DNA of 32,000 bases from Candidatus Saccharimonadota bacterium (GTDB lineage Bacteria; Patescibacteriota; Gracilibacteria; BD1-5; UBA6164), in NCBI GenBank assembly GCA_965229705.1, contig OZ245922.1:120001-152000 (forward strand), written 5' to 3'. Position 1 is the stretch's first letter. Each line of letters opens with the position of its first letter. Made by a program: the position numbers and the translations under genes. Under the pieces are notes generated by a model. It saw only the letters and a program-made list of their open reading frames with translations, did no database searches and was not told the DNA's origin. Of this stretch, positions 1 through 32,000 are shown piece after piece.

Positions 1-1
1 G

Positions 2-850
2 TGAGCTGATCCAGAAAAGATTCTTGAACATCTTGAGAGTCTTCTTACTGTTGATTTCAAAGTTCGAGTTATTAATATTGATGAAGGTGGAAAGAAAATT
101 ATTTTTTCTGAAAAAGCAGCTATCGCCGAACAGCGAGATAAGGCTCTTGAAACTTTAAAAGAATGAGATATTGTCGAGGGAGTTGTTTCAGGTATTCTTT
201 CATATGGTCTTTTCGTAACCTTTGATGGTCTTGAATGACTCGTTCATGTTTCTGAAATTGACTGGGGGCATGTAAACAATCCTGGAAAATTTGCAAAAGT
301 TGGTATGAAGGTAAAGGTAAAAGTTATCGGTCTTGATAGCGAGAAAATCTCACTTTCTATTAAACAACTAAAGGACAACCCTTGGGATGTTCTGTCAAAA
401 AAGATAGCGACAGGGGATACTATCAAAGCCCCTATTTCTCGAATATCTCAATTTGGTGCTTTTATGGATCTTGACGGAGGAATTCAAGGACTTATTCATC
501 TTTCAGAAATTTCTCATGGAGTAGTAAATGATATTCGCGACTTTATAAAAGTAGGAGAAGAAGTAGAAGCAAAAGTGATTAACTTTGAACCAACAAAGAA
601 GCGTATAGGTCTTTCACTTAAAGCGCTTACTCCAGCTCCAGAAGGAGCAAAACGAGAAGAAAAAATAGTGGTAAAAGAATGACCAAACGAGGAAGATAAG
701 ATTGACGAAGAGGTAGCACAAACAAAGAAACCTGCTTCTTCCAAAGTTTCACAGACCAAAAAGAAAACACCCGCAAAGAAAAAAGATGACGCACCTATAG
801 ATGAAAAACAAGATAAAGAAACCTGAGACGAAAACAAAAATCAAGATTAA
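2..850 (+). CDS. rpsA: 30S ribosomal protein S1 (C-terminal part; 5' end lies outside the window)
   Basis: Frame 2 is open from the window edge to TAA 848-850 when TGA=Gly. It shows repeated S1-domain signatures (KEGDIVEGVVSG, GLEGLVHVSEI, GIQGLIHLSEI; several of these Gly residues are TGA) and a Lys/Glu-rich tail. Confidence 0.85.
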
Positions 851-944
851 ATCCACGAGAGTATTTTTGTGAATCCCTTCGGGGAACAGAAGTACTTCGT
901 TATAAAGTATATCATGCTTGTATATGACATTTTAAAAATATATT

Positions 945-1724
945 ATGGATAAAAAACTATTAACGGAGATGTTTGATAACCTTCTCCATATTGGAAACAA
1001 AACAAATTACTGGAACCCTCATATGAATGAGTTTATTTATAGTTCGAGTAATGGTGTTCATATCATAGATCTGACAAAAACAGTAACGCAGATAGAGGCA
1101 GTGAAATCTGCTCTTGAGGGGTTTCATCAAGAAGGGAAAAAGATTCTCTTTGTTGCAACAAAACTTCAAGCGCGAGACGCTTTTTCTAAACTCGCTATAG
1201 AGACAGGAAACTTTTATGTTACAGAAAAATGGGTTCCTGGTTTGCTGACAAACTTTAAAACGATTAAGAGAAGAATATCTACCTATCTCAAACTTCTTCG
1301 CGATAGTGAGGGATCAGGATTTGATATGCTAACAAAAAAAGAAAAGGCCGCAAAAATGCTCGAACTGGAAAAGCTCGATAAGGCATTTGCAGGTCTCAAA
1401 CTTATGAAGAAAACACCTGATGTTTTATTTGTTGTTGATGGAGTATTTGAGTCTCAAGCAGTAAAAGAAGCTCAAAGTTTAGGTATTCCTTGTTTTGCTA
1501 TATCAAATACTAACGGGAGTCCATTTACGGTTGCAGAACTCATACCTGCAAATACCAATTCTGTGAAATCTCTTGATTATCTTGCAGGGGCTCTCAAATC
1601 AGCATTCTCAGCTCCAGTAAAGAAATCGTCTTCTGTAAAAGCAACGGAGAGTAAAAAACCTGCCGTAAAAAAAGCAGCGGAAAATACAGAAAAAGTAGTA
1701 GAAGAGAAAAAAGAAGAAAAATAA
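945..1724 (+). CDS. rpsB: 30S ribosomal protein S2
   Basis: Uninterrupted 259-aa ORF. The N-terminus (LLHIGNKTNYWNPHM...NGVHIIDLTKT) and the PDVLFVVD/IPCFAISNTN motifs are typical of S2. It sits in the conserved rpsB-tsf neighbourhood. Confidence 0.95.
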   Translation: MDKKLLTEMFDNLLHIGNKTNYWNPHMNEFIYSSSNGVHIIDLTKTVTQIEAVKSALEGFHQEGKKILFVATKLQARDAFSKLAIETGNFYVTEKWVPGLLTNFKTIKRRISTYLKLLRDSEGSGFDMLTKKEKAAKMLELEKLDKAFAGLKLMKKTPDVLFVVDGVFESQAVKEAQSLGIPCFAISNTNGSPFTVAELIPANTNSVKSLDYLAGALKSAFSAPVKKSSSVKATESKKPAVKKAAENTEKVVEEKKEEK

Positions 1725-1784
1725 TTCTTTTTTCTCCTCATTTTTGTATAATTTCAAGGTATTTTATTTTTTACCATTATTTTT

Positions 1785-2144
1785 ATGCCAGCAAAAAAAT
1801 CAGCAGAAGCAGGAAATAATCCTGTAGATCAGTTTCTTGATAATCCAAGTATTGTTCATGCACTTGCCTATATTCCGTATTTTGTATGAGCGGCACTCAT
1901 GTTCTTTTTCTGAAAAACAGAAAAGAAAGAAGTAATGCATCATATCAAATATTCATTGTTTCTTGCCGTTGCAACGATAGTTCTCACGATACTATTAGAT
2001 GGATTTTTTGATAAGGTACTTGTTTTAGGGTATCTTGCGGTGAGTGGATATTTTGCATACAAGGCATATAATGGGGAAAAGATAGAGGTTGAGGTATTTG
2101 ATATGATTGAAAATAAAATCACAGAAAAAATCTCAAAAAAATAA
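1785..2144 (+). CDS. small membrane protein, DUF4870-like
   Basis: ATG at 1785 is in frame with the listed ORF 1935-2144 through two TGA codons. The product is 119 aa with an ALAYIPYFVGAALMFFFG segment and two further hydrophobic helices. The family assignment is from memory only. Confidence 0.6.
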
Positions 2145-2263
2145 TTCTCACTCTACATTTATTGATGACAAAAATACAGTACAGAAACGAGAGTAATCTT
2201 CTCTTTTCTCACTCTTTTGAAATAATGTATGTAGAAACATTTAGTATCTAAATAATAAAAAAT

Positions 2264-3049
2264 ATGGCAGTAACTATGGAGCTCATTAAGGAGTTGAGAC
2301 ACAGAACGGGAATTGGTATGATGGAGTGTAAAAAAGCGCTTATAGAAACAAACGGAGATATTGATACGGCAATTGAACAACTACGAAAGAAGGGGCTCGC
2401 AAAAGCAGCAAAAAAAGCTGATAGAGAAGCTCTTGAGTGAGGAATCAGGATTATTTCACAGTGAGGTAAAGCCTATGTTGTTTCTGTTTCGTGTGAAACA
2501 GATTTCCTCGCAAACTCTGAAAAGTTTCAGGCAATGCTTGATGTAATTGCTCATCATCTGAAAGAAAATGGTGCTGACTCAAGAGAGAGTGCCCAAAAAC
2601 TTATAGAGTCTGACTACGCTCTTGAGATGGGAGAAAATCTGAGAGTAAAGGACTATGAGATTTTAGAAGGGGGAGTTATCTCAGATTATGTTCACTCAAA
2701 CCGAAAACTTGCAGCGGTGGTTATTGCTGATGCTGGAGGAGATGAGGGGAAAATGAAACAGGTAGCAATGCACGTGACGGCGGCAAGTCCTGAGTATCTT
2801 TCTCCTGATGAGATACATGATGACATTGTAGAAAAAGAAAAACAGATTCAACTTGAGATGATGAAAAATGATCCAAAAATGTGAAATAAGACAGATGATG
2901 TACTTCTCAAGATTATTGAATGAAAGATGGGGAAGTTTCGTTCAGAGATTTCTTTGCTTGAGCAAGACTTTGTTGTGGATCCAAGTCAGAAGGTTAAGAA
3001 TTTTCTTGGTTCTACGACGCTTACGAGTTTTAGAAGGTATAGTATATAA
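2264..3049 (+). CDS. tsf: translation elongation factor Ts
   Basis: ATG at 2264, TAA at 3047-3049. The N-terminal UBA-like region ([38 protein letters not shown]) and the C-terminal IEGKMGKF...LLEQDFV match EF-Ts. TGA falls at conserved Gly (for example 2921-2923, aligning with EGRM of E. coli EF-Ts). Confidence 0.93.
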
Positions 3050-3066
3050 GTTGTAAGAAACTCTAG

Positions 3067-3932
3067 GGTTGTTTACACTTTTGGATAATCTGTACAGCAG
3101 AATATTTTAGAAGTTAAACATAAAGGAAATGAATATACATAAACGAACAAGGCTCACTGAAATGCAAAGAAAAGATATATGGGAGAAATATAAAAATGGT
3201 ACAAGGGTGAGTAGCCTCTCAGAAATATATCTCACTTCCCGAGTCACGATATACAAAGTACTTTCTCGAGCTCGCAGACAAGAATTTAGACCAAGAAATT
3301 CTACAAATCATAAATACAGAACTCTTGAATGGTGACTCAAAAGATTGTGAAAGATAGAAAGAAAGATAGTTGAGAAGAAAAATAGAGAGGCTCAGAGATA
3401 CAATAAAACATATCCTGGAGAAATGCTTCATGTAGATACTAAAAGACTTCCTCCAATAGTTTGAGATGTAGATAAAACACCAGAATACTTATTTGTAGGA
3501 GTAGATGACTATAGCAGAGAGGCATATGTATCAATACACAAAGATAAGAGTCAGTATTCTTCATCTATGTTTCTCAAACAAATACTTGATGAATGCCCCT
3601 ATGTGATTGAGAAGGTATATTCAGATAACGGAAAAGAATACAAATGAAGTAGTGAACATGAATTTGTGAAAGTTTGCGAAGAGCATGGAATTACTCAGGG
3701 ATTCACACGAGTAAAAAGACCACAAACAAATGGTAAAGCTGAGAGATTTATACGAACTGTAATGGAGATGTGGCATAAAAAATACCAATTTACTACCCGT
3801 AAAGAAAGGAGAATATCTTTAAAAAGATTTGTAAATTGGTATAATACGGTTAAGCCTCATAAAGGTATTGAAAACATGACACCTTATGAACTTATTGAAC
3901 AATTTTATTATCCTGAAAAAGTGTAAATAACG
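3067..3932 (+). mobile_element. IS481-family insertion sequence (about 0.87 kb)
   Basis: Imperfect 16-bp terminal inverted repeats: GGTTGTTTACACTTTT (3067-3082) and AAAAGTGTAAATAACG (3917-3932), 14/16 complementary. They enclose a single DDE transposase gene whose stop codon lies inside the right IR. The flanking hexamers CTCTAG (3061-3066) and CTCTAA (3933-3938) look like a 6-bp target duplication of the CTAG-containing kind reported for IS481. Confidence 0.75.
3129..3926 (+). CDS. IS481-family DDE transposase (rve integrase core)
   Basis: One 265-aa frame when the four in-frame TGAs (3333-3335, 3348-3350, 3462-3464, 3645-3647) are read as Gly. It has an N-terminal HTH and DDE-region motifs HVDTKRL, GVDDYSREAY, SDNGKEY and RPQTNGKAERFIRT. 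Confidence 0.88.
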
Positions 3933-3997
3933 CTCTAAGATTTAACATATAAGTTTTCATCTTTCTCTCTTTTATGGAGGGAGAGATGAGTTTTTAG

Positions 3998-4072
3998 AGG
4001 CCCATAGTTCAACGGTCAGAATACAGGTCTCCAAAACCTGTGATCTAGGTTCGATTCCTAGTGGGCCTGCCA
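3998..4072 (+). tRNA. trnW: tRNA-Trp (anticodon CCA)
   Basis: 75-nt cloverleaf folded by hand: acceptor AGGCCCA/TGGGCCT, anticodon stem CAGGT/ACCTG with loop CTCCAAA, T arm CTAGG-TTCGATT-CCTAG, discriminator G, encoded CCA end. Confidence 0.93.
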
Positions 4073-4090
4073 TGTAATAAAACTAAAAAA

Positions 4091-4113
4091 ATCCCTAGAA
4101 ATAGGGATTTTTT
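4091..4113 (+). terminator. rho-independent terminator after tRNA-Trp
   Basis: Hairpin ATCCCTA-GAAA-TAGGGAT followed by a T run. Confidence 0.6.
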
Positions 4114-4237
4114 CTGTAACTTTTAGCCTCTGAATAAAAAGTAAAAAAGTATTCAGTATTTATAATGCTAAATACTTTCTCTTTTAGCCATACATTTTTT
4201 TACTAATATGCCTTATATTCGAACTTTTTGTAACAAA

Positions 4238-4268
4238 CAAAAAAGAGCTCTCCTATAAGGAAAACTCT
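4238..4268 (-). terminator. possible terminator downstream of tRNA-Cys
   Basis: On the minus strand there is an imperfect hairpin AGAGTTTTCC-TTAT-AGGAGAGCTCT followed by T6. Confidence 0.4.
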
Positions 4269-4314
4269 GGTTATTCTTGCCTAAAATTAGTACAAAAACA
4301 CGATTTTTCAAACT

Positions 4315-4388
4315 TGGAGGCACCGCCCGGAGTCGAACCGGGCTACAGGGCTTTGCAGGCCCCTGCATAACCGCTCTGCCACGGCGCC
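4315..4388 (-). tRNA. trnC: tRNA-Cys (anticodon GCA)
   Basis: The reverse complement folds as a 74-nt cloverleaf: acceptor GGCGCCG/CGGTGCC, anticodon loop CTGCAAA, T arm CCCGG-TTCGACT-CCGGG, discriminator U73 (a Cys identity element), encoded CCA. Confidence 0.93.
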
Positions 4389-4478
4389 AAAGAACACGCG
4401 CGAATTATATAAATTCTCATCACATTCGCAAACCATTTTACGCTTTACTGAAGAAATTTTTTGTTTCTCAGAGGTTTC

Positions 4479-5033
4479 CTAATTCTTGCAAGAAAAAGTT
4501 GAAAAAATATTTCTATAACGATCGTAGTTCTCCTGTATATCTCCAATAGAAATATTCATATAGTATACCCTTTCTCCACAAGATTTTACCGTTTGTAGAT
4601 AAGTTACATACGGCGTTGTATTATTGTATTTTCAGTGAAACTCTAGTACCTTTGATGTATCACCATCAGGAAACTCAAGCGGAAAAATATTTTTTTTGTG
4701 AAACACTTCCAAAGTACTATCAAGATATGATGGGAGTTTCTCAAATAAGACTTCACTGCTCTCTGAGAGAACATTCTTCTCAGAAATAATAACGATATTA
4801 TTCGCATATCATCATCTTAACTCACTCCCGCTATAAGCAAGTTCCACACGCCCTATCTTTGGACTAGGAAGAGTATCTCACGATACCTCTGACCAATTTT
4901 CAGGAAGAGAAAGAGAAAAAAGCTCATGAGAAACACTTCTCAGTCACTCTCCTTGAGACCCTCCTCACCAAAAGCACGAACTGAGAAAAAGTATGATACA
5001 GAGGAGCACAAAGTATTTCATCATAAAAAACAT
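4479..5033 (-). CDS. lipoprotein, unknown function
   Basis: 184-aa frame open with TGA=Gly (ATG 5033, TAG 4479-4481). The N-terminus MFFMMKYFVLLCIILFLSSC is a signal peptide with a lipobox (LSSC). The start lies 1 nt after the stop of the upstream gene. Confidence 0.7.
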
Positions 5034-5034
5034 A

Positions 5035-5358
5035 TTAAACAAAAAGAGCATATAAAAAGATGGCTGTTATCACAAACCAAAAAAAGCAAATAACTCATAC
5101 ACACCACCATGAAAATATTTTTTTCAAAACATAGGTGCTAAAGCTTATAAGAAACATTCAAAAACTCACAATCAGAGCAATATACGATGGCAAAAGGAGG
5201 TATAATAAGAACTCTTCAAACAGTCCCGCAGAAATACTCAAATATATCCCAAAAAAACAAAGCGCACTCAGCAAAAAAAGATGCTTTGCTGAAATAAACA
5301 CAAACTTCATATAAGCACTGGTATCTTTTTGTATCATATGCGTAAATTTTTGAAACAT
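5035..5358 (-). CDS. small integral membrane protein, unknown function
   Basis: The listed ORF 5158-5358 continues through TGA codons to TAA 5035-5037. The 107-aa product is almost entirely hydrophobic helices. Confidence 0.6.
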
Positions 5359-5423
5359 AGCTCTTGATTTTATACAGCTAAAAAATACACTATAATCACA
5401 TTACTCACAAACTATATAAAAAA

Positions 5424-5714
5424 ATGACCAACGCGCAACACGAGCTCCAAAAAAAAGCAGTCAAGCTCACAAAAATTCCTTCCAATGACCCAAAAATCAT
5501 TTCTGATATCGAGAATACCCTGGCATACATTGATATGCTCCAAGAAGTGAATACTGATGGCGTGATTCCAACTATTTCTGTTGCGCCATGATCAGCAATT
5601 CTTAGAGAAGATACAGAGGAAATAGCAAGAAACCCACAACCAAAAGAACTTCTCAACTGTAGTGAGCAGCATACGGTCTGAGGAAATATTGTTCTCCCAA
5701 ATATTATGAAATAA
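5424..5714 (+). CDS. gatC: Asp/Glu-tRNA(Asn/Gln) amidotransferase subunit C
   Basis: 96-aa frame with two TGA=Gly codons. The length and the motifs (LAYIDMLQEVNTDGV.P, LREDTEE, GGNIVLPNIM) fit GatC. The standard-code track shows only an antisense ORF here. Confidence 0.85.
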
Positions 5715-5722
5715 TAATTTCT

Positions 5723-6757
5723 GTGCTTCAATCCCTGCGTTTAAAAAATTTTCGAAACTTTCAACAGCAAGATGTCACTTTTGCGCCATGAATGACTCTT
5801 ATTATATGAAATAATGGTGCAGGAAAAACAAATATCCTTGAAGCTCTCTCCTACCCGTCTCACTGTCTTTTGGAGTCTCAACCACTCTATCTCGTAAAAA
5901 AATGAGAAACACTTTTTCATCTATCTTATAGTCTTGCAAATGGATCTTGCAGGATATTTTATGATGCCGAAAATAATAAAAAGACTTTGAGTATTGGAGA
6001 AAAAAAGTGTAGTAAACAATCACTCGCCTCATGGTACCCTCACATTATTGCATTTCATCCACTCATGATGAATCTCATGTACCTCAGCCCAAGTGATAGA
6101 AGAAATTTTCTTGATGAGATACTGGTGCAGACCTTTCCTCATTACCAAAAAATACTGAGCTGATACAAAAAAATCCTTTTAGGAAGAAATAAAGTACTCA
6201 AAAATATCTCTGAATGATTTTCCTCTAAACAAGAACTCTCTTTTTGGAATCAAGAGTTTGTTCACTCAGCTGAACAGATATATAGCTATAGAGAAAAGAT
6301 TATCCATTTTTTCCAGGAAAATATAGAGAGTCTTCGTCATGTCTTTTGAGAAAAAATATACACTCTCTCCTTGAAATATCTCTCTCATATAGACCCCTCA
6401 AATGCAAAAGAAGAACTTCAGGAATATATAGAGGCAAACTATGATAAAGAAGTTTTGCTGAAAAAATCTCTCAGATGACCGCATCTTGATGATTTTTGTA
6501 TACTTGTAGACGATACCCCACTCACGCATTTTGCTTCTCGTGGAGAAGTAAAGAGTATTATTTTATGACTCAAACTGCAAAGTAAGGAGTTTATATCACA
6601 ATATTCACAAAAAAATGTTCTCTACCTTATTGACGATATTTTATCAGAACTTGATCACTCTCATATCCAGCAAATATGTGACAGTGTAGGAGAAACACAG
6701 TGTATTATAACCTCTATACAAGACCATGATATTCCTGCTCAAAAAATATATTTATAA
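5723..6757 (+). CDS. recF: DNA replication/repair protein RecF
   Basis: GTG start chosen at 5723 (MLQSLRLKNFRNF...); the frame is open from 5663, so the start is approximate. Walker A is IIGNNGAGKTNILEA (first Gly is TGA 5816-5818), followed by the signature GPHLDDF...ASRGEVKS and Walker B YLIDDILSELD. Confidence 0.9.
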
Positions 6758-6879
6758 TTTATTTTTATAAAGAGTAAAGTTTTTCCGTCATTTTTTTATT
6801 GGAACATAGTGTTTTGTGAGTATCTTGGGAAAGATAACAAGTTTTTCACAAAAGGATATTTTTTAACATTTCTTGTATC

Positions 6880-8277
6880 ATGAATATATACATTCGCATA
6901 CTTCTCATAGTGGGTTGTGTTTTCTCGTTTTGTACTACTCACGCTAGTGGTGTACTGGATCACTTTGAGGTGATTCTTGGAAAAGAAAAAGCAAGCATTG
7001 GCCAGGCTCTTGATATCACTATTTCTGCTGTTGATAGAAATGGGGAAGTGGTGACGGATTATACCGGGGATGTTCTGATATTCTCAGAAAGTGATGCTGA
7101 GGCAGAGTTTCCAAATGATCTTTCTGAAAACTCTTATAGTTTTACGCTTGCAAATGAGTGAAGCGTAAAGTTTGAAAATGCGGTCAAGTTTCAAAATCCA
7201 TGAAAACAGGATATATTTGTCTACGATCTCAATGATGATAGTGTTCTCTGAGTTGCTGAAATAGATATAGTGCAAGAAGAGATAGCTCAAAACATAGAGG
7301 TATTGATACTTTCTCCAGAAGTTGGAGTAACTCATAGCAAAAATAGCATTGTTGTTTCGGGGAGTTCTACAAAAAACCACCAAATCACGCTTATACTCAA
7401 TACGACAGAAGAATTTTTTACTACCACTGATACTCAAGGAATGTTTGAGTTGCAGCTTGATAATCTGAAAGACGGAGTGAATAGTGTTCAGGCGATGATT
7501 CTTGATGCTGATAACGAAGTGATTGGTGAGTCAGAGGTTGTAGAGTTTAAAGTAAATGCTACTAAACCAGAACTCAAAAGCATCATTCTTTCTCCAAACG
7601 GAGAGATAGAAGCTGAGTCAGAGATATCTCTGCAAGTGGTTTCAAATGCGTGACTTATGAGTGTACAGGTACTCATAGACGATGTTATTTCTTCTCTGAG
7701 AGAAGAGAAAGATGGTATTTATATCTGAACAGCGAGAGCTCCTGCAGGTGAATGAACATATCCTATTGATGTTATGCTGAAAAATGAATTTGCTCTTGAG
7801 ACAGTCGTGAGAGAGGCTACTTCTATAGATGTTGTTCCTCTTCCTGAGCTTCTTGCTCCGAGTCCAGAAGAGGAAGAAGAAGAGGTTGAGCAGGAAGAGG
7901 TGGTTGAAGAAGCTCCAACTCCTGATCTGACTATAAGAAATATTGATGTGGTAGAACTCAAGACCAAGTCCGTGATAACTTGGGATGCTTTGGAGGATGC
8001 GGTGTCATATAATATCTACAAGAAATCTGATGATGATATTCACTTAATAGATACGGTGACAGAGGCGAAGTATGAGATTGAGATTACGGGTGACGAAATA
8101 GTCTATGAACATTTTGCGATTAAGGCAGTTGGAAAAGATGAGGTTTCTGGAGAAGAGTTATATGGGGATATTTCTGAGATGACAAAGGTAAAAACTGGTC
8201 CAGAGATGTATGTGTTTCTTGCGATTATCGCACTTCTCCTTGCAGCTGGAGTTGGGTTTATGAGGAAGAATGCATAA
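6880..8277 (+). CDS. cell-surface protein with Ig-like/FN3-like repeats and a C-terminal membrane anchor
   Basis: Three listed ORFs (6880, 7270, 7774) are in one frame joined only by TGA codons, giving 465 aa. It has a signal peptide (MNIYIRILLIVGCVFSFCTTHA), beta-rich repeats and an acidic linker (PEEEEEEVEQEEVVEE). An FN3-like segment (LKTKSVITWDALEDAVSYNIY) is followed by the C-terminus KTGPEMYVFLAIIALLLAAGVGFMRKNA. Confidence 0.75.
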
Positions 8278-8293
8278 GTAAAGAAATAAAAAA

Positions 8294-8319
8294 ACTCTCA
8301 AAATCTTGAGAGTTTTTTT
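8294..8319. terminator. bidirectional rho-independent terminator between convergent genes
   Basis: Hairpin ACTCTCAA-AATC-TTGAGAGT flanked by an A run upstream and a T run downstream. Confidence 0.7.
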
Positions 8320-8350
8320 ATTCTGCTCTTTAATCTTCCTATTTTAGTCA

Positions 8351-9139
8351 TTATATACCCCTCAAACCTTCTCCCACAAAACATCAGCCATTTTTCTTGA
8401 TAACCTCAAGAAATAGATCATATAAATCTCTACTCAGTGGCTTAGAGAGTTCTTTGAGACGATTGTAGCTCATATTATATTTGTATTTTCCCAGCTCTCG
8501 AAAAAGATCATAATCAAAAACGGTGTTGTACTTCTTGATAGCTTTTATCAGTAAAAGAGTGTTTGGTCACTCATAACTCTCGCTGATTAGAGCTGATTCG
8601 AGAAGCGCCATTTCAAGAGCTGAGATTTTTAGCTCTATTCACTCAATACAGACCTGCTTCACATAGGATGAAAATTTACTGTAGAGATTGATTTTCTTCC
8701 CCTCATCTTTTCCTGAAACAGTTTTAAAGATGATTTCATATTTCCCCACCTGTATTCGCTTTGAAAGTTGGCGATTCACGATAAAAATCTTTTCTGGAAT
8801 ACCCAGGTCTTTCAAATGAAATTCAAGAGATTTTTGTCCAGAAATATAGTAGTGACTTCATACCTCTTTGACGATATAGCGTTTGAGAAGCTTCAAAAAA
8901 TACTTCTCTATCAGATCAATACTATTGAGAGATACATCGCAGGGTTCAGGGACGATATACACTCCAGCTTTAAGAGAAATAATACTTCCTTCTGACTTAA
9001 GTCTATAAATGAGCTTGTTACAGCGTTGAGTATTTTGTTTTTTACACTCTGGATCTATGATCTCAAAAATATCGTTTTTTAATAGTACTTTTCATCATTT
9101 CTTTGACAATATTTCCACAATTTTGTTAAAAGCTAGCAT
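8351..9139 (-). CDS. hypothetical protein, possibly an AbiEi-like wHTH protein
   Basis: 262-aa frame (ATG 9139, TAA 8351-8353) open only with TGA=Gly. The N-terminal region resembles a winged helix and the central ALEMALLESAL segment is reminiscent of AbiEi-type antitoxins. The functional call is weak and no partner toxin gene is adjacent. Confidence 0.55.
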
Positions 9140-9163
9140 CTATAATTTTCTTTTAAAATAAAT

Positions 9164-9196
9164 AAAAAACTCCTATAAAAAATATAGAAGTTTTAC
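9164..9196 (-). terminator. possible terminator of the MscS-family gene
   Basis: Minus-strand hairpin CTTCTATA-TTTTT-TATAGGAG followed by a T-rich run, just downstream of stop 9228-9230. Confidence 0.45.
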
Positions 9197-9227
9197 TATA
9201 AAAATCAAAAATTTTTTACTATAAAAA

Positions 9228-10172
9228 TTATTGTGTTTTTGCTTTTTGAGTATTCTTGAGGAGTTTTGGGTTTGGGCTCATGGATGAATCTGATATCATT
9301 CGTGGAGCAGCTATATGAATATTGTTTTGCGCAAATGCGTGATTGATAGTCTCTACCATATGAGATTTTAGGGTCAAAAAATTCTCACGAGAATGTATCC
9401 AAAATCGAAGTTTAAGTCGAATACCATTGTCTCATAAGTATTCTACGAGAACATCACTTGTTGGAGCCTGGAGTATAACAGGGAAGTTTGATGCTACTTT
9501 CTCCAAGATTTTTCTTGCCTGCATAATATCTGTTCCATGTTGCACTTCTACCTCTATATCAATACGGCGTTTATCATTTGTATGAAAATTACGCACATTT
9601 TCTTCAAAAAACCTGACATTTGGAATGTTAAACATTACTCCGTCCAATTCTTGAATAGAGGTAAATAGTGCCTGTATTTTGATAATATATCCTTGTTTAT
9701 CTCCTACTTCTATCATATCTCAAATATGATAGCTTCATTGTGTCACGATAATGATCCCTGATATAAAGTTTGTGAGAAATGTTCGGAGAGTAAAACCAAT
9801 ACCAAACCCTATACCTCACATAAATATTCACAAATCTACACCAAGTACTCATAGCGCAATAGAAAATCCTGCAACATAGATAAATATATTGATGGTTCGG
9901 CTCACAACTCCTATGATTTCTTCTTTACTGCTTTCATCTCCAATATTTGATCGTTCTAAGAGATGAAATATTCTTCACTGTAGAACTTTTGCCAGCATAA
10001 ATGTTCCGACTATTGTGATAATAGCAAAAAAGAGACTCAGAAGAGCTTGAGTAGAAAATAGAACCATCATCGAGCTCATAAAACTCTGTGTTTGTTCTAT
10101 CTCTGCTTGTCATGTTGATGCAAGAGAGTTAAGGGGGAGAAAGAAAATAAGAAGTCAAAAAATGTGTTTCAT
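9228..10172 (-). CDS. mechanosensitive ion channel, MscS family
   Basis: 314 aa (ATG 10172, TAA 9228-9230). TM helices are followed by LGIFMGGIGFGIGFTLRTFLTNFISGIIIV and the beta-domain GDMIEVGDKQGYIIKIQALFTSIQELDGVMFNIPN, typical of MscS-like channels. Several of these Gly residues are TGA. Confidence 0.88.
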
Positions 10173-10297
10173 AGCATACACTCATATAAATATATCTTTA
10201 TATAGCGTATCCTATTTACAAAAAGAACTCAATAAGTGAGCTATTGTGGAAGAAAAAAAAGTCTTGATGTTTTTTTGTTTTATTTTTTACACATCTT

Positions 10298-10448
10298 CCT
10301 AAGGAAGCACGGAAAAATAGGAAGTGCGTAAAAACAAGTAGTTCAAGGAAAAATCAACTTGGCTGAAATAAGCGTACTCTATTGTACGAGTTTGAAGACG
10401 ATGTTGGATTTTGAAGATGAAATACGAAGTCTTTCCGCATTTCCCTAA
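10298..10448 (-). repeat. MITE-like palindromic element, type 1, copy A
   Basis: About 150 bp. Its reverse complement aligns along its full length with copies B (27741-27890) and C (29567-29712). The termini are imperfect inverted repeats (TTAGGGAAATGCGGAAA ... TTTTTCCGTGCTTCCTTAGG). Two core blocks, AGTACGCTTATTTCAG(C/T)CAAGTT and CTTGAACTACTTGTTTTTAC, are identical or nearly so in all three copies. Confidence 0.8.
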
Positions 10449-12463
10449 CGCGACTGGAGGCGAAAAGGGGTATTGTCAGGAAGAAAATCTCCACGAATAT
10501 GGCTCATACATTTAATAATATTATTATGCCAGTTAAAGTCGCTCGAAGCATAAATAGGTTTTGATGCGTCCTTGTTTCCATAGCGAGAAAGCTGATCAAT
10601 AGTATTATACTGAGAAAGATACTTGTTATTAAAAGTCTTTGTCATCCAGTGAACTCCCTGTCGAGCATTACTAAAAGTATAGGTTGATCCAGAATCAGTA
10701 TTTCCCACATTTCCCACATTAAACGCTGTCTTTAAGTGCTTTCCCAGTCAAGTTTCTGCAAGACCTACACACATCATAAAAGTAGGATCAACATTTGCAG
10801 CAATAGACTCCTCAACCCATATATTCCAGTCACGAAAAGCTCAAACAGCATAAATATTAAGAAGATACTTCTGCCTCTCTACCTCTGTGTCTCACTGTAT
10901 ACAAAATACTCCCCTCGCACACTCATCTTCAGAAGACCTATGCTCATATCATTTTCGTGAACGAAAGTCAGAAGCAAATTTAAACTGGTATTTTTCAGGA
11001 AGCTTACTATATGTCAGATACGAGAGATCCAAAAACCTCAGAGGATCAACATATTCTCCATCTTGATATACAACAAAGTGCAGATGAGGTCATGAAGTCA
11101 AAACTCAAGCTCAGGGAGTCCCATATTCTCATCATGACTCTGCAAAAACTTCTCCCTGCTTTACAAAATCATACTGCCTCACAAAACTCTTACTTACATG
11201 CCCATATAGTGTAACGAGTCAACCACTATGCTTGAGCGCAATATAAGAATATCCCGTATCAACAGGAGGTTCTATATAAATCACATATCCGTCCATTGCT
11301 GCCTGGACACTGGTTCACTGAGGAATGATAATATCTATCGCATCATGATCAGCTCAAAAACGCTCTTGATATCATCTATCATTGAAATAGGCAGAAATAC
11401 CAAGATATGGAGGTACTGGCCAGGAGAAAGGATTGTTTCCAGGAGTATCTTCTGTCAGTCTTGATTCAGCAAATATGATTTTATTGATTCATAAACACTT
11501 CTCTGAAATACCTATCAGATCAGCGTCTGTTGCAACTCATAAATCTACAAAATCACAATTATGCTCTGATAAGAGCTTTCTTTTGGTGTTATTGACTTTT
11601 ATTCTTTCACGAAGCTCTTTAATCTTGATATCTTTCTCTTCTTCAAGTTTTTCATCTATATATTTTTTATATAATTGTTCTTGTCACTTTGTTGCATCTA
11701 AGAGTCTTTGTTTTGCTGCTTTTTTGTCATCAAGGATATTTTTTTCAAGTATTCCACGCTTTCTCAGAACTCTGAGTTCTTGCTCATCTTTGGATAACTC
11801 GAGTTTTTTGATATACAACTCTGAGATATAGTTTCGGTGTTTTATAATCAGTTGTTCTCCTGTAAGCTTCACGATACTCGTAAAGTAGAGGTCATTAACC
11901 AACTCATCAATATTTTCTCCTGACAGCAAAATAGATTTAAAATTATCTATATCATCTCCTGAGCTGACACTTCTGCCTTTTTTGTACAAGTATATAATAT
12001 ACTGCTCTATGATATTACTATTTTCTGATATTTTATTCTTGAGGAGATCCACAGTTTGTTCATTTACCTCTATCTTTTTCTTGGTTTCTATAATTCTATC
12101 ATTTATGAGATCAATCTCTCATACCAGACGAGATATATCCGCCTGCAGGTCAACTAATGCTCACTCAAGAGAGCTAATCCTACTCTCGAGCTTTTGATTT
12201 TGCGCTTCAAGATATTCTCTTTTACCACTTACCTTTTCTCACAAAGCTCAATAGAGAGAGAGTCTTTCATAATTTGAAAAAATATTTCTATCATTTTCAT
12301 CAAAGTCAAAATCACTACTCTCAAAAATCATTTTCTTCTCTTGCGCTTTATACAGTTCAATGATATTTCCTGACTGCTGAGAGGTGAGGGCAAAAGCCTG
12401 TACAAAAAATAACATTCATACAAAAGCGAGGAAAAATACTTTATAGTTCTTTCTTTTATTCAT
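10445..12463 (-). CDS. peptidoglycan hydrolase: coiled-coil + M23/LytM endopeptidase + glucosaminidase-like C-terminal domain
   Basis: 672-aa frame (ATG 12463, TAG 10445-10447) open with TGA=Gly. It has a signal/TM segment, an EnvC-like coiled coil and M23 motifs HDAIDI, GYSYIALKHSGGLVTLYGHVS and TSGPHLHFVVY (that Gly is TGA 11090-11092). The C-terminal CVGLAETGLGK...FNVGNVGN region resembles a muramidase/glucosaminidase domain. Confidence 0.88.
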
Positions 12464-12842
12464 AAAAACTTTGTATAAACAGTTCAAAGCTCAATAACAA
12501 AATACACAGACATATACTACTTATCAACAAGGGGAGTCCTATAGATATGATGGATATCATTGCTATAATTCATAATCAGCATAAAAATGACTGCCTGAGA
12601 CTTGACCCTACATGAAAAAGATGTACTTCTCACCTATAATAAATTTTTTTACAAAAATACAAGATAAAAGTACAAAAAGAAACCTGACAGAGTAAAAAAC
12701 TGATAGACAGCAAACTTATGGCAAGTAAAGGGAATATGTAGGGATCAAAATAATGTAAAACCGCAAAAAAACTTGCCAGGGCAAATGTTCCTGTGAACAA
12801 ACACATCATGAGTATAAGTCTTTTTTCTAACATATAGTGCAT
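12456..12842 (-). CDS. small integral membrane protein, unknown function
   Basis: The listed ORF 12630-12842 continues through TGA codons to TAA 12456-12458, giving 128 aa with four hydrophobic segments. Its 3' end overlaps the M23 gene start by 8 nt (ATGAATAA), implying translational coupling. Confidence 0.6.
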
Positions 12843-12870
12843 AGTAAAAATAATTTATGGAAAAGAAATC

Positions 12871-12895
12871 CTATTTTTCCCTACTTCCTTAGGAG
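12871..12895 (+). repeat. solo terminus (remnant) of the type 1 MITE-like element
   Basis: CTATTTTTCCCTACTTCCTTAGGAG closely matches the right terminus of copy A (CTATTTTTCCGTGCTTCCTTAGGAAG). It contains the stop codon of the YmdB-like gene (12881-12883). Confidence 0.45.
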
Positions 12896-13684
12896 TATAT
12901 TTTCTATATTTTTTGTTTTTTTGTTCGTATCTAGTTCAACAAAGAGAGCACTTATAACTGCGTCTTTTCTCAGTGACTGCTCTATTTTTCATTTTTGAAT
13001 TCCTGTAAAAAATCTTTTTTTCACGCTCAGAGGATCAGCTCCTATGATAGAATATGCTGGTCATGTCATACCTACGTCAGAAATCATACTCGTTCCCTTA
13101 TCTAAGATCTGAGCATCATTTGTCTGAACATGAGTGTGTGTTCCGTATACGCAGGATATCTTCCCATCAAAAAAATGTGCTAGAGCATAAATCTCTGCAG
13201 TAGTCTCTCTATGAAAGTCTACTACGATTCCATCAGTATTCTGCACTTCTTGCATACTAAGGATACTTTGCAAGTTTGAGAATGGAGAGTCTACTGCATG
13301 TTTCATAAATACCTGCCCTAAGAGCTGTATCACGGCAAGACGTTTTCCATTTTTTTCACAAATATAATAGCCTTTTCCTGGAATATGATAATCAGCATGT
13401 TCATAAAAATTTGCTGGACGAATGAGTGTTGAATCTGCTTTTTTAAAATAGTCTTGTATTTTTTCTATGTTATCAAAGGCGTGGTCCCCGGTAGTCATCA
13501 CATCAACTCAGAGCTGTGAGATGTAGCTTGCGTGATCTGCTACTGGTCATCTTCATGAAGTACAATTTTCTATATTTGCAATAGTGAAGTCGGGAGTATA
13601 TTTTTGTTGAAGTTTCTCTATATTTTCTGCAAGAGCCTTGCGTCATATACGCCCATACACATCTCAAAAAATCAGGATTTTCAT
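12881..13684 (-). CDS. ymdB: YmdB-like metallophosphoesterase (2',3'-cyclic-nucleotide phosphodiesterase family, TIGR00282-type)
   Basis: 267 aa (ATG 13684, TAG 12881-12883). Motifs are MKILIFGDVYGRIGR, TTGDHAFD, DFHRETTAEI, GTHTHVQTNDAQIL and ISDVGMTGP. Confidence 0.85.
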
Positions 13685-13685
13685 A

Positions 13686-14843
13686 TTATTTTTTTTGCAT
13701 TACACGAATATAAAAAGAACTCACAATGACTACAGACATTCATGAGAAAAGTATGTATTTTATTATTGAAACAATGAGTGCTTTTCGCGAATATGATTGA
13801 AGTGTTGATAAAATATCTTCTGGCGTCTTGTCAGAGAAAAGTGTCTGCAAATACTCGTACTGAGAAGGATTTGTTTGCTGCAGGGCATTATAATAGCCAT
13901 TATAAAACAAGAGTCCTGTTTTTGATCTCTCTATCTGTCTGTCAAGAAAGCTCTGGTATCATATAAAAGGATAGAGAACGAGCATATAAAGAGCTATCAG
14001 AGCAAAGAACTTCACTCAGATATTCAAAGAGCGCGTTCTCTCAAAAGATTTCTTGATATATTCTTGAGGTTTTCATGGATGTTTGTCTGTAAATTCTCAG
14101 GCAAGAATCACATACGAAAACATAACTCGAAAAATGAAGTATATACATGCGAGCAAGGAGAAAGCAGTCACGCCAAAGAGAGTATAAGAAAATATTTCAA
14201 AGCTGATAAATCCTAGCTCTTGAAGCGTATAAAAAAAGAAAAAGATACTGATAAATGCGATAATAAAGAGTGAAAAATATCACAAAATCCTGAAAGTAAT
14301 AAAAAAATAGTTTTGAAAAAGCTTCCAAGAAAAAAAGTGTGTTTTCTCACCAAAGAAAAATCCTACAAATGACTTCTTATCAAAAAAATACCATGCTAAC
14401 AAAAGAGGAAAAACTCACAAAAGAACAAGAAAGAGATTCAACTTGAGGGCAGAAGCAAGAGAAATATGTTTTTGTTCTATGAAGTTTTTTGCTTGATATG
14501 CTATCAAGACGGCACTGTACATGAGCCCAATAAGAAGAACAAAAAAAGCTATAACAAAAACAAGACTCATAACTATTAACCAGTAAGTATTACTCGTAAT
14601 ACTTGATATAAAACCTAGAGGAATACTTCCTCCATTGACGGCGTAGCTGAGTATTGGCAGCCAATCAATAGGGTCAAAAAAAGCAATAATACCTATGAGC
14701 AGTACAAAAGGGAGCATCATACAAACGGCTATAATACTCGTCCAACTATATATGAAGGTTTTGAGGATAATAAAGTGCAGAAGTTTTTTATACACTCAGC
14801 ACAAGTCTCCTATGACTACTTTGAACTCTTGTAGAATATTCAT
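13686..14843 (-). CDS. polytopic integral membrane protein, unknown function
   Basis: 385-aa frame (ATG 14843, TAA 13686-13688) open with TGA=Gly and strongly hydrophobic throughout. It is the first gene of the minus-strand operon 14843-10445, and its stop lies 1 nt before the next start. Confidence 0.7.
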
Positions 14844-14882
14844 ATTTTCTTTTATCAAAAAATAAATATATCGTATAGATAC

Positions 14883-15052
14883 ATGCGGAAAAACTTGGTA
14901 TTTCCTTAAGGAAACTCTGAGAAAGTCCTTTTTGTTTTCTCGAGACCGGTCTCGAGTTACTTATTTCAAGGACTTGAGACCAGTCTCTTACGCAAGATTT
15001 TTCTATTTTTCAGAGTTTTCTTAGTATATTTCCTATTTTTCCGTGTTTGCAT
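14883..15052 (+). repeat. nested MITE-like repeat: type 2 element (14906-15024) inside a short type 1-like element
   Basis: The outer arms ATGCGGAAAAACTTGGTATTTCC and TATATTTCCTATTTTTCCGTGTTTGC match the type 1 termini. The inner element has termini CTTAAGGAAACTCTGAGAAA / TTTTTCAGAGTTTTCTTAG like the 27899-28006 copy. Its interior carries a perfect 18-bp palindrome, CTCGAGACCGGTCTCGAG (14939-14956). Confidence 0.7.
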
Positions 15053-15136
15053 ATATGAAATTTGAAACACATAGGCTTCTTCATATACTGTCGTATCATA
15101 GGAAATAATATATGAAAATCAATAGCTATATTCTTC

Positions 15137-16618
15137 ATGAAAAAACACGAACTCTTCTTTTCCTCTATCAAGATACCTCTTGATTTTTGATCGGTACTCC
15201 TTGCATTTTTTGTTGCCAGAGAAATACGACTTTTTTGAGACCTCATTCCATGAATTACTCTTCCGATTCAAACAATAGAAAATACTGACCTACAGTTTTT
15301 TGCTCTGATTTGAGCTCTGTTGTATGTTCTCCTTTTCGCGAGTCATGGTCTTTATGCTCTCAATATTTCAGGATCAAAAATTGCAGAAATTTTGGGAATT
15401 ATTCGCTATAGTATATACTGGTTTTTGTTTTATTGTGTGGGAGTATATTTTTGAAATGAGATTCTCTACAGTGAGGTAGATATACCTCGTCTGATTATCC
15501 TATTTACCACGATTATTAGTATATGTTTTTCTATTTTTATTCGCATTATCCTGAACGCTATTCAGTCATATTTTCTCCATAAAGGATTATTAGAAAAGAG
15601 AAATCTCATCTTGATCAGCTCAAAGTGACCACGAAGCATATGACACATCCTCCAAGACATCCATAACTCTAGCGTGTATAACATATGATGATATATGAAT
15701 AAAGAGCGAATTGAGAGTTTTGGAAAAAAAATCCCCTACATAGAAAACATCTCCATACTTGAGACTCTTGCTCAAAAGAGAGAGGTTGATGAGATCCTCT
15801 ATATAGAAAGTGATTTTTCACGATGAGAAATTTATCAAATATGGGAAATAGCTCATATATACGGTATACGCTACAAATACATCACCAACTCCGTAGACAT
15901 TACCAAAACTAATACTCAGCTCTCCCTGATCCATAAAACTCCTGTAATAGAAATACTTGCTACACCTCTCCAGAACTGGTGAAGAATCGCAAAGCGAACT
16001 TTTGATATTTGTTTTTCACTTCTTCATATTCTTATCTTATTTCCTCTCTTTGTCATTATTGCTTGCGTGATAAAATTTGATGATCCTCGGGCGCCGATTA
16101 TTTATAAAAATATAAGAAAATGACAAAACTGACAGTTGTTTTTTTGTTATAAATTTCGCTATCTCAGGTGGAAAGACTGTATCAAAGATGCTTATGGAAT
16201 TGATCATAAAAATGATCCTGCTTTTCAAAAAGAACAAGACCTCATTCATCATCATAGTAAGAGAAAAGGACCTCTGTATAAAATAGAAAATGATCCCCGA
16301 AAAACAAAAGTATGATTTTTTCTTGAGAAATACTCTCTTGATGAGCTTCCACAGCTTTTTAATGTTTTGCTATGAGATATGAGCATCGTATGACCTCGTC
16401 CACATCAAATACGGGAAGTCCAAAAGTATTCTCCTTATCAAAAAAGAGTTCTCACGATTAAGCCTGGTATCACCTGAATGGCGCAGGTCAATGGGAGAGA
16501 AAAAAATAACTTTGAAAAAGAAGCAAAGCTCGATATATTTTATATTGAAAACTGGAGTTTCTTACTTGATCTTAAAATATTATGCAAGACCTATCCTGCT
16601 GTTTTTTTCAGAAAATAA
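15137..16618 (+). CDS. polyprenyl glycosylphosphotransferase (bacterial sugar transferase, WbaP/EpsB-like)
   Basis: 493 aa (ATG 15137, TAA 16616-16618). N-terminal TM helices and a central Rossmann-like region precede the C-terminal catalytic domain. That domain reads PLFVIIACVIKFDDPRAPIIYK, DELPQLFNVLLGDMSIVGPRP, KPGITGMAQVNGR and WSFLLDLKIL, with many of its Gly residues encoded by TGA. Confidence 0.88.
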
Positions 16619-18054
16619 CTTTTTATATTTTTTTTCTCTTCTTCTGTTTTTGATTTCCTACTCTTTCTCATGGTGAGGGTACACAAGTTCTACAATATGA
16701 AGAGTATCAGTTTGTTGAAGATACACAAAAAATTTCTGCTATAGAACTTAGTGAGTCGTTTCAGGATCAGTTTCCAGATACAAATCTTGTGCTGGAATGG
16801 GATATTATTGGGCAGCCTTCTCAAAAGTGAACGGAGGCTATTTTTCGCTTTGATGATATTGGGGTACAAACATTTATTCTCAATATCTATGCGGAACAAA
16901 TATGAGCGTCTTCTCGATCTCTTGTTGAGAGTATTAACGGAGAAATATTTGTCTACCAGCAGGCTATAGCAACCTTTATTAGTCCAAAAATAGAGCAAAA
17001 AAAAGTGAGAGATTTTCAACAGGCAGGGAAGCTGTCAGGAGTATTATTTTTTGAGAGTGAGGAAATATGAGAAGGCCTAAAAAAAATAAAAAATACTGAT
17101 TTTAGTATAGTCTGGTGAGACAAAGAGTACATTTTTTGAACTTTATGAGATTTTTGAAGAGGAGCAGTTTCGGGTCTCAATCTGGTACTCATATCTTCTC
17201 ACAATCCTCATATCTTGCAATGATTTATCACCAACTCTATCTCCTGAAATATGTTTCTTCAGGAAGCTATCATTATTGATGAGTCTCTCCGAGTGCAGAT
17301 ATTACAAGAACCTGAGAGTATTATGTGACTCAAGAACCAACTCAGTACCAATGAATATCGTTTTATGCAGGTTATTTCAGATACTTCTATACAGCCATGG
17401 TTTTTTCTCTCTCGCTTTGTCAATGAACTGTCACTCAGTGGTGTTTCTCCAAGAGAAATGTATATTATTTTGATGATTCCTTTTCTGCTGACATTTACTG
17501 TTATACTAAAACATTTTGTGGGTTTTTCGACATTTGGGAGTGTCATTCCAGTATTTCTTTCTCTCTTATTTGTACAATTTGGACTGATTTTTACGAGTAT
17601 TCTTTGCCTCTTTCTTATATGTATCAATATGAGTATCTGATACTTTTTCAAGAAATATACGCTCTTATATATGCCAAAAATTGTGACTATCACACTGATA
17701 AACTTTATAGCGTTTATACTCCTATTTAATCTCAGTTTTTATACGGCTTTACCAAGTCCAGAAATACACAGTATATTTTATGTTCTTATTTTTTGTCTTA
17801 CGGCAGAAAAAATGATTCATATCATGAATACTAAGGAGTTTCGTGAGTATAAAGAAAGTTTTTGGGGAACTTTTATCGTTGCAATTTTATGATATATGAT
17901 ATATTCTCTTGGATTTTTACAGAGTTTTCTCCTTGCTTATCCAGAATACCTTCTGCTACTTATACCACTGAACATATACCTGTGAAGATTTACGGGACTG
18001 AGAATAACAGAATATTTTCGTTTTCGTGATGTACATAGGTCAATCGAAGAATAA
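16582..18054 (+). CDS. membrane protein: extracytoplasmic N-domain + C-terminal 7TM domain (resembles the 7TM module usually fused to inactive transglutaminases)
   Basis: 490-aa frame open with TGA=Gly. The start ATG 16582 overlaps the upstream gene by 37 nt and is uncertain. The C-terminal half contains HFVGFSTFGSVIPVFLSLLF and ends NIYLGRFTGLRITEYFRFRD. I recall these as hallmarks of Pfam 7TM_transglut, but this is a memory-based assignment. Confidence 0.65.
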
Positions 18055-18056
18055 AC

Positions 18057-18467
18057 CTACGACTTTTTATATTCAATGTGTATTTTTCGACAGTTTTCTC
18101 ATACTTTCTCTAGGAAAATACTTATATCACTCTCTACATGTCTTTCTAGCAGACTCGGCCACTCTATGAGAATAATACCGGTGTTATTATCTATTATTTC
18201 TTCTCATCATATAGACACAAACTCTTCGTAGTTTTCGAGTCTATATAAGTCAAAGTGATGAAATATATACGCATCATTTTTATAGATATTATAATAGGTA
18301 TATGTTGGTGAAGGGATATTTTCTAGCTCTGGAAAATATCTCCTGATAATCTCTCATGCAATTGTGGTTTTTCCCGCACCTAAATCTCAATGTAGAAAGA
18401 TAACAGACGGCATATGTATATTGAGAGTTATATTTGATATATCTTCTAAAGTATAGCTATACTGCAT
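18057..18467 (-). CDS. tsaE: tRNA t6A37 biosynthesis ATPase TsaE (YjeE)
   Basis: 136 aa. Motifs are P-loop LHGDLGAGKTT (first Gly is TGA 18387-18389), SPTYTYYNIY, HFDLYRL and IILIEWP. Confidence 0.88.
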
Positions 18468-18554
18468 TTTATAAAAAAAGTGAGCAAATATTTTGCGAGT
18501 ATCGTATTTTTGGGATATACTATATCTATAAACTTATTAAATAAATATTTTTTT

Positions 18555-18908
18555 ATGGAAACTCTCGTAGAAGTAACACAAAGACAAGAAGGCAATGTGA
18601 TGGTATTTGATTTTCGTGGTGAGCTCGATGAAACAAATGCAGATAATAGTTTTACCAAGATTTATGAGCAAATTGGAGACTTCTCTGATAAAAAAGTACT
18701 TTTCAATCTTGCTGGTCTAAAATACCTAAACTCAAAGTCTATCTGATATATCGCAGATGTTTTTTCTAATATTGAGGATAAAGACGGAGAGATGTATATA
18801 TCAAACTGCGATGAGGGAGTAAAAGATGTCTTAGAGCTAGTAGGTATTACAACCATTATTCCAACCGTAGATACAGAAAAAGAGGCTCTTGATGCTATGG
18901 CAAAATAA
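18555..18908 (+). CDS. STAS-domain protein (anti-sigma-factor antagonist-like)
   Basis: 117 aa from METLVEV (ATG 18555) to TAA 18906-18908. The pattern FDFRGELD...LAGLKYLNSKSIGYIA...LELVGI is typical of the SpoIIAA/RsbV fold. No cognate kinase or sigma factor lies in the window. Confidence 0.78.
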
Positions 18909-18927
18909 TATTGTTTGCAGAGTTTCC

Positions 18928-20049
18928 TTAATCATAAATATCTTCTGAATAAGAAGAATGAAACACTATATCGTGTAGGTTTTTTTCAAAATGTTCAAGT
19001 GAGAATTTGTGAGCTTGCTCCCTACAATTCTCTGAGAGCTTGCTACATCGATCTTCAGAAAGATATGTTACTCATGAAACAATATCTTCTACACATATAT
19101 TTTTGGGGGTAAGATATCAAGTTTTTTTATGAATAATCGTTTCTTTGAGTCCGCCATCATTTACTCATAGGACAGGCTTTCAGGCTGACATAGACTCTAC
19201 AGGACTCATTCAAAAATCTTCATCAAGAGGGATATAAATGCTTGCTCGGCAGCATGCTATATACTCATACAGATCATTGTTATCATCAAGAGTTATGCAG
19301 CGTATATTTTTGTAGCCTTGAGCAAGAGAAATAACCATATCTTTTTGAGGATCGTTTTTTCCATAAATTACGATCAATTCTTCATTTGGAAGTTTCTGAA
19401 ATGCTCTGACAACCATATCAACTCTTTTTGCGTCTGCCAGTCGGGCAAAACTTAAGAAGTATCCTTTACTCGATTTGTGATAAAACTTTTGCATATCAAC
19501 AGGAGGATACAGAACTCTTGCCTCATATCATAGATATTTCTGTATTCTTTTTTGTGTATTCATAGAGTTTGTAAGAATTATATCTATTTTTGATATATCA
19601 TACTTATACGCTAATCGAAAAATATAACAAAAAAAGAGAAAAAAAGGTTTGAGATAGAAAGGAACTTTTTTGAGATATAATTCGTGTAAATCATATAAAT
19701 ATCTCGGTGGAGTATGACAATAATAAATTTTTTTTGTTCCTTCAGGACAATTTCTCACGGCTGATAAACTATCACCACTAAATATAATAGTATGATATTC
19801 TCTAATAAATTTCGCATGGAAAAAAAATGCCCATTTGAGTTTTATATGGCGAAAACCTTTTGTGAAAACCTCTGAAGATACCGTGATCATTTTTCAACAA
19901 AAACCTTCTTTACGAAGGTCAAAACTTCCTGGACTAAAAAATCATGATGCAATATCAGCATTCAGTGACTTTCACATCATGATAATAAGTCGTTCTCCTC
20001 ATCATTTATAGAGAAAAGTATCATGAAATACGAGAATTTTTTTATTCAT
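18928..20049 (-). CDS. glycosyltransferase, GT4 (GT-B) family
   Basis: 373 aa (ATG 20049, TAA 18928-18930). The N-terminus reads LYKGGGERL (two TGA=Gly) and the C-terminal EX7E-type region reads [29 protein letters not shown]. Confidence 0.85.
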
Positions 20050-20059
20050 AGTTGGTATT

Positions 20060-21436
20060 TTATTTTTCCAATTTTTTTTGTAATTCAGAGATTTTTATAA
20101 GTGCCTCGAGAGGACTTATTTTTTCAAGGTCGAGAGATCACAGTTCTTGTAAAACGGCTTGATTTTTCTCACTGATATTATTATCTTCCTGAGAAGTATC
20201 TCATGCTCAATCATCAAAAAGCTGAGCTTGAGTACCAAAGCCTCTATATTCATGGTGGATAAGAATTTCTTTTGCATGATTGATAATTTGAGGATGAAGT
20301 CATGCTATTTTTGCTACCTCAATACCATAACTCTTCTTCACTCCTCCTGGAATAATCTTTCGCAAAAATATGATTTTTCCATCTTGTTCACTCACGCTTA
20401 CGGAAAAATTTTGCGTATTTTTGTGACACTCTGCGATATCTACCAGTTCGTGATAATGAGTCGCAAAAAGTGTTTTGGTTCAAAGTGTTTCCACAATATA
20501 CAACAATATAGATTGAGCCAAACTGAGTCAGTCATATGTGCTCGTACCTCTCCCAATCTCATCAATAATAATAAAACTCTTTTTTGTTGCATGATGGAGA
20601 ATATAGGAAACTTCTTGCATTTCTAAAAGAAAAGTAGACTGTCATAAAAACATATTGTCTTGTGCTCCAACTCTTGAAAATATCGCATCTGTAATATATA
20701 TATTGGCACTCTCACAAGGAACAGGATAGCCCATATGAGCTATCAGAGTGATAAGCGCATTTTGTCGTAAAAATGTCGACTTTCATCACATGTTTGGTCA
20801 GGTAATGACATGCAATGACTTCTCTCTCTCAAAACACAGACTATTTTCTATAAAATCATTCTCTACACTCTCTACGACAGGATGTCTTCATCATACAATC
20901 TTCCAATGTTTTTTTTCATTAAATGTTGGAAATACATAATTTTTATGCATTTTTTGATATACTCCATTTATTCAAAAATCTACTTTTTTGATAAAATCTG
21001 CAATCTTCAATACACTGCTACTCTCACGCGAAACCTTTTCATATATCTCTGCAAGCAATATCTCTTGTCTCTCATCTAAGAGTCATTGTAGTTTGATAAT
21101 ATGTTGTGAAATATCTTGTAAATTCTGTGTTGTGTACCTTGTCGACTGAGTGAGACTTTGTTTGGGAATAAAGTATTCAGGAATACTCATTCTTGAGCTT
21201 TTGGATATCTCTATTATATATCCCTCACTTTGATGAGCTTTGATCTTTATTGCGTTACTTCATAACTCTTGACGTAGCTCGTTTTCATATTCATCTTTTT
21301 TTCATTCATACTGCTGTTTTTGAAAAAAATACTCATCATAACGATCATCATATCCTTGCTTAATACATCATCATGAAGTTTCTTCATCACAAATAGCGTT
21401 TTCAATACAGTGAATAATACTGCGTAAATCACTCAT
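20060..21436 (-). CDS. mutS: MutS-family protein lacking the N-terminal mismatch-binding and connector domains (clamp/lever + ATPase + C-terminal helix only)
   Basis: 458 aa. ATG 21436 is preceded in frame by TAA (21446-21448). It aligns from roughly the middle of MutS1 ([12 protein letters not shown]..., [18 protein letters not shown]) through GRHPVVE and Walker A ITGPNMGGKSTFLRQ (three TGA=Gly) to [31 protein letters not shown] and [12 protein letters not shown]. Confidence 0.85.
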
Positions 21437-21522
21437 ATTTTTTTGTTATTGAAATTTGATTTTCAGTCTATAGTGAATAAGGTTTTTGTAAAGTAAAAGA
21501 TTCACTCCTCATTATCACATAT

Positions 21523-23133
21523 ATGATACAGGTAAAAAAAGAAGATACTATTATTGATATAATAGAAAAAATAGACCAATACCAACTCAACGAGGGAGAG
21601 ATATATTTCCCTACATGACACCCTGTACTCTATAACGATATTTCCCTCCAAGTCCTTGTTGGAAAGATTTCAAAAAGAAATATTATTCTCGTCACTACAG
21701 ATGCTCTCGCAATAAAAAATCTCCAAAAAACAGGAATAAAATATCGAGAAACATCTTATAAAAATCTCACTCAGTATAATTATAATATATATGAATATAT
21801 GCTATATTTGTATAAGTCATATATATCAAAATTATCAAAAAATAGATTTTTAAAAAGAAATACCTTGTTTTTCTCTCAAAAAAAATATAAGTATCTTATT
21901 CATATTTTTTTCTTTTTTTTCTTTTCTTCTCTTATCCTATTTTTTACGCTCTATTATTTCATATTCGTCAAAACAGATATTATCATATATCCTGAGCTTA
22001 GAGTTCACAAAGAGTCTCTCAATTTTATACTTCAAGAACCAGTATCTCCATCACTTCTTCAGGAAAGTAATACCGTAGATATTCAAAAAATATCTCATAG
22101 TTTTTCTCTCACCGAAACATACTCAGCTAGCTGAGTCAAAAAAGAAGAAAGTGAGAGATGAAGTGGAACGCTTCGAATATTGAATTTCCTCCCCGAAAAG
22201 CAAAATATTATAACATGAACTCGTCTGGTTTCTCCTGAGGGAATTATATTTCGAACCACAAAGTTTATTACTCTTCCTGAGTGAGTTACTGATAATTTTT
22301 GAGTATGAGTGCCGGGTGTTATTGATATACAGGTTACGGCTGATACTCTTGATATACAAGGGAAAGTGGTATGAGAAAACTCAAATATTCCTCAGGGAAC
22401 GCTTCTCAGACTTCCAGGACTTCCTCCAGAGTATCAAGAAAGTATTTATGCTCAGAGTGTAGAAGATTTTCAAGGTTGAAGTGATCGTATGGAATATATT
22501 GTGAGTCAAGATGATCTTCGCTCAGCAGAAAAAAGGTTTATAAAAAACCTAGAGTCTCGAAGCTTTGCATCTCTGGAAAAAAAGATTACATCACTCCAAA
22601 AAACAGAAACTTCACAAGATATAAAGCTCATTGTATCAGATGATGGTATATCCTACAGCGACATGCAGATATCTTTTTGAGAAGCATGAAAAGTTTGAAC
22701 ACCATCAAAGTCGTTTACAATTTCATGAAGTATCACAGTATCATCATATGTCTACGACTCACAGAAAATCTCGCAAAAACTCAAATCACAGCTCCATAAT
22801 AAAATACTTCGTGGTGTAGAGAAAATCGCGTATATCGATGAATCTTCTCTTTCCCTAAAAGAGATTATATATCAAAAATCCTCCCCCTATACCATCAAGG
22901 CAAACTTTGAGATTGATGCCGTTACTATTCATGACTTTCTCCATAAACAAAATACCTATCTACAAGAACTTCTTTCAAACATTAAGTGACGAGACATAGA
23001 AACAGCAAAAAAAATTCTTACTAATGATGAGCGCATCAGTCATACGGAAATATATAGAAGACCTCCTTTTCTTCAGAATATTCCTATGAATGAAAGAAAT
23101 ATTAACATTATTGTTTCACAAAAGGCTTTTTAA
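21523..23133 (+). CDS. membrane-anchored hypothetical protein
   Basis: 536-aa frame (ATG 21523, TAA 23131-23133) joining listed ORFs 21799 and 22489 through TGA codons. It has one strong TM helix (IHIFFFFFFSSLILFFTLYYFIFV) followed by a large domain. The GENSNIPQGTLLRLPGLP segment faintly recalls baseplate-J-like proteins, but I do not rely on this. Confidence 0.65.
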
Positions 23134-23824
23134 GCATAAATCCTTCTCCACGATAGTTCAGAATCCAAGAGTCTATATGATATTGAGATAAAGAATTTTT
23201 AAGACGCATAATCTTGATCCTGATATTTTTTGGTCTGATATTTTCTGAGTATCACCAGATTTTTTCCTCTAAAAAACTATGAGATAAAAGTTTTTCTTTA
23301 TGTATCAAAAAAAGACACAGTATGTATTTGCTCGAACGACTCAGATTACTGATAAGTGTTTTTCAAATATAAAAGCTATTGGCTGATATATCATATTGCA
23401 GTTCATGGTATTCAATATACTTTGTAATCGCAAAATACTCCGAAAACATATAGTTACAAAAACATCGTTGTATGCGTATTTGTAGTTCCCTGTGACGAAA
23501 AGGTTTGATCATATAATCATTTGCTCCATAGGCAAAAGCCTGCTCCAGAAAAACATACTCACAGTGACTCGTGATCATAATCACTGGAAGCGTATGGTTT
23601 TTTCTTCGAATATGCTGAAGTATCTCTAAACCAGCTTTTTTATATCACTCTCCTAAATGTATATCAAGTAAGACAACATCGTAACTTATAACATTTCAAG
23701 GAAGTTTGAGGTATTCATCATATGAGTGTAGAGTACTAATACGATTCGTAGTTTCGTATTTTTGAAAGGTAGCTCATAGAGACTTTGCCAGGTTCTTGTC
23801 ATCTTCTATTATCAATACGTTCAT
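23108..23824 (-). CDS. response regulator, OmpR/PhoB family
   Basis: 238 aa. The receiver domain reads MNVLIIEDD, VVLLDIHLGEG and DYMIKPF, and the C-terminus is a winged-helix domain (IRIKIMRLKNSL, YRGEGFML). It starts 7 nt after the kinase stop. Confidence 0.85.
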
Positions 23825-23831
23825 AAAAAAA

Positions 23832-25919
23832 TTATATGATGATAACAAACTTTGCTCATGAAAGAGTATCTCCTCTTCATGCATAGATTCGTCCTCCATG
23901 AAGTTCAACGATTTTTTTACACAGATAAAGCCCCATTCATAAACCAGATGTTGTTCCAGTTCAGGTAGAGTATTTCTCAAAAATGGTATGTAAATCTGAT
24001 GAAGAAAATCATTTTCCATTATCTTCTATACTGATTTTTATCTTTTCATTTTGTTCTGTATCTCTATGCTCTTCTATTTTTATATGGACTTCTCCCTGTG
24101 AATGATCAGAAAACTTGAGAGCATTTACCAGTATATTTGTAATAACTTGACGAAACTGTACTTCGTCTATCTCTCAAAAGTATTTCTGCTCTTGAATATC
24201 TGTATGAAATTTCACAGCATTATACCTTGATCTAAAAAGGCTTACTTCTTGCTCTAAAAGACTTCATATATCAATATCCCTCTTATATAAACGAACTTTT
24301 TGCAAATCAAACTTTTCTGTATCAAATATCGTTTTCACCAGTTGAGAAATCTTCAAAAGTTCTTGATGAAGGATCTCGGTATCTTCTTTGATCTTTCTAC
24401 TCTGAGAACGTTGACTCTCATCACGAATATCGTCTGATAAAAATATAGCGTTAGTAATGGGATTTTTTATCTCATGTCCAACATAGCGTATAAATTCTTT
24501 TTGTTTACTGATGAGATTATTATATTCTATGGTTTTTTCATCCACTTTCTTATCGAGATCAATAGAGAGTTCTTGCATTTTTTGGTATACTCAGAGGTAT
24601 GTGAGGTGTCCAGATAAAAACTCGGTAAAACTTTTCAAGAGAGAAATTTCTTCCGAGAGAAAAGGATCATTCAAACGCTTATATCACACTTTGAATATTG
24701 CTCATAGGGCATTATCTGCTTTTCGAATGGGAAAATATAAGTACCACTCTTCTTCTAAAAATGCCTTATGCGAAAGGCGAAGTTTATTCTCCTCTAAAAA
24801 TACATAATCATTTACCGCGTAATCTCAGAGTATATTTTTTGAAAAAAAGTCTTTCAGCTCTTGAGAAACTTTTTCCATATCAGTGTCTAACTGCACTCAC
24901 TCGATCCCCATATGAGAACGAAAGTTTGCTTTCAAAAAATCATTCAGTTGGTGAATGCCTGTGAGAAAAGGGATTTGTAATTGTATCTTATCATAAAACA
25001 CTCTTCGATTGTCTGAATGAATATGAGGTATGATATATTTTTGTATCATAGAATATAAAATACAAAAAGTACTGACTCATAAAAATACAGAAATAAATGA
25101 GCTCTCTATCGAAAATCTCCAATACTGCTGATAAGATTCTGAAAAGAAGTTATGCGAATATGAGGACCAGACTTTTACCACAAAGTAGCTACATAAAAAA
25201 CAGCAAATGACGCTCAGTATTTTTGTAAAAATGATTTTGGTATCGAGAAACTCATACCTTCTCATAGAGTAAAACACTCCGGCTATAAATGGCAAAAAGA
25301 AGAATCATACATAACGTTCTAAAGTAAAAATTCAAAATTCTGGAAGTATGAGTAGTGATAAAAAAGTGAGGAGTATAAAAATAAACATTCCTCCAAATAT
25401 GAACTGAAATCTTTTGTAGTCTAAGTTTTTTAACCTGACAAAGGATCTATACGATGCCCAACAAAAAAGTGGGAGAAATAGAAAACTCAGAATCACATGA
25501 ATCATATACAAATCTCAGGGGTTTTCATACCAGTCATTTTGTATATTTTCAAAATACAATCCATCTATAATAAGGGGTGTACTCAGATATATACATCAAA
25601 GCAGGAAAAAAAAGATTCCAAATATCTTTGCATGTCGCAGTGTATTTTTGCTCACTTTTGGGAAGTGAAACATAAATAACAAAAAACCATAGAGTGATCA
25701 GAGAGAAAGCAGGAATGAAATTCTGATGAAATATTCAAGATGCACGAGATTACTCGTAAAGGAGTAACTCATGATATAAAAAATGAACCAAAACGCTGTA
25801 CAAATAGTGAAAACATTAAAAAACACCCCTATCATATTTTTATATTTTCAAAAGAAAATATATCACAAAATAAGTAAAATAGAGGAATTTAGCAAGTACA
25901 GTACAAATAATATTCACAT
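23832..25919 (-). CDS. sensor histidine kinase with N-terminal multi-TM (7TM-type) sensor, GAF-like domain, HisKA and HATPase_c
   Basis: 695-aa frame (ATG 25919, TAA 23832-23834) open only with TGA=Gly. It has about 7 hydrophobic helices, H-box FIRYVGHEIKNPITN, N-box ITNILVNALKF, G1 EDNGKGF and G2 GTTSGLGMGLYLCKKIVELHGGRI. Confidence 0.85.
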
Positions 25920-25982
25920 ATATCTCACCCTAAAGATACATGTACATAGTAAATGATTTTCCTTTTTTTCAAATAAGTTTTC

Positions 25983-26813
25983 TTAGGCAGCTTTTTTGAA
26001 ACCAGACAGTAAGCGGCGAAGTGGTTTCTGAAATGCTCTTTTATATCTCTTCCCAAGTCGCCTCTGAATATATAATCAACTATTGTATGAGTCTGTTCAT
26101 AAAGACCCTCAAGGATCTGCTATACCTAAAGACTCTGATCAAAGATGTTTATATATTTTATCAAGAGCTCCTCATGAGTGAAGTTCAGATATTCACATTT
26201 CATTTTCATATCGAGTAGGAAAACTCTGAAAAAAAGACTGTAAAAGATAATATATATGAGAAAAATGCATGTATTTCTCTTTTGTTCACATCGAAGAACA
26301 ACTAAAAAATATATCTGGAAGTATTCCATCATTGATATTTTTAATCGCTTCTTGGATGGTCTCTTTATATTGCTTAGGATATCGATATGATAAGTCTCTT
26401 TCAAATAAGTTATCAAAGCCAGAAATATGTCCATCCATAAAACCTACTATATCTCACTCATCTTCATACATAACGGTCAACATAGCATTCCCTGAATAAC
26501 GATGGCGTATTTCATCAATATATGTTTCTTTCTCAAAAACATGAGTCACTTTTTTCTGACAATTCAGGCAAGATAAAAACTCACTTTCAGTTGATTCTTC
26601 TATCTCAGAAACAAGCAAGAGGTATACATCCTCAGAAACTTTATTTTTATATATATCTTGCTTTGAGAATGTCTGATCGCAAGAGTCGCAGTGAACATAC
26701 GCTCAAAGTCATTGTTCTCTTCACCACATATCTTGCTCGATGGCAAAGATTTTCATAATATCCTCCTGAGATACATTTTGAGGATCAAGGGATTGACAGG
26801 ATAAAAGAGTCAT
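25983..26813 (-). CDS. hypothetical protein with a CxxC...CxxC zinc-ribbon insert (possibly acyltransferase-like)
   Basis: An 831-nt frame has no TAA/TAG but about 17 in-frame TGA, which is very unlikely by chance in AT-rich DNA. It carries CDSC...CLNC cysteine pairs and an ISELHSGGALDKIY segment. It is co-oriented with and 63 nt upstream of the kinase. Start at ATG 26813, or the internal ATG 26756. Confidence 0.6.
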
Positions 26814-26856
26814 AAAAATTATAGTTTACATAAATTTTTATGATAGGTATTTATGC

Positions 26857-26873
26857 GTTACATTTGTGTTACA
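26857..26873. promoter_or_regulatory. direct repeat GTTACA-N5-GTTACA in the divergent promoter region (candidate OmpR-type regulator site)
   Basis: GTTACATTTGTGTTACA has two hexamers with 11-bp periodicity, and a related GTTTACA lies at 26824-26830. It sits between the divergently transcribed kinase operon and the second response regulator. Confidence 0.3.
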
Positions 26874-27055
26874 AAAAAACACAAAAACAAAAGAGAATTT
26901 TCGTTTTTCCTCAGACGTGTTTCTTATACAACATCTTTTTATTTCTCATATTTTCATTAAAAAATCATTAAAAAAAGACCTCATTTTTTGAGAAAAACTT
27001 GATTATAAGAGCCCCGATGTATTATTGATACAATATCCAAAAACTATTTTTGTAT

Positions 27056-27727
27056 ATGCATATAGTTATTATTGATGATGAGGTGTTGCTCTCTCATGCT
27101 ATGAAGAAAAAACTCGATCAGCAATGATATAGTGTGAGTATTGCTCACTCTCTTTCAGAGTATAGAAATACACCATTTTGAAAAGTAGATTTGTATCTTG
27201 TGGATATTACCCTTGGTGATGGAAGCGGTTTTGAAATCATTCGTAGTATTCGAAAAGATGGAAAAGAAAAAAATATCCCCATACTTATTATTTCAGGTCA
27301 TGATGATACAAAAAGAAAACTTGTTGGGTTTGATATAGGAGCCGATGACTACCTCGTAAAACCCTTTGACCCTCAAGAGCTCATTGCCCGAGTGAGGAAA
27401 AGGATTCAAGATAAAAAATATCATGAACACATAGACCCTATTCTTCGTTATAGAGATATTGCTTTTGATAGGAGTAAGAGGCTCGTCTATAAGTGAAATA
27501 ATAGAGTGTCTTTATCAAAGAAGGAAAAAAATATTCTGGAACATTTTATGATTCGTACTTGAGAACTCGTAAGTAAAGATGAGCTTGCAGATACTTTTTG
27601 GAAAAATGATAACCCGTTCACTATTATAGAAAATACGATTACTGTCACTATATGTAATCTTCGAAGAAAGCTTGGAAGGGATTTTGATCTTGAAACTGTT
27701 CGGAGTGAATGATATATCTTGAGATAA
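27056..27727 (+). CDS. response regulator, OmpR/PhoB family (no adjacent kinase on its own strand)
   Basis: 223 aa. Motifs are MHIVIIDDE, LYLVDITLGDGSG, ADDYLVKPF and wHTH ITVTICNLRRKLG...VRSEGYIL. Confidence 0.88.
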
Positions 27728-27740
27728 AGAGGATTCATTT

Positions 27741-27890
27741 CCTAAGGAAACGCGGAAAAACTTCGTATTTCATCGTCAAAGTGCAACATTGTCTTCAAAC
27801 TCGTACAATGAGTACGCTTATTTCAGCCAAGTTGCATTTTTCTTGAACTACTTGTTTTTACACATTCCTTATTTTTCTGTGCTTCCCTAA
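27741..27890 (+). repeat. MITE-like palindromic element, type 1, copy B
   Basis: Aligns over its full length with copy C and with the reverse complement of copy A. It starts 14 nt after the regulator stop codon. Confidence 0.8.
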
Positions 27891-27898
27891 CTGTTCAT

Positions 27899-28006
27899 TT
27901 AAGGAACCCCTGAGAAACTCCTTTTTTCTTTCCTTTTTCAAAGGAGAGGTGGCTCGATAGAGCCAGAGAGGATTAGAAACTTTTTGTTTTTCAGAGAGTC
28001 CTTAAG
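27899..28006 (+). repeat. MITE-like element, type 2
   Basis: Termini TTAAGGAACCCCTGAGAAA / TTTTTCAGAGAGTCCTTAAG are inverted repeats and match the termini of the element at 14906-15024. The interior differs and contains the GGCTC-GATA-GAGCC hairpin. It lies 8 nt from type 1 copy B. Confidence 0.65.
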
Positions 28007-28116
28007 TAGAGATTTTATCAAAAACCCCTTTGACTTCTATTTCATCATCTATATATTTTTTCAGCTACTTATTGAGACTGAGTATCAATTAAGAAATACC
28101 ATCTTTAAAAAATAGT

Positions 28117-28449
28117 ATGTTTACACAAAAAAAACCTTCCAAAAACAAGAGTAATACACAAGAGTTTTCCAAGTTTCCTATCGAGTATCTCCACCTCATA
28201 ACATGATATACACTCGTGATATGTGGAGTACTTGCTTACACTCTTCATGGCTTTGAAATGCTTCTCTCATGGATTATTTTTTGATGTATGTATATATCTA
28301 TGTCAGATATCGGAGAATGCTCAAAATGCTCGCATGAACTTTGTTCTTTTCGACACAAAAATAGGCGAAAGATAGCATATCTATGACTCACACTTTCGCT
28401 CATATTATTGCTATACTATCTTACAATAATCCTATGAATACAAATATAA
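28117..28449 (+). CDS. small membrane protein with a cysteine cluster
   Basis: 110 aa with TGA=Gly: two or three TM segments and a GECSKCSHELCSF motif. It overlaps the next gene by 16 nt. The call rests only on the open frame, hydrophobicity and coupling. Confidence 0.5.
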
Positions 28450-29570
28450 GAGAAAGACATGAAGTGATTATTGTTTGAGCTGGAGCAGCTGGTATCTGAG
28501 TAGCTCTCAAGCTCAAGGAACTCGGAGTAGATTATCTAGTACTCGAATGAGATGAGGTAGCTTCGAGTTTTAACAAGTGGAGTAATGAAACACATTTTAT
28601 TTCTCCAAGTTTTCCGAGTAATGCTTTTGGTCAAGTAGATCTCAATGCAATTCATCCAGAAACTTCTCCTGGATATATGTTTGGAAAAGAACATGTCAGC
28701 GGTCAAGAATATGCGAAGTATGTGAAAAGTGTGGTACAAGCTTTTGATGTTCTCGTATATGAAAATGAAAAAGTACAAAGAGTAGAGAAGCAGGAGGATA
28801 TATTTGTAGTTTACACAGACAAACAAGCATATGCATGCATATATGTTATTTCTGCTATTTGAGAGTTTCAATTTCCATCAAGCTCAGATATTAGAGGTTC
28901 TGAAAATGCAATTCATAGCTCGACAATACGAGATTTTACAGATTACAAGACAATCAGAGATGTTTTGCCAATTATTGGTTGATATGAGAGCGCGGTGGAT
29001 ACTGCATATGCTCTCTGTAAACATTGAAAGCAGGTACATATATTTTGTTCTCATAATATGGATGAGATGAGTACTTCTGATCCTTCACAAGTCCTCTCAC
29101 TCTACTCACTACAAAGACTTAGAGAAATGCAGGAAAATCCCAGAGTGATTTTTACGCAAGACCCTATAATTGAGATCACAAAGAAAGAGAGAGAATATAT
29201 AATTATTTGAAAGAGTTGAAAGAAATATGTTTTTTTTGAGATGCCTATACTTGCAACAGGGTTTCGACCACCCTATGATTTTCTGTGAGAATATATCAGT
29301 TTTCGAGATCATGATCATATGCCAGAATTAAATGAGGTAGATGAACTCAAAAAAACAAAAAATATTTTTGTAGTAGGAGCGCAAGTTCGACAAGGAGAAC
29401 TGATTTTCTGTTTCGTATACAAATACCGACTGAGGTTTTGAGTTGTAGCTCTTGAGATAGCAAAAAGACTCGGAAAAGAGAAGGATTTTGAGTCTTATAA
29501 AAGATTATGGGAAAAACAATGATTTTATCTTGATGATCTTTGAGCTTGTTGAGATGAATGTATGTGTTAG
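28434..29570 (+). CDS. FAD/NAD(P)-dependent oxidoreductase (class B flavoprotein monooxygenase-like, Pyr_redox_3 type)
   Basis: 378 aa. The FAD dinucleotide fold is VIIVGAGAAGIGVALKL (TGA=Gly within GxGxxG). A second Rossmann motif reads PIIGGYESAVDTA, followed by LATGFRP and the VVGAQV...FCFVYKYRLRF motif. The C-terminus GACGDECMC ends in the TAG located in the first bases of repeat copy C. Confidence 0.82.
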
Positions 29571-29712
29571 GGAAATACGAAAAAATTTTGTATTTTATCG
29601 TCAAAATCCAATATTGTCTTCAAATTCGCATGATCAGTACGCTTATTTCAGTCAAGTTAGTTTTTCCTTGAACTACTTGTTTTTACAGATTCCCCATTTT
29701 CCTATGTTTCCT
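29567..29712 (+). repeat. MITE-like palindromic element, type 1, copy C
   Basis: Aligns over its full length with copy B. Its first bases TTAGGGAAATACG include the stop codon of the upstream oxidoreductase gene. Confidence 0.8.
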
Positions 29713-29743
29713 TTTTTTGATAAAAAAAATATTTTTTTCTTGA

Positions 29744-29770
29744 CTGAATATATAAACAGTATATATTCAG
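29744..29770. promoter_or_regulatory. 27-bp palindrome overlapping the lexA promoter (candidate LexA operator / SOS box)
   Basis: CTGAATATAT-AAACAGT-ATATATTCAG has perfect 10-bp arms. It overlaps a -35-like TTGACT (29740-29745) and a -10-like TATATT, 28 nt upstream of the lexA ATG. The left part, CTGAATATATAAACAG, also fits CTG-N10-CAG. Confidence 0.5.
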
Positions 29771-29797
29771 GATATATTATTTTTTCACTATAACAAT

Positions 29798-30427
29798 ATG
29801 CTTACAGAAAAACAGCAACATGCCCTAGATGTTATCACAGATTTTGTAGCTCGATATGGGAAATCTCCTACGATTGAAGAGCTCAAAAATCTCCTCCATC
29901 AAAAATCGAAGCGTTGAGTAACACAGTATTTGGAAGTACTTGAAAAAAAGGGATTTATCTCTCGAGGAGAATGATATAGAGGCATTCATCTGGGGAACAC
30001 TATAGGAATGCAGACAACACTCAATATTCCTATTCTCGGATACGCAAACGCCGGTACGCCACTAGCAGTTGCTGAGAGTAATGACTATGGAACACTCCCT
30101 ATCTCAAAAAATATTATCGGAGAAAATTCAGGAGAATACTTTGTACTACGAGTTTCATGAACAAGTATGAATGAGTGTGAAGTATCAGGGAAAAAGCTCG
30201 AAAATGGGAGTTATGTTTTGATTAAGAAAGATGAACGAGTACTCAATGAGAGAGATCCTTTTTTGTTTATCGTAAACGGATGAGCGACTCTCAAGCGTTA
30301 TAAGAAAAATGCATGACAAGTGTACCTTCTTCCACAGTCAAATGAAGACCATCATACTCCTATTATCCTCTCAGAATCTGATGAAGTATATCCAAGTGGA
30401 AAGGTTGTAGATGTGTTTCACTTTTAG
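29798..30427 (+). CDS. lexA: LexA repressor (S24 self-cleaving peptidase)
   Basis: 209 aa. The N-terminal wHTH reads LTEKQQHALDVI...PTIEELKNLL...GVTQYLEVLEKKGFI. The cleavage-region/peptidase motifs are LRVSGTSMNE (Gly is TGA) and VNGGATLKRY. Confidence 0.9.
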
Positions 30428-30467
30428 GGAAAAAGAAAAAACTTTGATTTTTGGCTAAAAACGATAT

Positions 30468-30690
30468 AGTGAAGCCTACGAAAGGCGTTTGAGTCTCGCT
30501 GACACGGGACGAGCTAGAGGAAGAACCCCCTCTCTATACATAGTGATTACTAGGGATAGTAGAACCTCTCGGAGTCGAAATACTTCGTCAAAAAAATACA
30601 ATTGAGTATCGTTTTTGGTGGCACCTTCATACCGTGTAATATTCTCGGATGACCAAAAGCACATGAATATTTTTCGTGTGTTTTTTATAT
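30468..30690 (+). promoter_or_regulatory. T-box riboswitch-like leader of aspS (with its terminator)
   Basis: A promoter-like TTGATT...TATAGT lies at 30444-30470. A Stem I distal-like motif, ATAGTGATTACTAGGGATAGTAGAACC (30540-30566), closely resembles the remembered glyQ T-box AUAGUGAAAGCUAGAGGAUAGUAACC. A T-box-like TGGTGGCACC (30616-30625) carries UGGC, which could pair with a GCCA 3' end. An 8-bp terminator hairpin plus T6 lies at 30660-30686, and TTCAT(ACC)GTG (30626-30636) can alternatively pair with its 5' arm. It sits immediately upstream of an aminoacyl-tRNA synthetase gene. Confidence 0.6.
30660..30686 (+). terminator. intrinsic terminator (expression platform of the aspS leader)
   Basis: CACATGAA-TATTT-TTCGTGTG (8 bp including one G-U) followed by TTTTTT, 24 nt before the aspS ATG. 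Confidence 0.65.
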
Positions 30691-30709
30691 ATAGAGTAAC
30701 ACTATTTTT

Positions 30710-32000
30710 ATGCATAGAAGTCATAACTGTAATCAACTTACAGCAAAAAATATTTGAGAGCAAGTCATGCTTGCTTGATGGGTGAGTAACCGTCGAGATC
30801 ATGGAGGAATTATTTTTATAGATCTCAGAGATCGTTATGGTCTGACACAAGTGGTGTTTGACCCAGAAGATGATACGGCGTCTTGGGAACTCGCAGACAG
30901 TTTGAGATCAGAATATGTGATCAAGATTCAAGGAACAGTGAGGTCTCGACCAGACGGTCAGAATAACCCAAATATGTTTACGGGAGAAATAGAAGTCATT
31001 GTTTCACAGATAGAGCTTTTATCAAAATCAAAAACTCCTCCTTTTGAACTAGATGAACATGCTACCGAGGCAAAAGAAGATCTCAGACTCAAATATCGCT
31101 ATCTTGACATGAGAAGAAAGAAAATACACGACTTTATTGCCTTTCGTTCAGAGATGACGCACTATACACGAAACTGGTTTATACAGCGAGGCTTTTATGA
31201 TGTACAGACCCCTATTCTTGCAAACTCTTCTCCTGAGTGAGCGAGAGATTTTCTGGTACCGAGTCGGTTGAATCCGGGAACATTTTATGCGCTTCCTCAA
31301 GCACCTCAACAATTTAAGCAACTTCTTATGGTGTGAGGAATAGATAAATATTTTCAGATTGCTCCATGTTTTCGAGATGAAGACCCGCGAGCTGATAGAC
31401 ATGCCGGAGATTTTTATCAAGTGGATTGTGAAATGAGTTTTGTAGAACAGTCAGATATATTTGATGTGGTAGAGTCGTATATTCTCGATATAACACAAGA
31501 ACTCTCATCTCAAGAGATTCTTTCTGAAACTCCGTGAAAAGATACTCTCAGAGAAGGAGGAAAATTTTTTCTCCTTACTCATGAAGCAGCAATTGAAAAA
31601 TATGGTTCAGATAAACCAGATCTCCGCTATGGTATGGAACTCATGGATGTAGATGATATATTTGCTCGTAGTTCCAATGAGATATTCTCATCAATTGCTA
31701 CTGATAAGAAGAAAAATAGGATTAAAGCATTGAAAGTCTCAGGATGAGACACGGTATTTTCCAAAACACAGATGAAATGATTTGAGAGTTATGTGCGTCA
31801 GTTTGGAGCTCAATGACTTGGATATTTTCAGATGAAGGAGGATGGGCTGAAAGGACCACTTAATAAGTTTTTTGAAGAAAAAGATCTCAAAGAAATTGTT
31901 GAGAGAACAGAGCTTGAATTAGGAGATGTGATATTTTTTGGAGCAGGGGAAAGAGAACTTGTATGTCATTATATGGGAAAATTTCGAATATATCTTGCGG
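30710..32000 (+). CDS. aspS: aspartyl-tRNA synthetase (3' end outside the window)
   Basis: [52 protein letters not shown] aligns residue by residue with the E. coli AspRS N-terminus. Class II motifs are [19 protein letters not shown] and [14 protein letters not shown] falls at conserved Gly (30776-30778 in GWV, 31238-31240 in PEGARDF). Confidence 0.95.

Follow-up and report, generated by a model that had tools for sequence, protein, structure and literature searches.

Two related families of short palindromic elements, A and B, are scattered over the window, by which we mean the whole 32,000-nucleotide stretch of DNA analyzed here. We consider it probable (roughly 0.7) that both are non-autonomous terminal-inverted-repeat transposons (MITEs) mobilized by an IS5-family DDE transposase, most likely of the IS5 group. 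Elements of this kind are known, and their placement is explainable by a YTAR target that overlaps stop codons: such a target preference, a set of two stops (TAA and TAG) and tight packing of the genes would together bring selfish DNA to rest precisely on stops. For Gracilibacteria and other candidate phyla with small genomes, descriptions of mobile elements are few, and our search of the literature on them found nothing relevant. Repeats of the two families can mislead gene-end calls and mark most TAG stops of the window, and they are candidate 3′-end structures for the transcriptomes of these uncultured bacteria.

Genetic code and origin of the window

With TGA read as a stop, the longest open reading frame in the window has 263 codons; with TGA read as sense, frames reach up to 717 codons and the coding share is 87%. 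The OmpR-type response regulator attains the end typical of its family (...TVRSEGYILR) only with TGA as glycine. The genetic code of the window is code 25 (TGA = Gly), with TAA and TAG as the sole stops. All gene ends were called under this code, the 27 complete genes of the window forming our sample; standard-code gene calling fragments every gene of the window. For relatives of the flavoprotein gene, public gene calls break off at an in-frame TGA that is itself conserved (372 aa vs. 395 aa), which suggests that they were made with the wrong code. The aspartyl-tRNA synthetase (AspRS) of the window found its matches in a protein search among Candidatus Gracilibacteria MAGs, with a top identity of 82%, and on such sequence grounds the window is part of a Candidatus Gracilibacteria genome.

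Copies and anatomy of family A

The window holds three full-length copies of family A:

10299-10448 (body 10303-10444), minus strand: family A copy 1, GGAAATGCGG...CCGTGCTTCC, flanks TTAG/TTAG in the minus-strand reading
27742-27890 (body 27746-27886), plus strand: family A copy 2, GGAAACGCGG...CTGTGCTTCC, flanks CTAA/CTAA
29567-29715 (body 29571-29711), plus strand: family A copy 3, GGAAATACGA...TATGTTTCC, flanks TTAG/TTTT

As the first-pass annotation had reported, these copies, of ~141 bp each, align end to end (nhmmer E 1e-45 to 1e-50). They lie on both strands, and their flanks are unrelated, with no alignment beyond 4 bp. In pairwise BLAST they are 85-89% identical over 113-142 nt; over the full 165-column alignment the identity is 76-80%. 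Each copy had been placed directly downstream of a coding sequence. This is literally so for copies 1 and 3, which start in a stop codon: in copy 1 the left TTAG (10445-10448) spans the TAG that ends the M23 peptidase gene (10445-12463), and in copy 3 it spans the TAG (29568-29570) that ends the flavoprotein gene. Copy 2, on the other hand, begins 14 nt past the stop of the OmpR-type response regulator, a TAA at 27725-27727. Copy 3 is the most decayed, its right repeat being eroded to TTTT.

The element proper runs from GGAA to TTCC, with imperfect inverted ends, and its whole body forms a long imperfect palindrome. An earlier terminal consensus, TAAGGAA...CGGAAAAA, had these inverted ends right but included a terminal TAA/TAG that belongs to the target-site duplication. 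The left terminal repeat reads GGAAATGCGGAAA..., and the reverse complement of the right end reads GGAAGCACGGAAA... or GGAAGTGCGTAAA.... The right end carries two tandem versions of the repeat, and of these it is the inner one with which the left end is paired in the consensus fold. Two internal blocks had been described as identical or nearly so in all copies; they are invariant in the three window copies, but a fourth copy, from a relative (see below), has substitutions in both. With ~75% of the columns invariant among three copies, unbroken runs of 16-20 exceed chance only weakly by a rough estimate.

The earlier statement that no protein is encoded also held: none of the family A copies contains an open reading frame initiated at a start codon. 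On the sense strand, the target repeat's own stop shuts its frame, while two frames stay open across the copy. A translated copy used as a query against 1.84 billion representative proteins gave one match, which was repetitive and spurious, and Rfam covariance models run against the window gave none at gathering scores, only chance-level miRNA matches (E ≥ 0.07). The copies are short, dispersed and non-coding, with unrelated flanks, terminal inverted repeats and target-site duplications, and the description of family A as MITE-like, palindromic and terminally inverted-repeated is borne out.

Family B, end fragments, and solo termini

A search of the window for the terminus motif returned 19 matches vs. 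1.3 expected. Among the elements absent from the earlier annotation is family B, related to A, with a body of ~100-110 nt of the form GGAAxCxCTGAGAAA...TTTTTCAGAGxxTCC. The copies of family B and the isolated ends are as follows:

27899-28005, plus strand: family B copy 1 (B1), 99-nt body GGAACCCCTGAGAAAC...TTTTTCAGAGAGTCC, flanks TTAA/TTAA, 8 nt after family A copy 2
14906-15024, plus strand: family B copy 2 (B2), 111-nt body, flanks TTAA/TTAG, nested between A-like end fragments
14883-14905, plus strand: A-like left-end fragment, ATGCGGAAAAACTTGGTATTTCC, back to back with B2
15025-15050, plus strand: A-like right-end fragment, TATATTTCCTATTTTTCCGTGTTTGC
12869-12894, minus strand: solo terminus like the A right end, CTAA GGAAGTAGGGAAAAATAGGA on the minus strand
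30424-30454, plus strand: probable decayed A left end, TTAG GGAAAAAGAAAAAACTTTGATTTTTGG, on the LexA stop codon
10279-10298, minus strand: probable remnant of an older terminus, GAAGATGTGTAAAAAATAAA, abutting copy 1 at its right end in back-to-back arrangement, with a shared TTAG between them
18913-18931, minus strand: solo B-like terminus, TTAA GGAAACTCTGCAAAC, containing the TAA stop (18928-18930) of a glycosyltransferase gene
4462-4482, minus strand: solo B-like terminus, TTAG GAAACCTCTGAGAAAC, containing the TAG stop of gene 4479-5051
4255-4272, plus strand: B-like terminus, TAAGGAAAACTCTGG, across tRNA-Cys from terminus 4462-4482

These additions modify the picture of a family always abutting the 3′ end of a gene. 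The composite at 14883-15050 occupies the spacer between two divergent gene starts, where there is no 3′ end, and that generalization fails there. The terminus at 12869-12894 encodes the final Arg-Lys codons and the TAG stop (12881-12883) of a YmdB-like gene, relative to which it is oriented opposite to the full copies, and the terminus at 18913-18931 makes up the entire 19-bp spacer between two convergent genes. Termini stand back to back across a shared YTAR at three junctions (copy 1 right, copy 2 left, and B2 left), which indicates that new copies tend to insert beside older ends.

A tRNA-Cys(GCA) gene (4315-4388, minus strand) is bracketed by two inverted B-like termini at 4255-4482. The arrangement could represent a passenger-carrying element or two independent stumps. 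The idea that the bracketed gene is a UGA-decoding tRNA-Gly was rejected, the gene being tRNA-Cys.

Target-site duplication and likeness to IS5

The direct repeats that flank the elements are copy-specific and all fit YTAR: TTAG/TTAG in copy 1, CTAA/CTAA in copy 2, TTAA/TTAA in B1, and TTAA/TTAG in B2. Decayed flanks are seen in copy 3 (TTAG/TTTT) and in the copy from the relative (TTAG/TTAC). Copies 1 and 2 show the flanks to be repeated directly; were they inverted, TTAG on one side would face CTAA on the other. They are therefore derived from the target and lie outside the terminal inverted repeat. IS5 duplicates a 4-bp target with the motif 5′-YTAR-3′ (PMC5009759), and ISfinder counts for the 4-bp YTAR duplication of IS5 are quoted in PMC5493358.

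In annotated sequence, an E. coli IS5 copy starts with GGAAGGTGCGAATAAG after CTAG and ends with ...CTTGTTCGCACCTTCC. Of the ends of copy 1, the inner right one, GGAAGTGCGTAAAAAC, agrees with the IS5 repeat at 13/16 positions with two 1-nt gaps, and when single-base gaps are allowed the left one, GGAAATGCGGAAAGAC, and the inner right one have 12-13/16 positions in common with IS5; this likeness spans only ~12-16 nt and is too short for firm statistics. The match to the IS5-type repeat (GGAAGGTGCGAA...) is weaker for the outer right end of family A and for family B. Neither the window nor ~800 kb of other loci (~320 kb of them Gracilibacteria) yielded an IS5-family transposase, and tblastn with the E. 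coli IS5 query gave nothing below E = 4. The same loci yielded neither a longer element bearing A- or B-type ends nor a transposase gene flanked by such termini, for which the first-pass annotation had proposed a search. The window encodes a single transposase, an IS481-like protein with an rve domain; the ends of its element are unrelated to those of A and B, in agreement with the earlier remark that the termini do not resemble the IS481 inverted repeats (3065-3082 and 3917-3934).

A duplication of 3 bp (TTA/TAA) with a 1-nt wobble at the tip of the element fits as well. It would account for TAA in element-free relatives vs. TAG at occupied stops, and both the end of the relative's copy (TTA GGAAAG) and the end at 4479 (TTA GGAAAC) fit a 3-bp TTA duplication and a G-initial element. 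Copy 2 and B1 fit the reading with a pre-existing 4-bp target. Landing on pre-existing TTAG only and a 3-bp TTA duplication that turns TAA into TAG are both within the behavior of the IS5 superfamily.

Association with stop codons

GGAA directly follows the stop codon at 5/27 stops, compared with 0.9% of all TAR triplets (P = 4e-6). When sites are classed by position, a terminus occupies 5/8 of the stop-codon YTAR sites and 3/37 of the other non-coding ones (about 37 sites; Fisher P = 0.002), and for TTAG/CTAA sites alone the occupancy is 4/5 at stops vs. 1/19 elsewhere in non-coding sequence (P = 0.002). In substance, this upholds the proposal that insertion sites are selected at gene ends. 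In the census of the 27 genes, A-TAA ends 17/27 and a pyrimidine precedes the stop in only 8. A terminus is found in or at 5/6 TAG stops, the exception being gene 18057-18467, and all four T-TAG stops of the window carry one, leaving none free.

We propose that the transposase would cut YTAR with a 4-nt stagger and duplicate the target. With TAA and TAG as the only stops, each stop preceded by a pyrimidine would be a target, and the duplication would rebuild an in-frame stop, such that the protein would stay unaltered and the element would become the first segment of the 3′ UTR. Within genes, insertions at YTAR would be lost, since two of the three sense frames stay open across the element; out-of-frame ones in gene tails would add ~49 residues and presumably be purged. 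Insertions in promoters and leaders would likewise be lost in this 87%-coding genome, and surviving copies would accumulate on stop codons and beside older termini. The excess at stop codons over other intergenic YTAR sites would, we infer, most simply reflect purifying selection in a tightly packed genome.

Two genes allow a comparison with relatives. The unusual tail of the flavoprotein (...GDECMC*, pattern ...DEC-x-C*) has the same end codon in the element-free relatives L002, L086/L087, and L088, among whose tails are ...SKYIC*, ...GDECIC*, and ...ECQC*. That of LexA (...DVF-x-F*) has it in eight relatives (L004, which carries an element there, L005, L007, L011, L013, L021, L022, and L024). 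The stops of both genes are therefore ancestral. The stops occupied by family A are all T-TAG, whereas element-free relatives have T-TAA at both comparable stops, and element-free relatives of LexA have an ordinary hairpin-plus-T terminator after the stop.

A copy in a relative and distribution of family A

A fourth copy of family A is found in a Gracilibacteria MAG contig (CALDZK010000001.1, L004:7316-7464) and is 64-69% identical to the window copies. By AspRS, this MAG is the closest to the window. Its copy starts in the TAG stop of LexA and has the same orientation; the LexA stop thus carries a full copy in the MAG and a stump in the window (30424-30454). The full copies of family A known to us number four, three in the window and one in the relative, and identities of 64-89% among them indicate that the family is old.

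Profiles built from three and from four copies and searched with nhmmer against ~320 kb of Gracilibacteria loci and other contigs detected only the copy in L004, and the exact motif had no match in any relative locus compared, all with the same code, and is absent from L002. As copy and motif are missing from the other Gracilibacteria loci (about 300 kb), the family is lineage-restricted and not a general feature of code 25. Exact scans with the invariant 20-mer CTTGAACTACTTGTTTTTAC gave 0 matches in the genome contig collection and 1 unrelated high-GC match in metagenome contigs, and a 23-mer internal block had 0 matches among viral contigs. A de novo scan of relatives for YTAR-flanked inverted repeats returned only low-complexity noise. 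Relatives sampled by way of the IS481-like transposase provided one 11-kb Logan locus, in which the IS is present and the MITE absent.

Secondary structure and candidate role at gene 3′ ends

Compared with shuffled sequences, three of the four full copies fold clearly more stably, with z of -2.0 to -5.1 on either strand, and copy 3 is marginal (z -1.0 to -1.4). In 4/4 copies, the left end and the inner right repeat form a sense-strand hairpin, after which comes a conserved U-tract like UAUUUUUC; the antisense strand has no U-tract. At the sequence level, a stable hairpin with an adjoining U-tract on the sense strand, the hallmark of a rho-independent terminator, is found in all four copies, and a simple terminator scanner also flags the apical hairpin CGTAC...GTACG. 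The sense transcript is predicted to fold into a ~125-nt hairpin and U-tract that could act as an intrinsic terminator or reinforce one, and such terminator-like use may explain the shared orientation of the full-length copies.

Between the copy in the relative and the window copies, 8/38 pairs are compensatory, a number reached in 0/500 shuffles and compared with 0-2 in slid controls, and G-U and A-C mismatches, at 8:5 on the sense strand, give no clear strand bias. In the relative, both arms have changed together (GAAAGTATATAAAAAC on each), as have interior positions, and the interior compensatory changes come almost all from this one sequence. Terminal repeats would co-vary in any case, since one transposase has to bind at both ends; the interior pairs hint at a constraint beyond the decay of a dead transposon. 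As to orientation, the same relative orientation reported earlier is seen in 4/4 full copies, the one in the relative included, but a bias is not established (P = 0.125), nor is it when two remnants are added, the sense-oriented one at LexA and the one at YmdB that faces the other way (5/6, P = 0.22); the caution already voiced that the bias could be due to chance was justified.

Alternative explanations

On top of a transposon origin, the element may have been co-opted as a 3′-end module, a terminator or stabilizing hairpin with palindrome and orientation under selection, a refinement that we regard as possible but doubtful. The same end faces the upstream stop in all four full copies, the sense hairpin (z from -1.4 in copy 3 to -5.1) has its U-tract in every copy and in the sense direction only, and the compensatory pairs exceed all shuffles. 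From the stop of the flavoprotein to the promoter of LexA, moreover, copy 3 is the only candidate for a terminator, and the opposite-facing termini at 12869-12894 and 10279-10298 are both decayed stumps. Against these points, the orientation count is not significant, the mismatches give no clear strand-specific RNA signal on the sense strand, covariation of the ends is expected from the fit to the transposase anyway, the compensatory changes stem mostly from the relative, and the relative's element is itself followed by an ordinary terminator. A stronger version, which we think rather unlikely, would tie the elements to amber stops: the family would home near-saturatingly to TTAG stops, or duplicate TTA and add its own G, rewriting ochre to amber, and the sense hairpin and U-tract would be kept as a terminator. 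If true, this would be a domesticated, stop-codon-coupled 3′-end cassette in a recoded, streamlined genome.

Other accounts replace the IS5-type origin itself. The families could be IS630/Tc1-mariner-type MITEs, like Correia, RUP, and ERIC, that duplicate only TA and whose starting purine rebuilds TAA or TAG; TA does precede every terminus, and among the bacterial MITEs described so far no pattern is more common than a TA duplication (PMC2229807). The terminal inverted-repeat bases would then mismatch in copy 1 (G/A) and copy 2 (A/G), and four flank identities beyond TA would be a coincidence with a rough joint probability estimated at ~0.004. In B1, as in copies 1 and 2, the direct repeats reach 4 bp, by which a TA-only duplication was rejected, and over their short match the ends look like the IS5 repeat and not like IS630-type repeats, leaving this origin improbable. 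Still less credible is an immobile structured RNA gene or cis-regulatory 3′ motif whose termini are a stop-codon context signal of a recoded organism. The strong link between stop codons and TA(A/G)GGAA and the conservation of interior and palindrome would agree with it, but the flanking direct repeats differ between copies, copies are nested or back to back, solo ends occur, one copy lies between divergent promoters, and Rfam has no match. Despite the same code, the motif is absent from L002 and unmatched in the relative loci, where the same genes end without it, and a universal stop-context signal of code-25 bacteria was rejected on the ground that relatives lack the motif. The first-pass annotation had itself raised a local segmental duplication confined to the window as the case against a mobile family; the three window copies do lie within 20 kb, but flanks unrelated beyond 4 bp, copies on both strands and the copy in another genome refute it, and its probability is negligible.

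Comparison with known elements

Under the favored reading as IS5-type MITEs, the nearest comparison is IS5 of E. coli and the IS5 group, with which these elements would have in common a 4-bp YTAR duplication and ends starting GGAAG.TGCG. IS5 differs in being 1.2 kb long with its own DDE transposase, whereas the elements described here have 100-141 bp, are non-coding and are palindromic throughout. The targets of family A have so far been TTAG/CTAA only, with neither TTAA nor CTAG, unlike the YTAR range of IS5. MITEs derived from the IS5 family have been described as BrickBuilt, MITE293, and MITE700 in Porphyromonas gingivalis and as ATR in Neisseria meningitidis (PMC4596501). Like A and B, these are short, non-autonomous and intergenic, with IS5-family-like terminal repeats and predicted stem-loops (PMC4596501). 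None of them has a sequence relationship to A or B. In the P. gingivalis elements the duplications are variable or absent, and a tie to stop codons is not reported. In eukaryotes, the Tourist-type MITEs of the PIF/Harbinger relatives of IS5 are small, palindromic and non-autonomous, have a TTA/TAA-based duplication and often lie in untranslated gene ends. They differ in their eukaryotic hosts and 3-bp duplication, and we liken them to A and B by description alone.

Correia/NEMIS, ERIC, and RUP are palindromic bacterial MITEs of ~100-150 bp that are co-transcribed with their neighbors; ERIC has an orientation-dependent effect on mRNA stability, and RUP inserts at TA, its mobilization being attributed to an IS630-type transposase (PMC2229807). 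They differ from A and B in having other ends, and in A and B it is the stop codon that is duplicated as target. The duplication of Correia and ERIC is likewise one of TA.

Other features of the window

The IS481-like element is compact, ~908 bp (3046-3953), with an rve-domain transposase and inverted repeats of ~18 nt (3065-3082 and 3917-3934), and ends ~45 nt short of tRNA-Trp. At L085:9634-10531 (Logan contig, SRR30247007) there is a copy that is 85.5% identical in nucleotides, and the protein relatives of the transposase include one from Candidatus Absconditicoccus praedator.

In the genome collection, the best non-Gracilibacteria matches of the AspRS gene (30710-32000) are all from Campylobacterota (Arcobacteraceae, Campylobacter, and Sulfurovum; 54-58% identity), and an old gene transfer may lie behind this likeness. 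The gene is preceded by a conserved leader of ~250 nt (30440-30709), which had no match in Rfam even at E ≤ 1 and occupies the same position in seven relatives (L004, L005, L007, L008, L009, L011, and L012). It comprises a promoter-like TTGCATTT...TATACAAT, two blocks that are conserved (GCTAGAGGAAGAAC and AGTAGAACCTCTCGGAGTC), the sequence AGGTGGCACC, which resembles a T-box, and a terminator hairpin followed by a T-run, and from these parts it looks like a divergent T-box leader.

Follow-up and report, generated by a model that had tools for sequence, protein, structure and literature searches.

The 283-nt intergenic leader that runs from the end of a LexA-like gene (30427) to the aspS ATG (30710, + strand) is, with a probability of roughly 80%, a T-box-type transcription attenuator (~30484-30686) that senses tRNA and whose architecture has been described for neither known class. 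All positions refer to the window, the whole stretch of 32,000 nucleotides that was analysed. Across relatives the leader has a conserved, covarying secondary structure and a conserved codon pattern; it is complementary to tRNA-Asp, and it can adopt mutually exclusive folds. We read it as a T-box variant in which a class-II-like decoding module is joined to a transcription terminator. The original prediction, which took a 280-nt region upstream of aspS for a T-box leader in a member of the Candidate Phyla Radiation (CPR), thus holds for the leader, for its host (Gracilibacteria), and for the T-box-type build and switch, but not for the canonical class, as there is neither a long Stem I nor a match to RF00230.

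The downstream gene, aspS (30710..32000, + strand, running past the window end), encodes a bacterial-type AspRS with a GAD domain and contains eight in-frame TGA codons read as Gly, TGA being a sense codon in this CPR host. The best PDB match of the AspRS is the non-discriminating AspRS (ND-AspRS) of P. aeruginosa (4WJ3, 381 bits), compared to 341 bits for the E. coli enzyme. The gatC gene is present at 5424-5714, as had been claimed, and neither an AsnRS nor any other class IIb paralogue was found within the 415 kb examined, a span that is uninformative at the genome level. A putative promoter (TTTGAT ... TATAGT, 30443..30470, + strand) was recognized by eye in the upstream sequences, and relatives appear by eye to carry CTTGCAT...TATA(C/A)AAT at an equal distance 5' of the leader. 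A consensus promoter/terminator scan did not call this block and missed the terminator described below; its sole call was a probably spurious promoter within the leader.

The leader family and its proposed decoding module

The comparison is based on 37 orthologous aspS loci with the leader, which together with the window make 38 copies and 27 distinct Gracilibacteria leaders. Leaders from metagenomes were collected by a pattern fixing TAGA, GAGT, GGTGGCA and CTT, and these blocks therefore provide independent evidence through their invariance only among the 11 leaders derived from genomes, ten of which were found via the protein, 5' of aspS, and one (L015) via the model. All share a layout that begins with a K-turn, a Stem I of 4-6 bp with a codon in its apical loop and a Stem II with a GAA/AGUAGA S-turn, after which come a stacked hairpin, a purine-rich linker without structure, an antiterminator and a terminator. 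The leader lies 5' of aspS in every case with downstream sequence, with an extra whole ORF between terminator and aspS in several loci, and it is also present in the human oral Gracilibacterium HOT-871 (CP017714.1), with GAC, and in HK-STAS-PATE-10 (CP060226.1), with AAC, but not in CP042461.1. Within the sequence examined the family occurs on aspS only, and the codon rule accordingly covers Asp and Asn.

When the 27 leaders are aligned to a covariance model (R1), 93.5% of the cells that should pair do so, compared to 79.9% in shuffles, none of which reach 93.5% (0/500). Eighteen pairs have changed on both sides, with a covariation score of 0.455 vs 0.189, and sliding the partners in this alignment lowers the pairing to 53% or less. 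A plain MAFFT alignment still gives 89% paired cells, with agreeing counts in register, and RNAalifold independently finds the C-helix, Stem I, lower Stem II, the IIA hairpin and A2. The comparison of aspS leaders that had been proposed thus yields a covarying structure with a conserved codon site, although that site is not the predicted one (AAU, 30579-81). Single-sequence minimum free energy folding, with z = -1.7 for the whole leader and +0.24 for 30466-30592, is uninformative for the 5' half. R1 scores all 38 leader copies at 89-157 bits (window 101.5 bits, E ~4e-27), while its best match among 50 Campylobacterota aspS loci has only E = 0.02. A relaxed pattern found three matches on viral contigs, none supported by the model. 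Second copies 5' of other genes were also sought; the sole marginal match (L102, 20 bits) was rejected, as it corresponds to a tRNA-Cys gene read in reverse complement.

The leader begins with a predicted K-turn. Its bulged strand (30484..30492, + strand) consists of the C-helix 5' strand GGC (30484-86), the loop G-UUU (30487-90) and G-A (30491-92), and its non-bulged strand (30511..30515, + strand) of G-A (30511-12) and the C-helix 3' strand GCU (30513-15). The GC/GC pairs of the C-helix are invariant (27/27 leaders) with an outer A-U or G.U pair, and all 27 leaders have UUGA, UAGA, CUGA or UCGA plus G-A; the non-bulged dinucleotide is GA, AA or UA, of which the second A is invariant. A bulge of 3-4 nt and covarying flanking helices are consistent with the notion that a K-turn of the GA motif sits at the base of Stem I. 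Stem I itself (30493..30510, + strand) is a short helix, GUCUCG/CGGGAC, with the apical loop CUGACA (30499-30504). Both partners of all four modelled pairs vary within the family (GUAG/CUAC, GCAG/CUGC, GUGG/CCAC, GCGG/CCGC, GCAA/UUGC, GUCUUG/CAAGAC), and 95% of its cells are paired, which 0/2000 shuffles equal.

The loop of Stem I follows the pattern NN-[A/G]AC-A in 27/27 leaders, with its other bases varying freely. In the window it presents the specifier GAC (Asp) with a conserved 3' purine A (30501..30504, + strand), a site that had been set aside as non-canonical but that forms part of the apical loop in a hairpin that is conserved and covaries. GAC is found in 12 of the 27 leaders, the window included, and AAC (Asn) in the other 15; the third base is C throughout, and the next base is A in 26 leaders and G in one. 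T-box specifiers characteristically have C at the third codon position and a conserved purine next (PMC7583486); the leader likewise presents a codon of the amino acid of the regulated gene in Stem I, with C in third position and then a purine. The proposal of an Asn specifier on aspS fails for the window, which reads GAC, and survives in altered form for the relatives with AAC at the same loop position. GAC and AAC have been exchanged at least five times on the AspRS tree, and the sole change seen is that between Asp and Asn, a single transition between close relatives. The tRNAs for Asp and Asn are the two charged by a non-discriminating AspRS, and the sole codon change joins them. The tRNA-Asp encoded on contig L096 has a GUC anticodon complementary to GAC 30501-03; this was the one tRNA-Asp gene in 48 loci, in which no tRNA-Asn gene was found.

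Stem II (30516..30569, + strand) has a lower helix AGAGG/CCUCU (30516-20 / 30565-69) that is 94-95% paired, with four of its five pairs changed on both sides. It is followed by an S-turn, with AAGAA (30521-25) opposite UAGUAGAA (30557-64, + strand), in which GAA (30523-25) faces A-G-U-A-G-A (30558-63) as in the five-purine string of class II (G37-A38-A39; A69-G70-A71; PMC7583486). The bulged-G position is variable (G/U/C), as is tolerated in N. farcinica (PMC7583486), and the spacing to the codon equals that in class II. TAGA, fixed in the metagenome set by the search pattern, is invariant in the 11 genome-derived leaders too. The apex of Stem II (30526-56, + strand) varies from 11 to 86 nt in the family. 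Directly abutting Stem II is a Stem IIA-like hairpin (30570..30587, + strand; CGGAG/CUUCG, loop UCGAAAUA), which is 99% paired and in which the second pair is G-C in 16, A-U in 10 and G.U in one of 27 leaders. Its loop varies in sequence and length among the 26 relatives (UCAAAU, UUUCAAAC, UUCCAUAU and others). An F-box-like UCGUCA (30585-90) follows, YGUYA being found in ~15/27 leaders. Anchored covariation of the IIA loop vs the tail found no IIB pseudoknot pairing, and a plain hairpin can largely stand in for the Stem IIA/B pseudoknot (PMC7583486).

Linker, antiterminator and terminator

In place of Stem III the leader has an A-rich unstructured linker (30588..30610, + strand) with the conserved motif AAUUGAGUA (30600-08; AAUYRAGWA in the family). 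Stem III and its 5'-RRRxG ... AA-3' flanks, which have been called indispensable for tRNA 3'-end binding (PMC7583486), were not found, the linker being without a stable hairpin in 22/26 leaders; RNAalifold likewise predicts no helix in it. A mini Stem III (AUAC/GUAU, -0.9 kcal/mol) was considered and rejected, as it is confined to the window and not conserved.

The leader also contains GGUGGCACC, and its antiterminator occupies 30611..30660 (+ strand). The antiterminator helices A1 (30611-18 / 30653-60) and A2 (30627-34 / 30646-52) flank an unpaired 7-nt bulge, UGGCACC (30619-25, + strand; UGGC 30619-22), and the antiterminator alone folds at -13.1 kcal/mol with this bulge unpaired. A2 is 99% paired, with four of five pairs changed on both sides, and A1 is 85-91% paired. 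The bulge reads UGGCACC in 25 of the 26 segmented leaders, conforming to the UGGN-ACC of T-boxes, and its UGGC is complementary to the G73-CCA end of the tRNA-Asp on contig L096; both the anticodon and G73 of this tRNA therefore fit the leader, as the original prediction had proposed to check. A terminal G.U wobble pair in A2 (the steric sensor) is absent: 26/26 leaders read ACC-U-U...A-CC, giving an invariant terminal U-A pair and one extra unpaired U.

An intrinsic terminator (30655..30686, + strand) follows, with a 13-bp stem (30655-67 / 30673-85), a UAUUU loop and a U6 tract. It folds at -13.9 kcal/mol (z = -5.8; matched by 0/200 shuffles). The A1 3' strand doubles as its 5' strand (AAAAGC...), rendering the two folds mutually exclusive in the window. 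The combination of a T-box-like UGGC with alternative terminator and antiterminator folds, as first proposed, is thus borne out by the unpaired bulge, the overlapping strands and the computed energies. In 26/26 leaders analysed, a U-tailed hairpin (U5-U8) begins 2 nt inside the A1 3' strand. The terminator ends at least 24 nt before the ATG and covers no ribosome-binding site; the output element is thus a U-tailed terminator and not the Shine-Dalgarno sequestration of class II.

Proposed mechanism and its alternatives

In the mechanism that we propose from these features, the leader would bind tRNA, form tertiary contacts and sense the charging state, with readthrough into aspS as the outcome. 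The GUC anticodon of uncharged tRNA-Asp would pair with GAC (30501-03) in the apical loop of Stem I, and the K-turn at the base of Stem I would introduce a bend that lets the S-turn purines of Stem II (GAA 30523-25; AGA 30561-63) clamp the codon-anticodon duplex, with the hairpin 30570-87 stacking beneath Stem II. The free 3' end of the tRNA (G73-C-C-A) would pair with UGGC (30619-22) and thereby stabilise the weak A1, so that the antiterminator is held and polymerase reads into aspS. With tRNA charged or absent, the A1 3' strand would instead join the terminator (30655-85 and the U-tract), and transcription would end 24 nt short of the ATG. Where sister lineages have AAC, aspS would respond to tRNA-Asn instead, which would imply that AspRS also serves Asn-tRNA synthesis. 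Many Gracilibacteria would then control aspS via tRNA-Asn, an arrangement that is sensible only with an AspRS that charges tRNA-Asn as well. On the other side stand the missing Rfam match, the lack of Stem III and its flanks, the U-A in place of G.U, the IIB pairing that was not found, and the restriction to aspS, all of which speak against a T-box reading; transcriptional T-boxes are, furthermore, said to require a long, elbow-binding Stem I (PMC7583486).

The original prediction was of a canonical class I T-box in which AAU (Asn, 30579-81) is the specifier, carried by the 3' strand of a long Stem I, and was favored by the presence of gatC and by local similarity between GGAUAGUAGAA...CUUCG and glyQ Stem I in its 3' strand. 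The comparative data led to rejection of the alignment to glyQ Stem I, and the supposed Stem I distal motif comes apart: AGAGGAAGAA (30516-25) is the lower helix of Stem II with the S-turn, CAUAGUGAUUA falls inside an insertion that is specific to the lineage and sits at the apex of Stem II, the "distal loop" being missing from most relatives, and GGAUAGUAGAA forms the S-turn's 3' strand. The AAU is situated in the loop of the covarying hairpin 30570-87, a loop that is unconserved in sequence and length in the 26 relatives, its third-position U breaks the C rule, and a long Stem I would find no 5' partner strand. RF00230 has no match at the gathering threshold in the window, at E<=10 in 30250-30800, or in six related loci. 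The original prediction had itself named a missing RF00230 match as grounds for its own refutation. Nor does any Rfam family at E<=10 give a T-box or other credible match in the leader or the six related loci. On these comparative data the class I reading with AAU appears in effect already refuted, and we accord it next to no chance.

A further alternative is a conserved structured RNA with no tRNA sensing, such as an attenuator to which AspRS itself or some other protein binds, the terminator then being under the control of that protein. Protein autoregulation through tRNA mimicry is exemplified by E. coli thrS. The lack of an Rfam match, of Stem III and of the G.U sensor, and the restriction of the leader to one gene, are consistent with such a reading, and the K-turn is also a protein-binding motif (PMC7583486). 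However, the loop shows the codons GAC and AAC, whereas a mimic bound by AspRS would need the anticodons GUC and GUU, and the sole tolerated codon change is from Asp to Asn. The 7-nt bulge UGGCACC is moreover the acceptor-end site of T-boxes, complementary to G73-CCA, and the S-turn is spaced as for clamping a duplex of codon and anticodon; we therefore regard a protein-bound leader as improbable. Slightly less probable still is a T-box-like sensor acting on translation, through a sequestrator in the style of class II, or on RNA stability. This would fit with the decoding module being of a type known only from the translational ileS T-boxes of Actinobacteria, and with the view that transcriptional T-boxes need an elbow-binding long Stem I (PMC7583486). 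It is at odds with the stable hairpin and U5-U8 tract in all 26 leaders analysed, the end of which lies at least 24 nt 5' of the ATG and off any ribosome-binding site, and with the several loci that have a whole ORF between terminator and aspS.

Significance and comparison with known systems

T-boxes are usually ascribed to Firmicutes and Actinobacteria, and to a few other phyla besides. The literature searched held no report of a T-box in any CPR lineage, Gracilibacteria and Patescibacteria included, and nothing relevant on Gracilibacteria and AsnRS. If the T-box reading is true, this would be the first T-box found for the CPR within that literature, widening the known range of T-boxes to a CPR lineage that includes the oral HOT-871. 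Detection rests on RF00230 and on a class II model that has been run only on Actinobacteria; both miss this leader family, indicating that divergent T-boxes are hidden from them. The current view is that a long Stem I serves fast tRNA capture in transcriptional T-boxes (PMC7583486), and co-transcriptional tRNA sensing would, if the reading is true, need neither an elbow-binding platform nor Stem III. A minimal module joined to a terminator without Stem III makes the family a natural test case for a minimal tRNA-sensing RNA. Repeated GAC/AAC switching would offer a clean example of specifier evolution and, again if true, the flips would document, in nature, how lineages have re-wired which of the two ND-AspRS substrates governs its expression. 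We lean towards the combined view of a third T-box class, with a minimal module, no Stem III or G.U pair, a terminator, and specifier flips that record ND-AspRS rewiring. Control of aspS by tRNA-Asn would also point indirectly to tRNA-dependent synthesis of asparagine in Gracilibacteria.

The decoding half most resembles the ileS class II T-boxes of Actinobacteria (TBDB; N. farcinica; M. tuberculosis, 6UFM and 6UFG). Both have a short Stem I with an apical-loop specifier and a purine next to it, a K-turn at the stem base, no elbow-binding platform, and a Stem II loop-E S-turn (G-A-A opposite G-U-A-G-A) at equal codon spacing. In both, a helix is stacked right under Stem II and followed by an F-box-like YGUYA, with a UGGN-ACC bulge between A1 and A2 further on. 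The leader differs from class II in having an intrinsic terminator as its output where class II has Shine-Dalgarno sequestration, in its purine-rich single-stranded linker in place of Stem III and the RRRxG...AA flanks, in closing A2 by U-A and not G.U, and in that IIB pseudoknot pairing was not detected. Its setting is also different: the leader is found on aspS with Asp and Asn codons in Gracilibacteria, class II on ileS with AUC in Actinobacteria.

The output half, in contrast, resembles that of canonical transcriptional T-boxes (RF00230; B. subtilis tyrS and glyQS), with which the leader shares the antiterminator/terminator choice, the GGUGGNACC core, a terminator 5' strand that is the antiterminator 3' strand, a K-turn, and a location 5' of an aminoacyl-tRNA synthetase gene. 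Unlike these, it lacks the long Stem I, its internal-loop specifier and the platform of AG bulge and distal loop, its Stem I being 4-6 bp with an apical loop and no partner strand; it also lacks Stem III and the G.U sensor pair, and is negative for RF00230 at E<=10. As cited in PMC4206432, an Asn-specific T-box governs an ND-AspRS/GatCAB system in Clostridium acetobutylicum (Saad et al. 2012, PMC3370219), and a two-codon T-box has been described (Saad et al. 2013, PMC3732954). As far as that citing account describes the C. acetobutylicum system, the present family is similar in that AspRS expression would be tied to tRNA-Asn charging, with AAC in 15 of 27 leaders. It differs from that canonical class I system in the window, where GAC takes the place of an Asn codon, and in the flips between Asp and Asn specifiers that separate close relatives.

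Gene setting and genetic code

The window has a G+C content of 34%. Its stop-to-stop open reading frames (ORFs) of at least 100 aa total 4.7k aa under table 11 versus 21k aa under table 25/4, a ~4.5-fold higher ORF content, and the in-frame TGAs of aspS coincide with conserved glycines of AspRS, such as NIGEQVMLAGWV. TGA is thus read as a sense codon, and the code is genetic code 25, that of the Gracilibacteria/Absconditabacteria; for this window, table 11 yields misleading lists of ORFs. The closest AspRS relatives all come from 21 Gracilibacteria/'Peribacteria' genomes (65-82% identity), and the source was therefore rightly assigned to the CPR.

The aspS gene starts with the ATG at 30710 (not 30711), runs past the window end at 32000, and encodes a bacterial-type AspRS with a GAD domain. 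A LexA-like repressor gene (29798-30427; LexA DNA-binding domain and Peptidase S24) lies directly 5' of the aspS leader, which is housed in the 283-nt spacer between its end (30427) and aspS. L017, one of the comparison loci, likewise has the C-terminus of a LexA-like protein in front of aspS. GatC is encoded at 5424-5714, as originally noted. The window further contains genes for tRNA-Trp(CCA) (3998-4072, +) and tRNA-Cys(GCA) (4315-4388, -), and a tRNA-Cys is also found near aspS in L017, L082 and L102. Adjoining the tRNA genes, an ORF at 3111-3926 (~271 aa in code 25, start MNIHKRTRLTEMQRKDIWEKYKNG) resembles a transposase or helix-turn-helix protein. The sole sigma-70-like site returned by a scan (30575-30602, TCGAAA-16-TACAAT) falls within the leader and probably arose by chance in A/T-rich DNA, because fewer sites were found than shuffles predict.

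Architecture of the leader

The original prediction had made a match to RF00230, the Rfam T-box model, decisive for the idea of a T-box. None was found: Rfam 15 returned two tRNAs only for the window, no T-box at E<=10 in 30250-30800, and no T-box in six related loci with the same leader. By that standard the idea would be refuted; the sequence says otherwise, and the anatomy was therefore tested directly. Positions 30608-30664 form a two-helix fold that leaves UGGCACC(U) unpaired (-13.1 kcal/mol), and 30650-30692 form a U6-tailed hairpin of 13 bp (-13.9 kcal/mol, z = -5.8, with 0/200 shuffles as good). AAAAGC is both the 5' strand of the terminator hairpin and the 3' strand of the outer antiterminator helix, so the two folds are mutually exclusive. 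T-box antiterminators are defined as helix A1, a 7-nt bulge UGGN-ACC and helix A2, in competition with a terminator (PMC7583486), and this is the layout of the 3' half of the leader (A1, bulge and A2 at 30611-60; terminator at 30655-86). Folding thus bears out the proposed UGGC-containing T-box sequence and its alternative terminator and antiterminator.

The 5' half opens with a K-turn, whose C-helix pairs GGC with GCU (30484-86/30513-15) and whose core consists of a G-UUU bulge and G-A (30491-92) opposite G-A (30511-12); relatives have GA, AA or UA as the 3' dinucleotide, with an invariant last A. Stem I (30493-98/30505-10) has only 4-6 bp and a 6-7-nt apical loop (30499-504). Stem II comprises a lower helix (30516-20/30565-69), an internal loop of AAGAA opposite UAGUAGAA, and an apex whose length ranges from 11 to 86 nt. 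Directly abutting it is the 5-bp IIA hairpin (30570-74/30583-87), followed by UCGUCA and an A-rich linker of 22-29 nt with the motif AAUYRAGWA at 30600-08. Variable helix tips tolerate insertions of up to ~85 nt, and the L104 leader (957-1173, minus strand) has expansions of short ATTACGAA-like repeats within A2 and the Stem II apex.

The comparative data mark the leader as a real feature. By registered counts, pairing amounts to 95-99% in Stem I, lower Stem II, the IIA hairpin and A2, a level that 0/2000 column shuffles reach, and to 85% in A1. With 20 leaders aligned by plain MAFFT, 89% of cells are paired versus 79.5% in shuffles (0/500), 17 pairs have changed on both sides, and slid partners are at most 50% paired. 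A model-based alignment of 27 leaders, which is biased towards its covariance model, R1, gives 93.5% pairing, 18 doubly changed pairs (141 cells with a double change), covariation of 0.455 versus 0.189 (0/500), and slid partners at no more than 53%. RNAalifold independently arrives at the same C-helix, Stem I, lower Stem II, IIA and A2. Every leader scores 89-157 bits with R1 (101.5 bits for 30481-30660 of the window).

Several assignments of the original prediction have to be abandoned. The proposed AAU specifier (30579-81) sits in the loop of the IIA hairpin, and almost all relatives have a loop of different sequence and length there. The 'AG-bulge-like' AGAGGAAGAA corresponds to the lower helix of Stem II with the S-turn, and the 'distal loop' CAUAGUGAUUA is part of an insertion in the apex that the window shares only with its closest relatives. 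GGAUAGUAGAA, likened to glyQ Stem I, is the 3' strand of the S-turn; the specifier loops of class I T-boxes likewise contain S-turns, the probable cause of the resemblance.

Specifier, distribution and the question of asparagine

The leader lies immediately 5' of aspS in 9/21 genome loci. A degenerate pattern made from invariant blocks recovered 27 metagenome contigs with 18 distinct leaders, followed by aspS genes 53-83% identical to that of the window. This pattern fixed TAGA, GAGT, GGTGGCA and CTT, and for the metagenome leaders the invariance of these blocks does not count as independent evidence; it put no constraint on any part of the Stem I region or on any 5' partner strand. In Ca. Gracilibacteria HOT-871 (L015, a complete genome), R1 also located a leader 1 kb 5' of aspS, bringing the total to 37 loci and 27 distinct sequences, including that of the window.

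The apical loop of Stem I reads NN-[A/G]AC-A(N) in 27/27 leaders. Twelve of them, among them the window (30501-03) and HOT-871, have GAC as the triplet and the other 15 have AAC, so that the sole tolerated variation replaces an Asp by an Asn codon; the loop bases beside the triplet are free to vary (CU, UU, CA, AG, AA, CC, AU). T-box specifiers have C as third codon base and a purine next (PMC7583486), and in all 27 leaders the third base is C and a purine follows (A in 26, G in 1). The GAC-leader locus L096 also encodes a tRNA-Asp whose anticodon loop, CU-GUC-AC, and 3' end, ...UAGCACC-G-CCA, are complementary to GAC and UGGC, respectively. The structure, the pattern of codons, the complementarity to tRNA and the mutual exclusion of the two folds are thus observed; that the leader binds tRNA and senses its charging state is inferred.

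GAC and AAC leaders are interleaved on a neighbour-joining AspRS tree: the window (GAC) adjoins L100 (AAC), L001 adjoins L004, L090 (GAC) is nested in an AAC clade and, across the entire stem-loop, is separated from L005 by that base only, and there are three further GAC clades. This interleaving implies at least five switches of codon and several losses of the leader. No leader was seen by eye or with R1 in the aspS upstream regions of L007, L010-L014 and L016-L020 (AspRS 65-78% identical to the window's), yet it is present in more distant relatives (53%), a distribution that points to repeated loss. The best AspRS matches outside Gracilibacteria are all from Campylobacterota (L022-L080, 54-58% identity), which include species known for non-discriminating (ND) AspRS; R1 gave nothing credible on 50 Campylobacterota aspS loci. 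A lateral origin of aspS is possible.

Between the terminator and aspS, L015 (~2119-2973), L081 and L094 contain a 284-aa ORF with GIY-YIG and DUF4357 domains, which would consequently be transcribed only on readthrough. In L096 the leader is followed by a GNAT acetyltransferase and a DUF5655 protein, and in L104 by an NYN-domain protein. Such genes could be mobile, or hitch-hikers placed under the control of tRNA. In L101 (~7502-8960), the aspS 3' of an intact leader is broken over three frames (95, 320 and 267 aa), either a pseudogene or an assembly error.

The proposal of a T-box with Asn sensing thus holds in part: the leader is T-box-like, in CPR, and Asn sensing fits the AAC relatives, but the specifier of the window is GAC, in the apical loop, and the element is not canonical. 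The AAC codons imply that the AspRS enzymes of those lineages would serve tRNA-Asn. An Asn-specific T-box on ND-AspRS/GatCAB is described for C. acetobutylicum (Saad 2012, as cited in PMC4206432). That the window's own AspRS serves tRNA-Asn is weakly suggested by the presence of gatC and by its best solved relative, the non-discriminating P. aeruginosa enzyme (381 bits versus 341 for E. coli). The loci scanned contained no tRNA-Asn gene, and the 415 kb of locus sequence searched contained no AsnRS. Speculatively, a GAC specifier might tolerate tRNA-Asn through a first-position G.U pair.

Comparison with known T-box classes

An older census placed T-boxes in Firmicutes, Actinobacteria, Chloroflexi, Deinococcus-Thermus and two Proteobacteria; TBDB gathers class I T-boxes via RF00230 and ran the class II model on Actinobacteria only. 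Full-text searches for T-boxes with CPR, Gracilibacteria or Patescibacteria returned no report, with incomplete coverage, such that an earlier description is possible.

Short Stem I T-boxes, known as translational switches of Actinobacteria, place the specifier in the apical loop and rely on a K-turn, a Stem II S-turn and a IIA/B pseudoknot, while transcriptional T-boxes 'generally require' a long Stem I with an elbow-binding platform (PMC7583486). The S-turn of N. farcinica ileS consists of G37-A38-A39 with G67 and A69-G70-A71 (PMC7583486). Numbered from one base 5' of the C-helix, the codon of a typical leader falls at 16-18, the purine after it at 19 and the G-A-A at 37-39, the same as in N. 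farcinica. The 3' strand of its S-turn is G-U-A-G-A, and variation of the first G (G/U/C) fits the mild G67U phenotype reported for N. farcinica ileS. These correspondences make the decoding module class-II-like. The IIB pairing was looked for in the leaders and not found; a plain hairpin restores most of the pseudoknot function (PMC7583486). Unlike translational class II, the output is an intrinsic terminator, and unlike both described classes the leader is without Stem III (no stable hairpin in the linker of 22/26 leaders) and RRRxG...AA flanks. Its A2 is closed by an invariant U-A and an extra U, whereas the described classes use a G.U steric sensor. Given these differences, the leader falls outside class I and class II as defined; it appears to work in a T-box-like manner and is best called a new variant.
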